From: Candidatus Ornithoclostridium faecigallinarum
GTDB lineage: Bacteria; Bacillota; Clostridia; Christensenellales; UBA3700
DNA: 64,000 nucleotides
Assembly: GCA_018713665.1 (NCBI GenBank)
Contig: DVOI01000001.1
Location: 6,346-70,345 of the forward strand
Reading direction: 5' to 3'
Part shown: piece by piece, positions 1 through 64,000 of the stretch
How the letters are laid out: the number at the start of each line of letters is the position of its first letter
Position numbering within the stretch: the stretch's first letter is position 1
The notes under the pieces: generated by a model
The model's database searches: none
Told to the model about the DNA's origin: nothing
The model's input: only the letters and a program-made list of their open reading frames with translations
Translations under genes and position numbers: made by a program

Positions 1-1
1 C

Positions 2-61
2 GAGACCGCGCTCGCCGCGATCGATTACCGTTACGACCCCGAAGCCAATCAGTTCGTTTGA
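2..61 (+). CDS. 3' end of a CDS cut by the window edge; product unknown
   Basis: Frame open from the edge reads ETALAAIDYRYDPEANQFV, TGA at 59-61; too short to classify. Confidence 0.3.
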   Translation, partial: ETALAAIDYRYDPEANQFV

Positions 62-157
62 AAATATTCATTTTGCCGTTTTTATGCACGCAATTTTGCA
101 TAAAATCGTCTTTCCCGCGCATACGCATAAATATTTTGAACATTTGCACCAAATCGC

Positions 158-186
158 TTGCATAATTATTCCGAGCGCATTATAAT
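158..186 (+). promoter_or_regulatory. SigA-type promoter of the amino-acid ABC transporter operon
   Basis: TTGCAT (158-163), 17-nt spacer, TATAAT (181-186); AGAGGAG RBS at 206-212 before ATG 220. Confidence 0.7.
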
Positions 187-219
187 GAGTGCACATCAAA
201 ACTATAGAGGAGATATGAT

Positions 220-1044
220 ATGAAAAAGACATCTATCGTTATCGTAGCAACCCTGCTTATCGTCGCCAGCCTCGCTCTCTGTCTGTCAGGCTGCGGCGGC
301 ACCTCCGGCAAAACTCCCGACGAGATCAAAGAGGCGGGCGTTCTGATCATCGCGACCAACGCGGAGTTCGAACCTTTCGAATACACCGCCGAAGACGGCT
401 CGTACATCGGCTGGGATATGGACATCGCCAGGGCGTTCGCCGATCTGCTCGGCGTCAAGATCGACATCAGACATATGCAGTTCGACTCCGTCCTCGCCGC
501 AGTGGCGTCCGGCACCGCCGACATCGGTATGGCGGGCATCTCTTACAGCGAGAAGCGCGACGAGACCGTCGACTTTTCCAAAGGAGTGTTCAACAGCTCG
601 CAGATGATCATCGTCAAGAGCGACAACACCGACATTCAGGACGCTTTCGACCTCGAAGGCAAGATCGTCGGCGCTCAGCGCGGTACGGTCGGAGCCGATC
701 TTGCAGAGCTCGATCCCGACTGGGCTTCGGACGGCGAAGGCGGCTTCATCCTCGGCAGACCTGCCTCGGTTGACAAGCAAGAAAGCGGCTTCTTGGCGGT
801 TCAGAATCTCATACAGGGCAAGTCCGACGCGGTCATCCTCGACAAGATGCCCGCCGAAGCGATCGTCGCAAAAATGGGCGGCGCAGTCAAGATCCTCGAA
901 AAGTCCGTCTTCGACGACGAGTACGCTTTCGCCGTCGCCGAGGGCAACGCCGAATTGCAGGCGTGGATCAACGAAGCGATCGACACTCTCAAAGCTAACG
1001 GCACCTGGGACAAGATCACCGAAAAATACTTCGGCGAAGCATAA
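220..1044 (+). CDS. polar amino acid ABC transporter substrate-binding lipoprotein
   Basis: 274 aa; signal peptide with lipobox (LCLSGCGG); resembles GlnH/ArtJ-type family-3 binders (IIATNAEFEPFEY, GWDMDIARAFA); first gene of binder-permease-ATPase operon. Confidence 0.9.
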   Translation: MKKTSIVIVATLLIVASLALCLSGCGGTSGKTPDEIKEAGVLIIATNAEFEPFEYTAEDGSYIGWDMDIARAFADLLGVKIDIRHMQFDSVLAAVASGTADIGMAGISYSEKRDETVDFSKGVFNSSQMIIVKSDNTDIQDAFDLEGKIVGAQRGTVGADLAELDPDWASDGEGGFILGRPASVDKQESGFLAVQNLIQGKSDAVILDKMPAEAIVAKMGGAVKILEKSVFDDEYAFAVAEGNAELQAWINEAIDTLKANGTWDKITEKYFGEA

Positions 1045-1075
1045 CTCCGTCCCCTACTCATCGATCAAAACATAC

Positions 1076-1107
1076 GAGACAAGCCGGAGGTCTCTCCGGC
1101 TTGTCTC
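1076..1107 (+). other. intercistronic perfect stem-loop between binding-protein and permease genes
   Basis: GAGACAAGCCGGAG-gtct-CTCCGGCTTGTCTC, 14-bp stem, no T-run; classic position for differential mRNA stability in ABC importer operons. Confidence 0.6.
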
Positions 1108-1121
1108 GGCATTGAGGGAAT

Positions 1122-1817
1122 ATGCAATTCGACTTTTCCATCATCTTCAACAAAAACGCGCTCGCGACATTGGGCGAAGCGTACGGCTGGACGCTGTTCA
1201 TCGCCGTCGGCGCATTGCTGATCGGCGTTGTGCTGGGCACGCTGCTCGCAATCTGTAAAGTCATCCCCAAGACAAACATCGTCGCAAAGATCCTGGACAA
1301 GTTCTCGTCCGTCTATCTCGCGGTCTTCCGCGGTACGCCGCTCACCGTGCAGCTGTTCATCTTCTATTTCATAATCTTCGCCGGCGTCACCTTCTTTTCG
1401 GCGTCGCTCACTCCGTACATCATCTCGGTGGTCGGTTTCGGTCTTAATTCCGCCGCCTATGTCGCGGAGATCATCCGCTCGGGCATCCTCAGCATCGACA
1501 AAGGACAGATGGAGGCTGGACGGGCGCTCGGTCTGAGCTACGGCAAAACAATGATGTCGGTCGTACTGCCGCAGGCGGCGAAGAACATCATTCCCCCGCT
1601 CGGCAACGAGGCGATCACACTGGTCAAAGACACGTCTATCGCGCTGGTCATCGGCGTATCCGAGTTCTTCACCGCAATCAGAGGCATCGTCAACAGGACG
1701 TACAACGTCATCACTCCGTACATCTTCGCGGCGGTCGTCTACTTCGTAACCGTGCTGATCATGACGCTGTGCCTCAACAAACTCGAAAAACGTCTTAGGA
1801 GGAGCGACGCAAGATGA
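1122..1817 (+). CDS. polar amino acid ABC transporter permease (HisM/GlnP family)
   Basis: 231 aa, multi-TM; EAA-loop-like region [27 protein letters not shown]; GAGGGAA RBS; ATGA overlap with downstream ATPase. Confidence 0.9.
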
Positions 1818-3106
1818 GCGAAAAGATCATTCAACAAAACCCCGTCCTCATCTCCACCCGCGGTCTGACCAAGCGCTTCGGGAGCAAGGACGTGCTCAAA
1901 GGCATAGACTGCGACATCCGCGTCGGCGAAAAGGTCGCGGTCATCGGTCCTTCGGGCAGCGGCAAGAGCACATTCCTGCGCTGCCTCAACCTGCTCGAAC
2001 TGCCGTCGGGCGGCGTCGTCACGGTGGACGGAGCGGTGCTCTTCCAAAGCGACATGCAAGCCAAAAAGGACGTTTTGGACGCGATCAAGGCGCAGATCAA
2101 GGCGGTGAAGTCGGGCGAAGCCTCTCCCGAGGTCAAGGCGCACCAAGAGGAAGCGGCGGCGCTCAAAGAAGAACTTTTGCACGCTCATGCCGAACTCAAA
2201 GACGCCGCGACCAAGGCAAAGCTCGCCGCGATCAAACTCGCCAAGAAGTCGGGCGGCGTCACCGAAGAAGACGTTCAAGACGCGGTCGCCGCGCGCGAAA
2301 AGGCGACGGCGGTCGTCGCCGAACTCAAAGCACGGCTCTCTGCGGTCAACGCCAAGATCAAGCAAAAGAAAGCGGAGGCGAAAAAGAACGTCGACGCGGC
2401 GGAACTGCAACGGCTCAACGAAGCCTTGACGCAAGCCAAAGCCGAATACGCAACGGCGAAAAAGGCGCACAACGCGGCAATGCGCAAGACCAACGCGGTC
2501 ATCGACGAACACCGCCGCAACATGGGCATGGTGTTCCAGCACTTCAACCTGTTCAACAACCTGACCGTGACCGAGAACATCACGCTCGCGCCCGTTTCGC
2601 TGGGGATCAAAGACCTCGCGGCAAAGCGCAAAGAGCTGCTCAAGCGCAAGCTGTTCAAGCACGAGGACGTGACCGAGCAGCTCGCCGCCCTGCCCGACAA
2701 GCTGGAGATCATCGAGAACGCCAAGACCAACGCCAAGCGACTCTTGGCGCGCGTCGGGCTGCTCGACAAGGCGGACGTCTTCCCGTCCACGCTGTCCGGC
2801 GGACAAAAGCAGCGTATCGCGATCGTCCGTTCCCTCGCGATGAATCCGCGCGTGATGCTGTTCGACGAGCCGACTTCCGCGCTCGACCCCGAGATGGTCG
2901 GCGAAGTGCTCGAAGTCATCAAGGAGCTTGCCGACGAGGGCATGACGATGGTCATCGTCACCCACGAGATGAATTTCGCAAAAGAAGTCGCGACGCGCGT
3001 GCTGTTCGTCGACGACGGACTGATCAAAGAGGACGCGCCGCCCGCCGACCTGTTCGGCAATCCTCAAAACGACAGACTCAAAGAATTCTTGTCCAAGATC
3101 CTCTGA
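1814..3106 (+). CDS. amino acid ABC transporter ATP-binding protein with large coiled-coil-like insertions
   Basis: 430 aa; Walker [11 protein letters not shown]-loop MVFQHFNLF, signature LSGGQKQR, Walker [13 protein letters not shown]-loop THEM; about 190 aa longer than typical GlnQ-type ATPases. Confidence 0.9.
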
Positions 3107-3110
3107 CGTC

Positions 3111-3133
3111 AAAAAGGACGCCGTCGGGCGTCC
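3111..3133 (-). terminator. rho-independent terminator of the DUF2779 gene
   Basis: GGACGCC-cgac-GGCGTCC followed by TTTTT on the minus strand. Confidence 0.6.
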
Positions 3134-3154
3134 GTCAAATTCAACTCAAAGGAG

Positions 3155-3185
3155 CGGCTCCGCGTTTGCGGAGCCGTGATTTTTT
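3155..3185 (+). terminator. rho-independent terminator of the amino-acid ABC operon
   Basis: CGGCTCCGC-gttt-GCGGAGCCG then gtgaTTTTTT. Confidence 0.75.
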
Positions 3186-3200
3186 GAGATATGTTTCGGT

Positions 3201-4724
3201 TTATTCCGCCTTTTTTCTGTGTCGTCTGCGGCGGTTTTTGTTCCTTTTCACCCCTATCTCCGCGCCTGTCACCGTCTGCAACAGCATCACCATGCGCGCA
3301 AGCGACAGCGTGTCCTTGCCGCAATAGGTGTAAAGCTGGGCATAGTGTTCGGCGCTCGCCGCGTCGTCCTCATACTGCGCGCGCGTAAACAGCCTGAGCG
3401 CCTCGGCGCCGTTGCGCACGTCGAGCGCGGAGTAATCGCAGCTCTTGTCCCCGGGGAACATCGCCGGATAGACCGCTTTGAGCGACGTCGAGCCGAGCAT
3501 CGCCTTGGAGTAGACCGCCCTCGACGCGAACAGCTCTTGCAGATCTCTCACGCCGCCTCGCGCAGCGGTCAGCTTGGAGCCCAAGTCCTTGTATTTGCTC
3601 GCCAGCTGATTGAGCACCTTGCACTCCAGCCCCTTCGAGAACACGACGACGCACGCGCCGTGCGGGATCTGATTGAACAATCTGCGCGCGATCTCGGGAC
3701 GCGGATCGACGCCTTTTTTCGGCAGAAACTGGAAGTGCTCCAACTCCGAATACTCGGTGCGTTTGACGTGCAGCGAATATTGGAACGGGATCTGCATGAA
3801 CGGCCGCGTGCCGTCATAGAGCGGCAGCGCAGGCTGACACGCCTCGAAGTCGAGGAAGCACATCGGATAGTGCAACTTCTCAATAAACGCGCGCACGCGC
3901 GGGATGTCGATATGGAGCTCGTCGTCGGTCAAATACATCCTGACCATCGCCGCCTGCGCGGGTTTGAGCAAATGGGCGTTGTCGAGCAGGTCGTCGAGGC
4001 TCTTGACCCCCGACTCGAACAGCTTGAACATCGTCCCGCCGTCAATGCCGTGAAAGTCGAGCATGCACGGTCTTTCGGTCGCGACGCACGACGCGAAATA
4101 TTCGCACTTGTCGGGACGCTCGCACTTGACGGACATCTCGCGCACGATCGGTTCGGCAAGCAGCCTTTCCGCCTCGCCGAGAAACGCGGCGACGACATCC
4201 TTCGCCTCTTCCGTCCTCGGCGCGACGTCGTTGATCTTGAACAGTTTTTCGGGCTCGATCGCGCCCTTGCGGACATAACTGCGGTTGCACACCGCGACGC
4301 GTATCGCCGCGAGCGGATGACCGCTCCTCTTCGCGACCTCGGCGATGTACGCCGCCTTAGCGACCGCGCTCTCGGTGATTTTTGGCGTCGTCTTGGTGTA
4401 GTACGCGCAAAGCCCTTCATCCGTCACACAGATCTCGTCGACATAGGCGCAAAACGCGCCGAAGACAAAGCCGACGTTGCGAAAATTCTTTTCGCCTGCG
4501 TCAAGTCCTCTTTCAAAAGCGGCGAAAGACTCGGCGGGGTCGTCCGACATGCAGTCGACGCCGTCCGGCAGCATCGCAAACAATTCCGCCTTGAGACGAG
4601 CATACTCCGACTTGCGATACGCCGACGCCTCGTCTTCGGCAATCGGCATCAGACGCCCCTTGACAAAGAGCGTCTTGCAGTGTCTGTATCTTGAAAAATC
4701 CGAATTGTCGAAATAGCTGTTCAT
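3201..4724 (-). CDS. DUF2779-type protein (RecB/Cas4-like nuclease-fold N-terminal half with Cys cluster)
   Basis: 507 aa; Cys cluster CERPDKCEYFASC; block FLDFEACQPALPLYDGTRPFMQIPFQYSLH matches my recollection of the DUF2779 signature. Confidence 0.6.
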   Translation of the reverse strand: MNSYFDNSDFSRYRHCKTLFVKGRLMPIAEDEASAYRKSEYARLKAELFAMLPDGVDCMSDDPAESFAAFERGLDAGEKNFRNVGFVFGAFCAYVDEICVTDEGLCAYYTKTTPKITESAVAKAAYIAEVAKRSGHPLAAIRVAVCNRSYVRKGAIEPEKLFKINDVAPRTEEAKDVVAAFLGEAERLLAEPIVREMSVKCERPDKCEYFASCVATERPCMLDFHGIDGGTMFKLFESGVKSLDDLLDNAHLLKPAQAAMVRMYLTDDELHIDIPRVRAFIEKLHYPMCFLDFEACQPALPLYDGTRPFMQIPFQYSLHVKRTEYSELEHFQFLPKKGVDPRPEIARRLFNQIPHGACVVVFSKGLECKVLNQLASKYKDLGSKLTAARGGVRDLQELFASRAVYSKAMLGSTSLKAVYPAMFPGDKSCDYSALDVRNGAEALRLFTRAQYEDDAASAEHYAQLYTYCGKDTLSLARMVMLLQTVTGAEIGVKRNKNRRRRHRKKAE

Positions 4725-4776
4725 CCGCCTGCCGCACCGCGCGGCACGCGCCCCGCGGAACTCCCCGAGAATTGTG

Positions 4777-5550
4777 TCACAATATCATATACTGTTTGAC
4801 GGTGTCATAGATCTCCTCTCTCAATGCGAGAATGCCGAAATCGCCCGTCTTGTACGGCTCTCCGTCGAGATTGGTGACCTTGAGCCCCGCCTCCGCGCAC
4901 AACAGCGCGCCCGGCAATACGTCCCACGGCTTCTTCGCAAGCAGGACCGCGCCGTCGGTGACGCCCATCGCCGCAAACGAAAAGTCTATGCAAGCCGCGC
5001 CGAACATCCTGATTTTCCCGAGCAGAGGATAGAGCTTGCGCATCGCGCGCGCCTGCGCCTTTGCGACCTTGACGGACTTGTGACTGAAATCGCCGAAACT
5101 GACCGTGCTGAGCGTGGACTCGAACGGTTTGAGCTCAATGCGCTTGTTGTTGAGATATGCGCCCTCGCCCTTGATTGCGTGCAGCTTGAGTCCGAGCCCC
5201 GGCAAATTCATCGCCGCAAGCACCGGCTCTCCGTTCACGCAAAACGCCGCCTGCAAACCGTACAGCGGCGAGCCGTGCGCCATATTCGACGTGCCGTCGA
5301 TGGGATCGATGACCCACGTCCTCTCGCCGGGTTTGACGCGCGGATACTTTTCCTCGCTGATTATCGTATCTTCCGGAAATGTGAACTTAATCGCTTTGAT
5401 GAGCTTTGCCTCAACGCCGGTATCGATATCCGTGACGACGTCAAACGCGCTCTTCGACGCAATGCGCTCCGGCGCCGGGCGTTCGCAAAAAAGCACCGCC
5501 GCTCTATGCAACTCCTTGATGATGAAATCCTTTTCGGCTGAATACGCCAT
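4777..5550 (-). CDS. inositol monophosphatase family protein (SuhB-like)
   Basis: 257 aa; WVIDPIDGTSNMAHG motif and overall IMPase family layout. Confidence 0.85.
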   Translation of the reverse strand: MAYSAEKDFIIKELHRAAVLFCERPAPERIASKSAFDVVTDIDTGVEAKLIKAIKFTFPEDTIISEEKYPRVKPGERTWVIDPIDGTSNMAHGSPLYGLQAAFCVNGEPVLAAMNLPGLGLKLHAIKGEGAYLNNKRIELKPFESTLSTVSFGDFSHKSVKVAKAQARAMRKLYPLLGKIRMFGAACIDFSFAAMGVTDGAVLLAKKPWDVLPGALLCAEAGLKVTNLDGEPYKTGDFGILALREEIYDTVKQYMIL

Positions 5551-5565
5551 GATCCACCGCCTTGT

Positions 5566-5600
5566 ACAAAAATCGGGACATGCCTTCGTCCCGTCTTTTT
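5566..5600 (-). terminator. terminator of the 71-aa orphan gene (bidirectional shape)
   Basis: CGGGAC-8 nt loop-GTCCCG flanked by A5 and T5 runs. Confidence 0.55.
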
Positions 5601-5659
5601 AATTATACAATACAAGACGGCGTCAAGTCAATCACAAAAATTGCGTTTTTCGCGTCATT

Positions 5660-5875
5660 TCAGCGCCGACGTCCGTCGACCACAACATCGTACAGCGCCT
5701 TCGAAAACGCAACTTCGAGCTTTTCGCACTCCGCCTCCAAACCGGGCACTCGACGCGCAATCGCCCTCGCTCGCGCATATCTTGCCGCCATACGATAGAG
5801 CTCATCGCAGCGCCGTCTGCCGACGGCAACGACTTCTTCCTTTTTGCTCCTGCTTGTCACACTCGATCTTTCCAT
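5660..5875 (-). CDS. small Arg-rich hypothetical protein (71 aa)
   Basis: ATG 5875 preceded by AAAGGGGAGGA RBS (5-nt spacer); own consensus promoter and terminator; MERSSVTSRSKKEEVVAVGRRRCDELYRMAARYARARAIARRV...; no family recognised. Confidence 0.6.
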   Translation of the reverse strand: MERSSVTSRSKKEEVVAVGRRRCDELYRMAARYARARAIARRVPGLEAECEKLEVAFSKALYDVVVDGRRR

Positions 5876-5903
5876 CGATGTCCTCCCCTTTGGTTCTGAT
5901 GCC

Positions 5904-5932
5904 ATTTTAGCACTCGCGCCTGTTTGGGTCAA
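5904..5932 (-). promoter_or_regulatory. SigA-type promoter of the 71-aa gene
   Basis: Minus strand TTGACC - 17 nt - TAAAAT. Confidence 0.65.
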
Positions 5933-5988
5933 TCGTTCTTTCGCGCGTATGCGCGCGCTGACAAATTTCGACAAAATATGCGTATAAT

Positions 5989-6005
5989 CGACACAGGCAC
6001 GAAAA
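5989..6005 (+). repeat. copy A of intergenic motif CG(A/C)CAC(R)GG(R)CACGAAA
   Basis: CGACACAGGCACGAAAA directly after a TATAAT hexamer (5983-5988). Confidence 0.5.
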
Positions 6006-6109
6006 TTTTGTTTGTCGACTTCTGAGCGGTCATGTCGGTTAAAAGCGTTTTTTCACCCCTTCCCTGCGCTGTCGAAAATCGATATGAAAGGACGCATCGG
6101 CGCCTTTTG

Positions 6110-6138
6110 TTGACAAGCGGACGCTCGCGCATTATAAT
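6110..6138 (+). promoter_or_regulatory. consensus SigA promoter of the GH20-nagA-esterase operon
   Basis: TTGACA (6110-6115) - 17 nt - TATAAT (6133-6138); GGAGG RBS before ATG 6164. Confidence 0.8.
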
Positions 6139-6163
6139 ATACTAAAAAAGCGGAGGTCGGCAG

Positions 6164-7732
6164 ATGTCAAACGTCATCCCCAAAGTCAACGACGAACAGC
6201 TTTACGGCGGAGATATCAACTTCGACGGCGGAGTCAGATTGTGCGCCTGTCCCGAGGCGGAGGGCGTCGCCGCCAATCTCAAATCCATGTTTTTGCGCAT
6301 ATGTCCGTCGGTTGTCTTTTCCGACGGCGGCACCGTGATTGTGAAATTTGAAAAGGACGCGCTGCTGCCCCACGAAGGTTATGTCGTCGACGCGAGCGGA
6401 GACTCAATCCGCCTGATTGCCGCCGGCGCCCCCGGCTGGACGTACGCGCTTGTCACCATGCTTCACCTCCTCAATGCAAAAGAAGGCGCAAAAGCGATTG
6501 ACGTGTCGCTGCCATGCTGCCGGATTGCGGACTCTCCGCGTTTCAAGTACAGAGGGCTGATGTTGGACGAGGCGCGCAACTTTTTCGGCGAGACCGAAGT
6601 GAAGCGACTGTTGGACTTGATGTGTCTGTTCAAACTCAACGTGTTGCATTGGCATCTCGCAGACGATCAAGGCTATCGATTGGAGAGCGACGTATTTCCG
6701 TTGCTCACGTCCGTCTCCACTCGTCGCAACGACACGCAGGTCGGCGGCGTAAAGTCGAGCAAATTCATGGGCGTGGAATCCTCGGGACACTACACCAAAA
6801 ATCAAATTCGCAACATCGTCGAATACGCGGCGGAGCGCAACATCGTCATCGTCCCCGAGCTGGAGATGCCGTCGCACTGCAGCGCGATTCTAGCCGCCTA
6901 CCCCAAGCTGAGCTGCACCGGCGAAAAGACCGAAGTGCCGACCACGTTCGGCACAAAACGCCGCTCTTTCTGCCCCGGCAAACCGACGACCTACGATTTT
7001 TTGGACAAGCTGCTCGACGAGTGGTGCGAACTGTTCCCGTCCAAGCTCTTCCATATCGGCGCAGACGAGACCGGTTCTTCACTTTGGAAAGACTGCCCCG
7101 ACTGCCGCAGGACTATCTCCGAAAACGGGCTTGCGGGCGCGCATGAGCTGTTGCCGCTGTTCGTCAACCGCATTGCCGACATGCTTGCCGCCAAGGGCAA
7201 GCTGCCGATGATTTGGTCGGACAAATTGCTGCGCGGAGTGCGCAACTACGTCTCTTACGAGGCATGGCTGCCTCTCGACAAAAAGGCTGTCGCCGCCGAG
7301 ATCTCTTCGGGACGCAAATTCGTCGTCGCGCCGTACGACCGCTATTACGCCTGCCTCCCCTATTGCATGATTCCCCTCAAAAAGACATATGACTTTGAGC
7401 CGACTTCAATCGCCTCGGGGGCGAGCGACGCAGGCATCTTCGGCGTGGAGATGCCCATGTGGACAGAGTGGGTATACGACCGCATAAAGCTGGATTTCAA
7501 CCTGTTCCCGCGGCTGTGCGCGCTCGCAGAGACGGGCTGGACGGTCGCGTCGCGCAAGAGTTTTTCGGATTTCAAAAAGCGCTGGAACTCCCTCAAACCG
7601 CTGCTCGACATGTTCGAGGTGGACTACGCCAAGGACAAGCTGACCGCGCCCGGTGCATTCACCCGCAACAAGGGTACATATATTTGGAAAAACATCGACC
7701 AATACGACGAAGTGAGGAAAAACAAACTATGA
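6164..7732 (+). CDS. beta-N-acetylhexosaminidase, glycoside hydrolase family 20
   Basis: 522 aa; GH20 motifs HWHLADDQGYRLE and HIGADE (catalytic D-E); no signal peptide. Confidence 0.9.
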   Translation: MSNVIPKVNDEQLYGGDINFDGGVRLCACPEAEGVAANLKSMFLRICPSVVFSDGGTVIVKFEKDALLPHEGYVVDASGDSIRLIAAGAPGWTYALVTMLHLLNAKEGAKAIDVSLPCCRIADSPRFKYRGLMLDEARNFFGETEVKRLLDLMCLFKLNVLHWHLADDQGYRLESDVFPLLTSVSTRRNDTQVGGVKSSKFMGVESSGHYTKNQIRNIVEYAAERNIVIVPELEMPSHCSAILAAYPKLSCTGEKTEVPTTFGTKRRSFCPGKPTTYDFLDKLLDEWCELFPSKLFHIGADETGSSLWKDCPDCRRTISENGLAGAHELLPLFVNRIADMLAAKGKLPMIWSDKLLRGVRNYVSYEAWLPLDKKAVAAEISSGRKFVVAPYDRYYACLPYCMIPLKKTYDFEPTSIASGASDAGIFGVEMPMWTEWVYDRIKLDFNLFPRLCALAETGWTVASRKSFSDFKKRWNSLKPLLDMFEVDYAKDKLTAPGAFTRNKGTYIWKNIDQYDEVRKNKL

Positions 7733-8907
7733 CCTTGACCTATTCCAACGTCCGCCCTCTCGTCGGCGGCAAACTCAAAGACGTCTGCGACATCGTCGTC
7801 AATGACGGCAAAATCATCTCAATCGGCTCCGTCCGCGAAGGCGAAGTCATCGACTGCGGCGGCAAGATATGCGCCGCCGGGTTCATCGACATCCACACGC
7901 ACGGCGGCTGGGGCCACGACTGTATGGAGGCGACCGAAGAATGTCTGGCGACGATTTCGGCGTATCACCTCTACACCGGCATAACCTCGTACTGCCCGAC
8001 GACGATGACCGCGACTCCCGAAGACATCGAAAAGGCGGTCGACGCGATTCGCTCCTACAAGCGCAAGTCTCCGTATGCACGCATCGTCGGCGCCCACCTC
8101 GAGGGGCCGTATCTGTCCCAAAAGGCGGCGGGAGCGCATCCTCCCAAGCTGTTGATTTCCCCTCTTGACGACGACAGTTTCGTCGAGGGCAATCTCGACA
8201 TCGTCACTCGCGTGACCGTCGCGCCAAACGTCAAAGGCGCCGACATATTCACCGCAAAATATGCGCCCAAAGGCGTGCAGATTTCGCTCGGACACGACAA
8301 CTCGATCGACGACGAGATCTATGCCTGCGTAAACGCCGGCGCGAACAGCGTCACCCATATGTACAACTGCACGTCGCGCCCCTCGCGCCGCGACAACCCC
8401 AAAAAGCACCTCGGCTTGACCGAAGTCGGCTTGATTGACGACAGAATCGTCGATGAAGTAATCGCCGACGATCGGCACGTCCCCGACAAGCTGTTCGGGA
8501 TGATTTTCAAGCTCAAGGGCGCACACGGCATTTGCCTCGTCTCCGACTCGCTGAGCGTCGCAGGCATGCCCGAGGGAGACTACTACATCGGCGCAGGCGA
8601 CAGCAAGCAGTCGATACGCGTCGAGGACGGCGTTGCGGTTCTCCCTGCGGAAAACACCTACGCCGGCTCCGTCACTCCGATATCGGTCATGGCGAAACGA
8701 TTGATTGCAAACGGCTACTCAATCGCGGACGCGCTGTCGATGGCGACGCTCGTCCCGGCAAAGCTGGTCGGCTTGGCGGACAGAGGCGACCTCGCCCCCG
8801 GCATGCTTGCGGATTTCAACATCTTCGACGACGACTTTTCAATCCGCACGACCGTGCTCGGCGGCAACATTGTCGACAGGGACGCGCTGATTGCAAAAAG
8901 AGGTTAA
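7729..8907 (+). CDS. nagA: N-acetylglucosamine-6-phosphate deacetylase
   Basis: 392 aa from ATG 7729 (ATGA overlap with GH20 stop); FIDIHTHGGWGHD metal motif; longer track ORF start 7459 rejected. Confidence 0.9.
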   Translation: MTLTYSNVRPLVGGKLKDVCDIVVNDGKIISIGSVREGEVIDCGGKICAAGFIDIHTHGGWGHDCMEATEECLATISAYHLYTGITSYCPTTMTATPEDIEKAVDAIRSYKRKSPYARIVGAHLEGPYLSQKAAGAHPPKLLISPLDDDSFVEGNLDIVTRVTVAPNVKGADIFTAKYAPKGVQISLGHDNSIDDEIYACVNAGANSVTHMYNCTSRPSRRDNPKKHLGLTEVGLIDDRIVDEVIADDRHVPDKLFGMIFKLKGAHGICLVSDSLSVAGMPEGDYYIGAGDSKQSIRVEDGVAVLPAENTYAGSVTPISVMAKRLIANGYSIADALSMATLVPAKLVGLADRGDLAPGMLADFNIFDDDFSIRTTVLGGNIVDRDALIAKRG

Positions 8908-8910
8908 GCT

Positions 8911-9816
8911 ATGAACATCGCAAAACTTGCATTCGACTTCGACGACCGCTTCAAGGATGTCTTCACCAACAACGTCAAGACGGTCAACAGCATCTCCGTC
9001 GAAAAGGACGTTGTCTACAACGACACCCTGCCCGACGTCTGCACGCTCGACATCTATTGTCCTCCGCTCAAGGGCAGAGACAAATATCCCGTGCTCGTCG
9101 ACGTTCACGGCGGCGGCTGGATTACCGGCGACAAATATTGGCGGCGCGGACTCAACCGCGCGTTCGCCGACATGGGACTGTGCGTGATTTCGCCCAACTA
9201 CGGACTGTCGCCGCGCTTCAAATATCCCGAATGCGTAAAGCACCTGTTCGACTGCTTCAAGTGGATCTGCGACCATGCCGAAGAGCGCCGACTCGATCTT
9301 GACAATGTGCTGATTACCGGCGACAGCGCCGGCGGCCAGCTCGCCTGCCTCGTGCTCGCAATCCAAAACAACGCCGAGGTCAAAGCAAGGATAGGCGCGG
9401 TCGATTCCCCTCTCCGCTTCAAGGGAGGTATGCTTGTCTGCGGCGCATACGACCCCAACAGCATGGCAAAGAATATCTTTTCGAACAAACTCTTCCTCGA
9501 GATGACCGGATACGGACGCAAACATCTGCGCGAATTCAAGGACTATGACTTGATGAACCCGGTCAACTTCGTCGACAAGGACTTCCCCGCGGACGTGATG
9601 GTCGCGTACGGCCGCTTTGACGCCTTTGTCGGCGGCAACGAAAAGATACTCTTCAACCGTCTGAACGAGCTGGGAATCCCCTATCGCGAATACCGCGCAA
9701 AGGGCGCGGGCGAGCACTGCTTCCACCTGTGGCACTACCGCCGTCCGATCAGCCGCAAGTTCTTCGAATTGGCGCGCGACTATGTCGCCGACAAAGTGGG
9801 CTATCGATACAGATAA
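8911..9816 (+). CDS. alpha/beta hydrolase, HSL/acetyl-esterase type
   Basis: 301 aa; HGGGW oxyanion-hole motif and GDSAGG nucleophile elbow; AAGAGG RBS. Confidence 0.8.
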   Translation: MNIAKLAFDFDDRFKDVFTNNVKTVNSISVEKDVVYNDTLPDVCTLDIYCPPLKGRDKYPVLVDVHGGGWITGDKYWRRGLNRAFADMGLCVISPNYGLSPRFKYPECVKHLFDCFKWICDHAEERRLDLDNVLITGDSAGGQLACLVLAIQNNAEVKARIGAVDSPLRFKGGMLVCGAYDPNSMAKNIFSNKLFLEMTGYGRKHLREFKDYDLMNPVNFVDKDFPADVMVAYGRFDAFVGGNEKILFNRLNELGIPYREYRAKGAGEHCFHLWHYRRPISRKFFELARDYVADKVGYRYR

Positions 9817-9827
9817 GCGCGTTTTGT

Positions 9828-9844
9828 CGACACGGACACGAAAA
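9828..9844 (+). repeat. copy B of intergenic motif
   Basis: CGACACGGACACGAAAA, preceded by GCGTTTTGT, 12 nt after the esterase stop. Confidence 0.5.
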
Positions 9845-9875
9845 ACTCCGTCTTTCGTCCGCCTGAAAATTTTGC

Positions 9876-9907
9876 ACAAAAACGCCGAAGGCAAGTTGCC
9901 TTCGGCG
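9876..9907 (-). terminator. terminator of the pfp gene
   Basis: CGCCGAAGGCA-3 nt-TGCCTTCGGCG, 11-bp stem, TTTTTGTG on the minus strand. Confidence 0.75.
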
Positions 9908-9929
9908 TTGCGCTTTGTCTCTTTGAGAC

Positions 9930-11180
9930 TTACTTTACGAGCACCTTTTTGAGCTGCGCGAATCTGGGCAATCCGTCCTCGAGCTTTGCCTTGCTCTCAC
10001 CCTGAATGAGCGGCAGAGCATAGTCGACATACTCTTGCGACAGCATTGTGCCGTCGTCGACAATCCACTCGATCGGAACCTTCTTTTCGGTGTTGGCGGC
10101 CTTGGCGACGCTCATGACGCCAATCTTGCACTTGTACTTGCCGCTCGACATGTCTCTCTTGAGGATGACCATCTTGTCGGTCGTACCGCGAACCGCATAC
10201 TTGACCGCGGCGGCGCCGGCTTTGAACGCCTCTTCGACGTCGGTCTTGGACGCGAGGTGAGCCGCGCATCTCTGCATCAGCGAGAATTCGACCGCTCTCG
10301 TCTTGCAGCCGAACTCGTTCTTGCACATGTTGGCAAGCGCCGCGCCGACGCCGCCCAACTGAGCGTGACCGAACGAATCCTTTGCGAGATTGCCGCCGGC
10401 GAGCACTTCGGCGATCAGGTTGCCCTTGTCGTCGGAGATGCCTTCGGAGACGGCGACCATGCACTTGCCGCCCGTCCTCTCCATGACAGCTTTGACGTCA
10501 TTCTTGAACTTGTCGATTGAGAACGGAATCTCGGGCAGATAGATGAGGTCGGCGCCGAGACCCTTGTAGTTGGCGAGGCTTGCCGCGGCGGTCAGCCAGC
10601 CGGCATGTCTGCCCATGATTTCGACGACGGTGATCATCGGGGTGTCATAGACGTTTGCGTCGAGCTTGAGCTCCATAATCGTCGTCGCGACATACTTCGC
10701 GGCGCTGCCGTAACCGGGGCAGTGATCGGTGCCGAACAGGTCGTTGTCGATGGTCTTGGGGACGCCGATGACTCTGCACTCCCAACCCGACTTCTTCATG
10801 AACTTGCTGACCTTGTTGCAGGTGTCCATCGAGTCGTTGCCGCCGTTGTAGAAGAAATAGCGGATGTTGTACTTCTTAAAGACCTCGAGCAGTCTCTTGT
10901 AGTCGGTGTCGTCAATCTTCTCGGGCTTGAGCTTGTATCTGACCGATCCGAGCGCGGAAGACGGCGTATTTTTGAGTCTGAGCAATTCTTCGGGGTCCTC
11001 TTTGGACATGTCGTAGAATTTCTCTTCGAGCACGCCTCTGATACCGTGCGCCGCGCCGTAAACGGCGGTGATGCAATCTTGCTTGAGCGCCTCGGTGAAC
11101 ACGCCCGCTGCGGACGAGTTGATGACCGAAGTGGGGCCTCCGGACTGACCGAACATGCAGGCTCCGACCAATTTTTCCAT
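9930..11180 (-). CDS. pfp: long-type 6-phosphofructokinase, probably pyrophosphate-dependent
   Basis: 416 aa from ATG 11180 (AAGGAGGA RBS); PFK-A fold (MFGQSGGPTSVINSS); GGDG specificity motif replaced by GGND; Arg-rich upstream extension of the track ORF rejected. Confidence 0.75.
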   Translation of the reverse strand: MEKLVGACMFGQSGGPTSVINSSAAGVFTEALKQDCITAVYGAAHGIRGVLEEKFYDMSKEDPEELLRLKNTPSSALGSVRYKLKPEKIDDTDYKRLLEVFKKYNIRYFFYNGGNDSMDTCNKVSKFMKKSGWECRVIGVPKTIDNDLFGTDHCPGYGSAAKYVATTIMELKLDANVYDTPMITVVEIMGRHAGWLTAAASLANYKGLGADLIYLPEIPFSIDKFKNDVKAVMERTGGKCMVAVSEGISDDKGNLIAEVLAGGNLAKDSFGHAQLGGVGAALANMCKNEFGCKTRAVEFSLMQRCAAHLASKTDVEEAFKAGAAAVKYAVRGTTDKMVILKRDMSSGKYKCKIGVMSVAKAANTEKKVPIEWIVDDGTMLSQEYVDYALPLIQGESKAKLEDGLPRFAQLKKVLVK

Positions 11181-11233
11181 GTTGTTATCCTCCTTGGGAT
11201 GAATATTTTTCCGTGTGTACGGTGTCTTGCTTT

Positions 11234-12199
11234 TTACAGGCTGAGGATGCGCGACTTCTTGTACAATTCGTCGTTGAACTTGCGCTCCATCGCGAGAGCC
11301 GCGCCTATCTCCTCGTCTACGATTTTGTTGTCGCGGATGCCTACCACTCTGCCGCCCTTGTCCGCAAGCAACAGGTCGACAGCCCTGATTGCGAACTCCG
11401 CCGCAAGCGTGCGGTCTTGGTTGCTGGGGTTGCCTCCGCGCTGGATATATCCGAGCGTCGTCGTCTTGATCGAGCCGGTGACGCCGTTCTCCTTGAGACG
11501 GGCTTTGAGTTCTTCCGCCTTGCACACTCCTTCGGCGAGGACGATGATGTCCGACGTCTTGCCTATGCGCTGATTGAGCTTGATGCTCTTGACAACGGCG
11601 TTCAGGTCGAAATTCTCTTCGGGGACGAGGGTAATCTCGGCGCCGCCGCCCAATCCGGCGTAGAGCGCAATGTCGCCGCACTTGCGACCCATCACCTCGA
11701 TGATGCAGACGCGGTCGTGAGAGGTCATCGTATCGCGCAGGTTGTTGATTGCGCCGAGCACGGTGTTGACCGTCGTATCGAATCCGAGCGTGAAGTCGGT
11801 GTATGCAAGGTCGTTGTCGATAGTACCGGGAATGCCGACCACTTTGACGCCGAACATATCGTACATATCCTTCGCGCCGCGGAAGCTGCCGTCGCCGCCT
11901 ATGACGACGAGCCCGTCGATGCCGTACGCCTCCATGTTGTCGACCGCCTGCTGGATATACTCCTTTTGTTTGAACTCCTCACAGCGCGCGGTCTTGAGGA
12001 TTGTGCCTCCGCGCTGAATGATGTCGGACACGCTGCGCTTGTTCATCTGGAAGATGTGGTTGTCAATCAATCCGACATAGCCGCGCTCGATGCCGTAGAC
12101 TTCGAGCCCGTTGTAAATCGCATAGCGAGTGACCGCCCTTATGCATGCGTTCATGCCGGGCGCGTCGCCGCCGCTTGTCAAAATCCCTATTCTCTTCAT
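11234..12199 (-). CDS. pfkA: ATP-dependent 6-phosphofructokinase
   Basis: 321 aa; MKRIGILTSGGDAPGMNA, VVIGGDGS, classic PfkA length; GGAGAG RBS. Confidence 0.95.
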   Translation of the reverse strand: MKRIGILTSGGDAPGMNACIRAVTRYAIYNGLEVYGIERGYVGLIDNHIFQMNKRSVSDIIQRGGTILKTARCEEFKQKEYIQQAVDNMEAYGIDGLVVIGGDGSFRGAKDMYDMFGVKVVGIPGTIDNDLAYTDFTLGFDTTVNTVLGAINNLRDTMTSHDRVCIIEVMGRKCGDIALYAGLGGGAEITLVPEENFDLNAVVKSIKLNQRIGKTSDIIVLAEGVCKAEELKARLKENGVTGSIKTTTLGYIQRGGNPSNQDRTLAAEFAIRAVDLLLADKGGRVVGIRDNKIVDEEIGAALAMERKFNDELYKKSRILSL

Positions 12200-12203
12200 A
12201 AAG

Positions 12204-12434
12204 TCACTCTCCGCTCCTGATGACTCCGTGCTTGGTATAAATCTCCGCCTTGCCGCGGATCTTGATCGCGGAAGTCCTTTGCGTAAACTGCATGACGCAC
12301 ACCTCGTTTTTGTCGAGGTTTTCGGTGTGGTGGGGCTTTGTGCTGTCGCCCCTCGTCAAGCCTATAATCTGTACGGGAGAGTCAATCGCCTTGATGACGA
12401 TGTACTCTTCGCTTGCATAAAATGTCTCGTCCAT
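12204..12434 (-). CDS. mtrB: trp RNA-binding attenuation protein (TRAP)
   Basis: 76 aa from ATG 12434 (GAGGTG upstream). Matches recalled B. subtilis MtrB end to end: YIVIKAIDSPVQIIGLTRGDSTKPHHTENLDKNEVCVMQFTQRTSAIKIRGKAEIYTKHGVI vs [62 protein letters not shown]. Confidence 0.85.
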   Translation of the reverse strand: MDETFYASEEYIVIKAIDSPVQIIGLTRGDSTKPHHTENLDKNEVCVMQFTQRTSAIKIRGKAEIYTKHGVIRSGE

Positions 12435-12495
12435 ATTCACCTCGGTCAACGCCATTATATCAAATTCGAGCGCAAATGCCAAATATTTGACCGCA

Positions 12496-15400
12496 TTATT
12501 GCCCCGAAGGCGTCTTCGAACCCGGAATTTTTCCTACCTTTACGTTTGCGGCCCCCAGCACCGCCTTGAGTTGATACTCGAGCGTGCCTCCGAGGTCGGC
12601 TCCCGCGCCGTTCAATCTCGACAGCGTCCTGCCTCTTTGCACGAACACCGGATGTCTGCCGGGGTTGAGCTTGATGTACTCCTCGGCGGCGACGAGGTCG
12701 CGGTCTGTCTCTATGCGGAGATAGAGACACTCGGTGACGGGAACTTCGTCCTCTCCTTCATCTTCTCCCTCGTCCGCATATTCTCCGCTGCCTCCCCAGG
12801 GGATAACGTCCGCGACGGACATAGTGACCTTGCCGTTCTCAAACCTCAGCCTGCCGTTGAGACGCACAATCGCGTCCTCGGCAATCAGCGCGCGATACTT
12901 GTCGTACGTCCTGGGGAAGAACACCGCCTCGATTGAAGCGTAGAGATCTTCGATTGTCGCATACGCCATGATTTTTGCGTCCTTTGTCGTCTTTTTGCTG
13001 ACGTCGTGCAACATGCCGCAGAGTGAGACATACTTGCCGTCGAACGCGCTTTGAACGCCGAACAGCTCTTCCGCTCCGCTCTCGTCCTCGTCATCACCCT
13101 CTTCCGCCGCCGTGGCGTTCTGAATGTAATCGACCAGCGGCTCCAGGGTGAAGCTCTCCTGCTTGAGCTCTTCCTTGTGAGCGTCGAGCGGATGCCCTGA
13201 CAGATACACGCCGAGCGCCTCTTTTTCGAGCGCGAGTTTTTGCATTTGCGGATACTCGGCGAGCGGAGGGATGTCGTCCTCGGGGGCGGCGTCCTCGCCC
13301 ATCAAATCGAACAGACTGATCTGACCGCTCTCCTTGCCCTTGCGGTCGCGCGCCGCCTGTTTGAGCAGTCTCTCATACGACGCCAACAGCGCCGAACGCG
13401 TATAGCCGAAGCAGTCGAACGCGCCCGCCTTGATCAGACCTTCCATGATGCGCTTGTTGATGACGCCCGTCTCGAGACGGGACAGCATGTCGGACACGCT
13501 CTTGTACTCTCCGTTTTTCTCGCGCTCTTCGACGAGAGCCTGCATCGCGTCCGCGCCGACGTTCTTGATGCCGTTGAGTCCGTAGCGAAGCTTGCCGTCC
13601 TCGACCTTGAACAGCACTCGGCTCTTGTTGATGTCGGGCGGCAAAATCACAAAGCCGTTGTCGCGCAGGATTGTCAAATACTTTTGCACCTCTTCTGCGT
13701 TTGTGATGCGGTTGTTGATGACCGCGGCGAACAGCTCAATCTCGTAATATCTCTTGTAATATGCGGTTTGATAGGACAGCACCGCATAGGCGGCGGCGTG
13801 CGACTTGTTGAACGCGTACTTGGCGAAGCCCGCCATTTCGTCGAAGATCTCGTTGGCGGTCTTTTCGTCGACGATGCCGACCTCAATCGCGCCGGGGATG
13901 CGCGGTTTGGCAAGCCCGATGAGTCTGCCGTCGGTAGAATATTTCGCAGGTTCGGGCGGCGCGCCGTAGAGGAAGATCTTGCGCTGCGCCTCCATGACCT
14001 CGGCTTTTTTCTTGCCCATCGCGCGGCGCAGCATGTCCGCCGCCCCGAGCGAATAGCCGGCAAGCAGCTGCGCCATCTGCATGACCTGTTCCTGATAGAC
14101 GAGACAGCCGTATGTCATCTCGAGTATGGGTTTGAGCAGCGGATGGCGGTAGGTGACGCTCTCGGGATTCTTCTTGGACGCGATATATTTGGGAATGCTG
14201 TCCATCGGACCGGGGCGATAGAGCGACACGCCCGCTATGACGTCTTCGAGCGAGGACGGCTGAAGTTCTTTCATAAACTTTTTCATGCCGGCGGATTCGA
14301 GCTGGAACACCGCGTCGGTGGCGCCGCTGCTGATCTGCCGGTAGACCTCGGGGTCGTCGTAGCCCAGCTTGTCGAAGTCGACGTCCACGCCGTGATCCTC
14401 TTTGACGTACTGCCGCGCCTTGTCTATGTCGGTCAGCGTCTTGAGCCCGAGGAAGTCCATTTTGAGCATGCCCATCTCCTCGACCTCTTCCTTTTGGAAC
14501 TGCGTGGTAATGTCCTCGCCGTTGCGCTGAAGGGGGACGTAGTCGGAGATGACCTCTTTGCATATGACGACGCCTGCGGCGTGCTTCGAGCAGTTGCACG
14601 GCATCGCCTCGAGTTTGTACGCCATGTCGATGACCTGCCTCATCATCGGGTCGGTGTTGTACACTTCGACCGCTTCGGGCGAATAGAGCTTGACCTCGTC
14701 CTCTTTCTCGCTCTTGTGGAAGACGTTGGACAGGGTGACCTTGGGATTGTTGGCAATCGTCTTTGTCAGCTTGTTGACATCGGCTAGCGGCACGTTATAC
14801 ACTCTTGCAATCTTCTTGATTGCCGCCTTCGCCTTCATCGTGCCGAGCGCCAAGATTTGACAGACCTTGTCCGAACCGTATTTGCGCGTGACGTATTCGA
14901 TGACCTCGCCTCTCCTCTCGTAACAGAAGTCGACGTCAAAGTCGGGCGGCGACTCGCGTTCGGGGTTGAGGAAGCGCTCAAAGAGCAGGTTGTACTTGAG
15001 CGGATCGACGTCGGTGATGCGGATAGCATACGCTATGATACTGCCCACGCCCGAACCTCTGCCTGCGCCGACGGGGATGCCGTGCGTGCGCGCGTAGTTG
15101 ATGAAGTCCCAGACTACGAGGTAGTAGTCCGCGAAGCCCTTGGTGATGATGACATCGAGCTCTCGCTCCGCCCTCTGTTTGATCTCGGGTGTAATCGTGC
15201 CGTACCGCCACTCCAAGCCCTTGTACGCCATGCGGCGCAGATAGTCGGGCGACGACGAGCCGTCCTCGGCGACGTACGGCGGCTGCAAGTCCTGTTTTTC
15301 GATGACGACGTTGCACTTTTCCATCACTTCGACGGTGTTGGTGACCGCCTCGGGGCACCACGAGAACGTCTCCATCATCTCATCGTATGTCTTGAGGTAG

Positions 15401-16305
15401 AATTGATCTGTCTCAAAGCGCATGCGTTCGGGGTCGTCAATCGTCTTGCCCGTCTGAATGCAGAGCATGACGTCGTGCATCTCTGCATCCTCGCGCTCGG
15501 CGTAGTGTACGTCGTTGGTCGCGACGACCTTGACGCCTATCTCTCGCGCAATCTTGACGAGCAACGGATTGATGCGCCTCTGCTCTTCTATGCCGTGGTC
15601 CTGCAGTTCGATATAGAAGTCGCCCGGCTCGAACATGTCGCGCAGCATGATCGCATAGTTTTTCGCCTCTTCATAGTTGTTTTCGAGCAACAACTCGGGG
15701 ATTCGCCCGGCAAGACACGCGGACAGACAAATCACCCCTTCGGAATGCTTTTTGAGCGTCTCGATATCTATGCGCGGCTTGTAGTAAAAACCCTCGACAT
15801 ACGCCATGCTGTCCAACTGAACGAGATTGCGATAGCCGACGTTGTTTTTTGCAATGAGCACAAGGTGATTGAAGCTGCCGTTGCGCCCCGTCTGCTCGTG
15901 CATGTTTTCGCAGGTGTAGAACTCGCAGCCGATGACGGGTTTGAGCCCTGCCTTCTTCATCGCCTTGTAGAAGGTGAACACGCCGAACATGTTGCCGTGA
16001 TCGGTGATTGCCATGCCGGGCATCCCCTTTTCAATCGCCTTGTCGACGAGGGGGTTGTCCTTGTGGTTGGGCGCGACGAGCCTTGTCGCCCCGTCCAGCA
16101 GACTGAACTCGGTGTGAACGTGCAGATGCACGAACGGCTTGACGGGCGGACGTGGCTTCTCGGGCTTTTTCTCCTCCTCCCCTTCCTTTTTCGGAGGCTC
16201 CTGTTCCTGCTCACTCTCCTCGCGAGCGGCGTCCTCTTGCTCCATCTGTTCGAGCAAAGCTTCGTCGTCCTGTTCGACGTCGATGTCTTCGATATTGTCA
16301 GCCAT
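12496..16305 (-). CDS. dnaE: DNA polymerase III alpha subunit
   Basis: 1269 aa; PHP motif HLHVHTEFSLLDG, pol III alpha core and OB region; GGAGG RBS inside whiA 3' end; 55-aa acidic N-terminal extension. Confidence 0.95.
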   Translation of the reverse strand: MADNIEDIDVEQDDEALLEQMEQEDAAREESEQEQEPPKKEGEEEKKPEKPRPPVKPFVHLHVHTEFSLLDGATRLVAPNHKDNPLVDKAIEKGMPGMAITDHGNMFGVFTFYKAMKKAGLKPVIGCEFYTCENMHEQTGRNGSFNHLVLIAKNNVGYRNLVQLDSMAYVEGFYYKPRIDIETLKKHSEGVICLSACLAGRIPELLLENNYEEAKNYAIMLRDMFEPGDFYIELQDHGIEEQRRINPLLVKIAREIGVKVVATNDVHYAEREDAEMHDVMLCIQTGKTIDDPERMRFETDQFYLKTYDEMMETFSWCPEAVTNTVEVMEKCNVVIEKQDLQPPYVAEDGSSSPDYLRRMAYKGLEWRYGTITPEIKQRAERELDVIITKGFADYYLVVWDFINYARTHGIPVGAGRGSGVGSIIAYAIRITDVDPLKYNLLFERFLNPERESPPDFDVDFCYERRGEVIEYVTRKYGSDKVCQILALGTMKAKAAIKKIARVYNVPLADVNKLTKTIANNPKVTLSNVFHKSEKEDEVKLYSPEAVEVYNTDPMMRQVIDMAYKLEAMPCNCSKHAAGVVICKEVISDYVPLQRNGEDITTQFQKEEVEEMGMLKMDFLGLKTLTDIDKARQYVKEDHGVDVDFDKLGYDDPEVYRQISSGATDAVFQLESAGMKKFMKELQPSSLEDVIAGVSLYRPGPMDSIPKYIASKKNPESVTYRHPLLKPILEMTYGCLVYQEQVMQMAQLLAGYSLGAADMLRRAMGKKKAEVMEAQRKIFLYGAPPEPAKYSTDGRLIGLAKPRIPGAIEVGIVDEKTANEIFDEMAGFAKYAFNKSHAAAYAVLSYQTAYYKRYYEIELFAAVINNRITNAEEVQKYLTILRDNGFVILPPDINKSRVLFKVEDGKLRYGLNGIKNVGADAMQALVEEREKNGEYKSVSDMLSRLETGVINKRIMEGLIKAGAFDCFGYTRSALLASYERLLKQAARDRKGKESGQISLFDLMGEDAAPEDDIPPLAEYPQMQKLALEKEALGVYLSGHPLDAHKEELKQESFTLEPLVDYIQNATAAEEGDDEDESGAEELFGVQSAFDGKYVSLCGMLHDVSKKTTKDAKIMAYATIEDLYASIEAVFFPRTYDKYRALIAEDAIVRLNGRLRFENGKVTMSVADVIPWGGSGEYADEGEDEGEDEVPVTECLYLRIETDRDLVAAEEYIKLNPGRHPVFVQRGRTLSRLNGAGADLGGTLEYQLKAVLGAANVKVGKIPGSKTPSGQ

Positions 16306-17203
16306 TGTTCGCCTCCTCCAAAATTTTTTCTATCCTGTGATTGAGCCCGCTCTTGCTTATGCCCAGCTCTTTGGCGAGCTGCGCCATCGTAAACTCGGGG
16401 TGCGCCTCGCGCGCGTCGCAGACGGCGCGAAGCTTTTCGTCCAGCTTTTCGTAGCCGCCGTTTTCACGAAGAGTTGCGATTGCGGCAATCAGCTTGTTGG
16501 ACGCGCGCTGCGCCTTGTCTATGTTCGCAAGCGTACAATTGACGCCGCGATTGATGTTGTTGTTCGCCTCTCTGACCATCATCACGTCGCTGAGCGCGAA
16601 CACGCTTTCATAAGCGCCCATGAACGCCAAGACGCCGCTGACATCCGTCCCCGACTTGCAATATGCGCAATACAGCTCGCCTCTGCGCGTGACATGCATC
16701 GCGATATCGCGCTTTGAGAAATACGCGGCAAGTTCGCTCGCCGCCTCCTCGTCCGAAAATGTGAACTCGATGTGATAGCCGCCTCTGTCCGTTTCGCTCG
16801 GCGCATATGCTCCGCCGCAGACGGCAAACAGCCCTCTGACATAGGCGGCCGCCTCTTTGTCGTTTTCGAACTTGCGCCCCAATCCGCCCCTGCCGTGCGC
16901 GGTCTCGGGCAGCAAATCGACGAAAATATCCTCCGCCGCGCCCGGTCTGACCGACGCCGAATAGAGCTTTTGCGCGGACGAATAGGCGAATTCCACCTCC
17001 GCGCCGTACAATTCCTTGATCAGTCCCAGCGCTATCAGGACCGGCTGCATGCTCTTGTGCTCGACGGTCAAGCCCAGCTTGTTGCTCTTGAGCGTAAACG
17101 AACCGGCGACTTTGACGATAGCGGCGAGATACGCCTTGCGCGCGGCGGTTTCGTCGTCGTCCGCCAGCGCGGTCTGCTTGCGCACTTCCAAAGTGATGTT
17201 CAT
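16298..17203 (-). CDS. whiA: DNA-binding sporulation/cell-division regulator WhiA
   Basis: 301 aa from ATG 17203 (ATGA overlap with upstream PHP gene); C-terminal HTH MAQLAKELGISKSGLNHRI; WhiA-like length and layout. Confidence 0.8.
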   Translation of the reverse strand: MNITLEVRKQTALADDDETAARKAYLAAIVKVAGSFTLKSNKLGLTVEHKSMQPVLIALGLIKELYGAEVEFAYSSAQKLYSASVRPGAAEDIFVDLLPETAHGRGGLGRKFENDKEAAAYVRGLFAVCGGAYAPSETDRGGYHIEFTFSDEEAASELAAYFSKRDIAMHVTRRGELYCAYCKSGTDVSGVLAFMGAYESVFALSDVMMVREANNNINRGVNCTLANIDKAQRASNKLIAAIATLRENGGYEKLDEKLRAVCDAREAHPEFTMAQLAKELGISKSGLNHRIEKILEEANNG

Positions 17204-17958
17204 ATGACGAGCCCCCTGCGGAATGTAATCGGCTTGTCCGAAATGTTGACGACCTCTTCGTCGCCAAGTCCGAGATTTTGCACTATGTCCAACGCGTATT
17301 CGCACTTGCCGACTCGCGACGGCTTGTGCGCGTCGCTGTTGACGATGAGTTTTGCCCCCGTCGCCGCGAGGATCTCAACGCCTTTGAGATCGGGCGTCTT
17401 ATGCCTCGACGACAGTTCGACAAAAGTACCCGACGCCGCGCATGCCTCGCCTATCGGCTTGAGCTCGACGTCCAGCCTGAACCCGGGGTGTGTGAGCACG
17501 TCGATCTCGTGCTCGGTCACCGCCCTTACGAACGCCTCGGTGTTGAGCGCGCGCTGTTTTGCGCTGTTGCGGCAGATGTAGCGCGTCACGCCGTTGAGCG
17601 GCAGCTTGAAGTAATCCTTGAACCTCAACGGGTATGAGGTCAGATGGAAGCCGGCAAGCACGACGTCCAGCTTGTCCGCGTCCTCGGGCGACAGATCGAT
17701 CTCTCCTTGGGGACTGAGAATATTTGCCTCTATGCCGAGCAGCACTCTGAATCGATATTCCTTTGCAACCGCGTCGACGTCGCGTCTCATCTCGTCGAAG
17801 CGCGACGGCTTGACTCCGATCAACGGGTGCCTCTCGCCGTGGTCGGTGATTGCAAGCGCTCGAAGACCGAGACTCATCGCCGCGACGACGTTGTCTTCGA
17901 CCGTCCCGGTGCCGTGAGAATATTTGGTATGTGAATGAAAGTCTGCGCGGATATTCAT
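17200..17958 (-). CDS. PHP-domain metal-dependent phosphoesterase
   Basis: 252 aa; N-terminal DFHSHTKYSHG PHP motif. Confidence 0.75.
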   Translation of the reverse strand: MNIRADFHSHTKYSHGTGTVEDNVVAAMSLGLRALAITDHGERHPLIGVKPSRFDEMRRDVDAVAKEYRFRVLLGIEANILSPQGEIDLSPEDADKLDVVLAGFHLTSYPLRFKDYFKLPLNGVTRYICRNSAKQRALNTEAFVRAVTEHEIDVLTHPGFRLDVELKPIGEACAASGTFVELSSRHKTPDLKGVEILAATGAKLIVNSDAHKPSRVGKCEYALDIVQNLGLGDEEVVNISDKPITFRRGLVI

Positions 17959-18001
17959 AATGCTCTTCCGGTCGCGCGCAAGCGCGCATATACGGACTTA
18001 T

Positions 18002-18030
18002 ATTATAGAATATAACACGCCAAAAAGTAA
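18002..18030 (-). promoter_or_regulatory. SigA-type promoter ahead of PHP-whiA-dnaE
   Basis: Minus strand TTACTT - 17 nt - TATAAT; 43-nt leader with GGAAGAG RBS. Confidence 0.6.
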
Positions 18031-18060
18031 AGGCAAATCCGTCGCGTAATTGTAAATTTT

Positions 18061-18927
18061 TCATCGTCCCGCGACGACGACCTCAAGCTCGAGCGTCACG
18101 CCGCAGTCTTCGAACACCTCTCTTTGCGCCCTGTCGGCGAGCGCGAGATAGTCAGCCGCCGTCCCTCCGCCGACATTGACGATAAACCCTGCGTGTTTAC
18201 GCGATATTTCCGCGCCTCCCGCTCGCGCGCCTTTGAGCCCTGCGCGCTCGATGTACCACCCTGCCGACTTTCCGTCAGCACGCTTGAACGTACTGCCGAG
18301 CGACTTCCCGTTGGGCTGGCTCGCCGCCCTGAGCGCGGCATATCTCGCCGCCTCTCGCTCGACCGCCGCCCTGTCCGACCGCACGAGCGAAAACGCCGCC
18401 GCAAGTACAACCGCATCTTTGCCCAGCGCGCTCCTGCGATAGCCGAAGCCGCACTCTTCAGGCCCCAGCCTCACTCTCTTGCCGTCCGCAAGCACGTCCA
18501 CCCAAAGCGCAACGTCCGCAAATTCCGTCCCGAACGCGCCGGCGTTCATCGCCGCCGCCCCTCCGACGCTGCCGGGAATTGCGGCAAGCCTCTCCAAACC
18601 CGATAGCCCCCGCTCCGCCGCCTTTTTGGCGAGCGAAGACAGCCTCTCTCCGGCGAACGCCACCGCGACCTCTCCGCGAAACTCCGCGCCCGTCATCGCT
18701 CTCGTCGTCAAGACCGCGGCGTCGTATTCTCCGTCGGGGAACAAGATGTTCGTCCCTCTGCCGGCGACGTCGAACTCCTCGCCCTCGAGCGCGGCGACGG
18801 CTGCGGCAAACTCCTCTTCCGTCCGCGGCTCGATCAAAAGTCCGATCGTCCCCTCGTTGCCGTAAGAAGAAAACGACGGAGCGCGTCTCCGCGCCCCGAA
18901 TTTGTCCACAAAATATTGCGCGTCCAT
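18061..18927 (-). CDS. murB: UDP-N-acetylenolpyruvoylglucosamine reductase
   Basis: 288 aa; MurB motifs LGSTFKR and SRKHAGFIVN. Confidence 0.9.
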   Translation of the reverse strand: MDAQYFVDKFGARRRAPSFSSYGNEGTIGLLIEPRTEEEFAAAVAALEGEEFDVAGRGTNILFPDGEYDAAVLTTRAMTGAEFRGEVAVAFAGERLSSLAKKAAERGLSGLERLAAIPGSVGGAAAMNAGAFGTEFADVALWVDVLADGKRVRLGPEECGFGYRRSALGKDAVVLAAAFSLVRSDRAAVEREAARYAALRAASQPNGKSLGSTFKRADGKSAGWYIERAGLKGARAGGAEISRKHAGFIVNVGGGTAADYLALADRAQREVFEDCGVTLELEVVVAGR

Positions 18928-18957
18928 ACACGCAAATATATGACCGCCTTCCTCGCT

Positions 18958-19905
18958 CTATGCGATTGGAATATCGAGCAATTCGCATTCTCGAACGGCG
19001 TCTTGCAATTCCTTGACGGAGCCGCTCTCAAACACTCTCTGCTTGAACGCCTTGCCGCCCGTCAGCCCTTTGACGTAATACGCCAAATGCTTCTTCATGT
19101 TGGCGGCGACATATACAGGCGAGTGAAATTCGAGCATCGTCGCGATGTGTTCGTCGACCGCTTCTCTCCTTGTGCGCCACGGCCTTTCAATGCCGGCGAT
19201 GTCCGCAAACAGCCACGGGCACCCGAGCGCGCCCCTTGCGATCATCACGCCTGCCGCGCCGGTGATTCTCAACATCTCGCGGAAGTCGTCGGCGCTGTCT
19301 ACGTCGCCGTTCGCAAGCACGGGAATATCGACCGCCCGAACGACCTCTGCGATATATTCCCTGTCCGCAATCCCCGAATAAAACTGCTCTCGCGTCCTGC
19401 CGTGAACGGTCAAAGCGTCCGCTCCGGCATCTTGCAAAATCTTTGCGAAATCAACACCGGTACGAGAATTTTGTTCAAAACCTATCCTGAATTTGACACT
19501 CACAAACTTGCCCGAAAGTTTGAGAGTGCGCACAATCTTTGCCGCCAGCTCCGGCTCTTTGAGCAACGCGCTGCCCTCGCCGTTGCCGACGATTTTGGGG
19601 ACGGGACAGCCCATATTCACATCGACGATGTCGAACTTGGCAAGCGCCTGATGTCGTGCCGCCGCCAGCATAATCTCGGGCTCTCTGCCGAAGATCTGCA
19701 CCGCCTTGACCTTTTCCGCGTCCGTCGTATGGAGCAGGTCTTCCGTCTTTGCGCTGCCGTAAAGCAACCCCTTCGCCGAAATCATCTCTGTGTAGGTAAT
19801 CGCCGCTCCGGCACGCGCGCAAAGTCTGCGAAAGCCTACGTCGCTGAATCCGGCTATCGGCGCTAGCACCGCCTTGGGCGTTTCAAATATCTCGACGGGA
19901 CTCAC
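18958..19905 (-). CDS. dus: tRNA dihydrouridine synthase
   Basis: 315 aa; GTG start with GAGGTG RBS; LAPIAGFSDVGFR and VNMGCP motifs. Confidence 0.9.
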   Translation of the reverse strand: MSPVEIFETPKAVLAPIAGFSDVGFRRLCARAGAAITYTEMISAKGLLYGSAKTEDLLHTTDAEKVKAVQIFGREPEIMLAAARHQALAKFDIVDVNMGCPVPKIVGNGEGSALLKEPELAAKIVRTLKLSGKFVSVKFRIGFEQNSRTGVDFAKILQDAGADALTVHGRTREQFYSGIADREYIAEVVRAVDIPVLANGDVDSADDFREMLRITGAAGVMIARGALGCPWLFADIAGIERPWRTRREAVDEHIATMLEFHSPVYVAANMKKHLAYYVKGLTGGKAFKQRVFESGSVKELQDAVRECELLDIPIA

Positions 19906-20926
19906 GTCTTTTCACCTCTTCCCAAAGCTCGTCCGCCTCCTTTGGCGACAGCTCGTTCACCGGTCGCCGAGCAAGCTCCTCAAGCGCGGCATATCGTCTC
20001 TCGAACTTACGCACCGCTCTCGACAGCGCAATCTCGGGGTCGCACTTGAGCAACCTGACGACATTGACCGCGGCGAACAACAGGTCGCCGCATTCCGACT
20101 CTCTTTCGTCCGCACTCTTTGCGGCGAGACATTCCGCCGTCTCTTCGGGCAGCTTTTGCGCAGCCGCCTCCGCGCTCTCGAAATCGAAGCCGGCCTTTGC
20201 AGCTGCCTTTTGTATCTTGAGCGCACGCTCGACCGCAGGCAACGCCTTCGCGACTCTTTTCATCTTGTCCGAGGCTCGGTATGCGCCCTTTTCTTTCGCC
20301 TTTGCCGCTTCCCACGACGCGAGACTCTCTTCGGCGTTGTTCGCGACGACGTCGCCGAACACGTGCGGATGACGAGTGATTAATTTTTCGCACAGTTCGG
20401 TCAATGCGTCCGACAGGTCGAACTCGCCGTTCTTCTCCGCAATCTCGCAATGAAACACGCTCTGCAACATCACATCGCCGCACTCCTCGCGCATATTGGC
20501 GATGTCACGGTTGTCGATTGCCTCGACCAGTTCGTACGCCTCTTCGACGGCGTTGGCGCGAATGCTCTCGTGCGTCTGCGCCTTGTCCCACTCGCACCCG
20601 TCGTCCGCGCAAAGTCTGCGCATGATTTTGACAAGATCGGCAAAGTCGTGGCGACGCTTGTCCTTGAACGACAGAGGCGGAACTTGCGCCGCGTCGCACG
20701 CGCGAATTGTCGCCGCCGTCCTCTCTTCGCCGTCGCAAAACACGGGCGCGTCTTCACCCAACAGCCGCGACAGCTTTTGCGCCGTCTCTTTTACCGCGCT
20801 TTCGTTGACGCGCGTCAGCACCAACGCTGACCGCGTGTCGTACCAAAAATCTTTCGCCGAGACAAAAGCGTCGGCCTCAATCGTCAATGTGCCGAGCGTC
20901 TCGGCAATGTCGTCGCGTCTCTTCAT
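19883..20926 (-). CDS. mazG: MazG family nucleoside triphosphate pyrophosphohydrolase (YabN-like, N-terminal methylase part reduced)
   Basis: 347 aa; two MazG repeats (VEEAYELVEAI, ECGDLLFAAVN). Confidence 0.85.
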   Translation of the reverse strand: MKRRDDIAETLGTLTIEADAFVSAKDFWYDTRSALVLTRVNESAVKETAQKLSRLLGEDAPVFCDGEERTAATIRACDAAQVPPLSFKDKRRHDFADLVKIMRRLCADDGCEWDKAQTHESIRANAVEEAYELVEAIDNRDIANMREECGDVMLQSVFHCEIAEKNGEFDLSDALTELCEKLITRHPHVFGDVVANNAEESLASWEAAKAKEKGAYRASDKMKRVAKALPAVERALKIQKAAAKAGFDFESAEAAAQKLPEETAECLAAKSADERESECGDLLFAAVNVVRLLKCDPEIALSRAVRKFERRYAALEELARRPVNELSPKEADELWEEVKRRESRRDI

Positions 20927-22463
20927 TCGTATTGTTCTCCCTGCGGAACCTCGGCTTCAGCGCGCCGACAGCGAGCAAAACGCCGCTGTAAATCGCAATC
21001 GCCGTCACCGCCGCTGCCGCGAGCTTTGCCCACGGCGAAATATCGGCGAGGGTAACCGCCTTTTCCGCAATTACCATTATAACACCCGCAAGGGCTGTCT
21101 TGGCAAACGTTTTGCGTGCGATAAACGCGCTTCCCGTCCGTTTGCGATAAACAAACGCCGCCGCCGTCGCCGCAACGAAATACATCGCGCATTGAGCGAC
21201 CGGCGCGCCGACAACGCCCACTCGCGGTATCAATACCGCCTGAAGCGCCTGCTTGACAATCGCGGCGACCAGCATGATGCGCATCACTTTGCCGCCGCCG
21301 TCCATCGCCTGCAACGACGAGCAAAGTAATTGCATTACGACGACGGGAACAATCCCGGCAGCCTGCCATTGCAACAGCCGCGCCGCCACCGCAAGCTCCG
21401 CGCCGCTCAATGTGGGATAGAGCACGGCGAGCAGCTCTCTCGGAAAAATCGCAAACGCGATTGCGCACGGCACCGCAAACATCACTCCCCATCCGACCGC
21501 GGCGCTGGTCTTTGCGTGAGCGGCATTCGCACCGCCTCTGACATACTCGGAAGTGAACTTCGGGAGCGCGGCGGCGGAGGCGGAAAACGCGACGACAATC
21601 GGCATATTGACCAGCGTACCGACCGCCCCGGTGAGCAAACCGTATTGCGCCCTCGCGACGTCTTCGACAACTCCGTCCAACCTCAACAGCCCGACAATCG
21701 CAAAGCTGTCGACAAAGGCGCAGAGAGGCAGCACAAGCGCGGATGCCATCAACGGAAGCATCGCTGCAAACATCTCTTTAGATAGCGTTTTATCGACACG
21801 GGCTCCTAAAAATTTATATCTTCTCCGAAACGCCGACCTCAACGTCAGCGCTCCTGCAAACTCCGAGATTGTCACCGCCGCGAGCGCTCCGTACACTGCA
21901 TATTCCACTCCTCTTCGCGCGGCGAAGTACGCGCACGCCAAGCCGAAAATCAGCTTGATTGCCTGTTCAGCGGTCTGCGTCAGCGCGCATACGGACGAAC
22001 CTCCGTCCGCAAGGAATATGCCGCGATAGAGCGCGGAGAGGGCGACCGCTCCGACCGCAGGCAAAAGCAATGCATAGCCGATTGCGAATTCGCCTGCGCT
22101 TTGCAGTTTTGCGACCGGAAATATCGCCGCCGCAAACAGCGCCATCCCTGCCGCCGCCAGCGCAAAGCTCATTCTCCGCGCCGCCGCATACACGTTTGCG
22201 CCGTCCTCACCGCGCGCCTTTGCCGCCGCAAAAGCTCGGGCGGTGATTGTCGGCAACGCTCCCGACGTCAATGTTACAAACAGTGCGTAGACGGGGAAAA
22301 ATGTCTGGTAAAGCCCCATTCCCTCCGCGCCGAGCACATTGGTCAACGGGACGCGATAGATTGCTCCGACAATCTTGCCGGCAATCGACGCCGCCGCCAA
22401 CACCGCAGTCGACGCCGCAAGAGAGCCGCTCTGTCCGAAACGCCGTGCGTGCACTTCTGCCAT
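20877..22463 (-). CDS. MOP-superfamily polysaccharide/lipid II flippase (YabM/SpoVB-like)
   Basis: 528 aa from ATG 22463 (GGAGGTGAAG RBS); about 14 TM segments; placement upstream of mazG mirrors B. subtilis yabM-yabN. Confidence 0.75.
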   Translation of the reverse strand: MAEVHARRFGQSGSLAASTAVLAAASIAGKIVGAIYRVPLTNVLGAEGMGLYQTFFPVYALFVTLTSGALPTITARAFAAAKARGEDGANVYAAARRMSFALAAAGMALFAAAIFPVAKLQSAGEFAIGYALLLPAVGAVALSALYRGIFLADGGSSVCALTQTAEQAIKLIFGLACAYFAARRGVEYAVYGALAAVTISEFAGALTLRSAFRRRYKFLGARVDKTLSKEMFAAMLPLMASALVLPLCAFVDSFAIVGLLRLDGVVEDVARAQYGLLTGAVGTLVNMPIVVAFSASAAALPKFTSEYVRGGANAAHAKTSAAVGWGVMFAVPCAIAFAIFPRELLAVLYPTLSGAELAVAARLLQWQAAGIVPVVVMQLLCSSLQAMDGGGKVMRIMLVAAIVKQALQAVLIPRVGVVGAPVAQCAMYFVAATAAAFVYRKRTGSAFIARKTFAKTALAGVIMVIAEKAVTLADISPWAKLAAAAVTAIAIYSGVLLAVGALKPRFRRENNTNEETRRHCRDARHIDD

Positions 22464-22695
22464 CTTCACCTCCGTCTGAGATAGTATGTGTGCAAGGCGC
22501 ATTATTATAGGCGCTCCACGGACGCAAATCGGCGGCGTTGCCTTCCCGACGCCGAACATCCCGTGAACATAAATGTTTTTCCTTTGTTCGGCTGCTCTCG
22601 GCTTTCCCCTGTGCGAATTTTCATCGCCGCATCGCCGCCTTGGATAAAAACTCCGCGATTGCCAACAATATAGTCAAACCTAAAGGAGGTGCGAC

Positions 22696-22806
22696 ATGGC
22701 AAAGCAGATGGATCGTCAAAAGCAGTCTGCCCGCAAGGATACCGCCAAAAAGACCGCCGACAAGGCGTGCGGCAAGAATTGCGGCGGAACAAAGAACTGC
22801 GACTAA
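22696..22806 (+). CDS. 36-aa Lys-rich, three-Cys small protein (not in the ORF track)
   Basis: AAAGGAGGT RBS, 5-nt spacer, ATG 22696; MAKQMDRQKQSARKDTAKKTADKACGKNCGGTKNCD; TAA 22804-22806; strong terminator 8 nt downstream. Confidence 0.65.
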   Translation: MAKQMDRQKQSARKDTAKKTADKACGKNCGGTKNCD

Positions 22807-22814
22807 GTCGCAAA

Positions 22815-22847
22815 GGCGCCCCGAAAATCGGGGCGCCTTTTCTTTTT
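22815..22847 (+). terminator. rho-independent terminator of the 36-aa gene
   Basis: GGCGCCCCG-aaaat-CGGGGCGCC, 9-bp GC stem, then TTTTCTTTTT. Confidence 0.85.
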
Positions 22848-22872
22848 CAAAGCGAAAACTCAATACATATGC

Positions 22873-22901
22873 AAAAAAATTCGGCGGCAAAAGCCGCCGA
22901 A
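22873..22901 (-). terminator. terminator of the GH27 gene
   Basis: TTCGGCGGC-tttt-GCCGCCGAA followed by T7 on the minus strand, 5 nt after the stop. Confidence 0.8.
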
Positions 22902-22905
22902 AAAA

Positions 22906-24537
22906 TCATTCTATGATGAAGACTTTGCTTTCGTCCGGTTTGAGTTTACAGGCAATTGCCGAGCCTTCGCCGCTCTCGCCCGACCAAACTTCGCGGAACG
23001 AATATTTCTCCTTTGAAGGCAGCGCAACGTATTCGTCGCTCGCGAGCGTTTTTAGGTCGAGCTTGCCCGACGCGCCCAGAACGGTGCCGCGGTTGAAGAA
23101 ACATACCGCCGCCCTGCCGCCCGCCAGCGGTCTGACCAAGATATCCAGCCTCGCGCCGCGCTTGATGCGCTTCGCCTGCCTGCCGAGCGGATCTTGATCG
23201 ATTGCAATCAGGTCCTTTTGCGTGACAATCTTGAGCACGTCGTCGGTGATTGTCCTCAAATCGTTGCCGAGCACGAGCGGCGCCGCCATCATACACCACA
23301 GCGCAAAGTGCGACTTGTTGCGCTCGAGCGTCAAGCCGCCGTTGCCGACCTCGAGCATATCGGGATCGTTCCAATGCCCGGGCGACGCGTACTTCCACAG
23401 CTTGACGTTGTGCTCGTAGATGAGCTTGATCCAACGCCAATTGGGATTGATGTCGGGCGTGGTACGCCACAGATTGCCTGCGCTCGCGCCCCACTTGTAC
23501 GGCTGATTGAGTCCCCATTCACATATCGAGAACGTGATCGGTTTGAGCGGCTGTCCCGTCTCTTCGGACACCTTCTTTGCCGCCGCCTCGAGCGCCGCGC
23601 CCATCTTGCGGTATTGCAGCATCGCGCTGTCCGCGCGCGTCGATATCGGGTTGAACATCTTGACGACGTTGACGCCCTTGCGCAGCGCGACGACCAATTG
23701 GAAGCGCGCGGTGATGTTCCAAAATTTTTGCGACGGAATTTCCGCCATATAGTCCTTTTCGCCGTTGACCTGAACCATCAACGCCTTTTCGTAAAGTCCC
23801 TTTTTGCGAACGCAAACGGTCAAAACATACTCGCCGTCCTCTTCGGCATATATGTTGTTGAACTCGAGCGCACCGCGGCAGGCGTCAAGTCCGCTGACGT
23901 GATAGCCGCACTCCAGCTTTTTGTCGGGCATGAACTTGGCGAGACCGCTGACCTTGCCGTCCGTGCAGGGATAAAACTTGCCCTTGCGCTCTCCTCTCTT
24001 GACCACCTCGACGCCGTAGACGAGCGGCGCGTATTTGGGGATGGGGACGTTGTGGCAAAAGTCGTATTTGAGATACTCGAACCCCCACCGCGCGAACGTC
24101 AGCGCGTCCTTGTATTCGTTGCCGTAGCCAGCCGGCAGATCCTCGCAGGTCAGTGTGCCGTTGGACGAATATATACCGGCTTTGAGCCCGAGCGCATTGA
24201 TTTTGGCGACAAGCGCCTTCATGCCGTGCGCAAACTTGGTCAAATCGTGTTGAACCTCGCCGTTTTCGTCCCTGAGCGACGAGTGCCAATTGTCGTCGAT
24301 GTTGATGCGGTTGTATCCCGCGTCGAGCAAGCCCTTCTCCTTCATCGCGACCGCGGTCTCATATATTAAATCTTCGTCGATGGTGTTTTTGAATGTGTTC
24401 CAGCTCGACCACCCCATAGGCGGAGTGAGCGCGTCGCCGCCCTTATATTCGACGTTGGAATAGAGATCGCTGACGCGCGACGGGCGCGTGAACAGCTTTT
24501 TGAGATAGCATATCGGGCACATGCCGTTGCGTTTCAT
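22906..24537 (-). CDS. alpha-galactosidase / alpha-N-acetylgalactosaminidase, glycoside hydrolase family 27
   Basis: 543 aa; GH27 signatures PPMGWSSWNTF, YLKYDFC, CEWG; no signal peptide; about 100-aa extra segment mid-protein. Confidence 0.85.
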   Translation of the reverse strand: MKRNGMCPICYLKKLFTRPSRVSDLYSNVEYKGGDALTPPMGWSSWNTFKNTIDEDLIYETAVAMKEKGLLDAGYNRINIDDNWHSSLRDENGEVQHDLTKFAHGMKALVAKINALGLKAGIYSSNGTLTCEDLPAGYGNEYKDALTFARWGFEYLKYDFCHNVPIPKYAPLVYGVEVVKRGERKGKFYPCTDGKVSGLAKFMPDKKLECGYHVSGLDACRGALEFNNIYAEEDGEYVLTVCVRKKGLYEKALMVQVNGEKDYMAEIPSQKFWNITARFQLVVALRKGVNVVKMFNPISTRADSAMLQYRKMGAALEAAAKKVSEETGQPLKPITFSICEWGLNQPYKWGASAGNLWRTTPDINPNWRWIKLIYEHNVKLWKYASPGHWNDPDMLEVGNGGLTLERNKSHFALWCMMAAPLVLGNDLRTITDDVLKIVTQKDLIAIDQDPLGRQAKRIKRGARLDILVRPLAGGRAAVCFFNRGTVLGASGKLDLKTLASDEYVALPSKEKYSFREVWSGESGEGSAIACKLKPDESKVFIIE

Positions 24538-24565
24538 TGTTGTCCTCCCGAGTTGTTATAGTTTT

Positions 24566-24594
24566 ATTGTACAATATATACGTCCAAAGGTCAA
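24566..24594 (-). promoter_or_regulatory. SigA-type promoter of the GH27 gene
   Basis: Minus strand TTGACC - 17 nt - TACAAT; GGGAGG RBS. Confidence 0.7.
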
Positions 24595-24604
24595 CATTCG
24601 GCGA

Positions 24605-24633
24605 CAAAAAACCGCGCCCCGAAGGACGCGGTG
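24605..24633 (-). terminator. terminator of eno
   Basis: ACCGCGTCC-ttcg-GGGCGCGGT (one G-T pair) followed by TTTTTTG on the minus strand. Confidence 0.8.
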
Positions 24634-24649
24634 TTTGTCAAATCGAGGT

Positions 24650-25954
<1,305 letters not shown>

Positions 25955-26016
25955 TCAAAATAGTATTTTTCGATTTTGTCGGTCCGTCCCGAAGGACTTC
26001 CCTGTCGTCGCTTGTT

Positions 26017-26045
26017 ATTGTACTCATTCTCCGCGCGCTTGTCAA
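26017..26045 (-). promoter_or_regulatory. consensus SigA promoter of eno
   Basis: Minus strand TTGACA - 17 nt - TACAAT. Confidence 0.75.
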
Positions 26046-26082
26046 ATGTTTGACGTATGTTTTGTGCACACGCGCGTACGCG

Positions 26083-26754
26083 TTACATCAACAGTTCTTC
26101 GAGCGCGTCCGCGATTGCCTCGCACAATTCTTTACGATAGCTCTTTTGTCCCAAAAGCCGCCTGTCGTCGACATTGCTCAAAAAACCGCACTCGACGATT
26201 ACCGACGGCAAATTCGAACACTTTGTGATGAAAAAATCGCCTGCCTGCGGTTCAAGGTCGCTCCTGCCGCTGTGTGCGGCATTGATTCGCGCGTTGAGCC
26301 TTGCCTGCAACGCCGCGGCGAGCGCTCCGCCCCTGCCGGTGTCGTCATAAAACACCTGAACGCCGCGCCTAGACGGCTGAGACGGAAAGCTGTTGAGATG
26401 GACGCTCACCACACACTCGGCGCGAGCCGACTTGATAATCTTTGCCCTCTCCTCCATGTCCGACCGCTTTGTCTCGCCCAGCGCGACGTCCTCTTGACGC
26501 GTCATCACGACCGCGATTCCCCTTTTCTCCAACTCTTCGGCGAGAGTCTTGGCGAGTTCGAGATTGAGTTCGCTCTCCTTCACTCCGGCGACGGACACCC
26601 CTCCGTCCCAGCCGCCGTGGCCGGGGTCTATGACGACCGCGAGCCCCGAGCTCTCGGCGGGCAGATACGCCGCCGCGACCCCCACGGAACACGCCGCCGC
26701 AATCAGCGCGATTGTCGCCGCGATGACGACCGCTTTCCGAGACAAAAACACCAT
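26083..26754 (-). CDS. cwlD: N-acetylmuramoyl-L-alanine amidase, CwlD-like
   Basis: 223 aa; N-terminal membrane anchor; Amidase_3 motifs VVIDPGHGGWDGG and VSVHLNSF; GGAGAG RBS. Confidence 0.8.
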   Translation of the reverse strand: MVFLSRKAVVIAATIALIAAACSVGVAAAYLPAESSGLAVVIDPGHGGWDGGVSVAGVKESELNLELAKTLAEELEKRGIAVVMTRQEDVALGETKRSDMEERAKIIKSARAECVVSVHLNSFPSQPSRRGVQVFYDDTGRGGALAAALQARLNARINAAHSGRSDLEPQAGDFFITKCSNLPSVIVECGFLSNVDDRRLLGQKSYRKELCEAIADALEELLM

Positions 26755-26822
26755 TTTTCTCTCCTTGCGCGAAAGTGCGTCTCAAAGTGCAATTTTTGTC
26801 GTTTTGGGCACAAAAAGCGCAC

Positions 26823-26866
26823 TTATCCACAGAGTTATCCACCGAAACAGTTGTTTGTGTGGAAAA
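26823..26866. promoter_or_regulatory. cluster of three DnaA-box-like 9-mers
   Basis: TTATCCACA (26823-26831, perfect), TTATCCACC (26835-26843), and TGTGGAAAA (26858-26866), which is the reverse complement of TTTTCCACA. Confidence 0.5.
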
Positions 26867-26874
26867 CTCGGGCG

Positions 26875-26891
26875 CTTTTATGCATCCCGAT
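26875..26891 (+). repeat. direct repeat copy 1 (CTTTTATGCATCCCGAT)
   Basis: 16 of 17 identical to 26931-26947, 56 bp apart, in a 382-nt non-coding gap. Confidence 0.6.
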
Positions 26892-26930
26892 TATTCATTT
26901 ATATGTGTGGGGTTTCGCCTCTATTCGCAC

Positions 26931-26947
26931 CTTTTATACATCCCGAT
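26931..26947 (+). repeat. direct repeat copy 2 (CTTTTATACATCCCGAT)
   Basis: See copy 1. Confidence 0.6.
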
Positions 26948-27136
26948 ATGCATAATTTTTCATATCCGTTTCGTCCCTCTTTTCGCCGTTTTGTGAAGGA
27001 GCATGACCTAACCCGACGCAGACGCGCAACGCATGTCGACGGTCCGCCGTTCGCGGTCGCTCGCCGAGATGTCAAAATATCTATCTGCCGCCCTACAAGC
27101 AGTTTCGCTTTTGTCTCCGTCCGCATAGATTGCACT

Positions 27137-27634
27137 ATGGAAAAACTTATCGCTTACATCAACGCACCCTATCCGCTGACCGCGCCGAAGCGCGATCTTC
27201 ACGACGCACGACTGCTGCAAGATCTCTATGGAGGCAGGGCTAGCGAGACGACCGCAATCATTCAATATTGCTTTCAATCCTATGTGTTGCGTCCGACTCG
27301 TCCCGAGCTTGCCGACCTGCTGATTGCAATTGCAAAGGTCGAAATGCGTCATCACGAATTGCTCGGGCAGGCAATCTTCGGCTGCGGCAAGCCGCCGCTT
27401 GTCGCGTCCAATTGTTGCTTTTGGTCTGCGAGCGCAGTCGACTGGTCGGAGGATGCGGTCAACATCTTGGAACGGGACATTGCGGACGAGACGCGCGCGG
27501 CGCAGGCATACGAACGCACGGCAAAGCTGCTCCATTCCCCGTCGCTCGCCGCGCTCCTTATGCGCGTCGCCGAGGACGAGAGACTACACGTTGCGCTTTT
27601 GACCGACGCGCTCTCTCGGCTCGCCGCAAAATAA
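27137..27634 (+). CDS. ferritin-like / Mn-catalase(CotJC)-like four-helix-bundle protein
   Basis: 165 aa from ATG 27137; paired E-x2-H metal motifs (KVEMRHHE, EDERLH); no RBS; long upstream extension of the track ORF rejected. Confidence 0.6.
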   Translation: MEKLIAYINAPYPLTAPKRDLHDARLLQDLYGGRASETTAIIQYCFQSYVLRPTRPELADLLIAIAKVEMRHHELLGQAIFGCGKPPLVASNCCFWSASAVDWSEDAVNILERDIADETRAAQAYERTAKLLHSPSLAALLMRVAEDERLHVALLTDALSRLAAK

Positions 27635-27657
27635 AGAAGGCGGCGAAAAACGCCGCC
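27631..27657 (-). terminator. terminator of the ECF/ABC operon (bidirectional shape)
   Basis: GGCGGCG-5 nt-CGCCGCC followed by TTCTTTATTTT on the minus strand. Confidence 0.55.
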
Positions 27658-27684
27658 ATAAACTCGCTTTTTCGACACGAGCGC

Positions 27685-29106
27685 CTATTTTTGCATTGAC
27701 CCGAAGTACTTGTCGACCAGCTCTTTGCCGCCCGTCTCGGCGACTACTCCGCAGTCGATGAGCGCAGCCTTGTCGCACAGCGCGGCAGCGCACCGAAAGT
27801 CGTGCGTTACGGTAATCATCGTATTGCCCGTCTGCTCGTGCAGCGCGTTGAGAGTCTCGGCCATTTTGCACAGTCCTTCATAATCCTGCCCCACGGTCGG
27901 CTCGTCCAACAGCAGCACGTCGGGTTCGCACGCGACGACCGCCGCAATCGATACTCTTCTCTTTTGTCCCTCGGAAAGGGACTGCGGATGGCGCCGCCAA
28001 AGGTGCTCTATCCCGAACAGCTCGGCGACGTGCTCGGCATATTCGGACGACTTTGCGCCAAACTTCAGCTCCTGCTCGACCGTCGGCATGAAGAGTTGAT
28101 AGTCCGGATTTTGATAGACCACGCCGACCCTGTTGAACCATGCGCGGCTGCCGCGAGGTCTTTGCTTGAACTTGTCGTCGAGGTGTTGAATTATACTCCC
28201 TCCGGTCGGCTTGTACAATCTTGCGATGAGGCGCATCAACGTAGTCTTGCCGCAGCCGTTTTCGCCTAGCAAAATCGTTCTGCCGCCCTTGGGGATTTCG
28301 AGCGTGACGCCCTTCAAGATCTCCCTGTCCTTGACGGAAAACTTGACGTCTTTGAGGTCGAACAGCGCATCTCCGCCCTCAAATGCCGGACAGCCGTCTT
28401 CTATCTTTGCCGTGCGCCCAACGAGGTATTGCCGCTCGTCCTGCGCCTTTTTGACCTTTCCTTTGCCGATATACCACACCGTATCGACAAAAGGCAGCAC
28501 CATGTCGATACGATGTTCTATGACGACAATCGCATAGCCGGCACGTGCGAGCGAACGCAGCGTTCCCATCAGCATAGCCGCGCCGTCCTTGTCGAGATTG
28601 GCGAGAGGCTCGTCCAAGATGATTATCTTCTGCCCCATCGCAAGCGTCGACGCGGTGATCAATCGCTGTTTTTGTCCGCCGGACAGAGTGCGGCATCTCG
28701 CGCCTTTATCCAGCTTCATCAACCGGCAGACAATCTCAATCTGCCGATCGATCATGGCGGAAGGATAGGCGAGATTTTCGCAGCCGAACGCGATTTCGTC
28801 CTCGACGAATTTTTGAACAATCTGTTCGTCGGCATTCTGCAACACCACGCCCACCTTGCGGCAGATGTAGCCGAGTTTTTTGCCCTTGATGTCCTCGCCG
28901 GCAATCTTCACTTCTCCCGACAATTCGCCGTAATTTACGTTGGGAATGATGCCGCTGACGATGTACATCAACGTGCTCTTGCCCTCGCCGGAATGCCCGG
29001 ACAGGAGGGTCACTTCTCCGTATTCGGCGACAAAGTCGACGCCTTCGAGAATCTTTGTCTTCCCGTCGTACGAAAAGTCTACGCCTTTCAATTCTATCGC
29101 GTTCAT
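27685..29106 (-). CDS. ecfA: fused tandem ECF-type ABC ATPase (EcfA-EcfA')
   Basis: 473 aa from ATG 29106 (ATGA overlap); two Walker A sites (GHSGEGKST, GENGCGKTT) and two signatures ([16 protein letters not shown]). Confidence 0.85.
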   Translation of the reverse strand: MNAIELKGVDFSYDGKTKILEGVDFVAEYGEVTLLSGHSGEGKSTLMYIVSGIIPNVNYGELSGEVKIAGEDIKGKKLGYICRKVGVVLQNADEQIVQKFVEDEIAFGCENLAYPSAMIDRQIEIVCRLMKLDKGARCRTLSGGQKQRLITASTLAMGQKIIILDEPLANLDKDGAAMLMGTLRSLARAGYAIVVIEHRIDMVLPFVDTVWYIGKGKVKKAQDERQYLVGRTAKIEDGCPAFEGGDALFDLKDVKFSVKDREILKGVTLEIPKGGRTILLGENGCGKTTLMRLIARLYKPTGGSIIQHLDDKFKQRPRGSRAWFNRVGVVYQNPDYQLFMPTVEQELKFGAKSSEYAEHVAELFGIEHLWRRHPQSLSEGQKRRVSIAAVVACEPDVLLLDEPTVGQDYEGLCKMAETLNALHEQTGNTMITVTHDFRCAAALCDKAALIDCGVVAETGGKELVDKYFGSMQK

Positions 29107-29780
29107 AGTGCCACCGTAAGCACCGCGCCGACGACTATACCGACGATGAACAGCACGTCCGAAAGCGCGGGGTATTCCTTTTTGTAGATTGAATAGAGTG
29201 CGCCGCCCAAAGTGAAACCGCGCGTCTCGACGGAGAGCGCGAGCGTGTCCGAGATGTTGACAAGCCTCATTACGAACGGCACGAGAAATGCTCGATAAAA
29301 GATTTTCGGGGCAAATATGCTCCCTGCGCCGCGCGTCTTCATCGCCTCTCTGACGCGCCCTATCTCTCCCTTGAGCATTGGCACGAATGACATTGATATG
29401 AGCATGCCCAGCGTAATCGCTCTCGGCATACGCGCCTGCGAGAGAGCGCGCGTCATACGGACCGCCTCGACGGACATCGAGAGCGCGACCCCCAAAAAGA
29501 GCGCGCCGAAACGGTTGAGCATCGAGATTGCAGCCAGGGCGTCTCCGCCTGCCGACGCATATGCTATGCCGGCGAACGCGCCGCCGAATACGACGAACGC
29601 CGGAATCATCTTCAAGCACCCTTTCAGACACCCGAACAGACAGACCCAAACGAGCACGCCGAGCAGATAGTAGCTCATGTTTTCCTCACGCGCCGCGACA
29701 AGACCGAAGACAATCACGAACAGCGACGCCGCGACGGCGACAAGAGGATAGAGCCTCGCCCTGAGTTTGAAAAACGTCAT
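29103..29780 (-). CDS. ecfT: ECF transporter transmembrane T component (CbiQ/EcfT family)
   Basis: 225 aa from ATG 29780 (ATGA overlap both sides); multi-TM; position between S-like and A components. Confidence 0.75.
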   Translation of the reverse strand: MTFFKLRARLYPLVAVAASLFVIVFGLVAAREENMSYYLLGVLVWVCLFGCLKGCLKMIPAFVVFGGAFAGIAYASAGGDALAAISMLNRFGALFLGVALSMSVEAVRMTRALSQARMPRAITLGMLISMSFVPMLKGEIGRVREAMKTRGAGSIFAPKIFYRAFLVPFVMRLVNISDTLALSVETRGFTLGGALYSIYKKEYPALSDVLFIVGIVVGAVLTVAL

Positions 29781-30493
29781 TTTTTGAGCACCCCCGCCTT
29801 TTTGAGTTCGCGCGAAACGACCATGCCTATCACCGAGCCGACAAAGCACAGCGCGGTGATTGCAAGCGTCATCAGCGCGATGACCCACGGCTCTGTCGCG
29901 CCGAGGAACATCGAGACCGCCTCGTTTTCCGCGCCCGTCACCGTATAGTTGACATTGTAATAGAGATACAACAGCGGCACGGTGAGCGGCATATACAGCG
30001 TGCCGGCAAGCACGCACGCCCAATCGCTCTTGTAGCTTCGGAAGATTGCCAAGACAATCAGCTCATCGACGATTGCACATACGGCAATCAACGCCATCGG
30101 CGGAAACATCATCAACAGGAAGAGCGCCATAAAGACACCCATAATCGTCATGGCGCCCGCCTTGCGCACTTTCATCAGCCCTATGACCGGAAAGACGGAA
30201 AATTGAAGCCCCAGCCCCAACTGAATGATTCCGAACACCGGGACGTGTATCAAAAGCGGCATGATTGCGCTCGTCACGAGCGTGCACGCCATTATGATGG
30301 CAATGAAAACAATGTCTTTGATTTTGAAGTGACGGAACGCCCTGCTCTCGTCCCTCTCTTTCGCCTCGCGCTTTTTCTGCTTTTCCTCGAAAGCCGTCCT
30401 CTCGGCGGCGACCGCCTCTTGCATGCGCGCCGAGTTTTCAATCAAGGCGGCGATATCGTCGCTCCTATCGTCGAACGTCTTTTCGCCCGTCAT
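29777..30493 (-). CDS. MptD / Trep_Strep family putative ECF S component with 57-aa charged N-terminal extension
   Basis: 238 aa; about 180-aa strongly hydrophobic core ending in a basic tail (SRELKKAGVLKK), as I recall for the Trep_Strep/MptD family; ATGA overlap with upstream ABC gene. Confidence 0.65.
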   Translation of the reverse strand: MTGEKTFDDRSDDIAALIENSARMQEAVAAERTAFEEKQKKREAKERDESRAFRHFKIKDIVFIAIIMACTLVTSAIMPLLIHVPVFGIIQLGLGLQFSVFPVIGLMKVRKAGAMTIMGVFMALFLLMMFPPMALIAVCAIVDELIVLAIFRSYKSDWACVLAGTLYMPLTVPLLYLYYNVNYTVTGAENEAVSMFLGATEPWVIALMTLAITALCFVGSVIGMVVSRELKKAGVLKK

Positions 30494-32178
30494 CTCTCCA
30501 CCTCCTCTATCACTCCGTCCTTGATGCGATATACGCGGTCGGCGATTGCCATCGTCGATTCGCGGTGAGACACCAAGATGATGCTCTTTTCCCTGCGGCT
30601 GTCCTTGAGCGCCTTGAGAATGATGCCCTCGTTGATGCTGTCGACGTTGCTTGTCGGCTCGTCGAGCAATATCAATTTGCCGTCATGCAGGAATGCCCTC
30701 GCAAGTCCTATCCTCTGCTTTTCGCCTGCGGATAAGTCGTCGCCGAGAGCGCCGACCTGTGTGTCGTAACCGTTAGGAAGCTTCATGATGAACTCGTCGA
30801 CGGACGCCTTTCGGCAAGCCTGTCTCATCTCGTCCATTGTAGCGTCCGCCTTGGCTATGCGAAGGTTGTCGGCGACGCTTTGGTCGAAGAGATAGGTACT
30901 CTGACTGACCATGGTCACGTTGTCCGTCAACGCCGCGCTGTCAATCTCGTCGATGTCGACGCCGTTGTATTCGATGCTGCCCGAATCCTTCTCCCAAAAG
31001 CGCAGCAGCAATTTGAGCAACGTGGATTTGCCGCAGCCGCTCGCGCCGACTATGCCGACGATCTCGCCCTTTTCGGCGTGCATGCATACGTCTTTGAGCA
31101 CTCTTTCGTTGGCGTCGTATCCGAACGAAAGGTCGATTGTCTCGACGCGTTCGAAGTCGAGCGGTTTGCCGTCTTCAACCGGCTCGACGGCGGGTTTTTC
31201 GGCAAGCAATTTGAGCACGCGGTCGCCCGACGCAAACGTCTGCGTAAGGTTGCCCGGAAGCGCCGATATCGCAATTACGGGGCCGAACGAACCGAACACC
31301 GCAACCACCCCGACAATCATCATGCCCACGCTCAATCTGTCGGTTACGACCATGATGACGCCCACCGCCAAAGTGAGGATTACGAACACGGATACGAAAA
31401 TTTCGGTCAAACCCGCCGCTGTCGAAATCTTACGCTTGAGTTTTTTCGTATAGTCCAAAAGCGAGTCGCTGCGCCTGTCCACTTCGGCAAGCCGCGCGTT
31501 CTCGGCATTGTTGAGAACGATGTCTTTGACGCCCTTTATACTGTCCAAGAAGTAGGCGTTGAACGATGAGAATTCCGCCCTGTAGCCCACGCCGCCCGAG
31601 CGGAGCAGTTTGGACGTAATCATGGGCAATACGATGCCTATCGCGAGATAGCCGCACATCGCGACGAGCGCCAAGTACCAGCTCGACACGCATCCGACAA
31701 ACGCGAACACCGCGCTCGACACGACGACCGCAATGCAGATGGGCGAAATCGTATGCGCATAGAACACTTCGAGCGTCTCGATGTCCGAGGTGATCATTGC
31801 GATGATTGCGCCCTTTTGCTTGCTTTCCAACTTGGCGGGACAGAGCACGCGCAGCGCGCCGAATATCTTGTCGCGCAACACCGCGAGCAAGCGAAACGCG
31901 ATGTAGTGATTGCTGTATTGCTCGGCATAGCGCAACGCCCCTCGCAGCACGCCGAACCCGACCGCAAGGCCCATAATCCAGCCGTACGACAGGGCGATGT
32001 TTTCCCCGAGCGCCTTGGCGACGCCGACCGCGCCCATCAACGTAACGCCCATTGCGCTGATAAACCCGAGACTGCCGTTAATAACGGCGATTACCATTAT
32101 ATAAGCGAGCGATCCGAGCAAGACAATCAGTCTCGCCATAATCTTGCCGCCGTTCATTCTCGTATTCTTTTCAGTCAT
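30490..32178 (-). CDS. ABC exporter permease/ATPase fusion, CydC-like half-transporter
   Basis: 562 aa from ATG 32178 (8-nt overlap with upstream gene); 6-TM domain plus NBD (GASGCGKST, LSAGEKQR, LLDEPTS). Confidence 0.8.
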   Translation of the reverse strand: MTEKNTRMNGGKIMARLIVLLGSLAYIMVIAVINGSLGFISAMGVTLMGAVGVAKALGENIALSYGWIMGLAVGFGVLRGALRYAEQYSNHYIAFRLLAVLRDKIFGALRVLCPAKLESKQKGAIIAMITSDIETLEVFYAHTISPICIAVVVSSAVFAFVGCVSSWYLALVAMCGYLAIGIVLPMITSKLLRSGGVGYRAEFSSFNAYFLDSIKGVKDIVLNNAENARLAEVDRRSDSLLDYTKKLKRKISTAAGLTEIFVSVFVILTLAVGVIMVVTDRLSVGMMIVGVVAVFGSFGPVIAISALPGNLTQTFASGDRVLKLLAEKPAVEPVEDGKPLDFERVETIDLSFGYDANERVLKDVCMHAEKGEIVGIVGASGCGKSTLLKLLLRFWEKDSGSIEYNGVDIDEIDSAALTDNVTMVSQSTYLFDQSVADNLRIAKADATMDEMRQACRKASVDEFIMKLPNGYDTQVGALGDDLSAGEKQRIGLARAFLHDGKLILLDEPTSNVDSINEGIILKALKDSRREKSIILVSHRESTMAIADRVYRIKDGVIEEVER

Positions 32179-33904
32179 TGTCGTCCTCCCCGTCGAGATA
32201 TCCCTCTTCGAGCGCCTTTTGCGCGTTGAACAGCCGCGCGTATTCTCCGCCCTTTGCGATGAGCTCGTCATGCGTGCCGCTCTCTTTGACTTCGCCGTCG
32301 CTCATGAAATAAATGTTGTCCGCGGGAACCACGTTGGCGAGCCTGTGCGAGATGACGATGACGTTCTTTGCCTTTGAAAGTTTGCGTATGTTGTCCATGA
32401 TGATGGCTTCGCTGTCGCCGTCGATGTTGGACGTCGCCTCGTCAAACGCATATATCTCCTTGTCGGCAACGAGCGCGACCGCCAACGCAAGCCGCTGCTT
32501 TTGTCCACCCGAAATGTTGCCGCCGTCCTCTGCAATCACCTTGTCGAGTCCGCCGCCCGACTTCACGAACTCGGCGAGCCGCACCTGCTCGAGCGCCGCA
32601 TATATCTCTTCGTCCGACACCTCGGGACGGGCGAGTTTGAAATTGTCGCGCACGCTCTCGTTGAATATGTAGGAATTATACGAGACAATCGCAAGGTGAG
32701 AATACCAGCCGGCACGCGAGATTTCGCTCAGCTTTTTGCCTCCTGCGAGCACCTCTCCTTCGCTCGGTCTGTATGCGCCGCTCAACAGATTGACGACTGT
32801 CGACTTGCCGCAGCCGCTCTCTCCGACGATTGCGGTCATCCCCACGCGCGGAAAGCTCATCGTCACGTCTTTGAGCACGTCGCGTTTGCCGTCGTACGAA
32901 AAGGTGACGCCGCGAAGCTGCGCGGTCGTATCGTCGATGTCTCCGTCGCCCCATTCGGGCTCTTTGGCTTGAAGAATCTCCAGGATTTTGCGCCCTGCGC
33001 TCGCGCCGTTCATCGCGACGTGGAACGCGCTGCCCAGCGACCTTAGCGGCAGAAAGAATTCCACCGCAATCAACACGAGGAAGAGCGCTTTGATCGGATC
33101 GGCGCCGTTCATCACTCCGCTTACCGCAAGCGCTATGCCTGCGCCGGCGCCGCCGTAGGCGACGAGATCCATGATCGTCGTGCTGGCAAGCTGCATGACC
33201 AACACCTTCATCGTAATCTTGCGGAAGTCCTCTGCGGAAGCGTTGATCTGTTCGTGCTTGCGCGCGTCCGCCTTGAAAATTTTGAGCTCTTTCAGCCCCT
33301 GCACGCTGTCCAAAAACACGTCGCCCATCGATGTGTACTTGCCCCAATACTTTGCAAAAATGCGCTTGGCGTACTTGGACACCGCGACTATCGAAATCGG
33401 AATCAGCGGCACGCAGACAATCAGCATCACCGCCGTCCGCCAATCAATCGGAGCGCATATCGCGAACAATATGAACGGCGCAATCATCGAATAGAAAAAT
33501 TGCGGCAGATAGGTCGAATAGTAGAGGTCGAGCTGCTCGATGCCCTCGACGCCGACCTGGGTCATGCCTGCCATCGTCGCGCTGTCGGACGAGCGCACGC
33601 CGAGCCTCAGCATCTTGTCGTACGCGCGGTGGCGCAAATCCTTTTTGACGTGCGCCCCAAGCGCGTTTTTGAACTCATTCGTCGCCTTCGTAATGCAAAA
33701 TCTCAACGCTATGCACAGCGCCGCGATGAGCGCAGGCGCAACATACGACGACGCCGCCGCGCCGTCCGCCGCAAGCCCTATCGCGTAACATATGCACGCG
33801 GTGACTGCGGTGTTGGCAAACAGGCCGAATATCATCGCGATTACCGAATAGGCGATATATTTGCGGTTGCCTCCCAACAGCGAGAGCAGCTCCTTGTCAA
33901 TCAT
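32171..33904 (-). CDS. ABC exporter permease/ATPase fusion, CydD-like half-transporter
   Basis: 577 aa; 6-TM domain plus NBD (GESGCGKST, ISGGQKQR, AFDEATS); 8-nt overlap with ygbA-like gene. Confidence 0.8.
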   Translation of the reverse strand: MIDKELLSLLGGNRKYIAYSVIAMIFGLFANTAVTACICYAIGLAADGAAASSYVAPALIAALCIALRFCITKATNEFKNALGAHVKKDLRHRAYDKMLRLGVRSSDSATMAGMTQVGVEGIEQLDLYYSTYLPQFFYSMIAPFILFAICAPIDWRTAVMLIVCVPLIPISIVAVSKYAKRIFAKYWGKYTSMGDVFLDSVQGLKELKIFKADARKHEQINASAEDFRKITMKVLVMQLASTTIMDLVAYGGAGAGIALAVSGVMNGADPIKALFLVLIAVEFFLPLRSLGSAFHVAMNGASAGRKILEILQAKEPEWGDGDIDDTTAQLRGVTFSYDGKRDVLKDVTMSFPRVGMTAIVGESGCGKSTVVNLLSGAYRPSEGEVLAGGKKLSEISRAGWYSHLAIVSYNSYIFNESVRDNFKLARPEVSDEEIYAALEQVRLAEFVKSGGGLDKVIAEDGGNISGGQKQRLALAVALVADKEIYAFDEATSNIDGDSEAIIMDNIRKLSKAKNVIVISHRLANVVPADNIYFMSDGEVKESGTHDELIAKGGEYARLFNAQKALEEGYLDGEDDND

Positions 33905-34280
33905 TTCGCTTCTCCTCTTTGTCTTTCATCTCTTTCTCTTTTTGTTTTTGTCTTTCTTGTTTTGCGTTTGCGCGCCTTGTCTTGATTGTCTCCGCGAGAT
34001 GCGAAAAGGCGATTACGGGGTGCGTAAAGGTCAGTCGCGGCCCCGAATAGCGCATCACGGCGGCAATCTTTTGCCTCATGTCGGGGCGATAGCAATGTAT
34101 CTTGCAGTTGGAGCAAAACGGCTTGTCGTCCCCGAACGGACACCTCTCGCGGCGCTGTCGTACATACTCGGCAAGCTCGGCACACTCGGGGCACAATTCA
34201 CCCTTTTTGCTCTTGTGCTTGCCGCGGCAATACATCGCGATCATCAACTCCACGATTTCGAGATCTTTTTGCTTTTCCAT
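33897..34280 (-). CDS. YgbA_NO (nitrous oxide-stimulated promoter) family Cys-rich protein
   Basis: 127 aa from ATG 34280 (GAGG 6 nt upstream; alternative ATG 34310); MYCRGKH, LCPECAEL, RCPFGDDKPFCSNCKIHCYRPDMR, MRYSGPR match my recollection of the family; K/E-rich C-terminal tail. Confidence 0.7.
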   Translation of the reverse strand: MEKQKDLEIVELMIAMYCRGKHKSKKGELCPECAELAEYVRQRRERCPFGDDKPFCSNCKIHCYRPDMRQKIAAVMRYSGPRLTFTHPVIAFSHLAETIKTRRANAKQERQKQKEKEMKDKEEKRND

Positions 34281-34301
34281 ACGCGCCTCGCCGAATAGAT
34301 T

Positions 34302-34340
34302 TGTTAGCATTGGCTAACCGTCGGTTAGCATACACTAACC
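34302..34340 (-). promoter_or_regulatory. two tandem 18-bp palindromic operator-like sites in the operon leader
   Basis: Plus strand TGTTAG-cattgg-CTAACC (34302-34319) and GGTTAG-cataca-CTAACC (34323-34340); centres 21 bp apart; they sit between the -10 box and the start codon. Confidence 0.6.
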
Positions 34341-34351
34341 TTGCGAAAAAG

Positions 34352-34380
34352 ATTATAGCCTCTTTTGTCGCAAAATGCAA
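34352..34380 (-). promoter_or_regulatory. consensus SigA promoter of the six-gene operon
   Basis: Minus strand TTGCAT - 17 nt - TATAAT. Confidence 0.75.
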
Positions 34381-34420
34381 CCGATCGCAAGGGGTATCGC
34401 AAATTTTCTTTGCGTTTTCG

Positions 34421-34444
34421 AAAAAAGGACGCCGGGCGGCGTCC
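34421..34444 (-). terminator. terminator of the EEP lipoprotein gene
   Basis: GGACGCC-gccc-GGCGTCC followed by TTTTTT on the minus strand. Confidence 0.8.
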
Positions 34445-34476
34445 TTTGCACGACGATATATTATGATTCGCGCGCA

Positions 34477-35382
34477 TTAAAGCGCGAAGTCGCAAAAAAC
34501 AGGATAGTGGTCGGTCATCGCGAGCTCTTCGCCGTAGCGGAAAAACGGCTCGGTGACTATGCGGTATTCGAGCGGCTGTGCCTGCCCGAGCAATATCATA
34601 TGATCCCAAAGGTTGTCGCTGTGCTCGGCGACGAACTCCTCGTCGCAGATTACGCTCTCGGCGGAGTATCTCACGTCGGCGCCGCCTATCGCCGCGACCA
34701 GATCGTCGTAATTCGACCCGTCGCCGTAGTCCTCCCCTTCCAGCACGTTGTAGTCGCCCGCGGCGATCACCGGACAGCCGTGCTTCTGTGCGAGCAGGCG
34801 GACTTGTTCGGCGAGCTGCGCTATCTGTGAGGTGCGGTACTCGACCTTTTTCTCGTCCGTCCCAAGGTCGAAATGCATGGAAGTGACGGCGAACTTTTGC
34901 CCGTCCTCGGTGAGGAAAACTCCCCATGCTACCGCGCGGCAGCCGCTGCTGTCACGCTTGTCGTATTCGAAGTAGCCGCCGTCGACAAGAGTCAGCTTGT
35001 CGGAATTGTAGATCATATTTGTCTTGGTCTTGCCGTCGTGGACGTATTCGTAACCGTCAAGCCTGCCCTCGAGGCACTTGTACCAATCGCCGCAAAGCTC
35101 CTGCAGCGCGACGACGTCGGGCGCATAGTGCTCAAAAAATTTTTCGGCAAGTTGGGCGCGCGGCTCGACCGGCTCGCCTCCCCACGACTCCATATGCACG
35201 AGCATATTGACGGACATCACTCTCACGTCGCTGCCCTCGGCACGCGAGGCATCGGCGGCATAGAGAGAATCGAACGCCCAATCGGGCAGTTCCTGCGCCT
35301 GCGTACATGCACAAAAACACGTCAACAGCGCAAGTACGACGATCGCGGCAAACGCCGCGGATGCAATGCGTGTTTTGTTCAT
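34477..35382 (-). CDS. endonuclease/exonuclease/phosphatase (EEP) family lipoprotein
   Basis: 301 aa; signal peptide with lipobox (LLTCFCAC); EEP-type motifs incl. C-terminal MTDHYPV. Confidence 0.75.
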   Translation of the reverse strand: MNKTRIASAAFAAIVVLALLTCFCACTQAQELPDWAFDSLYAADASRAEGSDVRVMSVNMLVHMESWGGEPVEPRAQLAEKFFEHYAPDVVALQELCGDWYKCLEGRLDGYEYVHDGKTKTNMIYNSDKLTLVDGGYFEYDKRDSSGCRAVAWGVFLTEDGQKFAVTSMHFDLGTDEKKVEYRTSQIAQLAEQVRLLAQKHGCPVIAAGDYNVLEGEDYGDGSNYDDLVAAIGGADVRYSAESVICDEEFVAEHSDNLWDHMILLGQAQPLEYRIVTEPFFRYGEELAMTDHYPVFCDFAL

Positions 35383-35391
35383 ATTTACCTC

Positions 35392-35418
35392 AAAAAAAGC
35401 CCGCGCCGAAGCGCGGGC
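35392..35418 (-). terminator. terminator of the DUF5050-like lipoprotein gene
   Basis: GCCCGCGC-ttcg-GCGCGGGC followed by T7 on the minus strand. Confidence 0.85.
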
Positions 35419-35430
35419 GGTCTGTCTTGG

Positions 35431-36963
35431 TTACTCCTCTTCGGGAGCGGGATTGTTGGTGATGTAGGTCTCCTTGTCCGCGTCCGTCATGAACTTGGGG
35501 ATCGTGCCGTCCTCGGTCTTGTCGGATTCCTCATATCCGCTTGCCATCTTGCCCTCGGAGACGTCATCAATGCCGTCCTCCATAAATGTCGCGGGGATGT
35601 CCATGCGGAAGGTGTAGCTGTAGGTGTTGTCGATGTAGTACAGCGCTCCGTCTACAATCGTCGGGACGAGCCACGAGGTGTTGATTGCGTCCGCGCTGAC
35701 GCGGTGCGCCTCCGGCATCGGGGCGGCAGCGTCGTTCGCCTTGGCGAGAAGTCCCGTAGCGACATAGAGGTTGTTGGAGACGATGTAGTAGAGCGTGTCG
35801 CTCGCGACGTCATACTCGAGCACGGTCGCGGAGCCGGACAACGCATAGTCTTCGGCGTCGATTGTGACCTGCACGCCGTCCGCGGCAATTGGCTTGTAGA
35901 CGGTGAACACGTTGGACGAGAGCACCGCCGCGCCGTTGTCGAGCCCGATGTGTATGATGCCCGACAGCGAAGACTCGGCGAGTTTGACCTCTTTGGTCTT
36001 GTCAAACGACGGAGCCGCGCCGGTGAACTTGATACCGTAGGTGCGCGCGCTCGAATCCACGCCGGCCGCTGCGGTCCTGGTGTAGTAGAGCGTCACGCCG
36101 TCCGCGTCGTCGCCGACCGAGAGCACGGAGATTGTGTATTGATTCTCTCTGTCTCCGACCGCGCCGTCCTTGCCCCACGTCGTCGCGTCAATCAACTTGA
36201 TCGGCTCGCCGCCGTTGGTCGCGTACAGCTCGTTGCCGTAAACATTGCCCTCTTCGGAATCGGACGTCTTGGTATAGAAGACGTAGTCCTTGACGCTGCC
36301 CTCAGCGGCGTTGGGGTCGTAAGTGTCGTTGTGGTGGAAGGTGACCGCCGAGATGTTGTCGTCAATCACGGTCGCCGCCTTGTCCACCGCGGACGCGGTG
36401 TAGCCGACCTTGTAGAGCGTGCCGCTGTTGTAGTAGATGAGCGCGTTCGGGGTGAACACGTAGTTGACGGTCGCGCCCTCAACCATCGTAATCAGCTGAG
36501 TGCCGGTGCCGTCAATCTTGGTGCGGTAGTATTCGAGGAAATCGACCTGAACGACGCCGTCACGGTCGGTCTTGGTCGTCGGAGAGACATAGTAAATCCA
36601 CTCGCCGAAGAGGTAGATGCCGCCCGAAGCGTACGAGGTCATGAACATCTTGGGGACGACCACAGCGGTGTCGGTCAACGTCCCGTCCTCGCCGATTTTG
36701 CTCTTCATGATGCTGCCCTTGACGGACGCTTTGCCGAAGTAGTTGTCGGACGGCGCGGTGATGTTGTCGGTGCTGTCGTGACCGTTGATGTAGTAGAGCC
36801 AATCTCCCTGCTTGACCGCAAGGGAGCCGTTGTTCTCGACGACGGCGTTTGCGTCGCCGCCCTCAACGGGGCCCCATTCAAAGCTTTGACCGCATGCGGC
36901 AAGAGCCGCCACCATGCAGATGAGCAGCGCCGCTATCAAAACTTTTTTGAATGCTTTCGTCAT
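35431..36963 (-). CDS. DUF5050-like beta-propeller lipoprotein
   Basis: 510 aa; lipobox LAACGQ; recurring blade motif (WLYYING, WIYYVSP, LIYYNSG, TLYYTRT, TLYYIVS, ALYYIDN); GGAGT RBS. Confidence 0.6.
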   Translation of the reverse strand: MTKAFKKVLIAALLICMVAALAACGQSFEWGPVEGGDANAVVENNGSLAVKQGDWLYYINGHDSTDNITAPSDNYFGKASVKGSIMKSKIGEDGTLTDTAVVVPKMFMTSYASGGIYLFGEWIYYVSPTTKTDRDGVVQVDFLEYYRTKIDGTGTQLITMVEGATVNYVFTPNALIYYNSGTLYKVGYTASAVDKAATVIDDNISAVTFHHNDTYDPNAAEGSVKDYVFYTKTSDSEEGNVYGNELYATNGGEPIKLIDATTWGKDGAVGDRENQYTISVLSVGDDADGVTLYYTRTAAAGVDSSARTYGIKFTGAAPSFDKTKEVKLAESSLSGIIHIGLDNGAAVLSSNVFTVYKPIAADGVQVTIDAEDYALSGSATVLEYDVASDTLYYIVSNNLYVATGLLAKANDAAAPMPEAHRVSADAINTSWLVPTIVDGALYYIDNTYSYTFRMDIPATFMEDGIDDVSEGKMASGYEESDKTEDGTIPKFMTDADKETYITNNPAPEEE

Positions 36964-37009
36964 ATTTTACTCCTGTATATGCGTCTGCGAATATTTCACA
37001 AGTATATAC

Positions 37010-37038
37010 ATTATAATATACCGCCCGCGAATTGGCAA
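37010..37038 (-). promoter_or_regulatory. SigA-type promoter of the DUF5050-like gene
   Basis: Minus strand TTGCCA - 17 nt - TATAAT. Confidence 0.7.
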
Positions 37039-37088
37039 ACGTTTTTTGCGCAAAAATTACGCTTGCGCGGACAAATGCGGCTCAAAAT

Positions 37089-37114
37089 ACAAAAAACCGC
37101 CGTCCCGTGCGGTT
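37089..37114 (-). terminator. terminator downstream of ung
   Basis: AACCGC-8 nt-GCGGTT followed by TTTTTGTATTTT on the minus strand; lies 157 nt after the ung stop. Confidence 0.55.
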
Positions 37115-37270
37115 CCGTTTCTGCGTCCGAGCCTCTTCTCGAAACGCCTTTTTGATTGTATCGACGTCGGCCTTCGACGGATTCCTCACCGCTCCGACCG
37201 ACACGAAGAACGACGCTTTGGCGCCGCCGCAAAACCGCCGTTCGTTCGAAAAATCTTGACCTGTATGCGG

Positions 37271-37975
37271 TTATTCCCCTCGTTTTGCCGCTTCGTATTC
37301 GGCGAGCGAACGCTTTGACCAGTCAATCGGGCGCATGCCGTGCGCGGTCAAAAACTCGTTCGCCTTGGAGAAGTGGCGGCACTCCAAAAAACCTTGATAG
37401 AACGACAGCGGACTCGGGTGCACGCTCTCGAGTACGAGGTGTCGAGACTTGTCTATCATCGCGCCCTTGCGCTTGGCGTAGCCGCCCCAAAGCATGAACA
37501 CGAGCGGTTTTTGCCGCGCCGCGAGCATCGCGACGACCGCGTCGGTGAACCTCTCCCAGCCCTTGCCGGCATGGCTTTGCGGTCTGCCCTCGCGCACCGT
37601 AAGCACGCTGTTGAGCAGCAGCACGCCCTGCTTCGCCCAGCCGCGCAAGTCGCCGCAGCTCGTAGGCTCTATCCCGAGGTCGTATTGCAACGCCTTGTAG
37701 ATGTTGACGAGCGACGGCGGACACGCAATCCCCTCGCCGACCGAAAAGCACAAGCCGTTGGCTTGCCCCGCGCCGTGATAGGGGTCCTGACCCAAGATGA
37801 CGACCTCGGTATCGTCGTACGAAGAATACTCGAACGCCGCCAAGATTTCCTTCATCGGCGGATATACCCTGCCGTTGCGGTACTCTTCGCGCAAAAAGTC
37901 GCGCAGTTTCGCCATATATTCGCTCGACGTCTCCGCGGCGAGCTTTTGATCCCAATCGTTGCCCAAATGCGTCAT
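37271..37975 (-). CDS. ung: uracil-DNA glycosylase, family 1
   Basis: 234 aa from ATG 37975; GQDPYHG and HPSPLS motifs; N-terminus length matches B. subtilis Ung. Confidence 0.92.
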   Translation of the reverse strand: MTHLGNDWDQKLAAETSSEYMAKLRDFLREEYRNGRVYPPMKEILAAFEYSSYDDTEVVILGQDPYHGAGQANGLCFSVGEGIACPPSLVNIYKALQYDLGIEPTSCGDLRGWAKQGVLLLNSVLTVREGRPQSHAGKGWERFTDAVVAMLAARQKPLVFMLWGGYAKRKGAMIDKSRHLVLESVHPSPLSFYQGFLECRHFSKANEFLTAHGMRPIDWSKRSLAEYEAAKRGE

Positions 37976-37981
37976 AGCGAT

Positions 37982-38011
37982 ATTGTACACCCAGGGAGCG
38001 GCGTTTGTCAA
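37982..38011 (-). promoter_or_regulatory. promoter placed for a leaderless ung transcript
   Basis: Minus strand TTGACA - 18 nt - TACAAT, then 6 nt (atcgct), then ATG; no RBS. Confidence 0.6.
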
Positions 38012-38028
38012 CGCGCGCCCGCATACGA

Positions 38029-38058
38029 TTGACATCCGCCGCGCCGAAGTTGTAAACT
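38029..38058 (+). promoter_or_regulatory. promoter placed for a leaderless PHP-phosphatase transcript
   Basis: TTGACA - 18 nt - TAAACT, then 6 nt (gtaggc), then ATG 38065. Confidence 0.55.
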
Positions 38059-38064
38059 GTAGGC

Positions 38065-38880
38065 ATGAAAGAGATCATCGATTGCCATACTCATTGTGAC
38101 TTTTCTCACGACAGCACGGCGCCGGCGCGCGACATGATCGAAGGCGCGCTCGCCAAGGGGCTGTCCTATTTTGCGATCACCGACCACTGCGACAAGGACT
38201 GCGAGGTCTTGCCCGGCTACGAATATATCCGCCAAATCGACCTTCCTCGCCGCTTTGAAGAGATAGAGCGCCTGCGCGACGAATACCGCGGCATGCTCGA
38301 CGTCGCCGTCGGGATAGAATACGGCTGGCTTGCCGCCGCCGACCCTCTTTACATCGAGATAAACAAGCAATACGAGACGGACATCGTCATCAACTCCGTC
38401 CACCTCGTGTCGGGCGAGGACTGCTACTTCGCGCCCTTCTTCGACAAGCGCACCCGGCGCGAAGCGTACACCGAATACCTTCAAGACGTGTCCGCGAGCG
38501 TGGACGCGCCGTACGATTACGACGTCATCGGCCACATAGGCTATGTGATACGCAAGGCTCCGTATGAGGACAAAGTGATGCGCTACGCCGACTACTCCGA
38601 CCTGCTCGACGAGATCTTGCGCAAGCTGATCGCAAAGGGCAAAGCTCTCGAGCTCAACAGCCACGCCGAAGGGACGGGGCTGGACTTTTTGCCCGAACCG
38701 GACACTCTGCGCCGCTACCGTGAACTTGGCGGCGAGCTGGTGACATTCGGCTCGGACGCCCACGCTTCCGAGAATATTGCGCGCAATTTCGACCTTGTCT
38801 GCGAGGCGCTCAAAGCGGCGGGATTCAAGTATCTGTTCAAATACAAGGCGCATTCGCCGATTGCGATAAAGTTGGATTGA
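38065..38880 (+). CDS. histidinol-phosphatase (HisJ/PHP) family protein
   Basis: 271 aa; N-terminal CHTHCDFSHDS PHP motif; HisJ-like length. Confidence 0.75.
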   Translation: MKEIIDCHTHCDFSHDSTAPARDMIEGALAKGLSYFAITDHCDKDCEVLPGYEYIRQIDLPRRFEEIERLRDEYRGMLDVAVGIEYGWLAAADPLYIEINKQYETDIVINSVHLVSGEDCYFAPFFDKRTRREAYTEYLQDVSASVDAPYDYDVIGHIGYVIRKAPYEDKVMRYADYSDLLDEILRKLIAKGKALELNSHAEGTGLDFLPEPDTLRRYRELGGELVTFGSDAHASENIARNFDLVCEALKAAGFKYLFKYKAHSPIAIKLD

Positions 38881-38897
38881 CGCACACGGGCACGAAA
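38881..38897 (+). repeat. copy C of intergenic motif
   Basis: CGCACACGGGCACGAAA, identical to copy D; fills most of the 22-nt gap before the RBS-less rsmF-like ATG. Confidence 0.55.
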
Positions 38898-38902
38898 AAA
38901 CT

Positions 38903-40255
38903 ATGACGAAATACGATGCATACACCGAACGCATAAAACGCCTTCTTCCCGACGAGTGGGAGGCGTTTTTGCGCGCCTCGGCATGCGCTCCGTCGCTGAG
39001 AGTAAACACCTTGAAAATGACGTCGGCGCGGCTCGAACCCCTGCTCGGCGTGCCGCTCGACCCCGTCGAATGGTGCGAGGACGGACGCTACTATCCCGAA
39101 GATTTTGCCGCCGGCAAGACGACGCTTCACGAAGCGGGAGCGTACTACATCCAAGAGGCGAGCGCAATGCTTCCGGCAACTCTGCTCGACGCGCGCCCGA
39201 GCGAACTCGTCCTCGACCTGTGCGCCGCTCCGGGGGGTAAGAGCGGTCAGCTCGCCGCCGCGATGAAGGGCGAGGGGCTTCTCGTCTGCAACGAGGTCGT
39301 ACCCTCTCGCGCCGCGATTCTGTCGCGCAACATCGAGAGGCTGGGCGTACGCAACGCCGTCGTACTCAACGAGAGCGTGCCGCGGCTGCAGACGCGCTTT
39401 CCTTCCGCATTCGACAAGGTCTTGGTCGACGCGCCGTGTTCGGGCGAGGGCATGTTCGCCAAAGATCCTAACGCACGCGCCGAATGGACGGCGGACTCTC
39501 CGACGATATGCGCGGCGCGCCAAAAGGCAATCTTGGACAGCGCGGCGGCGATGCTCAAATCGGGCGGCGTGCTCTGTTACAGCACCTGCACCTTCGCCCC
39601 CGAAGAGAACGAATTGCAAGTCGAAGACTTTTTGCGCTCTCATCCCGAGTTCGAACTTGTCAAACTTCGCACCGCGATTCCGCAGCCTCGTCTTGCCGAC
39701 TTTGTGCCGAAAGCCGTCGCGTCGAAGTGCGTGCGCGTCATGCCTCACCTTGCGCGCGGCAACGGGCACTTCTGCGCGCTGATGCGCAAGACTGACGGCG
39801 ATGACATCTCCCTTCCGAAGGGGAAATATTCCGTCCCCCGCGCGATGGCGCGCGTCTGGGACGACTTTGCGAAAAGCGCTCTCAAAACAACGTCGATTGC
39901 CCCCAATGCGGCGTTCGGCGACTCCCTCGTCATGCTTCCGGAATGCTGTCCCGACCTGTCCGGGCTCAAGATCTTGCGCTCGGGCTTGAGGCTGGGCGAC
40001 GTCGTCAAGGGCAGACTCGACCCCTCGCACTCGCTCGCCGCCGCACTCTCGGCGGACGACGCGACAAATGTACTCAATCTGCCGCACGACAGCCGCGCAG
40101 CGCGCGACTATCTGTTCGGCGCGACGCTCGAGAGCGACGCGCGCGGCTGGTGTTTGGTCGCGGCGAGCGGCTGTTCGCTGGGCTGGGGCAAAGGCTCGGA
40201 CGGCACAATCAAAAATCACTATCCCAAAGGCTTGCGCCCGACGCGCAGCCACTGA
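38903..40255 (+). CDS. RsmB/RsmF-type (NOL1/NOP2/Sun) rRNA cytosine-C5 methyltransferase
   Basis: 450 aa; SAM motif DLCAAPGGKS, catalytic DAPCSGEG and YSTCT Cys motifs. Confidence 0.85.
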   Translation: MTKYDAYTERIKRLLPDEWEAFLRASACAPSLRVNTLKMTSARLEPLLGVPLDPVEWCEDGRYYPEDFAAGKTTLHEAGAYYIQEASAMLPATLLDARPSELVLDLCAAPGGKSGQLAAAMKGEGLLVCNEVVPSRAAILSRNIERLGVRNAVVLNESVPRLQTRFPSAFDKVLVDAPCSGEGMFAKDPNARAEWTADSPTICAARQKAILDSAAAMLKSGGVLCYSTCTFAPEENELQVEDFLRSHPEFELVKLRTAIPQPRLADFVPKAVASKCVRVMPHLARGNGHFCALMRKTDGDDISLPKGKYSVPRAMARVWDDFAKSALKTTSIAPNAAFGDSLVMLPECCPDLSGLKILRSGLRLGDVVKGRLDPSHSLAAALSADDATNVLNLPHDSRAARDYLFGATLESDARGWCLVAASGCSLGWGKGSDGTIKNHYPKGLRPTRSH

Positions 40256-40277
40256 TTTTTGACTTGCTTTTACGCAT

Positions 40278-40316
40278 AAAAAACGGCCTCGCGTTTTGCG
40301 AAGCCGTCGTTTTTTA
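40278..40316. terminator. bidirectional terminator shared by the convergent rsmF-like and capD-like genes
   Basis: ACGGCCTCGC-gtttt-GCGAAGCCGT (one mismatch) flanked by A5 and T5/T-rich runs. Confidence 0.7.
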
Positions 40317-42515
40317 TTTGCGTTTTGCGCTCTGTTTTTTGCCGCCGCCCTTTGGCTTTCCCGTCTTTTCTTTGGACTTTTCCTCTTTACCGTCTTCGGC
40401 GGATTGTTCCGGCTCTGCCCTTTCGGAGGCCTCTTCCGTGACCGGCTCGGGCTTGCCGCCGCTCTCTTGTGCCGGCGCCTGTTTGCCGGCGTCCGTCTCT
40501 TTGCTCGCCTTCTCCTCTTCCGCCCTGACCTTTTCGGCGTACTCCTTTTGATATTGAGCGTCCTTCTTCATCATCTGCTCAAAGTAGACGGTGTCGTGAT
40601 GAAAGGTCGGCACGAGCACTTTGAGCTGATCGACGACAGCCTGTTTGTCGTTGGACGCGCATATGTCGCGCATTTTCTCGATCTCGGCGATGAACTTGTC
40701 CGCGTCGATGTGCACCTGCTTGCCGATGAAGATCTTGTTGTTGTCCGTCTTGCGCAGGCCTTCCTCTTTCATCAACAGCTCTTCGTACAGCTTTTCGCCG
40801 GGACGAAGTCCCGTGAACTTGATTTGAATGTCCTCATAGGGCGTATAGCCCATCATCTTGATCATGTTCTCGGCGAGAGTTACAATCTTGACCGGCTCGC
40901 CCATATCGAGCACGAAGATTTCGCCGCCGTGAGCGTACGCGCCGGCTTGCAGCACGAGGCTGACCGCCTCGGGAATCGTCATGAAGTATCTGATGATTTC
41001 GGGGTGAGTGACGGTGACGGGACCGCCCTTTTTTATTTGCTCTTTGAACAGCGGTATCACCGACCCGTTGGAGCCGAGCACGTTGCCGAACCTGACCGCG
41101 GCGAACTCGGTGACCGAATTGCCGTAAAGCTGGTGCATGGTCTCGATGATCTCTTCGCAGCAGCGCTTTGTCGCGCCCATGACGTTGGTGGGGTTGACCG
41201 CCTTGTCGGTGGAGATCATGATGAACTTGCCGACTTTGTATTCGTACGAAAGCCTGACGACGTTGAGCGTGCCGAACACGTTGTTTTTGACCGCCTCTTC
41301 GGGGTTGGTCTCCATCAGCGGCACGTGTTTGTGCGCGGCGGCGTGGAAGACGATTTGCGGATGATATTCCTCGAACAGGTCGCGCATCTTGCCCTCGTCC
41401 GTGACGGACGCAATCTCGACGTTGAGGTCGACGGCGTCGCCGTAGTTGCGCTTCATCTCCTGCTGTATCTCATACGCGCAATTTTCGTATATGTCGAGGA
41501 TGATTATCCGGCGCGGATTGAACTTCGCAATCTGCCGCACGAGCTCGCTTCCAATCGAACCGCCTCCGCCCGTAATCAAGCACACCTTGTCTTGGATATA
41601 TCCCTTGACGCCCTTGTCGTTGAACGAGATTTGCTCTCTGCCGAGAAGGTCTCCGATATTGATATCGCGCGCCTGCCCGACGAGGTCGACATTGTTGATC
41701 ATCTCGCTCATATAGGGCAATACCTTGAGCTGGCAGCCGGTCTGCATGCACAGCGACAAGATGGATTGGCGAGTCTTCGGGTCTATGGAAGGAATCGCAA
41801 AGATAATCGTGCTGACGTCGTATTTACGCACGAGTCTGGGGATCTCTTTTGTCGTACCGACGACCTCGACGTCGCCGATGATGCGGCCGAGCTTGTCCGG
41901 ATCGTCGTCGACGAGACAGACGGGATTGTAGATGCTGCTGCCGCGCGACAGCTCCTCCAAAATCGCGCTGGCGGTGAAGCCGGCGCCGATGATCATGGTG
42001 CGCTTTTTCTGACGCGGCAGCGCCCTGTCGCGCAGGCGCGCATAGACCATTTCGTATATGAGGCGCGAAACGATGATTACGCCCGTTGTCGAAAAGAAGA
42101 TGTTGAAGTAGACGGGATAGGCTTTGAGGTTTTCGCCGATCTGTTCAAAGTCCTCGGCGATGGGCATCTTGCCCGAAAGCCAATGCAAAAACGCCTGGTC
42201 GAGAATCGCAAGCAGCACTGTGGCGACGAGCGTCGCTCCGACTATGCGGAGATAGTCCCTGCCACGCGCATAACGCCACACGACCTTGTTGACCCTGAAC
42301 GCCCAAAGGCAGATGACGAACAAGACCGCGGCGACCGGCAGCGCCTTGAAGGCGTTGACAATGATCTCGGTGCCTATGATGTATGCCTGACCGAGAATGA
42401 CCGATCCCATATAGCATACGCATACCATGAGCGTGTCCGCGATGAGCATCGCCCATTCGCGGAGCGTGCGTATGCTGTACGCCTCTTTCTTGATCTTGAT
42501 CTTGACCTTCTTCAT
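40314..42515 (-). CDS. membrane-anchored CapD/PglF/WbpM-type NDP-sugar 4,6-dehydratase (polysaccharide biosynthesis protein)
   Basis: 733 aa; N-terminal TM helices, Rossmann motif ITGGGGSIGSEL, CapD core; about 90-aa K/E-rich C-terminal tail. Confidence 0.85.
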   Translation of the reverse strand: MKKVKIKIKKEAYSIRTLREWAMLIADTLMVCVCYMGSVILGQAYIIGTEIIVNAFKALPVAAVLFVICLWAFRVNKVVWRYARGRDYLRIVGATLVATVLLAILDQAFLHWLSGKMPIAEDFEQIGENLKAYPVYFNIFFSTTGVIIVSRLIYEMVYARLRDRALPRQKKRTMIIGAGFTASAILEELSRGSSIYNPVCLVDDDPDKLGRIIGDVEVVGTTKEIPRLVRKYDVSTIIFAIPSIDPKTRQSILSLCMQTGCQLKVLPYMSEMINNVDLVGQARDINIGDLLGREQISFNDKGVKGYIQDKVCLITGGGGSIGSELVRQIAKFNPRRIIILDIYENCAYEIQQEMKRNYGDAVDLNVEIASVTDEGKMRDLFEEYHPQIVFHAAAHKHVPLMETNPEEAVKNNVFGTLNVVRLSYEYKVGKFIMISTDKAVNPTNVMGATKRCCEEIIETMHQLYGNSVTEFAAVRFGNVLGSNGSVIPLFKEQIKKGGPVTVTHPEIIRYFMTIPEAVSLVLQAGAYAHGGEIFVLDMGEPVKIVTLAENMIKMMGYTPYEDIQIKFTGLRPGEKLYEELLMKEEGLRKTDNNKIFIGKQVHIDADKFIAEIEKMRDICASNDKQAVVDQLKVLVPTFHHDTVYFEQMMKKDAQYQKEYAEKVRAEEEKASKETDAGKQAPAQESGGKPEPVTEEASERAEPEQSAEDGKEEKSKEKTGKPKGGGKKQSAKRK

Positions 42516-42612
42516 CTTCCTTGTCCCGCCATACCTTTGCGGCGATGTTCCTCTTCTCTATTATTTTCGTATCTGTGTCTGTTATCCGCACATTATCGCG
42601 GCTGCGACGAGT

Positions 42613-43626
42613 TCAGTCGTCGTAGCCGTTGGGGTTGTTGACCTGCCATCTCCAGCTGTCTTCGCACATGTCTTTGAGGTCGTATCTGCACTCAAAGCCT
42701 ATCTCTTTTTTCGCAAGAGAGCTGTCTGCATAGCACTCGGCGATGTCGCCGGGGCGCCTCGGAGCGATGACGTAGGGGATCGCCTTGCCGCTCGCCTTCT
42801 CGAACGCCTTGACGATCTGAAGCACGCTGTACCCCTTGCCCGTGCCGAGGTTGTAGGTCACAAGGCCGCTGCCCTCCGCAAGTTTGTTGAGCGCGAGCAA
42901 GTGTCCTCTCGCAAGGTCGAGCACATGGATGTAGTCCCTGACGCCCGTGCCGTCCTCGGTCGGATAGTCGTTGCCGAACACGTTGAGCTGTTTGAGCTTG
43001 CCGATCGCGACCTGCGTGATGTAGGGCACAAGGTTGTTGGGGATGCCGTTGGGATCCTCGCCGATGAGTCCGCTCTTGTGCGCGCCGATGGGGTTGAAGT
43101 AGCGCAGGATCGCGATGTTCATCGTCTTGTCCGCCTTGTAGACGTCGCGCAAGATGTCCTCGATCATCAATTTGGTCGTGCCGTACGGGTTGGTCGTCGA
43201 CAGCGGGAAATCCTCTTTGATGGGCACGCTCTTGGGCTGACCGTAGACGGTCGCCGACGACGAGAACACGAAATTCTTGCAGCCGTATTCTCTCATCACC
43301 GCCAAGAGCACGAGGGTGCTGACGAGGTTGTTGGTGTAATATTCGAGCGGTTTTTGCACCGACTCACCCACGGCTTTGAGTCCGGCAAAGTGAATGACCG
43401 CGTCCGGTTTTTCCGCCTTGAAGATGCCTTCCATCGCCTCTTTGTCGCAGACGTCCGCGCGATAGAACGCGAACTCTTTGCCGGTGATCTTGCGCACGCG
43501 GTCGAGCACCGTGGGCTTGCTGTTGGCGAAGTTGTCTACGACGACGACCTCGAAGTCGTTGTCGAGCAGATCGACCGTGGTGTGCGAGCCGATGTAGCCG
43601 GCTCCGCCCGTAACCAAAACTTTCAT
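42613..43626 (-). CDS. galE: UDP-glucose / UDP-GlcNAc 4-epimerase
   Basis: 337 aa from ATG 43626 (GGAGG RBS); MKVLVTGGAGYIGSH; upstream extension of the track ORF rejected. Confidence 0.92.
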   Translation of the reverse strand: MKVLVTGGAGYIGSHTTVDLLDNDFEVVVVDNFANSKPTVLDRVRKITGKEFAFYRADVCDKEAMEGIFKAEKPDAVIHFAGLKAVGESVQKPLEYYTNNLVSTLVLLAVMREYGCKNFVFSSSATVYGQPKSVPIKEDFPLSTTNPYGTTKLMIEDILRDVYKADKTMNIAILRYFNPIGAHKSGLIGEDPNGIPNNLVPYITQVAIGKLKQLNVFGNDYPTEDGTGVRDYIHVLDLARGHLLALNKLAEGSGLVTYNLGTGKGYSVLQIVKAFEKASGKAIPYVIAPRRPGDIAECYADSSLAKKEIGFECRYDLKDMCEDSWRWQVNNPNGYDD

Positions 43627-43643
43627 GATGTCAATGCCTCCGT

Positions 43644-44774
43644 TTATGCTTTGCGATAGCGCGCGGCGATGGCGTCCATCTCCGCAAGCCTGCCTTCCAT
43701 CTCGCTCACGAGTTTGAACTGTGTATGGCAGCGCACGAGATTGTGCGTATCGTATTTGGTTTTGAAATAGACGTCTCCGTCGAGGAAGTCCGTCAAAAAG
43801 CGCATGCCGCACTCATAGGTCATCAGCACCGAACCGAAGGACAGCATTTTCGTCTCCTTTTCGGTGATTTTGTCGCCTATGCCGGCGAGGAAGCCCTTTG
43901 CAAACGCCTCGTAGAGGGAGATGTCGAAATGCACTTTGTCGAGGTCGGGCTCGTCCTCGAGCGCGGTCGAACAGCCGAACCTGACCGCGTCGCCGAAGTC
44001 GTACAGCAATGACCCGGGCATGATCGTGTCGAGGTCAATCACGCAGATCGCCTTCTTTGTCGCCGAATCGAACAAGATGTTGTTGAGTTTGGTGTCGTTG
44101 TGGGTGACCCTCAACGGTATCGAACCGTCCGCGATGCCGTCGACGACGCGCGAACAATATTTTTTACGCGCGCGGACGAACTCGATCTCGTCTTTGACCA
44201 TGTCCGCTCTGCCGCTCTTGTTCGCCTTGACCGCCGCCTCGAACTTTGCATATCTGTCCGCGGTGTTGTGGAAGTTGGGGATGACTTCGCCGAGCACGGA
44301 CGCGTCAAAGCCGTCCAGCCTCGCGATGAACAATCCGAACGCCCTGCCCGTGTCGCCGAAAATCTCGGCGCTCTCGGCGAGCTGATAGACCTCCGTGTCC
44401 TCAATGAACAAAAACGCGCGCCAGCACTCTCCGTCCGTGTCGAGATAGTTCTTGCCGCTGCGAGTGGGCATGAGCGTCAGCGTCTCGCGCTCGGGGTCGC
44501 CGCCGCTCTCCTCGATCTTTTGAGAGAGATAGCGCGTGACGACGCCTATGTTGTGCATCAATGTGGGAATGTCCGGGAAGACGCGCGTGTTCATCCTTTG
44601 AAGTATGTATCTGCGCGTCTTGTCCCCGTCGCGGTAGGTCAATGCGTAAGTATCGTTGATGTGACCGTCCCCGTAAGGACCGCCGTCGACATACTCTCCT
44701 TCAAACGCAAATTCCCCTTTTGCGGTCATGAAATCCAATTTTACACCTCTTGCCGCGTCGCGGCTCTTTTCCAT
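43644..44774 (-). CDS. nahK: N-acetylhexosamine 1-kinase (NahK/LnpB family)
   Basis: 376 aa; blocks GPYGDGHINDTY, YILQRMNT, GSIPLRVTHNDTKLNNIL, IDLDTIMPGS, RFGCSTALEDE, ECGMRFL, HNLVR match recalled Bifidobacterium longum NahK; start ambiguous (ATG 44774 or 44729). Confidence 0.8.
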   Translation of the reverse strand: MEKSRDAARGVKLDFMTAKGEFAFEGEYVDGGPYGDGHINDTYALTYRDGDKTRRYILQRMNTRVFPDIPTLMHNIGVVTRYLSQKIEESGGDPERETLTLMPTRSGKNYLDTDGECWRAFLFIEDTEVYQLAESAEIFGDTGRAFGLFIARLDGFDASVLGEVIPNFHNTADRYAKFEAAVKANKSGRADMVKDEIEFVRARKKYCSRVVDGIADGSIPLRVTHNDTKLNNILFDSATKKAICVIDLDTIMPGSLLYDFGDAVRFGCSTALEDEPDLDKVHFDISLYEAFAKGFLAGIGDKITEKETKMLSFGSVLMTYECGMRFLTDFLDGDVYFKTKYDTHNLVRCHTQFKLVSEMEGRLAEMDAIAARYRKA

Positions 44775-44885
44775 AATAATAACTCATCCGCCGAAAGTTG
44801 TCAACGTTTTGGGGGATCGTCTCGCTCGGAGCGTCACTCTTTGGGCGGCGGACCTTACAAAAATTTTACAAAATTCAAAAAACTC

Positions 44886-44913
44886 TTGCCATTTTGCGGC
44901 ATTATGTTATAAT
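44886..44913 (+). promoter_or_regulatory. strong extended -10 promoter of the 486-aa lipoprotein gene
   Basis: TTGCCA - 16 nt - TGtTATAAT; A-rich UP-like tract (TTACAAAAATTTTACAAAATTCAAAAAA) upstream. Confidence 0.75.
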
Positions 44914-44980
44914 AATAATGGTGCGCGTGCAGAGCGCGCATAGACTACATCGCACGAACAACATCGTAAAGGAGGACTTT

Positions 44981-46441
44981 ATGACAAAAACCAAAAAGTT
45001 TGTGACGAGAATTTTGCCCGTGATCGCGGTGCTCGCGATATTGGTGACTTCCATCGTCCTGATGACCGGCTGCAACGACGAACCGGTCACCGTCGTTCTC
45101 GACAACTCCAAGCTCGCTCTGTATGACTACAGGGTCGGCTACATCTCCGGAAACGCCGAGAACAACACCGTCGACCTTACCAAGGCGATTCCCAACGCCA
45201 AAGATTTCGCGATTGAAGACACCACCCTCGCGACGATTAGCGGCACCACTTTGACCACACTCAAAGCGGGCGACTCCAGAATGACCTATACCTTGCTCAA
45301 CGAGGATGGCTCCGCCGTCACCGACGGCTCTGGCGCTCCCGTTGTCAACGAGATCAACATCCACGTCCTCGATGGCTACACCAACGTCGACACTTGGGAT
45401 GAGCTCTACACCGCCGCTATGGGCTCCGGCAAAGTTTGCATTCAATCCGAGCTGACCGTCACCGAAGGCAAGAGCATCAACTTTGTTCCCGCTGACTACA
45501 AAAACTATGTCGCTCATCCCGATGAGCTCACAATCTACGGCAACGTGCTCAAAATCGATTCGAGCGCGGTGACCACCGCCGGCGGAAGCCTCTTCTCGAT
45601 GGAGTATCTGCAGGCCACGATGAACCTCAACGATCTTTACATTGTCGGCGCGACGCCTGTTGAAGATGAGAACGGCGGCATCGACCTCACTCAATTCGAA
45701 ACCTACGGCTCCTTCTTCGTCGCTTACGGCTCGGACGAAGTGTTCCCCGTGTTCAACGTCACTCACTGCTTGACCGAAAACAGCCAAAAGCACGCATATA
45801 TGCGCGCGGCGCAATTCAACATGGACGGCAGCATCATGAGAAACGGCGCCGACGCTCTGCTCGCTGCCGAAACCTCCAATGTCAGAGGCGCAGAACTCAA
45901 TATCAACAACAGCGTGTTTGCCAACTCCGTCGTCTCCGGCATCATCCTTTGCGGCTGGACCAAGATTCGCAGCGCGGCAGACTTCTGCACCCTCAACCTC
46001 ACCGGCTTCGTCGACTTCTACAACTGGAAGAACCGCGAAACCGCTCGCTTGATGCCCGGCACCGAGAGCGCCGCCGGGTTGGTCAACCCGTTCGTTTTGA
46101 GTGCGGTTCAGGACCCGGCCAACGACTCCTACTTCGTCTATGAGGGCTCGACCCGTCCCGGCTTCGACGAACAATACCTCAACCTGGCAATCGTTCGCCT
46201 CTCTTCCGGAGGTCAACCGAACGACTCCGTAATCAACGGCTACGAAGCGCTCGGCTACATGATGGATGACTTCCCGCTTCCCAGCTTTGCCACAAGCCTC
46301 GGCCTCATTAAGAGCTGCCACGTCGTCGCCACTCAGCAGACCAAAGTCGATTGGAGCTCCTCTCTCAGCAACAACCCGACTGCAAGCATGTCCGACAACA
46401 CCAACCTCAACCACGAGCTGGTCTACGGCAGAGAGGCGTAA
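44981..46441 (+). CDS. surface lipoprotein, Ig-like (Big_2-like) N-terminal domain plus beta-helix-like body; function unknown
   Basis: 486 aa from ATG 44981 (AAAGGAGG RBS); lipobox LMTGCN; codon style like eno (C-ending codons, AGA Arg). Confidence 0.6.
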   Translation: MTKTKKFVTRILPVIAVLAILVTSIVLMTGCNDEPVTVVLDNSKLALYDYRVGYISGNAENNTVDLTKAIPNAKDFAIEDTTLATISGTTLTTLKAGDSRMTYTLLNEDGSAVTDGSGAPVVNEINIHVLDGYTNVDTWDELYTAAMGSGKVCIQSELTVTEGKSINFVPADYKNYVAHPDELTIYGNVLKIDSSAVTTAGGSLFSMEYLQATMNLNDLYIVGATPVEDENGGIDLTQFETYGSFFVAYGSDEVFPVFNVTHCLTENSQKHAYMRAAQFNMDGSIMRNGADALLAAETSNVRGAELNINNSVFANSVVSGIILCGWTKIRSAADFCTLNLTGFVDFYNWKNRETARLMPGTESAAGLVNPFVLSAVQDPANDSYFVYEGSTRPGFDEQYLNLAIVRLSSGGQPNDSVINGYEALGYMMDDFPLPSFATSLGLIKSCHVVATQQTKVDWSSSLSNNPTASMSDNTNLNHELVYGREA

Positions 46442-46465
46442 GCCCCGCGGCAGACAGCAAAAACC

Positions 46466-46493
46466 GCACCGTCCGAAAAGGCGGTGCTTTTTT
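46466..46493. terminator. bidirectional terminator between the lipoprotein gene and veg
   Basis: GCACCGtCC-gaaaa-GGCGGTGC flanked by A5 and T6. Confidence 0.8.
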
Positions 46494-46496
46494 GCG

Positions 46497-46733
46497 CTAT
46501 CGGGCGGCGCCGTCCAAGAATCTGACGCTCTTGGTCAGTACGTCGCTGTACGAAAAACAGCTGACGCCGCCCTCTCCCTCGACGGTGAACACGGCGTCGT
46601 ACATGTCGCGGATCTTACCGCGGAACTTTTCCACCTTGTTGCGTCCGCGATTGACAACGACGATCAACTCTCTGCCGCTCAACATTGCGATCCGCGCGCG
46701 GCAAGCCTCCATACAATGCTTGATCTCTCTCAC
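46497..46733 (-). CDS. veg: Veg family protein
   Basis: REIKHCMEACRARIAMLSGRELIVVVNRGRNKVEKFRGKIRDMYDAVFTVEG...FSYSDVLT parallels recalled B. subtilis Veg (SDIKRSLD...[23 protein letters not shown]...YSYADILT); start uncertain (GTG 46733 or ATG 46712). Confidence 0.65.
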   Translation of the reverse strand: MREIKHCMEACRARIAMLSGRELIVVVNRGRNKVEKFRGKIRDMYDAVFTVEGEGGVSCFSYSDVLTKSVRFLDGAAR

Positions 46734-46821
46734 GCGTCGAGTATTGACGTAATTGCCGGCAAATATGCAAAAGCCGCGCAATTTTTGCACGGCTCTCGCG
46801 TGTACGCGCACTCGCGCGGTC

Positions 46822-48348
46822 CTATCTTTTCTTCTTTCCCTTTCCGCCCCCTCTTTGCTGCCGCTTGCCCTCTTTGGCATCGTCCCGTTTGCGGAAGGGC
46901 GGCTTTTTGTCCGTCTTTTGCGAAAACTCCTTGCCGCTGTCCGCGACCTGCACGCCGATCTTTTTGCCGCCGAGGTCAAAGCCGCCAACCGCGCTCACTT
47001 TGTGCTTGACGTCCTGCGTGACCTGCACGAACGAATATGTGTCGCGCAGCTTGACGTCGGTGATCTTGTGCAGGGGGATGTCCGCGACCGTGGACACCAA
47101 CTTCGCGAGCGTCGCCTTGTCGGGGACGTGTTTTTTGCCGATGTTGAGGAAGAATCTCTCCCCCGCCGCCGACGCCTCGGCACGCGTGCGGACATTGTGT
47201 TTGTCGGACGCGTCCGACGGCAATGTATAGGTCTTGCAATCGCTCAAATCGATTTCGAGCAGTTCGGGCACCGTGCCCGTCTTGCGCGCATAATCTCCGA
47301 TCAGCACCGTCTGTTCGGGCGCGACGAACGTGTACGCCTCGCCCCTTCTCGACGCACGCGCCGTCCTGCCTATCCTGTGCACATACGCGTCCGCCTCTCC
47401 GGGCGGATCGAGGTTGAACACCGCCTGCAGATCGGGTATGTCAATGCCGCGCGCCGCGACGTCGGTGCCGACCAGACACGGCGTTTCGCCGCTGCGGAAT
47501 CGCGCCATCGCGTGCGTCCTGTCCCTTTGATCCATCTCGCCGTGGAGCAGCTCCGCGTTGACGCCCGAGGCGGTCAGCGCGCGGTGCACCCTCTCGGCGC
47601 GGAAGCGCGTGTTGCAAAACACTATATATCTGTCGAATCTCTTTGCTTTGACCAATTTGAGCAGACATCCCACGCGGCGGCTGTCGCCGACGACGACGTA
47701 ATGCTGCCTCACGTCCGGCTTGTCCTCGTGCGCGGCGACTCCGACGGTAACGGGGTCGTTCATCATCTCGCGGCAAAGCGCCGCAATCTCGCCCGGCATC
47801 GTCGCCGAAAAGAGCAAGTTTTGCCTGCCCTTTCCGATTGCGGCGACTATCTTGCGCACGTCCTCGATGAAGCCCATTTTGAGCATTACGTCTCCTTCGT
47901 CAAGCACGAGTGTGCGCAGGTTTTTGATTCTCATCGTCTTGCGGTCGAGATGATCGAGCACTCTGCCGACCGTGCCGACGACGATATGCGGCTTTTTGCG
48001 CAGCGAATAGAGCTGCCGCTCAAAGTTTTCGCCGCCGTAGATCACCGCCGTCCTCACCCCTTCGATGTGCGAAAGCATGGAACGGAACACCGCGCCTATC
48101 TGCATTGCGAGTTCGCGCGTCGGACACAATACGAGCGCCTGTATTCCGCCGTCCGGATCGATACCCTGCAGAATCGGCAGCGCATACGCGAGCGTCTTGC
48201 CCGAGCCTGTCGGCGCGAGCGCAATCACGTCTTTGCCTTCGAATATCTTGGGCATCGCCTCGCGCTGTATCGCGGTCGCCGTCTCGATGTTCGCGTCCGC
48301 GAGCGCGGCGCGCAACCCCTCGTTCAAATCTTCGAAAATTCTATCCAT
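46822..48348 (-). CDS. DEAD-box ATP-dependent RNA helicase with DbpA-like C-terminal RNA-binding domain
   Basis: 508 aa; Q-motif, Walker A APTGSGKT, motif II DEGD (variant), SAT, HRIGRTAR; basic tail. Confidence 0.9.
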   Translation of the reverse strand: MDRIFEDLNEGLRAALADANIETATAIQREAMPKIFEGKDVIALAPTGSGKTLAYALPILQGIDPDGGIQALVLCPTRELAMQIGAVFRSMLSHIEGVRTAVIYGGENFERQLYSLRKKPHIVVGTVGRVLDHLDRKTMRIKNLRTLVLDEGDVMLKMGFIEDVRKIVAAIGKGRQNLLFSATMPGEIAALCREMMNDPVTVGVAAHEDKPDVRQHYVVVGDSRRVGCLLKLVKAKRFDRYIVFCNTRFRAERVHRALTASGVNAELLHGEMDQRDRTHAMARFRSGETPCLVGTDVAARGIDIPDLQAVFNLDPPGEADAYVHRIGRTARASRRGEAYTFVAPEQTVLIGDYARKTGTVPELLEIDLSDCKTYTLPSDASDKHNVRTRAEASAAGERFFLNIGKKHVPDKATLAKLVSTVADIPLHKITDVKLRDTYSFVQVTQDVKHKVSAVGGFDLGGKKIGVQVADSGKEFSQKTDKKPPFRKRDDAKEGKRQQRGGGKGKKKR

Positions 48349-48354
48349 ACGGAT

Positions 48355-48383
48355 ATAATACTACATAGCTTGCATTGCCGCAA
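48355..48383 (-). promoter_or_regulatory. promoter placed for a leaderless helicase transcript
   Basis: Minus strand TTGCGG - 17 nt - TATTAT, then 6 nt (atccgt), then ATG 48348; no RBS. Confidence 0.6.
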
Positions 48384-48398
48384 AGCAAATTGTATAAT
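48370..48398 (+). promoter_or_regulatory. promoter placed for a leaderless SDR transcript
   Basis: TTGCAT - 17 nt - TATAAT, then 6 nt (ataatc), then ATG 48405; no RBS. Confidence 0.65.
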
Positions 48399-48404
48399 AT
48401 AATC

Positions 48405-49130
48405 ATGAAAACGGTCATCATTACCGGCGCGACGCGCGGAATAGGCGCGGCTGCCGCCCTCAAATTCGCAAGCGCGGACTACGCGATCTGCGCGGTCTAT
48501 CGCCAAGACGACTCCTCCGCACGGGTGCTGATTGACAAGCTCGCGAGCAACGGCTGCTTTGCGACCGCAATCAAGGCGGACGTCTCCGACCCCAAGCAGT
48601 GCCGCCGCGTCGTCGAGGAATGCGTGCGCACATTGGGCGCGCCGTGCGTCCTCGTCAACAATGCCGGGCTGTCGGCGATTTCTCCTCTCGTGGACATGGC
48701 GGACGACGACATTTCGTCTTTGATTGACGCCGACCTCAAGGGCGCAATCTATATGATAAAATACGCCCAGCCACACCTTGTCGACAACGGCGGCGCAATT
48801 GTCAACGTCTCTTCGGTATGGGGAGTCGTCGGCGCGTCGTGCGAGAGCGTCTATTCGGCGGCAAAGGGCGGCGTGATCGCCTTCACCAAGGCAATGGCAA
48901 AGGAGCTTGCCCCGAGCGGCGTGCGCGTCAATTGCGTCGCTCCGGGCGTCATAGACACCGCGATGAACGCGCGCTTTGACGAGCGCGAACGCGCCTCTCT
49001 CGTCGAAGACGTCCCTCTCGGAAGGTTCGGCACCGCGGACGAGGTCGCGGACGCAATCTTTTGGCTCGCCGACGGCGCAACTTACGTCACAGGACAATGC
49101 CTGGGCGTGGACGGCGGCTTCGGACAATGA
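48405..49130 (+). CDS. short-chain dehydrogenase/reductase (FabG-like)
   Basis: 241 aa from ATG 48405; cofactor motif TGATRGIG, NNAG, catalytic YSAAK. Confidence 0.85.
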   Translation: MKTVIITGATRGIGAAAALKFASADYAICAVYRQDDSSARVLIDKLASNGCFATAIKADVSDPKQCRRVVEECVRTLGAPCVLVNNAGLSAISPLVDMADDDISSLIDADLKGAIYMIKYAQPHLVDNGGAIVNVSSVWGVVGASCESVYSAAKGGVIAFTKAMAKELAPSGVRVNCVAPGVIDTAMNARFDERERASLVEDVPLGRFGTADEVADAIFWLADGATYVTGQCLGVDGGFGQ

Positions 49131-49139
49131 ACGCCGCAC

Positions 49140-50003
49140 ATGCCTGCCTTTGAACAACGCCCTATGGACCGCAAAGACATCTTCACCGCCGCCGCGCTCT
49201 GCGGCATAGACGACGAGACGGCAGCTCTCGCCGCGGACGCGTTTGAGCGCGAACGCGCGTTTTGCGAAAAATACGCGCCGCGCTGCGCGCGCAAGTTCTG
49301 TCCCCGGCTCTTGCGCAAACCGCCGATCGTGCGCCTTGCGTGCGTGCTCGCGGCGACGACCTATTCACACGAGCGCTACCGCGAACTCGGCATCGGCGAC
49401 GACGTCTTTGCCGCGACTATGTCGGACATAGGGATATGGACGCGCAACTGCCGCGTTCGGGACGGCATCGTAGGGCTTGCCAACTATCCGTGGGTGTCGC
49501 ACCACCTGACGCTGCGCCTCTTCCGCATAGGCAGGCTTCAATTCCAATTCTTCAAACTTTATTGCCCTCTCGGCGCGATTTCGCGGCTTCGCAAGCTGTC
49601 GCCTCCGCACTCTTTGGGCGAAAATATCCTCAACGTACACGTTCCGCAGGGTGAAAAACTCGACCCTGCCGCCTGCGAAGCGTCCTTCGCCGCGGCACGC
49701 GAATTCTTTGCCCGTCACTTCCCCGACTATCGCGCAAAGTGCTTTTTCATAGACTCGTGGCTGCTCGGTCCCGTCAACAAAACGCTGCTGCCTTCCTCGT
49801 CCAACATCAACGTTTTTGCGGACATGTTTTCGCTTATCGCCGTCAAAAAGTGCAAAGGCTGGGACGACGCCGAGCGAATTTTCGACTGCAAGCGCCGCCC
49901 GGTGCGGCAATTGCCGCAAGACACATCTCTTCGCCGCGCGGCGGCAAAACTCCTCGAAGACGGCGGCTGCCTCGAACGCGGGTTCGGCGTCAGACCGCTT
50001 TGA
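49140..50003 (+). CDS. acyltransferase-domain protein (NAT_N / GNAT_C-like), function unknown
   Basis: 287 aa; LFRIGRLQF, HVPQG, SWLLGP and SSNI blocks resemble the clostridial acyltransferase-domain family as I recall it; tentative. Confidence 0.45.
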   Translation: MPAFEQRPMDRKDIFTAAALCGIDDETAALAADAFERERAFCEKYAPRCARKFCPRLLRKPPIVRLACVLAATTYSHERYRELGIGDDVFAATMSDIGIWTRNCRVRDGIVGLANYPWVSHHLTLRLFRIGRLQFQFFKLYCPLGAISRLRKLSPPHSLGENILNVHVPQGEKLDPAACEASFAAAREFFARHFPDYRAKCFFIDSWLLGPVNKTLLPSSSNINVFADMFSLIAVKKCKGWDDAERIFDCKRRPVRQLPQDTSLRRAAAKLLEDGGCLERGFGVRPL

Positions 50004-50019
50004 CATTTACGCGCCGCGA

Positions 50020-50048
50020 TTGACAGCCGCGCGTGCTTATGATACAAT
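50020..50048 (+). promoter_or_regulatory. consensus promoter placed for a leaderless beta-helix-protein transcript
   Basis: TTGACA - 17 nt - TACAAT, then 6 nt (tttgat), then ATG 50055. Confidence 0.65.
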
Positions 50049-50054
50049 TTTGAT

Positions 50055-51563
50055 ATGATACTCTATTCTTTCAAAAATTTGGAACAATTGACAAGGGCGA
50101 CTTCAAACAACGCCTACGTCTCGGCTGTGCCTCGGCTCGACTTCAAGCCGACCGACGGCAACCGCGCCGCAGTCCGCTTCCGCGGTTTGCGCAACGCGAC
50201 AATCGACGGCGCGGGCGCGACGCTGAGTCTCGACGGCAGAGGCTACTATTTCGTCCTCGAGGGGTGCGAGCGCGTGCTGCTCACCAATTTCACCCTTGAG
50301 ACCGCTCATCCCGAATATCTCGAGTTCACGGTGACAAACACCGCTTTCGGCGCAAGCGCCGACGTGCGCTTCGGCGGCGAATATGAGGTAGCGGAAGGCT
50401 CCCCTCTGTCCGTAAAGAGCGGCGAGCAAAATCTGCTTGCGTCGATGACAAATCCGGCGGTATATTGCCGCGACCTGAATGCCGACAAGATACGCCGCGA
50501 AAGTTCCGACCCTCTCGCCAAGCTCAAGGGCGCGTCAAAGATTGCGCCGTCCGCCGGAGGGACGCTCGCCAAATTGTCGTTTTCGGGGCTTACCGCACCC
50601 GTCAAAAAGGATTGCGTCTACATTCGCTTCGACGCGGACAAGACCTGCCCCGGCATCTTGCTGATCAATTGCAAGGACATCACCGTTCGCAACGTCACGA
50701 TACGCTATTGCCACGGCAGCGCAATCAAGGCGGATATGTGCGAAAACGTCACCATACAGGACGTCACTTTGCGCGCGCAGAGCGGACGCAGCGTCGCGAC
50801 TTTGGGTAGCGCGTTCGAGGCGGTCGAGTGCAACGGCTCGCTCTATATCTCCGACTGTCTGCTCGCCGCGACTCTCGCCGACACGGTGTCGGTCAAGGGC
50901 GCGCTCTATGACGTCGCTTCCGCTTCGGGCAATTCTTTGACATTGCGCTCTTCCGACGCGACCGCTCTGTCGCCGTTCGAAAAGGGCGACAAGGCGATAC
51001 TGACCGACAGCGCTCTCGCCCCCGTCGCGACGCTGATGGTGACCGGCTACGATCGCGACAGCCGCACCGTCTCCTTTGAGGAAACCCTGCCGCAAAACGC
51101 GTCGTCGCTGCGCGTCGAAAACGCAAGTCTGCACACCGCGGACGTCTTCTTCCGCCGCGCGACATTGCTCGGCTCGCCCGACAACGGGCTTGCCTTCTCA
51201 ACCTCGGGCTTTGTCCGCGCCGACTATTGCTCGTTCAAGAACATCGTCGGCAAAGCCGTCGTCTGCATGAGCGGACGCAACGGCAACGCCGGGCTTCCCA
51301 AGCGCGTCGAGATTGAGGCGAACAGGTTCGAACAATGCCTCGACACCGCAGTCGAGCTGCTTCCCTCCTGCTCGGGCAAAGCGGCGCTCGGCAGTGTGGA
51401 CATCTATGGCAACACTTGGATGGAGTGCGGCCGCTCGGCAATCGCCGCCGCGCGCTGCGAATCGATCTCCGTCAAACGCAACGTCGGCGACACGGACAAG
51501 TATCAGACCAAGATCTCGCAATGCCCCAAGGTCGACAGCGACGGCGTGGATTATATGTATTGA
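50055..51563 (+). CDS. right-handed parallel beta-helix repeat protein, cytoplasmic, function unknown
   Basis: 502 aa; PbH1-like repeats (NCKDITVRNVTIRYCHGSAIKADMCENVTIQDVTL); no signal peptide. Confidence 0.6.
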   Translation: MILYSFKNLEQLTRATSNNAYVSAVPRLDFKPTDGNRAAVRFRGLRNATIDGAGATLSLDGRGYYFVLEGCERVLLTNFTLETAHPEYLEFTVTNTAFGASADVRFGGEYEVAEGSPLSVKSGEQNLLASMTNPAVYCRDLNADKIRRESSDPLAKLKGASKIAPSAGGTLAKLSFSGLTAPVKKDCVYIRFDADKTCPGILLINCKDITVRNVTIRYCHGSAIKADMCENVTIQDVTLRAQSGRSVATLGSAFEAVECNGSLYISDCLLAATLADTVSVKGALYDVASASGNSLTLRSSDATALSPFEKGDKAILTDSALAPVATLMVTGYDRDSRTVSFEETLPQNASSLRVENASLHTADVFFRRATLLGSPDNGLAFSTSGFVRADYCSFKNIVGKAVVCMSGRNGNAGLPKRVEIEANRFEQCLDTAVELLPSCSGKAALGSVDIYGNTWMECGRSAIAAARCESISVKRNVGDTDKYQTKISQCPKVDSDGVDYMY

Positions 51564-51584
51564 TTGACGAAAATTTGCAAATAT

Positions 51585-51612
51585 GCCGCCGCGCTTTTGC
51601 GCGGCGGCTTTT
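51585..51612 (+). terminator. terminator of the beta-helix gene
   Basis: GCCGCCGCGC-tttt-GCGCGGCGGC then TTTTGT. Confidence 0.85.
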
Positions 51613-51620
51613 GTACAGAC

Positions 51621-51657
51621 AAAAAACCGCCCCCGAAGCATTACGTTTCGGAGGCGG
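51621..51657 (-). terminator. terminator of lysC
   Basis: CCGCCTCCGAA-9 nt-TTCGGGGGCGG (one mismatch) followed by TTTTTTG on the minus strand. Confidence 0.75.
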
Positions 51658-51672
51658 CGCGGTGACTTTTGT

Positions 51673-52989
51673 TCAGACGAATGCGTGATAGATCGCGTTG
51701 ATCGCCCTCTCGTAGTCCTGCGTCGCGACCGCAACGATGATGTTGAGCTCGCTCGAGCCCTGATCGATCATACGAATGTTGATCTTTTCGGCGGCGAGCG
51801 CGGCGCAAAGTTTTGCCGCGGATCCCGGCTTGAACGAAATGCCGTGTCCGACCGTCGAAATCAGCGAAATGCCCGACTTGATGTCGATCGTGTCCGGTTT
51901 GACGATGTTGCGGATGCGTTCGAGCACCACGTCCTCTTTGCCTGCAAGTTCGCTGTCCGCGACGACGACGCTGAGCGTGCCGATGCCGCTGGGCATATGT
52001 TCGAACAGCACGTTGTAGTATTCGAGCACGCTGAGCACGCGGCGCGCAAAACCGAGTTCGGAGTTCATCAACTCCTTTTCGATGAAGATGATGCTGTATC
52101 CCTTCTTGCCTGCAACGCCGGTGATGTAGGAATCCTGCTTGTCGTTGTCCTCGACCTCGGCAACGATCATCGTGCCGGGAGCGGTCGGGTTGAAGGTGTT
52201 GCGGATGTTGATGGGGATGTTCTTCTCTCTGACGGGGAAGATTGCCTCGGGGTGCAGCACGTTTGCGCCCATATAGGCAAGCTCGCGCAGCTCCTTGTAC
52301 GAGATCTTGTCGATGATGCGCGGGCTTTCCACGATGCGCGGATCGGCGGACATAAAGCCGTCGACGTCCGTCCAATTCTCATATACCGACGCGTCTACTG
52401 CGCGCGCGACGATGGAACCGGTGATGTCCGAACCGCCCCTGCTGAACGTGTGTATGCTGCCCGACGCGTCCGCGCCGTAAAAGCCGGGAATGACCGCCTT
52501 GGGCGTACGCGAAAGGCGCTTCGCCGCCCTCTCGTTGGTCTCTTCGGGTTTGAACACGCCGTTGTCGTCAAAGACGACGATCTCGGAGGCGTCGACAAAC
52601 TCGCAGCCGAGCTTTTTGGCAAGCACGATCGCGCTGAGATATTCGCCTCTGCTTGCGCAATAGTCGACCGAGTATGCCGCGGTCATCTTCTTTTCGACCT
52701 CGTCGAGAATGGGCTCGATGTCGAAATCAAGACCGAGGTCCTTGACAATCTCGACATATCTTTGCCTGATTTTCGCGAACGTGGCGGTGCACTCGCCGTT
52801 GATCTCGAGGTCGTGATAGCATGCGTAAAGCATATCCGTGACCTTGGTGTCGCCCGAGAATCTCTTGCCCGGAGCGGACACGACCACATAGTTGCGTTCG
52901 GGATTGGATGCGACGATCTTGGCGACCTTTTCGATCGCCGCCGCGTCCGCCATCGACGTTCCGCCGAACTTGACTACCTTTTGTGCCAT
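51673..52989 (-). CDS. lysC: aspartate kinase
   Basis: 438 aa; VVKFGGTSMAD kinase motif; two ACT-like C-terminal repeats; AGGAGAG RBS. Confidence 0.92.
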   Translation of the reverse strand: MAQKVVKFGGTSMADAAAIEKVAKIVASNPERNYVVVSAPGKRFSGDTKVTDMLYACYHDLEINGECTATFAKIRQRYVEIVKDLGLDFDIEPILDEVEKKMTAAYSVDYCASRGEYLSAIVLAKKLGCEFVDASEIVVFDDNGVFKPEETNERAAKRLSRTPKAVIPGFYGADASGSIHTFSRGGSDITGSIVARAVDASVYENWTDVDGFMSADPRIVESPRIIDKISYKELRELAYMGANVLHPEAIFPVREKNIPINIRNTFNPTAPGTMIVAEVEDNDKQDSYITGVAGKKGYSIIFIEKELMNSELGFARRVLSVLEYYNVLFEHMPSGIGTLSVVVADSELAGKEDVVLERIRNIVKPDTIDIKSGISLISTVGHGISFKPGSAAKLCAALAAEKINIRMIDQGSSELNIIVAVATQDYERAINAIYHAFV

Positions 52990-53017
52990 TTTTCTCTCCT
53001 AAAATTTATTGTAAGGC

Positions 53018-54199
53018 TCACTTAATCTTGCGCGCCTCGCAGTAATATCTCTTGTCTTCCGCGTTGCCCATGCTGAACGACTTGCGCGGCAACACCCCGC
53101 GCCTGACCGTATAATCGAACAGTCCGGCCTTCGCTATGCACGGCATCAAAATCGCAAGGGCGCCCTCGCGCTCTGCCGCCTCGAGCACGCTCGCGTCGCC
53201 GTGGACGTAGTCTATGACGATGGGCGTCGTCTTGGCGTACTCGTCGAGCGCGTTTTGGATGTCGGCAATCGCGTCCGCGCTGTTTTCTGGCACGGACAGC
53301 TCAGTCTCCTTGCCGCCGTACACCGCCTTGGCTCTCGCCGAACCGCACAGCTTGTCCGCAAGATAGACGACCAGCTCTTCTCCGCCGCCCTTGACGAGCC
53401 TGTGTATCGGCTCGAAATCGAGCGACGGATCGGCGATGTCGACGATCTCGCACATCGCATACCTCGCCGGGCAGCTCGCCCACTCGCTTTGGGGAATTGT
53501 CTCTTTGACCTGCGCCCACACCAGCTTCGCCGCCGCCAACGAATGGTTGCCGTCCCCGACGACAAATGCGAGGCTTTGATGCGCTTTGAGCGCCGCCGCC
53601 TCGATCGCGGCGAGTTCGGACTCGTCGTCGATCAGCCTTCCCGTCAAGTGTCCGCCGTTCATGTTCAGTTCGAAGTCATAGACCTCTTCGCCCTCTTTGA
53701 GTAGCGCCTCCAAAAGCGGGCGCACGTTCTCGGCAAGCAGCATGATGTGAGACGCCTCGAGCAGCGCCTTTTCGCGCAACTTCACCCTTGCCGGCAATCT
53801 CTCTTCGACCGTCTTTTCGGTCGCCTTTATGCGCGCGTTGTTGCGCGGAGTGTATTCGTATTCTTCAAGATCGACGACCGCGACCGCTCCGAGACGGTGC
53901 CTGCCGTCGTTCTGTCTGCGGTCGACGACGACAAAGCCCCTCTTCTCCTCAAGCGTGCCGTCCGCACAATAGCGCTCCATCGCCGCATAGATATCCGCCG
54001 CGCGCCTTTCGCCGTCCCCGTCGCCGAGATAGACCTCGGGAAGAATGAGCCTGAGCGTGCTCGGCGCGTCGCCGACATATGCGTTCAACTTGTCCCAATA
54101 CGCCCTGTCCGACGTGAATTGGTCGCAGGCGATCACCGCCCATTTGGACATATCGACGCCCTTGCGCGGCAACAAAAATTCCGCCGTCGAAAGTATCAT
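53018..54199 (-). CDS. DUF1015-like protein
   Basis: 393 aa; ATGA overlap with cdaA stop; VVGDGNHS block resembles the DGHHR-type motif I recall for DUF1015; tentative. Confidence 0.5.
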   Translation of the reverse strand: MILSTAEFLLPRKGVDMSKWAVIACDQFTSDRAYWDKLNAYVGDAPSTLRLILPEVYLGDGDGERRAADIYAAMERYCADGTLEEKRGFVVVDRRQNDGRHRLGAVAVVDLEEYEYTPRNNARIKATEKTVEERLPARVKLREKALLEASHIMLLAENVRPLLEALLKEGEEVYDFELNMNGGHLTGRLIDDESELAAIEAAALKAHQSLAFVVGDGNHSLAAAKLVWAQVKETIPQSEWASCPARYAMCEIVDIADPSLDFEPIHRLVKGGGEELVVYLADKLCGSARAKAVYGGKETELSVPENSADAIADIQNALDEYAKTTPIVIDYVHGDASVLEAAEREGALAILMPCIAKAGLFDYTVRRGVLPRKSFSMGNAEDKRYYCEARKIK

Positions 54200-55080
54200 A
54201 AAAACTTCTTTTTCTCCTTTTTGTCGATTCGCGGCACCGCGGTCACGCCGTATGCCTGCTTGATCTGTTCAAACAGCTTGTCGGGGGTCATATATCTCTT
54301 GATCTTGCCGCGGTCGACGGTGCTGATGATGCCCGTCTCCTCGCTGACGACGATTGCAAGCACGTCGCTCTCTTCGGTGATACCGATTGCCGCGCGATGG
54401 CGCGTACCCAACTCTTTGGCAATGTCCACCTCTTGCGACAGCGGCAAAAAGCATCCTGCCGACAGCACCCTCTCGCCCTTGATGACGACCGCGCCGTCAT
54501 GCAGCGGCCCCTTGGTGCTGAAGATGCTCTCCAAGAGCCCCGACGTGACCACCGCCTCCAACCTTGTGCCGGTGTCCAAAATGTGCGACGGCACTTCCGT
54601 GCGCACGATGATAATCAATGCGCCGACGTCGTTCTTTGCCATGTTTTGGCAAGCCTTGACAATCTGCGTCGCGCTGTTGGTGAGGTCCTCGTCCGAGGTT
54701 TCGTATTCGTAATGTCCGCTCTTTTCGCTTGTGCGAGAGATTTTGCTGAAGATGACCTTGAGGTCGGATTGATAGACGACCGCGAACGCCGCGATCAGGA
54801 AGATCGCGCCGAAGTCCATAACCCGCTTCGTGATGAACATGAACCCGATGCCGCTCTCGCCCAGCCACTTCTCCGCATAGACGCCGGCAAACGTTACGAG
54901 AATGTACAGCAGGATGTATGTGACGGTGAAGATCGCCAGCTTGATGCTGTTGCGCTTTTTGAAGAAGACGAAAATGAGCGCGAACACAGCGCACAACACC
55001 ACCAAATCGATGATGCTGTACCAGCCGATATGCTCGACGTACTCCGTCATATCCACACTTGTCAAACCATATATGTTCAC
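54196..55080 (-). CDS. cdaA: diadenylate cyclase CdaA
   Basis: 294 aa, GTG start with AGAGGT RBS; three N-terminal TM helices; DAC motifs HDGAVVI, GTRHRAA, SEETGIIS. Confidence 0.92.
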   Translation of the reverse strand: MNIYGLTSVDMTEYVEHIGWYSIIDLVVLCAVFALIFVFFKKRNSIKLAIFTVTYILLYILVTFAGVYAEKWLGESGIGFMFITKRVMDFGAIFLIAAFAVVYQSDLKVIFSKISRTSEKSGHYEYETSDEDLTNSATQIVKACQNMAKNDVGALIIIVRTEVPSHILDTGTRLEAVVTSGLLESIFSTKGPLHDGAVVIKGERVLSAGCFLPLSQEVDIAKELGTRHRAAIGITEESDVLAIVVSEETGIISTVDRGKIKRYMTPDKLFEQIKQAYGVTAVPRIDKKEKKKFL

Positions 55081-55120
55081 GCGCGTACCTCTTGTCGATA
55101 TATTGTATTACATTTTTTGC

Positions 55121-55151
55121 TAAAAATAAAGCGTTTTTACGCCCAAAACGC
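55121..55151 (-). terminator. second terminator-like hairpin just upstream of the cdaA promoter region
   Basis: GCGTTTT-7 nt-AAAACGC followed by TTTATTTTTA on the minus strand. Confidence 0.45.
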
Positions 55152-55261
55152 AATTTTTTACCGCCTAATGCGCGCAATGCGCGCGTTTTATGCCCTCTTT
55201 GGCCGCCTTGCGCCGCGTTTTCGCGCCCGTTTTTCACTCGTGCTTTTCACCCCGTTTCAGT

Positions 55262-55296
55262 AAAAGACGGAGAGCGACGACGCGTCGCTCTCCGTC
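55262..55296 (-). terminator. terminator of the glycerol operon
   Basis: Perfect 14-bp stem GACGGAGAGCGACG-3 nt-CGTCGCTCTCCGTC followed by TTTT on the minus strand. Confidence 0.85.
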
Positions 55297-55356
55297 TTTG
55301 TCGGTGTTATTATTGGCTTTTCCCTGCTCGCACGCCGCGCTTAAAATCGCGTTTTA

Positions 55357-55373
55357 CGCACACGGGCACGAAA
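55357..55373 (+). repeat. copy D of intergenic motif
   Basis: CGCACACGGGCACGAAA, identical to copy C; abuts the glpK stop codon; preceded by GCGTTTTA. Confidence 0.55.
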
Positions 55374-56855
55374 TTATCTGTATCTCGCCCTGCCTATGCT
55401 CTGCGCCCAGCCGACCAAAAGTTCCTTGCGGCGCTTCGCCGGCATGGACGGCGTGAATGTGCGGTCTATCGTCCGCGCCTTTTTGAGCGCGTCGGCGTCC
55501 GTCCATACCCCTGCGGTGAGTCCGGCAAGATACGCCGCGCCGAGCGCGGTGCTCTCGGTGACCGCCGGCCGCTCGACCTTGCAGCCGAGCACGTCCGCCT
55601 GAAACTGCATCAGGAAGTTGTTGGCGCACGCTCCGCCGTCGACCGCGAGGCATTTGATGTCATATCCGGCGTCGCTCTCCATCGCGTGCATGACATCGAC
55701 CACCTGATAGGCGATCGATTCGAGCGCCGCTCTGACAAAGTGCTCCCTGCCCGTGCCGCGCGTAATGCCGCAGACGATGCCGCGCGCGTGCGCGTCCCAA
55801 TGCGGCGCACCGAGCCCGGTGAACGCCGGGACGATATAGACTCCGCCCGTGTCGGGGACGCTGAGCGCGATCTGCTCGGTCTCTGCGGACGTGTCGATCA
55901 TCTTGAGCTCGTCGCGAAGCCATTGTATCACCGCTCCGCCTACAAACACGCTGCCCTCGAGAACATATTGCGGCTTTTGCCCGTCGCCGACTGCGGCGAG
56001 CGTCGTGATCAAGCCGCGCTTTGAGCGCATGCGCTCGGTGCCGGTATTCATCAATGTAAAGCAGCCCGTACCGTAGGTATTTTTGATGTCGCCCTTTTCG
56101 GTGCAAAGCTGCCCGAACAGCGCCGCCTGCTGATCGCCTGCGACCGCCGAGATCGCAATCTTCGCGCCGACCTCGCTTTCGTCCGTGTACCCGAAAAGAT
56201 GCCCCGACGCGCACACTTTCGGCAGCATGCTTTGCGGCACGCCGAACAACTCGCACAGCTCGTCGTCCCAGCGCAGCGCGCCTATGTCGAACAGCATCGT
56301 GCGGCTGGCGTTGGTATAGTCCGTCGCGTGAATGCTTCCGCCCGACAGCCTCCACATCAGGTAGGTGTCGACGGTGCCGAACAGCAATTCGCCGCGCTCC
56401 GCCCTCTCTCTTGCGCCCTTGACGCCGTCCAAGATCCACTTGATCTTGGTCGCGCTGAAATAGGGATCGACGGGAAGCCCCGTCTTGTCATAGACGATCG
56501 CGTCCACGCCCGTCTCTTTGAGTGAGTCGCAATAGTCGGCGGTGCGGCGGCATTGCCATACGATGGCATTATAGACGGCTTTGCCCGTCTTTCGATCCCA
56601 TACGATCGTCGTCTCGCGCTGATTGGTTATCCCTATCGCGGCGACCGCTTCCGCTCCGACGGCTGCCAAGACTTCTTTGAGCGAATCGAGACAGGTGCGG
56701 TAGATGTCCTCGGGGTCATGTTCGACCCACCCCGCCTCGGGATAGATCTGCGGAAACTCGCGCTGCGCCTTGGCAACTATGTTTCCGCCCTCGTCGAACG
56801 CTATCGCGCGGCTGCTGGTCGTCCCCTGATCGATCGCTATCACATACCTTTTCAT
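55374..56855 (-). CDS. glpK: glycerol kinase
   Basis: 493 aa; IAIDQGTTSSRAI and full FGGY-kinase layout. Confidence 0.96.
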   Translation of the reverse strand: MKRYVIAIDQGTTSSRAIAFDEGGNIVAKAQREFPQIYPEAGWVEHDPEDIYRTCLDSLKEVLAAVGAEAVAAIGITNQRETTIVWDRKTGKAVYNAIVWQCRRTADYCDSLKETGVDAIVYDKTGLPVDPYFSATKIKWILDGVKGARERAERGELLFGTVDTYLMWRLSGGSIHATDYTNASRTMLFDIGALRWDDELCELFGVPQSMLPKVCASGHLFGYTDESEVGAKIAISAVAGDQQAALFGQLCTEKGDIKNTYGTGCFTLMNTGTERMRSKRGLITTLAAVGDGQKPQYVLEGSVFVGGAVIQWLRDELKMIDTSAETEQIALSVPDTGGVYIVPAFTGLGAPHWDAHARGIVCGITRGTGREHFVRAALESIAYQVVDVMHAMESDAGYDIKCLAVDGGACANNFLMQFQADVLGCKVERPAVTESTALGAAYLAGLTAGVWTDADALKKARTIDRTFTPSMPAKRRKELLVGWAQSIGRARYR

Positions 56856-57211
56856 ACGCTCTTCCTCACCGCCTTAGTGGCGACAAAATCGACACCGGTG
56901 CCCAAAATATCTTTGACGACGACATCCCCTTCGCCGATCGGCGCGTCGATTGTCTTGCCCTTGAGCAACGCGAGAGCGTCAAAGATTATGCTCTTGGGAA
57001 TAACGTTGTTCGTCTTGACGCTGACCATCGCGATCTCGCCGCCATTCACCCTCACCACCGAGGTGACGACGCGCTTGGGGCACACCGCCTCTTCCGCGCC
57101 GTACTTTGCGCCGCGCGGACAGGTGTTGCCCTCGACCCTAATCGGATTCTCTTCGTCATATACTTTGAGTCTGCATCCCATCGGGCAGCAAATGCAAATC
57201 ATCTCCTTCAT
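56852..57211 (-). CDS. DUF1667 Cys-rich small subunit of the clostridial-type glycerol-3-phosphate dehydrogenase complex
   Basis: 119 aa; ICICCPMGC motif; sits in the glpA-like/oxidoreductase/DUF1667/glpK order. Confidence 0.7.
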   Translation of the reverse strand: MKEMICICCPMGCRLKVYDEENPIRVEGNTCPRGAKYGAEEAVCPKRVVTSVVRVNGGEIAMVSVKTNNVIPKSIIFDALALLKGKTIDAPIGEGDVVVKDILGTGVDFVATKAVRKSV

Positions 57212-57212
57212 C

Positions 57213-58472
57213 TCACACCTCCGTCAAGCGGATGACCGCCTCTTTCGCTCCGCGCAGGACGTCCGCCTGCGCGGCGTTCAAATTCAACGTCTCCATTTCG
57301 CCGGGCGTGACAATCTGTTTACGCTTTGTGGCGACCTCTTTGCCGTCGCAGAACAGCGCTATCTTCACGTTTTTGGCGACTTTGCCCACGCGCATCTTGA
57401 AGCCGAGCGCTCCGTCGGCTCCGCGCCGCACCCTCTGCGGCACCGCATAGCGCACTCCGCCGTCCGCGCCGACGTCGACATATTCGGACGCGCCCGCGCC
57501 TTCGGCGATATATTTCGCCGCGCAAGCGCCGGCCTTTTCGCTCTCCTCGCTGACGAAGTCGACGAGGTCGTGGACGTGCAGCACGTTGCCGCAAGCGAAC
57601 ACGCCTTCTTGCGAAGTCATCAGCGTGTCGTCGACGACCGCGCCCGACGTAATCGGACTGAGCTTGACTTCGGCGGTCTTTGCGATTTCGTTTTCGGGCA
57701 GCAGCCCTACGCTGAGCAGCAACGTGTCGCACGGGATCTCCCATTCGGTCCCGGGGATAGGCTGCAATTTTTCGTCGACGGCGGCGACTACGACCGAGGT
57801 CACCCTCTTTTTGCCGTTGATTGTGACGACCGTATGCGAAAAATAGAGGGGAATGTCAAAGTCCTGCAAACATTGCACGATGTTGCGGTTGAGCCCCGAA
57901 GAATAGGGCATCAGCTCGACGACAGCCTTGACCTTCGCGCCCTGGAACGTCATTCTGCGCGCCATGATCAGCCCGATGTCTCCGCTGCCCAAAATGACGA
58001 CCTCTTTGCCGGGCATGAGTCCGTCGATGTTGATCAGCTTTTGCGCCGTACCTGCCGAAAACACGCCCGACGCGCGGCAGCCGGCGATATTGATTGCGCC
58101 TCTCGGCCTTTCGCGGCAGCCGCAAGCCAAGATTATCGCCTTTGCGCGGTATTTGACAAGACCGTCCTCCGCGCTCACGCAGGCGACGACCTTGTCCGCG
58201 ATTGAGAGCACGGTCGTGCCCGTCTTGCACTCGATGCCCCTCTTTGCGACTTCGCGCTCATAGCGCGCCGCGTATTCCGGACCCGTCAGCTCCTCTTTGA
58301 ACGTGTGCAGACCGAACCCGTTGTGTATGCATTGATTGAGGATGCCGCCGAGACGGTCTTCGCGCTCGAGCACGAGGATGTCGCGCTCACCCGCGTCGTA
58401 AGCCGCCTTTGCCGCGGCAAGCCCCGCGGGACCGCCGCCTATAATCACCAAATTCTTATCCTTTATCATCAC
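57213..58472 (-). CDS. NAD(P)/FAD-dependent pyridine nucleotide-disulfide oxidoreductase
   Basis: 419 aa; FAD motif IIGGGPAGLAAA and second dinucleotide motif ILGSGDIGL. Confidence 0.8.
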   Translation of the reverse strand: MMIKDKNLVIIGGGPAGLAAAKAAYDAGERDILVLEREDRLGGILNQCIHNGFGLHTFKEELTGPEYAARYEREVAKRGIECKTGTTVLSIADKVVACVSAEDGLVKYRAKAIILACGCRERPRGAINIAGCRASGVFSAGTAQKLINIDGLMPGKEVVILGSGDIGLIMARRMTFQGAKVKAVVELMPYSSGLNRNIVQCLQDFDIPLYFSHTVVTINGKKRVTSVVVAAVDEKLQPIPGTEWEIPCDTLLLSVGLLPENEIAKTAEVKLSPITSGAVVDDTLMTSQEGVFACGNVLHVHDLVDFVSEESEKAGACAAKYIAEGAGASEYVDVGADGGVRYAVPQRVRRGADGALGFKMRVGKVAKNVKIALFCDGKEVATKRKQIVTPGEMETLNLNAAQADVLRGAKEAVIRLTEV

Positions 58473-59893
58473 TCCACCCTCCCGGTCACAATCTCGGACC
58501 CTTTGCCGTTCTTGGTTACCTCAGCGATGTCGCACCCCAGCTTTTCCGCCAAAATTTCCATCACTCGCGGCGAACAGAAGCCGCCTTGGCACCTGCCCAT
58601 ACCGGCGCGCGTACGCCGTTTGATGCCGTCCATATCTCTTGCGCCGAGCGGCCTTTCGATTGCGTCGACAATCTCGCCCTCGGTCACCGTCTCGCAACGG
58701 CAGACAATCTTGCCGTAACGCGGATCCTTTGCAATCAACGCCGCGCGCTCGTCGTCCGTCATCTTTGCAAACGACGGCGGAGCCTGCCTCTTTGCAACGA
58801 AGTCGCCGCGCTTTTTCAATTTGTACGTCTCGGCAATCTCTTTGGCGACGTCGACCGCAATCGCCGGCGACGCGGTCAATCCCGGGCTTTCAATTCCGAC
58901 GACGTTGTAAAGTCCGCCGCACGGCGCAAAGCCGATCTCGAAGTCGCCCGTCGTCAAGTGCGCGCGAAGTCCGGTGAATTGAGTGATTGCCGCCCGCTTG
59001 GACAGCGACGGCACCGTCTTGCACGCCTTTTCGTACGCCTCCTGCAATCCCTCGACGGTGGTATCGGTGCAGTCTTTGTCGTCGACGTCGACCGCGGTCG
59101 GACCGAGCATGACGTTGCCTGCGGCGGTCGGCACGACGAGAATGCCCTTGCCCATCTTGGTCGGCAATTGGAACAGCGTCGCCTCGGCGACATAGCTCGC
59201 CGCCTTGTCGAGCAGCATATATTCGCCCTTTCGAGCGACGATTTTGAGTTTTTCGGGATTGATGAAATTGTTGACGTCGTCGCCGTGAACGCCGGCGCAA
59301 TTGACGACGAGATCCGCCGAATAGGCAGTGCCGTCCGTGCAATCGACGACCGTCTTGCCGCCTTCGCGGCGAACGCCGCACACCGTCTTTTCGAACAAAA
59401 ACTGCGCGCCGTTGACGCAGGCGTTTTCGGCATACGCGATTGTCATTCCGTACGGGCTGACAATGCCCGAGGTCGGCGCCCAAAGCCCTGCCGTAACCTC
59501 TTGCGAAACATACTTTTCTTTTTCGCGAATTTGCGTGCCCGTGTGGATCTCAAGCTGTTTTACGCCGTTTTCGACGCCCTGTTCGAGCAGCTTTTGAAGC
59601 ACAGGCTCGTCAGCCTTGTCAAAGCACAAAACGTATGCTCCGTTGCGTTTGAACGCAAAGCCCAGCTCCTTGGCGAGCGCGTCGAACATCGCGTTGCCGG
59701 CGACGTTGTATTTGGCTTTGAGTGAACCGGGTTTGGCGTCGAATCCGGCATGGACGACGCCCGAATTGGCTTTGCTCGTTCCGCACGCCACGTCGTTCTC
59801 TTTTTCGAGCACGGTGACCTTGACGTCGTAACGACGGAGCTCTCTTGCGACGGCGCAGCCGATCACGCCCGCGCCGATGATGACGATCTCCAT
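58469..59893 (-). CDS. FAD-dependent glycerol-3-phosphate dehydrogenase/oxidase with BFD-like [2Fe-2S] domain
   Basis: 474 aa; IIGAGVIGCAVAREL; C-terminal VCRCETVTEGEI...GRCQGGFC; GGAGGAAG RBS. Confidence 0.8.
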   Translation of the reverse strand: MEIVIIGAGVIGCAVARELRRYDVKVTVLEKENDVACGTSKANSGVVHAGFDAKPGSLKAKYNVAGNAMFDALAKELGFAFKRNGAYVLCFDKADEPVLQKLLEQGVENGVKQLEIHTGTQIREKEKYVSQEVTAGLWAPTSGIVSPYGMTIAYAENACVNGAQFLFEKTVCGVRREGGKTVVDCTDGTAYSADLVVNCAGVHGDDVNNFINPEKLKIVARKGEYMLLDKAASYVAEATLFQLPTKMGKGILVVPTAAGNVMLGPTAVDVDDKDCTDTTVEGLQEAYEKACKTVPSLSKRAAITQFTGLRAHLTTGDFEIGFAPCGGLYNVVGIESPGLTASPAIAVDVAKEIAETYKLKKRGDFVAKRQAPPSFAKMTDDERAALIAKDPRYGKIVCRCETVTEGEIVDAIERPLGARDMDGIKRRTRAGMGRCQGGFCSPRVMEILAEKLGCDIAEVTKNGKGSEIVTGRVE

Positions 59894-59919
59894 AATCTTC
59901 CTCCGCGTTTGATAATTCG

Positions 59920-59948
59920 ATTATATCATAACTTTGCCGCCATTTCAA
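59920..59948 (-). promoter_or_regulatory. SigA-type promoter of the glycerol operon
   Basis: Minus strand TTGAAA - 17 nt - TATAAT. Confidence 0.75.
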
Positions 59949-60013
59949 GGGCGCCGCGCATTTTCCGCTCCTCTTTTTGAAAATCCGTTGAAGCGCGCTC
60001 CGGCTTAAAACGC

Positions 60014-60042
60014 TTGTACATCGTGCGAGCGTGTGATATAAT
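60014..60042 (+). promoter_or_regulatory. promoter placed for a leaderless transcript of the SH3b membrane protein
   Basis: TTGTAC - 17 nt - TATAAT, then 7 nt (atgacct), then ATG 60050. Confidence 0.6.
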
Positions 60043-60049
60043 ATGACCT

Positions 60050-61828
60050 ATGACAAGGACAAGGTATTTCGGAATTTTCGCAATCGCAGTCGTCGCGCTC
60101 GTCGCGGTTACGGCGATGCTTTTTTGCGCCGCGCCGACCGCTGTCGCGGAGACGAACGCCGAGATCAAGATTGCGCCCGACGAGACGAGTCTTTACGCCG
60201 CATACGACGGGCATGTCGCCTACACGACCAAGGACGGGGTGCTGCACCTGTCGACCATCGGAAATTCTGTTTCAAAAGGCTTTTCGGGTACAGCTTTGGA
60301 CATTGCGATGACCGAAGATTACGTCTTCTTGCTTACAGATAGCAGCGGCAATAAAAAACTTGCGGCTTATTCCGTCACGGACGGAGTTTTGAGCGAAGAA
60401 CAAGACGTGTTCGAAAAGTTTGCGGTCAGCGACTCTCTCTATGCGCAATTTGCAAACAAAATCGACTCCATCACCGTGACGGGTAACATGTTAACCGTTT
60501 CGGCCGGAGACGCAGGAGACTACACTTGGTTTTGTTCTATTCCTTTCTCCGCTCAAGCGTTGTCTTCCCTGTCCATCAATCTCGGTCTCGGAACAGTCGA
60601 TGATATGGCGACAACCGATGCTGCCGCCGACGATACATATTTGGTCTATGCCGTCTTTGACGGAGATCTCTGTTTTTTACGCCTTCCGGCTACTCCGGTA
60701 GAAGCTCAACCGATAGAAACAAGCGGCAAATGGCTCTCTGTCGCCGCGCTTGACGGTGAAATCTATGCCGCCGCGACGGACGGCGTCTATCGCGTCGTCG
60801 ACGGCACGGCCGTCGTCAAAATTTCAGACGAAGTCGCCGACGGCGACATCCGTCCCTACTCCGAGGGCGGCACGCCCTATCTGCTCGTCCAAAACCGCGC
60901 CGAAAGCTCCATTGTTCAATACTCGATTAACATTGACAGCGACGAGCTCAAATATTACAGCGTTTTCGACAATGTCGTCTACGCCGCTCCGACCGAATAT
61001 CCGATTATGACGGTCGGCACGCTGTCCGCGGCGACGCAGGGTTACTTCTCGCCCAAGAATCTCAAGCCGATTGCCTCCCTCGACGCCGGCGACAACGTTT
61101 TGGTCCTCGCCGAAGTCGCGGCGGAAGACGGCTCTGCGGAAGGATACTACTATGTCCGCACGTCGGCGGACGCGGACGGCGAAATGTGCTATGTCCTCAA
61201 GTCGGCGTTGACTTTGCTCGAGCGCGGCGAGGGCTGGAAACACGGCAGCACGGCAGCGTCCACGCACAGCGGTTTGAAGGTGCTGCAATACCCGTTTGAC
61301 GGCGCGGCGGTGATTGCCACGGTGGGTCCCAAAGATGCCTTGGCGGTGATTGGCGACATAGGCAAATCCGCCGAGGGGTGGAATTGGCTGAGGGTGAGTT
61401 TGATGACCGCCGACGGCACGGTCGCGGACGGTTACGTCACCGAAGAGGACCTCGGTCCGTACGGGCCGTACGAAATGCCGTCGTTCGGCGTCGACGCAAT
61501 CGTCAACGCGGACAAGCTGGGCGAGGCGGTCAATGTCTATTCGCTGCCCGAAGAGCGCGACGAACTCGTCATCGACACTTTGACGGACGGCGAGGTGGTG
61601 CGGCTGGCGGCAGAGGGGCTCAACGTCGACGAAGAGTGGACGCTGATCGGCTACGAAACAGAGGACGGCACCGCAATGAGCGGCTATGTCAAGACGGCCT
61701 ATCTGTCCGAGGGCGGATTGACGACGCTGCAAGTCACGTTGATTGTCGTCGCATGCATAGTTGCCGTGGTCACGGTCGTCGTCGTGATTATCATCGCAAA
61801 AAAGCGCAAACGCGAACGCTACGAATAA
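60050..61828 (+). CDS. secreted, C-terminally membrane-anchored protein with propeller-like region and three SH3b-like repeats
   Basis: 592 aa; signal peptide ...[11 protein letters not shown]; SH3b-like units (GYYYVRT...[15 protein letters not shown]...[15 protein letters not shown]...GYVKTAYL); C-terminal TM helix plus KKRKRERYE. Confidence 0.6.
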
Positions 61829-61844
61829 TTTTCGGGAGATATAT

Positions 61845-63122
61845 ATGAAAGCTACTTACACACAGCAGATTCTCGCGCGCAAGCTGGGGATCGATCCGTG
61901 CGACCCGTCGCTTGCCGGGGGCAACCTCGTGTTGGTCAACGCGGACGTCGCGCTGTCCAACGACGTGACCGCACCCGTCGCAATCGACGTGTTCCAAAAG
62001 AGCGGATGCGGACTTTGCGACAAATGTAAGGTCACGTTCGTGCTCGACCACTTCACCCCCAACCGCGACATCAAGTCGGCGCAGCAATGCAAGATTGTGC
62101 GCGATTTTGCGCGCGCCAACAACGTCGAGAACTTCTATGACGTCGGCGAAATGGGCATCGAGCACGCGCTTTTGCCCGAAAAGGGCATCGCCCTTCCCTG
62201 GACGGTGGTCATCGGCGCGGACAGCCACACCTGCACCTACGGCGCGCTGGGCGCGTTCTCTACGGGCGTGGGCAGCACCGACATCGCCGGCATAATGATG
62301 AGCGGCAAGATTTGGCTCAAAGTGCCGACCGCAATCAAGTTCAACCTGCACGGCAAGCTGCGCAAGGGCGTCGTCGGCAAAGATTTGATACTGTACATCA
62401 TCGGCATGATCGGTGTGGACGGCGCGCTCTACAAGTCGATAGAGTTCGGCGGCGAGGGCGTGGACAGCCTGAGCATGGACGACCGCTTCACCGTCTGCAA
62501 CATGGCGATTGAGTGCGGCGCAAAGAACGGTGTTTTCCCCGTCGACAAAAAGACGGACGAGTACACTCTCGAGAGCTGCGGCAAGACGTTCGACCGCTTT
62601 GCCGCCGCGGACGACGACGCATACGAGCGCGTGATCGACATCGATCTTTCGGCAATCCGTCCCGTAGTCGCGAAGCCGCATTTGCCGTCCAACACCGCAT
62701 TTGTCGACGAGGTCAAAGAGGAAATCAAGATCGATCAAGTCGTGATCGGCAGCTGCACCAACGGCAGATTGAGCGACCTCAAACAGGCGGCGGAAGTGCT
62801 CGAGGGCAAGCACGTCTCCCCCGACGTGCGCACGATCGTCATTCCGGCGACCAACAAAATCTATTTGCAGGCGCTCAAAGCCGGCTACATCGAGACGTTC
62901 ATCAAGGGCGGCGCGATTGTGTCCACGCCGACTTGCGGTCCCTGCCTCGGCGGACACATGGGCATTCTCGCGAGCGGCGAGGTCGCGGTGACGACGACCA
63001 ACCGCAATTTCATCGGCAGGATGGGCGCGAAGGACAGCTACATCTATCTCGCCTCTCCGGCAACCGCGATGGCAAGCGCGATTGCGGGCAAACTCGCCTC
63101 GGCAGGCGTCAAGGAGGACTGA
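61845..63122 (+). CDS. leuC: 3-isopropylmalate dehydratase large subunit
   Basis: 425 aa; aconitase-family Cys ligands (GSCTNGR, TCGPCLG); GGGAGA RBS. Confidence 0.88.
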
Positions 63123-63123
63123 T

Positions 63124-63612
63124 ATGCTTCAAGGAAAAGTTTTCAAATTCGGCGACGACATCGACACCGACATCATCGTTCCGGCGACCTATCTGTCGAC
63201 CTTCGACCCCAAAGAGCTCGCCAAGCATTGCATGGAATACACCGACCCCGATTTTTACAAGCAGGTCAAAGAGGGCGACATCATCGTCGCGGGCAAGAAT
63301 TTCGGATGCGGCTCGTCGCGTGAGCACGCGCCGATTGCGATCAAGGGCTGCGGCGTATCCATCGTGATTGCCAAGTCGTTTGCGCGCATCTTCTACCGCA
63401 ACGCGCTCAACATCGGGCTTTACATTTTGGAGTGCCCCGAGGCTGCGGACGCGATTTCGCAAGGCGACGACGTCAAAGTCGACGTCGACACCGGCGTCAT
63501 CACCGACGTGACGACGGGCAAGACCTTCAAGGCGGCGCCCTTCCCCAAGTTCATCCAGAACATCATCGAATGCGGCGGCTTGGTCAACGCGATCAAGGCG
63601 GGTAAATTTTGA
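63124..63612 (+). CDS. leuD: 3-isopropylmalate dehydratase small subunit
   Basis: 162 aa from ATG 63124; [13 protein letters not shown] motif. Confidence 0.88.
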
Positions 63613-63625
63613 TTTGAGGTGAGAT

Positions 63626-64000
63626 ATGGGTACATACAACATCACCGTCATACCCGGCGACGGAATCGGTCCCGAGGTCACTTCGAGCGCGGTCCGCGTG
63701 CTTGAAGAGGTCGGGGCAAAGTTCGGGCACAAGTTCAATTTCGAATACAGCATTTGCGGCGGCGCCGCCTACGACAAATACGGCGAGCCGCTCCCCAAGG
63801 AGAGCCTCGACAAGTGCTTGAACAGCGACAGCGTGCTGCTCGGCGCGGTCGGGGGGCCTCAATACGACTCTCTGCCGTACGAAAAGCGTCCCGAGCGCGC
63901 ATTGCTCGGCGTTCGCAAGGCGATGGGGCTTTACGCCAACCTTCGCCCTGCCAAATTGTTCGACGCGCTCGCCGACGTCTGCCCTCTCAAACACGCGAAG
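63626..64000 (+). CDS. leuB: 3-isopropylmalate dehydrogenase, 5' part (runs off the window)
   Basis: GAGGTG RBS, ATG 63626; MGTYNITVIPGDGIGPEV... 125 codons to the edge; not in the ORF track because no stop is reached. Confidence 0.85.
   Translation, partial: MGTYNITVIPGDGIGPEVTSSAVRVLEEVGAKFGHKFNFEYSICGGAAYDKYGEPLPKESLDKCLNSDSVLLGAVGGPQYDSLPYEKRPERALLGVRKAMGLYANLRPAKLFDALADVCPLKHAK

Follow-up and report, generated by a model that had tools for sequence, protein, structure and literature searches.

ATPases of ABC importers are among the best-studied molecular machines, and the accessory modules known for them are, to our knowledge, C-terminal domains. In MalK, MetN, ModC, CysA and OpuA/OpuC, these C-terminal modules consist of beta-rich or CBS domains whose ligands or partners are known. 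We know of no importer for which a long, conserved and basic coiled-coil hairpin rising from the antiparallel-beta subdomain has been described; HisP has just ~11-16 extra residues at the site considered here. In SMC/Rad50 proteins, the head is interrupted by the coiled coil between the Q-loop and the signature motif, so that one half has Walker A and the Q-loop and the other the signature and Walker B, and the coiled coil extends for 15-50 nm to an apex formed by a hinge or a zinc hook. An antiparallel coiled coil out of an ABC-type ATPase head is described for SMC, Rad50 and RecN in PMC5526789, and the coiled-coil protrusions of ABC-F proteins are reported to be Lys/Arg-rich, poorly conserved and readily lengthened or shortened (PMC6723617).

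In this work, we analysed an importer operon in a 64,000-nucleotide stretch of DNA, the whole of which is called the window. Its ATPase shares with ArtP, GlnQ, TcyN and HisP (TC 3.A.1.3) the core sequence, the fold, the motifs, an operon with a family-3 solute-binding protein (SBP) and a BPD_transp_1 permease, and a canonical C-terminus without a regulatory domain. In contrast to these proteins of 240-262 aa, however, it is 430 aa long, and it has a 147-aa predicted hairpin before the Q-loop (insert 1, or the arm) and a 32-aa extension of the helical subdomain (insert 2). A literature search on coiled-coil insertions in importer ATPases and on ABC transporters of Christensenellaceae returned nothing relevant, and neither insert belongs to an already described subfamily as judged by Pfam, NCBIfam, PDB and the literature.

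The importer operon and the ATPase core

The first gene of the operon (220..1044, + strand) encodes an SBP of 274 aa with a lipoprotein-like N-terminus (Pfam SBP_bac_3, E 1.8e-37), for which the closest solved structures are GlnPQ SBD, AncQR and ArtI-type binders. It is followed by the sole TMD gene (1122..1817, +), encoding a 231-aa permease (BPD_transp_1, Pfam E 3.6e-23) with cystine and glutamine permeases as the top NCBIfam models, both under cut-off. The GlnQ/ArtP/TcyN-like ATPase is encoded by an intact ORF (1814..3106, +), and the sequence-only reading of a single in-frame gene with two insertions and an ATGA overlap with the permease gene was confirmed. The ATPase is translationally coupled to the permease via this overlap of start and stop codons, and an AGGAGG sequence lies 10 nt upstream of its ATG. 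In the gap that separates the SBP gene from the permease gene, a stem-loop with a 15-bp palindrome (1075..1108, strand not assigned), found solely by a scan for terminator-like patterns, is a possible intra-operon attenuator or stabiliser. Another terminator-like hairpin, with a T-run and likewise from the pattern scan only, is located past the ATPase stop at the operon end (3154..3177, +).

The order SBP-permease-ATPase is kept in L002, L004, L006, L008 and L011-L013. At the loci compared, conservation is limited to the three-gene operon and no other conserved neighbour gene stands out; the DUF2779 gene downstream of the operon is convergent and is missing in L002 and L008. Rfam at gathering thresholds gave zero matches in the window and four loci, so neither a riboswitch nor a T-box hints at the substrate.

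The canonical ABC motifs of the ATPase are complete, as claimed earlier, and could be aligned to ArtP in canonical order, being invariant in 66 homologues. The A-loop residue is F22, and Walker A (GPSGSGKST, aa 45-53; 1946..1972, +) is invariant in alignments A1 and A2. The Q-loop (GMVFQ, aa 238-242; 2525..2539, +) and the region from the signature LSGGQ (aa 327-331) to Walker B LFDE (aa 349-352; 2792..2869, +) are also invariant, with Walker B and the D-loop spanning L349-D358 and the H-loop residue at H384. The top PDB matches were ArtP, an ArtN-type ATPase of T. tengcongensis and HisP (E 1e-73 to 7e-63), and Foldseek gave target-normalised TM values of 0.90-0.93 to PAAT ATPases (0.93 for the ArtP core). 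The protein is a subunit of a polar-amino-acid (PAAT-type) ABC importer with a canonical catalytic core. Among TcyN, GlnQ, ArtP, HisP and EhuA, no NCBIfam equivalog is fitted, and no substrate is assigned by this route; all equivalog scores were below the cut-offs (for example, TcyN with 269.6 bits vs 406 and GlnQ with 266.3 vs 379). MetN and OpuCA match the ATPase through the core only, and a C-terminal regulatory domain is absent, with the ArtP alignment ending within one residue of both C-termini (429 vs 241/242). The usual size is indeed compact, with canonical relatives of ~240 aa, and in 86 of them Walker A is followed by the Q-loop after 35-39 residues and the Q-loop by the signature after 50-54 residues.

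Boundaries and predicted fold of the insertions

The limits of the insertions were set by phmmer against ArtP (3c41/2olj, E ~1e-73), in which the match was split into three stretches and ATPase residues 13-81, 229-262 and 301-429 were aligned to ArtP residues 4-72, 73-106 and 113-241, respectively. Insert 1 had been placed at residues 78-232 (nt 2045-2509); the insertion is real, but its limits are narrower, aa 82-228 (2057..2497, +), a segment without an ArtP counterpart. For insert 2, the earlier estimate of ~35 aa at nt 2603-2713 agrees with the alignment (aa 263-300; 2600..2713, +), where 38 aa stand against 6 in ArtP, giving ~32 extra residues. Insert 1 is located on the surface of the antiparallel-beta subdomain, where it separates the beta-hairpin that follows Walker A from a short helix leading into the Q-loop strand. 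Its composition (Ala 27%, Lys 17%, Glu 10%; net charge +8) is consistent with the A/K/E-rich, heptad-like description, and so is the family-averaged hydrophobic period of 3.40-3.55 residues in four helices.

The proposal that insert 1 forms a protruding helical arm was supported by structure prediction. In the AlphaFold2 model of the whole ATPase (pLDDT 91.5, pTM 0.79), insert 1 is predicted to contain helices at residues 81-100, 105-143, 151-191 and 195-236 with pLDDT above 90, and the same helices were obtained when it was modelled alone (pLDDT 93.8). The best Foldseek matches to insert 1 (SH3BP5, PspA/Vipp1, colicin, EmrA and SipB) are all long antiparallel hairpins. Insert 1 is thus predicted to be an elongated antiparallel coiled-coil hairpin, and this fold was preferred to a compact three- or four-helix bundle, judged less likely, in view of how long the helices are, how they are connected and the fact that the Foldseek matches are without exception long hairpins. 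From the helix lengths, the outward path of the arm is estimated at ~63-65 residues, or roughly 9-10 nm. In the family profile, each arm helix has a single a/d hydrophobic stripe, and a second conserved apolar face is absent. The apex would be a 7-residue loop, KKSGGVT (aa 144-150; 2243..2263, +), which has no Cys motif and was identified by lineage comparison as the site of length variation. In some lineages, it contains 10-23 extra low-complexity residues, which extends insert 1 from 147 to 157-170 aa, and no conserved motif was found in it across lineages.

In isolation, insert 1 gave only a sub-threshold Pfam match to DUF7701 (E 6e-4, 20.3 bits vs 27), and its profile matched only generic helical bundles and hairpins in the PDB (de novo three-helix bundles, MacA, YaxB) at E >=2.6e-4. 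When helices 2 and 3 of the arm were compared as a test of internal duplication, hhalign returned a probability of 31% (P 5e-4).

Insert 2 lengthens the helices of the helical subdomain between the Q-loop and the signature, as indicated by the ArtP alignment and by the AlphaFold2 helices at residues 252-281, 287-291 and 296-313. It gave no Pfam match in isolation, and its dN/dS is 0.18-0.54. The two inserts had been treated as one feature, which does not hold, because insert 2 occurs without insert 1 and short hairpins at the insert-1 site (site 1) occur without insert 2. Nearly all of the closest relatives of 265-360 aa have insert 2, ~70 of them without insert 1, and it is missing from the short-hairpin relatives L014 and L015. 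To judge from this distribution, insert 2 is a separate trait independent of insert 1.

Conservation, length series and cassette exchange

The exact ATPase protein was found on 19 contigs, its 90% cluster has 242 members, and an uninterrupted copy with 97.7% identity is present on a complete HiFi chromosome. The phyletic survey bore out that insert 1 is lineage-specific: it is confined to ~42 protein clusters, all from Christensenellaceae-like gut MAGs, and its profile, searched against 1.84 billion proteins, matched nothing outside the family of ATPases with the long arm (the long form). The GTDB species count for the long form is 4, from a genome scan that covered subgroup 1 only.

Insert 1 evolves ~4 times faster than the core, with a mean column identity of 0.51 vs 0.83-0.90. 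Its dN/dS of 0.19-0.37 is higher than that of the core (0.06-0.16) and is below 1 in every deep pair, which shows purifying but relaxed selection. A value of 1.5 for the insert between the window and L001 was set aside, because very few substitutions underlie it and they fall in a tract of recent recombination. The intact frame together with this selection suggests that the ATPase is made as one polypeptide. The net charge of insert 1 is +7 to +17 in 40/40 long forms compared with 0 to -6 for the core, and this basic charge is kept while the Ala content drifts between 9 and 28%. Residues L88, G101, V107 and H219 are invariant, the length is exactly 144 aa throughout one large subgroup, and the arm is kept across lineages that are as little as 51-56% identical. 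Fast evolution and tip indels of insert 1 are also expected of a weakly constrained passenger.

Sister cassettes have hairpins of ~58-75 aa at the same site, and the lengths seen at site 1 are 0, 58, 75, 144-147 and 157-170 aa. The ATPases with short hairpins come from uncultured Clostridia (L014, 301 aa; L015/P0334, 393 aa; P0316-P0325). They share with the long form the insertion site and similar entry and exit motifs, but their hairpins are only 58-75 aa long and insert 2 is lacking. Identity of the window permease to its counterparts is 65-81% across all long-form loci, 61-64% at the short-hairpin loci and 41-47% in hairpin-less cassettes; the short-hairpin transporters can therefore be placed as the sister clade. 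The SBP is 49-68% identical to those at other long-form loci and 33-38% identical to that of one short-form cassette. Because sister transporters have shorter hairpins at the same site, the arm stands at the long extreme of a graded hairpin series and is no singular event. At least three of the short hairpins are distinct in sequence, and in the comparison of short and long hairpins by hhalign (probability 9%, P 0.0035), only the exit helix aligned in register.

Signs of recombination were found within the ATPase gene. From nt 2510 on, L005 matches the window at 98.8% identity, the Q-loop being one breakpoint region, and the L008/L009 cassette has its breakpoint just upstream of the signature (~aa 320-325). 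These cassette breakpoints lie in conserved ATPase DNA in the 3' half of the gene. Whole cassettes of SBP, permease and the 5' part of the ATPase gene are swapped between lineages by homologous recombination, and the hairpin is co-inherited with its own SBP/permease clade. Four short proteins 97% identical to the window ATPase (P0020, P0027, P0046 and P0047) were considered as evidence for an indel polymorphism and were rejected. Each is one sequence on one contig, with an N-terminal part from another lineage and a switch at the Q-loop, and they are either chimeric assemblies or one-off recombinants.

Relation to known coiled coils and possible roles of the arm

The likeness of insert 1 to SMC/Rad50 proteins, suggested by the sequence-only reading, was not upheld. 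Like SMC, Rad50 and RecN, the protein combines an ABC-type head with an antiparallel coiled coil, here a predicted one, but the analogy fails because the insertion site differs: insert 1 sits before the Q-loop in the antiparallel-beta subdomain, and the segment from the Q-loop to the signature is lengthened by no more than the 32 aa of insert 2. The arm of ~9-10 nm also ends in a variable loop without a hinge or hook, and it belongs to a transporter protein. PF02463 (SMC_N) scored 31.9 bits vs a cut-off of 40 and spans only the generic ABC core at residues 204-393. The arms of ABC-F proteins (EttA, Uup, VgaA) come nearest to insert 1 as an analogue, both being Lys/Arg-rich coiled-coil protrusions of variable length from an ABC domain; this is a resemblance and not membership. 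No sequence similarity of insert 1 to ABC-F was found in profile, Pfam or PDB searches. The Arm of ABC-F proteins belongs to the helical subdomain of ABC1, a position closer to that of insert 2 than to site 1. Furthermore, ABC-F proteins are soluble and bind the ribosome with tandem ABC domains and a PtIM/linker, whereas the protein here is built on a single ABC domain and its partner is a permease. Compared with MalK/MetN-type ATPases, the extra module is likewise outside the catalytic core of an importer ATPase, but it is internal, predicted as an all-helical hairpin, and has no recognisable ligand site.

The best explanation, to which we give a probability of about 0.55, is that a PAAT importer ATPase carries a hairpin arm that most likely serves as a peripheral docking or regulatory appendage. 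With one permease gene and one ATPase gene, the transporter would be homodimeric and thus display two arms. Because the insertion point is outside Walker A, the signature and the Q-, D- and H-loops, the arm should stay out of ATP hydrolysis. Its conserved positive surface may bind an anionic partner, such as an acidic protein, the inner membrane surface or nucleic acid, and this binding would couple the activity, localisation or assembly of the transporter to that partner. Such a role would be akin to what C-terminal regulatory domains do in other importer ATPases, and in architecture the parallel would be the Lys/Arg-rich arms of ABC-F proteins. As it stands, the arm-bearing ATPase is a curiosity on a normal-looking importer rather than a new kind of system. 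If the arm has a partner, this would be a new way to regulate or localise nutrient uptake in Christensenellaceae-like gut bacteria, which are linked to host health and almost entirely uncultured. Even if the arm does little, the family can be used as a clean natural series for how a coiled coil arises and lengthens where a conserved enzyme permits it, and as a case of transporter cassette swapping through recombination inside a conserved ATPase gene.

A less favoured explanation, unlikely but to be taken seriously, is that the arm is a tolerated passenger without a specific function, having lengthened step by step and nearly neutrally, at a site that permits it, from a helix on the surface to a long coiled coil and kept only through the need to stay soluble and folded. 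The graded lengths at site 1, the sequence-distinct short hairpins, the rapid drift in sequence and Ala content, the tip indels and the lack of a conserved partner gene are all in line with this explanation. However, the dN/dS well under 1 in every deep pair, the four invariant positions, the exact length in a large subgroup, the positive charge of every long form despite the drift in composition, and the retention of the arm across distant lineages argue against a mere passenger. Of these, the purifying selection and the conserved basic charge also speak, indirectly, for a role in regulation, docking or oligomerisation. A bolder proposal, which we regard as speculative and doubtful, takes the arm as a functional and evolvable module that would physically tie the importer to another part of the cell, be it the ribosome, nucleic acid, a membrane domain or a regulator, and would then be an appendage of a class not recognised before on ABC importers, with a regulatory or scaffolding role. 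In the series of 0, 58, 75, 147 and 170 aa, one would then read how a coiled coil arose de novo from a surface helix, grew in steps and was spread between lineages by cassette recombination. It is improbable that the arms pair within the ATPase dimer or with neighbouring transporters, holding the nucleotide-binding domains together or clustering transporters in place of the C-terminal dimerisation domains of MalK/MetN-type proteins. Coiled coils often oligomerise, the ATPase stops at its canonical C-terminus without a regulatory or dimerisation domain, and the Ala-rich helices of the window ATPase could pack tightly, but the sole a/d stripe of each helix is already used inside the hairpin, two arms of such positive charge would repel each other, and the richness in Ala is not conserved.

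The idea that the protein is a moonlighting ATPase of the SMC/Rad50 or ABC-F type, with an arm that binds DNA, RNA or the ribosome, is very improbable. It can draw on the Lys-rich coiled-coil protrusion, which is compositionally like ABC-F arms and linkers, and on weak sub-threshold Pfam matches to SMC_N and AAA_15; the SMC_N match, however, reflects the generic ABC core, the site before the Q-loop is unlike that of either SMC/Rad50 or the ABC-F arm, neither a hinge nor a hook motif is present at the tip, the protein contains only one ABC domain, and at every locus examined its gene overlaps that of the permease within an importer operon. An artefact (a chimeric assembly, a frameshift or a gene fusion) or a selfish element (an intein or a mobile in-frame element) is effectively refuted. 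The ORF is unbroken in the window, on the complete HiFi chromosome, in the MAGs of three other species and among hundreds of cluster members; its reading frame is under selection, and the G+C content is even across the region without discontinuity. Pfam searches with the protein and the isolated inserts found no intein or transposase domains, and no tandem or flanking repeats were found at the insert boundaries. Several single-contig short proteins change lineage at the Q-loop, as would be expected of an artefact, but these singletons are the odd short forms and not the long form. The remaining point in its favour is that the NCBI pipeline cut one orthologue to its C-terminal 208 aa with a start at M224, and this truncation serves as a practical warning for the annotation of the family.

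The ATPase, its operon and the two inserts

The 430-aa ABC ATPase (1814-3106, +) is the last of three genes, following those for a family-3 solute-binding protein (SBP; 220-1044, +) and a BPD_transp_1 permease (1122-1817, +). The permease stop codon and the ATPase start codon overlap as ATGA, an AGGAGG lies at -10 before the ATPase start, and a terminator-like hairpin is found 3' of its stop. The protein is an ATPase of a polar-amino-acid importer. Its top solved relatives are ArtP, a Thermoanaerobacter amino-acid transporter ATPase and HisP (E 1e-73 to 7e-63), and the catalytic motifs form a complete set that is invariant across the homologue alignments. The leading NCBIfam models were TcyN, GlnQ and EhuA, and since every score fell under the equivalog cut-off, the substrate cannot be named; the nearest relatives of the SBP are glutamine and basic amino-acid binders.

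The insert boundaries were set by phmmer alignment of the query to ArtP, which splits the match into three blocks (13-81 vs 4-72, 229-262 vs 73-106 and 301-429 vs 113-241) and thus delimits insert 1 as aa 82-228 (147 aa, nt 2057-2497) and insert 2 as aa 263-300 (~32 extra residues, nt 2600-2713). Insert 1 enters after the beta-hairpin following Walker A and before the short helix toward the Q-loop strand (site 1), and insert 2 lies between the Q-loop and the signature motif. The sequence-only reading of an importer ATPase with two coiled-coil-like inserts was correct by this alignment, except that its boundaries for insert 1 were slightly too wide. The inserts are real and reproducible, and an artefact can be dismissed. 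Identical copies of the protein were found on 19 contigs, 242 sequences fall into its 90% cluster, and an uncultured Christensenellaceae bacterium with a complete HiFi chromosome carries a 97.7%-identical uninterrupted copy. Three more MAG species (Ca. Ornithoclostridium, Ca. Caccalectryoclostridium and another Christensenellaceae) have intact orthologues that are 72-77% identical, and a search of the insert region for tandem or flanking repeats, a G+C shift and mobile-element domains found none.

Several features of the surroundings were also observed. The NCBI annotation of a Ca. Ornithoclostridium MAG (HIU96869.1) comprises only the C-terminal 208 aa from M224 (corresponding to window 2483-3106, aa 224-430), without Walker A and the arm formed by insert 1, which indicates that the long form misleads model-guided gene calling. 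A 15-bp perfect palindromic stem-loop at 1075-1108, between the SBP and permease genes, may act as an intra-operon attenuator or as an mRNA stabiliser setting the SBP-to-permease ratio. Downstream, a convergent gene (3201-4724, -) encodes a 507-aa DUF2779 protein; this arrangement recurs at the HiFi chromosome locus (L001) and at the related loci L004, L005, L006/L007 and L011-L013, is absent in L002 and L008, and represents conserved synteny, not an operon partner. Four weak ABC-ATPase matches in large ORFs at 27700-32600 (-), with 30-36% identity to the C-terminal core of the query, are probably exporter-type ABC proteins, and none of the four carries the arm.

Predicted structure of the arm

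An AlphaFold2 model of the ATPase, built with a 66-sequence alignment, reached a pLDDT of 91.5 and a pTM of 0.79, and its core superposes on ArtP with a TM of 0.93 (normalised to ArtP). Insert 1 is modelled as four helices (81-100, 105-143, 151-191 and 195-236), the last of which continues into the native pre-Q-loop helix, and the same helices were obtained when insert 1 was folded alone (pLDDT 93.8). In every one of them the hydrophobicity averaged over the family repeats every 3.40-3.55 residues and forms one a/d stripe. The helix lengths suggest that the hairpin is kinked and extends outward over ~63-65 residues, or roughly 9-10 nm. For insert 2, the model predicts a longer first helix of the helical subdomain (252-281), an N-terminally extended next helix (296-313) and a short helix between them. 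Structure comparison found no solved structure covering either insert. The best matches of isolated insert 1 were all elongated antiparallel hairpins (SH3BP5, PspA/Vipp1, colicin R-domain, EmrA and SipB), and none was significant (E >= 0.04, TM <= 0.53).

As modelled, the query is a polar amino acid importer (PAAT) ATPase with an internal coiled-coil arm, which is somewhat surprising for an ABC-transporter specialist. The closest architectural precedent is the arms and linkers of ABC-F proteins, coiled coils that protrude from ABC domains and are Lys/Arg-rich, poorly conserved and easily lengthened (PMC6723617). ABC-F proteins differ in having two ABC domains and in lacking a membrane partner, whereas the query has a single ABC domain and is encoded next to a permease.

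An exact 13-nt repeat, GTCGGGCGGCGTC, occurs at 2005-2017 and 2248-2260, and an exact 11-nt repeat, GAAGTCGGGCG, at 2107-2117 and 2245-2255, so that the beta-hairpin 'SGGV' and the helix 1-2 loop 'KSG' reappear in the tip loop 'KKSGGVT'. The recurrence may be a coincidence favoured by biased codon usage, or it may be left over from growth of the insert.

Distribution, conservation and possible role

Among 5.8 billion clusters searched, ~42 represent the long form (421-447 aa, 51-95% identical), directly followed in the ranking by proteins of 265-360 aa. An insert 1 profile run against 1.84 billion representatives retrieved family members and fragments, a few weak generic coiled-coil proteins and nothing else, and no match to the module was found in Pfam, the PDB or the literature; insert 1 is a lineage-specific, undescribed module. 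Nearly all of the closest short relatives have insert 2 without insert 1. The opposite holds for L014 (301 aa) and L015 (393 aa), relatives retrieved through the permease, which have no insert 2 and carry shorter helical insertions of ~58 and ~75 aa exactly at site 1, with entry and exit motifs similar to those of the long form. The two inserts are, as judged from these sequences, separate characters. When character states were scored across 240 ATPases, the states were discrete: canonical (n=86), insert 2 only (n=72), long hairpin with insert 2 (n=42) and short site-1 hairpin without insert 2 (n=15, of at least three sequence-distinct kinds). The short and long hairpins may be homologous, and at the exit helix this is plausible. 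Given the discrete states and the several hairpin lengths, site 1 is a permissive hot spot, with the query at the long end of the series. A separate small group (P0375, P0402 and P0428; 295-297 aa) has a 59-61-aa site-1 insertion of unrelated sequence ('TDPYLH...'), which suggests independent insertions at this hot spot. In many relatives the ABC domain is also preceded by a low-complexity N-terminal extension of 25-100 aa, either acidic Ala/Glu-rich or Lys-rich ('KFAKTEKTPVEPYDP'), including P0058, P0062 and P0065 (352-359 aa), P0075-P0119 (300-332 aa) and L015:3668-3890; these are a third appendage type in this subfamily.

In deep pairs, dN/dS was 0.19-0.37 for insert 1, 0.18-0.54 for insert 2 and 0.06-0.16 for the core, indicating that selection on the inserts is relaxed yet clearly purifying. 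Insert 1 has four invariant residues (L88, G101, V107 and H219) and one nearly invariant residue, D194. Its length is exactly 144 residues throughout one large subgroup, and length variation is confined to the tip loop (aa 144-150), which gains 10 to 23 low-complexity residues. Each of the 40 long forms has an insert 1 with a net charge between +7 and +17, compared with 0 to -6 for the core, and the charge stays positive while the Ala content drifts from 9 to 28%.

Since the operon has a single permease gene and a single ATPase gene, the transporter would be a homodimer and display two arms. Because insert 1 enters the fold away from the ATP-sandwich motifs and the coupling-helix groove, the arm should not be catalytic. 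We favour a docking or regulatory appendage that would bind an anionic partner, be it protein, membrane surface or nucleic acid, because conserved positive charge and purifying selection point to an interaction surface. The chief alternative, a near-neutral passenger that only needs to stay folded, is supported by the graded hairpin lengths and the rapid sequence drift. A tether between the two arms of the dimer is disfavoured, as each helix has a single hydrophobic stripe and the arms would repel each other by charge. A reading of the arm as SMC/Rad50-like fails on the insertion site, the apex motif and the accompanying permease.

Cassette exchange at the ATPase gene

By their SBPs and permeases, all long-form loci belong to one separate clade, within which SBPs are 49-68% and permeases 65-81% identical, compared with 33-38% and 41-47% between long-form and hairpin-less cassettes. 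Loci with a short hairpin fall in between (permeases 61-64%). The same syntenic site is held by a long form (427 aa) in L008 and by a short form (290 aa) in L009/L010, with flanks 93-95% identical and each allele backed by many contigs. No DNA similarity was found between them from the first SBP codons to ATPase residue ~320, and identity returns to 97-100% just upstream of the signature motif. Judging from this alignment, one cassette has been replaced by an unrelated PAAT cassette over the swapped stretch (L008:3455-5950 vs L009:3273-5540; SBP, permease and ATPase aa 1 to ~320). Window and HiFi chromosome are generally 78-88% identical, but 94-100% over ~2.8 kb (window ~1600-4400 vs L001 ~5560-8360) that run from the permease 3' end through the entire ATPase gene and across most of the DUF2779 gene, which suggests recent homologous recombination between two lineages. 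Together with L005 (below), these comparisons show that the locus undergoes exchange. The conserved 3' half of the ATPase gene is evidently a recombination substrate, through which specificity cassettes, the arm-bearing 5' part included, are exchanged. The hairpin family offers an evolutionary series and a recombination example, and opens no major question by itself.

L005, a single contig, matches the window at 98.8% identity downstream of the Q-loop start, and its permease and ATPase N-terminus are foreign. Its ATPase (P0020), together with P0027, P0046 and P0047, belongs to a set of 276-280-aa proteins whose C-terminal half is 76-97% identical to long-form lineages and whose N-terminal part derives from other lineages; each is one sequence on one contig, and so they are either chimeric assemblies or rare recombinants. 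The N-terminal part of P0027 is identical to that of P0047, but their C-terminal halves differ.

Follow-up and report, generated by a model that had tools for sequence, protein, structure and literature searches.

The window, by which we mean the whole 64-kb stretch of DNA analyzed here, contains a single copy of an mtrB-like gene (12204..12434, minus strand), which encodes a 76-aa protein of the TRAP family and whose assignment draws on Pfam, NCBIfam, PDB chains, AF2/Foldseek, a residue table, and dN/dS. Upstream lies dnaE (DNA polymerase III alpha; 12496..16305, minus strand), a separate gene recognized by the Pfam families PHP, DNA_pol3_alpha, and HHH_6 on an identical product, the stop codon of which (12498..12496) is 61 nt upstream of the mtrB ATG at 12434. 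The TGA stop of mtrB (12206..12204) lies 4 nt upstream of the pfkA ATG at 12199. The pfkA gene (11234..12199, minus strand; Pfam PFK, 358 bits) encodes an ATP-dependent 6-phosphofructokinase of 321 aa and is the second gene of the operon, followed by a putative pfp of 416 aa (9930..11180, minus strand), a PFK-family gene by Pfam and synteny that we read as the PPi-dependent type. The window-clade operon is mtrB-pfkA-pfp, with two PFK-family genes in tandem and the putative pfp where other clades have pyk. The Shine-Dalgarno sequence of pfkA is located inside the last mtrB codons in the window and one related genome (L001), and in L003-L013 the mtrB-pfkA gap is 14-25 nt with its own GGAGG. The N-terminus of DnaE (16135-16305, minus strand) is an acidic, Glu/Lys/Pro-rich low-complexity extension of ~57 aa (MADNIEDIDVEQDDEALLEQ…KPRPPVKP) that has no counterpart in distant relatives, the alignments of which begin at residue 58.

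There are three candidate start codons for mtrB. The mechanical ORF list gives an anonymous 92-aa frame from a TTG (12204..12482, minus strand), as the preliminary description had said, and the commonest call for the product in public assemblies is an 83-aa form. A sigma-70-type promoter found by a promoter scan in the dnaE-mtrB gap (12454..12482, minus strand; TTGGCA-17 nt-TATAAT with an extended -10 TG, 11/12 matches) overlaps both of these longer candidate starts, and the conserved Met is immediately preceded by a stop codon in three of the sister genomes (L004, L005, and L009); therefore, we take the 76-aa start to be the true one. It is preceded by a Shine-Dalgarno sequence, GAGGTG (12438..12443, minus strand; read from the sequence), within a motif, gaggtgaa(t/c)atg, that is kept in all of L001-L013, and the 83-aa call probably has seven codons in excess. 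The 76-aa frame, its ATG and GAGGTG, its translation, and both flanking gaps had been given correctly in the preliminary description. Since a promoter-like element is found just 5' of mtrB in every related locus inspected, mtrB is the first gene of its operon. The exact mtrB product also occurs in 415 blocks of public assemblies, which argues for a common source organism rather than an assembly artefact.

Family membership and the tryptophan pocket

The window protein is a member of the TRAP family beyond reasonable doubt. An HMM search of the kind proposed in the preliminary description gave a strong match to Pfam TrpBP (PF02081) of 110.2 bits against a gathering threshold of 21.3 (E = 4e-32), covering residues 8-74 of the protein and profile positions 2-68/69. 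Among solved structures, phmmer returned TRAP chains only (1c9s, E = 4e-23), and identity to the solved G. stearothermophilus TRAP was ~58%. By BLASTP, 37/67 positions (55%) were identical to B. subtilis TRAP, in agreement with the earlier estimate by eye that more than half were. The B. subtilis sequence used for this comparison agrees in length and match coordinates with PDB chain 1wap_A. An AF2 single-chain model (pLDDT 87) has seven strands, and all 41 significant Foldseek matches were TRAP chains (TM 0.86/0.94, rmsd 0.7-1.1 Å, with 1c9s at ~1 Å). The TRAP identification was thus already right at the outset; what lies at the locus is a known regulator family with a variant pocket.

The description of this homolog as hidden holds in part. 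The gene has no name in the ORF track, and the protein clusters of its clade are named by no public source; however, canonical clostridial homologs are routinely annotated as MtrB. The NCBIfam MtrB equivalog model (NF009724) scores the window protein at 115.0 bits, below its cutoff of 117, and its clade at 114-120 bits. Other clostridial variants score 124-138 bits, B. subtilis MtrB 143.6 bits, and C. hydrogenoformans MtrB 145.5 bits.

The ligand-binding residues are given here in B. subtilis numbering, by alignment. All four side-chain tryptophan ligands (T30, T49, T52, and S53) are retained, including T30 and T49, which make essential side-chain hydrogen bonds to tryptophan (PMC1474065). The main-chain sites T25, G27, and Q47 are likewise retained, and D29, which contacts tryptophan through its main chain alone (PMC1474065), is replaced by Ser. 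Judged from this alignment, the tryptophan pocket is intact; a loss of these residues on proper alignment had been named in advance as a result that would speak against a TRAP, and they survive it.

The RNA pocket and its variants

The most distinctive feature of the protein, missed in the preliminary description, is the replacement of two RNA-pocket residues, F32P and K37N (P34 and N39 in its own numbering). In the Bacillus protein, the ring of F32 stacks on G3 of the (G/U)AG triplet, and K37 stacks on G1 with its alkyl chain and reads A2 through its main chain (PMC4854314, PMC1474065). K37 is one of four residues described as completely conserved and as important to RNA binding, and Ala at any of the four lowers RNA affinity 26- to >400-fold (PMC1474065); its replacement may weaken or abolish RNA binding. 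The remaining contacts are present: E36, K56, and R58, the readers of the G3 base; D39, which contacts G1/U1; and E42, which forms a salt bridge to R58 (PMC1474065, PMC4854314). Two properties of a functional equivalog of Bacillus MtrB are missing, namely the K37/F32 contacts and a score above the equivalog cutoff, and association with folE (mtrA) or trp was likewise not found within the 64 kb, the neighbours being dnaE, pfkA, and pfp, as is usual for clostridial mtrB.

This pocket is not peculiar to one assembly. P32 and N37 occur in all 13 related genomes (L001-L013; Christensenellaceae and Candidatus Ornithoclostridium MAGs), and an uncultured Christensenellaceae chromosome of 1.8 Mb (OZ006985.1) encodes a TRAP 99% identical to that of the window. 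Within the clade, the codons for P32 (CCC/CCT/CCG) and N37 (AAC/AAT) vary synonymously, and E36, D39, E42, K56, and R58 are invariant. The median pairwise dN/dS across 14 genomes is 0.07, with dS near saturation, and TRAP is 75-99% identical between genome pairs in which DnaE is ~65% identical. In a first set of 128 sequences, N37 was accompanied by a non-aromatic residue at position 32 (P, S, or T) in 36/36 cases. This co-occurrence points to concerted remodelling rather than decay, and the sequence comparisons as a whole indicate that the F32P/K37N pocket is held by selection. The invariance of the other RNA-contact residues in the clade further suggests that the RNA face is still in use.

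Similar departures are found elsewhere in the family. TRAP comprises 162 representatives at 50% identity among 1.84 billion proteins, many of which are fragments. The canonical F-E-K-D-K-R pocket is present in 83 of the 156 full-length sequences that were collected, a sample biased to relatives of the query, in which E36 and K56 are nearly invariant and positions 32, 37, and 58 are variable. R58 is replaced by Asn in L014, L016-L018, L020, L023, L027, and L040, by Lys in L021 and L031, and by His, together with R26S, in L028, while L024, L025, L029, and L038 carry K37H and D39E with R58S/C. These gut clostridial variants keep the tryptophan pocket and share the same dnaE-mtrB-orfX-pfkA context (orfX is described below). 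The loss of R58 or K37 in other clades indicates that departure from the Bacillus RNA pocket is recurrent in Clostridia, and the window clade is, on these alignments, one of several pocket variants.

These same observations bear on a different explanation, namely that the TRAP of this clade senses tryptophan without binding RNA, its RNA face contacting a protein partner or the ring acting as a tryptophan buffer or sensor. Neither of the residues that stack on the triplet bases is kept, the RNA affinity of B. subtilis TRAP drops progressively as the K37 side chain is shortened (PMC1474065), and canonical contacts are lost repeatedly, as R58 (N/S/C/H/K) or K37 (H), in syntenic clostridial clades. 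The face can also serve protein contacts, as anti-TRAP uses it in Bacillus (PMC1474065), and no arrays of triplets were found locally. However, the K37 side chain is dispensable to RNA binding in T30V TRAP (PMC1474065), the window clade does not have orfX, the neighbouring gene that is the candidate partner, and continued base recognition is the simplest account of why E36, K56, R58, D39, and E42 are invariant under strong purifying selection. We therefore regard a purely non-RNA role as unlikely, although it is the best placed of the alternatives, and return to RNA binding as the preferred reading.

Gene order, orfX, and the search for RNA targets

The preliminary description had treated the position of mtrB, in what it called a replication-glycolysis string, as odd and had suggested looking for the same linkage in relatives. 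To place the locus, the window DnaE, TRAP, and PfkA were compared by tblastn with 31 loci from species-representative genomes. The order dnaE, mtrB, pfkA was kept in 27/31 loci, including genomes whose DnaE is only 42-46% identical, and it extends as far as Carboxydothermus. In the complete C. hydrogenoformans genome, dnaE is followed by a gene for a 180-aa membrane protein and then by mtrB, a 61-aa ORF, accD, accA, pfkA, and pyk, and the order in Oscillospiraceae-type contigs is rapZ-yvcK-whiA-dnaE-mtrB-orfX-pfkA-pyk. The other known arrangement is the Bacillus folE-mtrB operon. A canonical TRAP in a Peptococcaceae genome (L041) lies outside the dnaE/pfkA context and is likewise without trp neighbours. 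Judging by gene order, the dnaE-pfkA interval is the inherited, standard location of clostridial mtrB and should not be read as evidence that TRAP regulates replication or glycolysis. The interest of the odd context was overstated, and the location alone implies no regulatory logic linking replication and glycolysis, given that the linkage is standard in Clostridia. The 180-aa predicted membrane protein between dnaE and mtrB of C. hydrogenoformans (L035 9320-9862) does not occur in the gut clades and has a weak, truncated C-terminal match to TrkA_C.

In most clades an ORF of 61-67 aa, here termed orfX, directly follows mtrB on its 3' side (consensus MWTVVYVSQ…CYEVLVP.TEL..AQDLIF). It was located at 6238-6432 in L014, 6240-6437 in L021, 6226-6426 in L024, 6258-6437 in L026, 10262-10447 in L035, 6001-6204 in L038, and 6001-6198 in L040. 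Neither L001-L013 nor any part of the window contains it, the window clade having lost the gene. The mtrB-pfkA gap of the distant clades had been considered as a candidate regulatory leader, which was rejected because the gap is protein-coding orfX. The orfX family comprises >600 clusters, all annotated as hypothetical and without a Pfam domain. Its AF2 model (pLDDT 82) has a beta-alpha-beta-beta-alpha topology, the structural neighbours of which are weak or generic (the PrgK/EscJ ring-building motif, DUF2007, PII, and ACT; all E > 0.01). It is possible that orfX is a partner of TRAP.

The search for RNA targets within the window was negative. No runs of at least five (G/U)AG triplets with 2-3-nt spacers were found on either strand of the 64 kb, which agrees with the earlier statement that the leaders of the window hold no convincing triplet array. 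Relaxed scans of the window for NAG, GAN, and G/T/A-AG gave counts at the level of shuffled sequence. The same was true when all 64 triplets and their one-N degenerates were scanned across the window, where the hits came from the periodicity of CG-rich coding sequence and from an A-rich tail of a coding region. The only run of six NAG repeats in the window (50143..50114, minus strand; AAG tc GAG cc GAG gca CAG cc GAG acg TAG) was rejected as a chance occurrence (0.2 expected), since it lies antisense within a coding ORF of 502 aa (50055..51563, plus strand). In ~345 kb of related loci, no periodic triplet array rose above the level of shuffled sequence, and the scans of 31 + 10 related loci gave nothing near mtrB or pfkA.

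Candidate target genes were likewise lacking. No trp, folE, or aromatic-pathway gene was found among the main ORFs of the window, and a search of the window for an anti-TRAP-like ORF, with an approximate query, returned only noise; the preliminary description had reported as much for trp, folE, and anti-TRAP genes. Rfam at gathering thresholds had no match on either strand of the 64 kb (no riboswitch, tRNA, or sRNA family), and so the window appears to hold no T-box. A literature search returned nothing usable on TRAP outside Bacilli or on tryptophan auxotrophy in Christensenellales. The local lack of targets is in any case uninformative, because the targets of TRAP in B. subtilis include transcripts of unlinked genes.

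We asked whether an ECF transporter module (27.7-30.5 kb) could be a trpP-like target and rejected it, as its S component belongs to the Trep_Strep family and its leader has palindromes and no triplet array. It belongs to a string of genes (27685-34280, minus strand) comprising a 127-aa Cys-rich YgbA_NO (PF11756) protein, two ABC exporters, and then the ECF genes, which encode the Trep_Strep-family S component, CbiQ (EcfT), and a fused double ATPase. The leader at ~34290-34400 carries two near-identical palindromes, GTTAGtgtatGCTAAC and GTTAGccaatGCTAAC, which resemble tandem operators.

The gene order also bears on whether TRAP might control its own operon in cis, coupling tryptophan to pfkA and pfp through the mtrB-pfkA junction or the leader. 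The linkage of mtrB to pfkA is very old, and the two genes are co-transcribed in every clade, with 4 nt between stop and ATG and the pfkA Shine-Dalgarno sequence inside mtrB in the window. However, neither the window nor any of the 31 loci showed periodic triplets in the leader, at the junction, or in the early part of pfkA, and the junction sequence is not conserved among sister genomes, with gaps of 4-25 nt or with orfX or accDA inserted. Furthermore, dnaE…pfkA-pyk recurs in all the distant lineages sampled, so that mtrB may simply ride in a stable cluster. We consider control in cis very improbable, and favour RNA targets in trans.

Proposed function and comparison with known systems

The function that we consider reasonably likely is that of a tryptophan-activated ring that binds spaced RNA triplets through its retained A2 and G3 readers, with an altered first-base preference or affinity and with tryptophan-related targets elsewhere in the genome. 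The mtrB gene has a strong promoter of its own and opens the mtrB-pfkA-pfp operon, and in this scheme its beta-sandwich product would form rings of 11 or 12 subunits, with L-tryptophan sensed at the interfaces between them. RNA repeats would then be bound through E36/K56/R58 for the G, the main chain of residue 37 for the A, and D39 with E42. Both stacking bookends, Phe32 on G3 and the alkyl chain of Lys37 on G1, would be gone from such a pocket, and with their loss NAG-type repeats are to be expected, read with a looser or different preference at the first base and/or bound more weakly at each site. The targets would presumably be genes of tryptophan synthesis, uptake, or catabolism located elsewhere in the ~1.8-Mb genome, as in B. 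subtilis. That the ORF is instead a decaying remnant or has arisen by chance, for which one could cite a score slightly under the NCBIfam equivalog cutoff and the lack of a name in any source, is refuted by the selection analysis (dN/dS ~0.07 over 14 genomes) and is hardly credible beside a TRAP better conserved than DnaE (75-99% vs ~65%), an intact promoter and Shine-Dalgarno sequence, and a full-length Pfam match at E = 4e-32.

TRAP is a textbook model of ligand-activated RNA binding and ring allostery. To our knowledge, experimental work on it has been confined to a handful of Bacilli, the RNA pockets of which are identical. The present analysis shows (i) that many gut Clostridia have TRAP, encoded in a fixed dnaE-mtrB-(orfX)-pfkA cluster, (ii) that several lineages carry selected substitutions at RNA contacts regarded as invariant, and (iii) that mtrB usually has an uncharacterised small gene beside it. 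Taken together, these findings provide natural variants for testing triplet recognition. The interest of the locus lies in these selected pocket variants and in the clostridial TRAP-orfX module. The gain on the window itself is modest, namely a correct name and a corrected start codon. Targets in the window clade may not follow the standard (G/U)AG model, and the observations point to an unexplored tryptophan-sensing circuit in abundant gut anaerobes, in which microbial tryptophan metabolism is host-relevant. Rather speculatively, clostridial TRAPs might not be plain copies of the Bacillus system at all, having a diversified RNA specificity or a protein output, with orfX, which accompanies mtrB in most lineages, as an analogue of anti-TRAP and, in small-genome gut anaerobes, a regulon of tryptophan uptake or catabolism (indole-type metabolites) in place of biosynthesis.

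We know of no protein partner of TRAP other than anti-TRAP (RtpA), a small protein that docks on TRAP in its tryptophan-activated state. The likeness of orfX to B. subtilis RtpA is conceptual only, since orfX is unrelated, has another fold, and is without the zinc-ribbon motif. Anti-TRAP binds the RNA face of TRAP in Bacillus (PMC1474065).

Compared with B. subtilis and G. stearothermophilus TRAP (1wap, 1c9s, and 1qaw), the window protein is alike in family, length, and fold, with 55-58% identity. The tryptophan ligands are identical except for the main-chain position D29S, and E36, D39, E42, K56, and R58 are kept, whereas the two that stack on G3 and G1 are replaced (F32P and K37N). The genetic setting differs as well: the window mtrB heads mtrB-pfkA-pfp, whereas Bacillus mtrB follows folE (mtrA), and the window is without nearby trp genes, (G/U)AG arrays, or an anti-TRAP gene. 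The number of subunits in the TRAP ring (11 vs 12) varies with the length of the C-terminus. The TRAP of Alkalihalobacillus halodurans (3zzl and 9bds) is a 12-mer with a canonical RNA pocket, so that both ring sizes occur in the family, and, relative to G. stearothermophilus TRAP, the window protein lacks 2 residues at its C-terminus.

Among the clostridial proteins, for which no experimental study of MtrB, including that of C. hydrogenoformans, was found in the literature searched (they are annotated only), the MtrB of C. hydrogenoformans Z-2901 is 72% identical to the window protein. It occupies the same dnaE/pfkA location, and has the C-terminal block GKAEIYTKHG in common with it. Unlike the window clade, it has a canonical F32/K37/K56/R58 pocket. 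In C. hydrogenoformans, orfX and accD-accA lie between mtrB and pfkA, which is followed by pyk, whereas the window clade is without orfX, accDA, and pyk at these positions and combines its conserved tryptophan ligands with P32 and N37.

Follow-up and report, generated by a model that had tools for sequence, protein, structure and literature searches.

A 56-bp intergenic region with two interlocked, predicted leaderless promoters between divergent helicase and dehydrogenase genes of a Christensenellales bacterium

The DNA analysed here is a 64-kb window (all positions refer to this whole stretch of 64,000 nucleotides) from a Christensenellaceae MAG, that of a gut bacterium. Within it, a gene for a DEAD-box RNA helicase and a gene for a short-chain dehydrogenase/reductase (SDR) diverge from an intergenic region of 56 bp. 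This raises the question of how promoters and translation signals for two genes could be accommodated in so short a space. The initial annotation, made from the sequence alone, proposed that the region holds a promoter for each gene, each placed such that transcription would begin at the start codon itself.

The divergent genes and the 56 bp between them

The helicase product scores above cut-off with PF00270 (DEAD, E = 2.9e-48, residues 25–188), PF00271 (Helicase_C, 6.9e-30) and PF03880 (DbpA, 5.1e-08), which places it among the DbpA/DeaD-like proteins, with the DbpA RNA-binding domain C-terminal to the DEAD and Helicase_C core. Its partner is a classical SDR, with a match to PF00106 (adh_short, E = 3.4e-51) in which profile position 1 corresponds to residue 2, and with the cofactor motif TGATRGIG (TGxxxGIG) at residues 7–14. 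The helicase has 24 residues ahead of its DEAD domain, enough to accommodate the Q-motif. Comparison with orthologues shows an ATG at the same position in all 20 starts (both genes, 10 lineages). As judged from these Pfam boundaries and from conservation across lineages, the annotated ATGs of both genes are the correct starts.

The alternative, that translation starts not at the annotated ATGs but further downstream, from internal ribosome-binding sites, had been raised in the initial annotation against its own proposal and is not borne out. Nothing specific points to it beyond the generic risk that attends any gene without a Shine-Dalgarno (SD) sequence. Initiation at the following in-frame ATG in the helicase gene (48255), which has no SD before it, would delete the Q-motif region, the adh_short profile leaves no more than one residue ahead of it in the SDR, and at a further gene of the window with the same start geometry (38065, below) position 1 of the PHP profile corresponds to residue 6. 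The ATG position is constant in all 10 lineages, and the errors of public gene calls go the other way, towards over-extended genes. We therefore give mis-assignment almost no weight.

Each gene is preceded by a -35 hexamer, a 17-nt spacer, a -10 hexamer and a 6-nt gap that ends at the ATG (Table 1). The two -35 hexamers lie on opposite strands, 2 bp apart, and the promoters, which span 48349–48383 (helicase) and 48370–48404 (SDR), are each 35 bp long and overlap by 14 bp. In all of this the initial annotation could be reproduced to the base, in its coordinates and hexamers as in the 17-nt spacers, the 6-nt gaps, the 56-bp region and the 2-bp separation of the -35 boxes. A 6-nt gap is too short for an SD together with its spacing, so that no SD can lie between the -10 box and the ATG; the calculated anti-SD duplex energies of the pair, +0.6 and +0.8 kcal/mol, likewise indicate no complementarity. 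Both -35 hexamers are weak, agreeing with TTGACA in just 3 of its 6 bases. A true extended -10 element (TGn) was looked for in the two promoters and is absent; the TG abuts the hexamer, one base off its canonical place.

Table 1. Coordinates of the genes, promoter elements and competing promoter-like sites in the window
Feature	Coordinates	Strand	Sequence or geometry	Basis or remark
DEAD-box RNA helicase CDS	46822..48348	-	508 aa; ATG at 48348	ORF and Pfam
SDR CDS	48405..49130	+	241 aa; MKTVIITGATRGIG...	Pfam adh_short
Helicase -35 box	48378..48383	-	TTGCGG	17 nt from -10 box; TTG in 9/10 lineages
Helicase -10 box	48355..48360	-	TATTAT (TAnnnT)	TAnnnT at gap 6 in 10/10 lineages
Helicase gap to ATG(48348)	48349..48354	-	ATCCGT, 6 nt	length 6 in 10/10 lineages, sequence variable
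SDR -35 box	48370..48375	+	TTGCAT	TTG in 10/10 lineages, 17-nt spacing
SDR -10 box	48393..48398	+	TATAAT	invariant TATAAT in 10/10 lineages
SDR gap to ATG(48405)	48399..48404	+	ATAATC, 6 nt	length 6 in 10/10 lineages, sequence variable
Competing -10 for SDR, mirror of helicase -10	48354..48359	+	TATAAT, with -35-like TCGAAA at 48332-48337	SDR leader ~39 nt, SD-less
Competing -10 for helicase	48389..48394	-	TACAAT, with ATGACC at 48413-48418	helicase leader ~33 nt, SD-less
UDG-superfamily gene start	37973..38011	-	TTGACA(38011-38006)-18-TACAAT(37987-37982)-ATCGCT-ATG(37975)	Pfam UDG
PHP-domain gene start	38029..38067	+	TTGACA(38029-38034)-18-TAAACT(38053-38058)-GTAGGC-ATG(38065)	Pfam PHP
Beta-helix protein gene start	50020..50057	+	TTGACA-17-TACAAT-TTTGAT-ATG(50055)	sequence geometry
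Predicted membrane-anchored protein gene start	60014..60052	+	TTGTAC-17-TATAAT-ATGACCT (7 nt)-ATG(60050)	sequence geometry

Leaderless-type starts in the window

The same arrangement had been reported at four more genes, from which a substantial class of leaderless mRNAs in the organism was proposed. These sites are real, and their geometry was reproduced with gaps of 6, 6, 6 and 7 nt at 37975, 38065, 50055 and 60050. The genes at 37975 and 38065 are themselves divergent, with an 89-bp spacer between them. The product of the gene at 60050 has no Pfam match; its N-terminus resembles a membrane anchor. Elsewhere in the window the gene at 34280, once considered MarR-like, was dropped as such on a Pfam assignment to the YgbA_NO family, and an Rfam search of the entire window returned zero known RNA elements.

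Gene-start statistics were compiled for 45 curated gene starts in this one 64-kb window by scoring the pattern TTGNNN-N16-18-TANNNT-N6-7-ATG, with the chance expectation taken from 20,000 shuffles of the upstream regions. Six of the 45 starts match, against 0.039 expected and a maximum of 2 in any shuffle, and the pattern is thus present beyond chance. The distances from -10 box to start codon, examined over gaps of 0–44 nt, are bimodal: five genes have a gap of 6 and one a gap of 7, none falls at gaps 8–16, and the SD-led genes are spread over 17–37. Setting this distance against the presence of a ribosome-binding site, a check suggested in the initial annotation and run here on the window, gives a peak at 6–7 nt for the SD-poor six, with the others at 17 nt or more.

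Anti-SD pairing, counted as present at a duplex energy of -6 kcal/mol or below, is found in 35 of the 39 other genes (median -9.4 kcal/mol), in keeping with the earlier remark that most of them carry strong GGAGG sites, whereas the mean for the six leaderless-type genes is -1.6 kcal/mol. SD-led genes are the majority in the window, and the leaderless-type class stands alongside them. Predicted 5' folding over the first 35 nt is of similar strength in the six candidates and in the other genes (-3.0 and -3.5 kcal/mol); for the 5' end of the SDR mRNA the predicted fold is -8.9 kcal/mol.

The six genes correspond to 6 of about 22 promoter-identified transcription units in the window. On this 64-kb scale, we consider it likely that the helicase-SDR pair is part of a wider leaderless class that would take in roughly one in four of the transcription units that can be recognised. 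The proposal of a substantial class therefore stands for the window, where its scope is one 64-kb stretch, and it gains some reach from the gene at 50055, which keeps TTGACA-17-TACAAT-6-ATG in 5 lineages (including L001, L002, L003 and L162). In L002, the orthologue of the gene at 49164 (g49164) has a leaderless-type promoter of its own. The special meaning that had been attached to leaderless expression of an RNA helicase finds no support; the helicase is paired with an ordinary SDR, and unrelated enzymes make up the rest of the class.

Conservation of the spacer and competing explanations

The comparison set, assembled by a search for homologous proteins and retrieval of the contigs that encode them, comprises 10 lineages with helicase identities of 43–100% and GC contents of 44–59%. 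A scan of genome contigs gave 3 close relatives, and a scan of metagenome contigs with the helicase gave 2 same-species contigs, the remaining matches being distant paralogues. By name, one relative at 47% identity belongs to Christensenellales and one at 35% identity to Eubacteriales.

The SDR-helicase spacer is exactly 56 bp in all 10 lineages, and on both strands the -10 box lies exactly 6 nt before the ATG in every one of them. It is the spacing rather than the sequence that is conserved. The 6-nt gaps drift in sequence at constant length, and at all 20 starts (both genes, 10 lineages) -1 is a pyrimidine (T or C for the helicase) and +1 is an A. The helicase -10 box appears as TATTAT, TATGAT, TATCAT, TATATT or TATACT, and the sole exception to TTG in its -35 box is TTTGAA in one lineage. 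Identity in the spacer is 71–83% in the element columns compared with 28–62% in the non-element columns. The spacer 3' of the helicase at the same loci is variable, from 54 to 167 bp. Together with the correct starts and the lack of anti-SD pairing, the 6-nt gap in 10 lineages upholds, as far as sequence can, the leaderless geometry that the initial annotation had assigned to both genes.

Two outgroups differ. In L169 (helicase 35% identity) the divergent SDR-helicase pair is kept, with a spacer of 124 bp, AGGAG/AAGGAG sites on both genes and short leaders, and in L172 (40% identity) the start is preceded by an AGGTG SD and an ordinary leader. These two SD-led orthologues show, at the level of sequence comparison, that the leaderless geometry of the pair is a lineage-specific, selected state.

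A consensus scan of the window suggests another possibility, namely that the main transcription begins at alternative promoter-like sites with their -35 boxes in the neighbouring coding sequence, which would give SD-less leaders of about 33–45 nt, for example A/U-rich and unstructured. The scan prefers TCGAAA-16-TATAAT ending at 48359, TTGCCG-17-TATAAT ending at 48403 and, on the minus strand, ATGACC-18-TACAAT; these sites match at 9–10 of 12 positions, and the two promoters of the initial annotation are absent from the scan list on account of their weak -35 hexamers. TAnnnT occurs at the offset of the competing SDR site in 8 of 10 lineages. This site mirrors the helicase -10 box, whose near self-complementarity (TATNATA, 9 of 10 lineages) might support a second plus-strand start near 48366. 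Transcription in both directions, with starts 18 bp apart, is known for mirror-image -10 boxes that overlap (bioRxiv 10.1101/2020.01.31.928960), and the distance from 48348 to about 48366 is 18 bp. The -35 boxes of the competing sites, however, lack TTG and lie within coding DNA (helicase codons in the SDR case), and the competing helicase -10 box is present in just 5 of 10 lineages. Overall, the competing sites reach 4–8 of 10 lineages, whereas the gap-6 promoters alone reach 10 of 10 on both strands. Alternative promoters would also leave unexplained the frozen 6-nt distance between -10 box and ATG, the constant pyrimidine at -1, the indel-free spacer, and the repetition of the 6–7-nt geometry at four unrelated genes with near-consensus TTGACA boxes. 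We consider this explanation improbable.

The centre of the spacer could instead be the important element, the 56-bp block serving mainly as the binding site of a shared regulator centred on TTGC-N6-GCAA, with the promoter-like hexamers as a by-product. In the window the centre reads TTGCGGCAATGCAA, which is indeed a short inverted repeat. Across lineages, however, only the outer TTG/CAA triplets are kept, with variable bases between them (TTGTGCAAAAGCAA, TTGAAGAAAAGCAA and others), as two -35 hexamers predict. Conservation is strongest in the two TAnnnT boxes and not in the spacer centre, and apart from trivial palindromes the spacer contains no inverted repeats of at least 6 nt, and no operator-like repeat. 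A regulator site as the main function of the block is thus highly unlikely.

Proposed mechanism and comparison with known systems

The likely best explanation of the locus is an interlocked divergent pair of leaderless promoters that belongs to a wider leaderless class. In the 56-bp spacer each gene would have a complete promoter of the housekeeping-sigma (sigma-70/SigA) type, and the two would stand back to back. The A of each ATG lies 7 nt past the -10 box, where RNA polymerase would usually start; as +1 it would be a purine preceded by a pyrimidine. The 5' end of each mRNA would then be the AUG itself, with neither a 5' UTR nor an SD, and initiation would be of the leaderless kind, by direct binding of a ribosome carrying initiator tRNA to the 5'-terminal AUG. 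Leaderless expression of the helicase and the SDR is probable on this evidence, with the start site of transcription and the route of translation both predicted.

The predicted start sites of the two polymerases are 57 bp apart and the -35 region is common to both; the polymerases might also compete, in which case helicase and SDR expression would be coupled. Given the 14-bp overlap, no base pair of the spacer escapes the length constraint of one promoter or the other, and insertions or deletions would not be tolerated; the spacer would be fixed at 56 bp across the clade because an indel would break a promoter. More tentatively, we suggest that about a quarter of the transcription units may be leaderless in Christensenellales, which would give this order of Bacillota a proportion like that of Actinobacteria, and that at the base of the order an SD-led pair would have been converted to an indel-frozen, double-leaderless module of 56 bp.

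If confirmed, these predictions would extend frequent leaderless expression to a gut-associated order of Clostridia. A gene pair that is SD-led in the outgroup and leaderless in the ingroup offers a means of studying the switch between modes of initiation, and the spacer is a compact case in which overlapping length constraints fix the length of non-coding DNA over deep divergence. There is also a practical side, in that public calls are over-extended at the 5' end for P0003 (30 aa), P0004 (20 aa, 6 N-terminal) and P0050 (12 aa), and that for the L162 beta-helix gene is 41 aa too long. A dual-model gene caller is advisable for annotation of Christensenellales MAGs.

The leaderless mechanism itself is already known; here it is predicted in a bacterial group without an earlier report, and it is rare in Firmicutes. 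Leaderless bacterial genes have a Pribnow box 6–8 nt from the start and no SD, and in GeneMarkS-2 this pattern defines group C, to which 36 of 1064 Firmicutes genomes belong (PMC6028130). TANNNT about 10–12 bp upstream has also been described for such genes (PMC3160421). In the Clostridia mapped so far leaderless transcripts make up 2–4%, a rarity that counts against a leaderless reading.

The group C or TA-led genomes of Actinobacteria and Deinococcus-Thermus have TAnnnT 6–8 nt before the starts of first-in-operon genes and retain SD-led genes beside them, as is the case here. Four marks of this class are found here: a -10 box at 6 nt, no SD, a true AUG start and, in the 64-kb window, an excess of such genes, with a share (about 6 of 22 units) near the 25–50% reported for group C. 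A further mark, a primary 5' end at the start codon (5' UTR of 0 to about 5 nt), is predicted for the pair, with indirect support from the pyrimidine at -1 and the A at +1. The host differs from the typical ones, being a member of Christensenellales (Bacillota, Clostridia), and the promoters have -35 TTG boxes and near-consensus TATAAT, in contrast to the bare TAnnnT of high-GC Actinobacteria.

In the bidirectional promoters of Warman et al., mirror-image -10 boxes overlap and starts lie 7–25 bp apart, mostly 18 bp (bioRxiv 10.1101/2020.01.31.928960). As in our locus, one short common region drives divergent transcription, and the self-complementary helicase -10 box (TATNATA) could support a divergent start at 18 bp. 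There it is the -10 boxes that overlap, whereas here each promoter has its own -10 and -35 boxes and the overlap is between the -35 and spacer regions. The main predicted starts, at 57 bp, fall outside the Warman-type range; a possible secondary start near 48366 is the one candidate that would come within it.

The classical leaderless mRNAs of E. coli systems are single ones, those of lambda cI from PRM and of Tn1721 tetR. They have a 5'-terminal AUG and no SD and are bound directly by the ribosome, all of which is predicted for the helicase and the SDR. They are isolated cases in an SD-using genome, whereas the leaderless type recurs here as a class and includes both members of a divergent pair. 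The outgroup locus of L169 presents the same two divergent genes in the conventional state, with the longer spacer and an SD on each.

Promoters and start codons of the divergent pair

The start codons of the SDR and DEAD-box helicase genes are separated by 56 bp. The divergent promoter pair described in the initial annotation, in which both genes were read as leaderless, is reproduced exactly in the sequence, with all hexamers and spacings as claimed. Each promoter has a fixed length of 35 bp (6 + 6 + 17 + 6). The helicase promoter occupies 48349-48383, the SDR promoter 48370-48404. The two share 14 bp, with their -35 hexamers 2 bp apart, and jointly fill all 56 bp, leaving 0 positions in the spacer upstream of both -35 boxes. 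No operator-like inverted repeat was found in this spacer, and a search of the window found no Rfam element.

The alternative that the true start codons lie further downstream is countered by the Pfam profile boundaries, which leave no space for it. Position 1 of the adh_short profile falls on residue 2 of the SDR, the DEAD domain of the helicase starts at residue 25 and is preceded by the Q-motif region, and position 1 of the PHP profile falls on residue 6 of the 38065 gene product.

Genes, promoters and rival sites in the window, and over-extended public gene calls in related loci (rc, reverse complement)
Feature	Position	Strand	Arrangement or size	Source
DEAD-box helicase, C-terminal DbpA RNA-binding domain	46822-48348	-	508 aa	Pfam
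Classical SDR	48405-49130	+	241 aa	Pfam adh_short
SDR promoter	48370-48375, 48393-48398; ATG 48405	+	TTGCAT-17-TATAAT-ATAATC-ATG	
Helicase promoter	rc of 48378-48383, rc of 48355-48360; ATG 48348	-	TTGCGG-17-TATTAT-ATCCGT-ATG	
UDG-superfamily gene	37975	-	TTGACA-18-TACAAT-6-ATG	
PHP gene	38065	+	TTGACA-18-TAAACT-6-ATG	
Beta-helix protein gene	50055	+	TTGACA-17-TACAAT-6-ATG	
Membrane-anchored protein gene, no Pfam match	60050	+	TTGTAC-17-TATAAT-7-ATG	
Rival site	ending 48359	+	TCGAAA-16-TATAAT	Consensus scan
Rival site, start would fall inside gene	ending 48403	+	TTGCCG-17-TATAAT	Consensus scan
Rival site	ending 48389	-	ATGACC-18-TACAAT	Consensus scan
Over-extended public call	L162 2501-4117			
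Over-extended public call	L162 9-1634			
Over-extended public call	L163 169-1755			
Over-extended public call	L170 2001-3593			

Conservation of the spacer and rival promoter sites

Graded relatives of the helicase were taken from a protein search, and flanking DNA was retrieved for twelve. In ten lineages (the window and the related loci L002, L162, L003, L161, L164, L165, L166, L167 with L171, and L168) the SDR and helicase genes lie side by side in divergent orientation with a spacer of exactly 56 bp, over helicase identities of 100% to 43% and locus GC contents of 59% to 44%. The window helicase is 98% identical to its match in an uncultured Christensenellaceae bacterium (complete 1.8-Mb chromosome OZ006985.1), and matches in two further Christensenellaceae MAGs show 83% and 77% identity.

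Ungapped alignment of the ten spacers shows that the SDR-side TATAAT is invariant and that the helicase side keeps TAnnnT, as TATTAT, TATGAT, TATCAT, TATATT or TATACT; the -35 TTG of both promoters is retained at 17-nt spacing, with TTTGAA the single exception. The start codon is ATG in 20/20 cases, and the base at -1, adjoining the +1 A, is a pyrimidine in all 20, the initiation context preferred by bacterial RNA polymerase. The 6-nt gaps between -10 box and start codon are constant in length, free in sequence and purine-rich in none, those on the helicase side being ATCCGT, ATCCTT, AGAATC, AAATGT, ATATCC, AAACGT, AAAGCT, AATCGT, ATACGT and TTAAAT. Among the distant lineages, column identity is 71-83% in the promoter elements, compared with 28-62% in other columns.

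In the same loci, the length of the spacer 3' of the helicase gene is between 54 and 167 bp, so that indels are common elsewhere in them. Within the 56 bp, the geometry itself means that any indel would alter the spacer or the -10-to-ATG gap in one promoter or both, and this accounts for the lack of indels there. A veg gene (PF06257) lies 3' of the helicase in most lineages (46497-46760, minus strand, in the window) and a SipL-like gene in several, this context being seen at L161, L162, L163-L166 and the window; the order SDR, helicase, veg is kept though the helicase-veg spacer varies over that range.

A consensus promoter scan of the window alone, with a threshold of at least 4/6 matches per hexamer, does not report the two promoters, whose -35 boxes match at 3/6, and returns three rival sites. 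Across the ten lineages these are present in only 4, 5 and 8, and their -35 boxes fall within coding sequence and have no TTG, whereas the gap-6 promoters alone reach 10/10 on both strands. The rival found in 8/10 lineages is a plus-strand mirror-image TATAAT that arises because the helicase -10 region (48354-48360) is self-complementary (TATNATA in 9/10 lineages). It could direct a second SDR start near 48366, 18 bp from 48348, a spacing typical of symmetric bidirectional promoters (bioRxiv 10.1101/2020.01.31.928960). Such a secondary transcript could carry a leader of about 39 nt that lacks an SD, and would be compatible with leaderless initiation from the gap-6 promoters as the main model.

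Directly 5' of the helicase -10 box, 9/10 lineages carry T-x-T-G-x-T-G (48361-48368, minus strand, in the window), with its TG abutting the hexamer (-14/-13), shifted by one base from where a canonical extended -10 has it; in the window AG replaces this proximal TG.

The same geometry elsewhere in the window

The four further sites claimed to share this arrangement are all real, three of them with a perfect TTGACA, and the 37975 and 38065 genes form a second divergent pair with an 89-bp spacer. On a gene map that used GC content by reading frame (real frames have a GC3 of about 0.75-0.8), with 45 curated starts, TTGNNN-N16-18-TANNNT-N6-7 immediately precedes six start codons; when the upstream regions were shuffled, the mean was 0.039 matches, with a maximum of 2 in 20,000 trials. 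Over the full window and both strands, the pattern followed by ATG occurs five times at a gap of 6 and once at 7, always at a true gene start, with about one match on average at each other gap from 0 to 40. At gene starts in the window, the -10-to-start distances are bimodal: 6-7 nt, none at 8-16, and 17-37 nt in genes that also have an SD. Anti-SD pairing energy averages -1.6 kcal/mol for the six genes (+0.6 and +0.8 for the pair under study) and has a median of -9.4 kcal/mol for the remaining 39, of which 35 are at or below -6; this split bears out the statement that most other genes carry strong GGAGG sites. Among transcription units with a recognisable promoter in the 64-kb window, about 6/22 are of the leaderless type.

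Two strong promoters, at 44776-44729 (minus strand, TTGACA-17-TATTAT) and 44913-44981 (plus strand, TTGCCA-16-TATAAT), are followed, 1-4 nt past the -10 box, by an ATG at which the gene does not begin; the genes actually start about 35-65 nt downstream, after GAGGTG or AAGGAGG. A promoter-adjacent ATG alone is therefore not diagnostic, and the 6-7-nt spacing is. The MurB gene (18061-18927, minus strand) has TATATT 7 nt before its ATG at 18927 and no usable -35 box, with only a distant GAGGAAGG about 19 nt off. Two readings are possible: another leaderless gene, which would be the seventh, or an internal gene that lacks an SD.

Two operon-internal genes on the plus strand have neither an SD nor their own -10 box: an RsmF-like gene (38903-40255; anti-SD -2.5 kcal/mol), starting 22 nt past the PHP gene stop, and a GNAT-like gene (NAT_N/GNAT_C; 49140/49164-50003; +0.4 kcal/mol), starting 9 or 33 nt past the SDR stop. 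Re-initiation after termination is one possibility for their translation. The GNAT-like orthologue in L002 has its own promoter, TTGACA-17-TACAAT-GAAGCT-ATG, aligned to the window ATG at 49164. In the leader of a YgbA_NO-family gene (33897-34280; leader 34281-34352, minus strand), after a TATAAT promoter, two similar palindromes, GGTTAGTGTATGCTAACC and GGTTAGCCAATGCTAAC, resemble a repeated operator to which a dimeric repressor might bind.

Outgroups, proposed mechanism and known leaderless genes

L169 (helicase identity 35%, GC 38%) keeps the divergent pair with a 124-bp spacer and ordinary ribosome-binding sites at both the helicase (TATAAT-ttggttaattt-AGGAG-aaaa-ATG) and the SDR (AAGGAG-aaaaat-ATG), and L172 (40% identity) has AGGTG-aaaa-ATG. 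L170 (44% identity, GC 29%) is a variant in which the helicase ATG lies 7 nt past TGaTATAAT and the SDR ATG 9 nt past TATAAT, with a spacer of 81 bp after correction of a mis-called start. By these outgroup leaders, the SD-less, promoter-abutting state is a derived character maintained in one clade and not general to SDR/helicase genes.

In the proposed mechanism, a SigA-type holoenzyme at each promoter would initiate with ATP on the A of the ATG, and the resulting 5'-AUG mRNA would be translated independently of an SD, with ribosome and initiator tRNA binding directly at its 5' end. This leaderless pathway is itself established, and the promoter geometry suggests that the SDR and helicase use it. 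Polymerases at the two promoters would initiate 57 bp from each other with the -35 region in common, which makes simultaneous occupancy of both promoters unlikely; competition between them is possible.

Public gene calls frequently extend these putatively leaderless genes too far in the 5' direction, running into the promoter. The helicase calls P0003 (538 aa) and P0004 (528 aa) begin at an ATG within the promoter spacer, the beta-helix gene of L162 is called at 541 aa compared with 500 aa, and P0050, the L170 helicase, is called 12 codons too early.

A literature search found no paper tying leaderless expression to Christensenellaceae. In published work, leaderless genes of bacteria are recognised by a -10 box placed 6-8 nt ahead of the start codon (PMC6028130). 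Zheng et al. 2011 (PMC3160421) reported TANNNT-led genes in 56/209 Firmicutes genomes, averaging 4.2% of genes, and the leaderless 'group C' of GeneMarkS-2 takes in 90% of Actinobacteria and only 36/1064 Firmicutes genomes (PMC6028130); start-site maps in Clostridia give leaderless transcripts at 2-3% and 4%. The mechanism proposed for the pair is already known; what is added is the comparative demonstration, unusually clean over ten lineages, and the indel-proof spacer.
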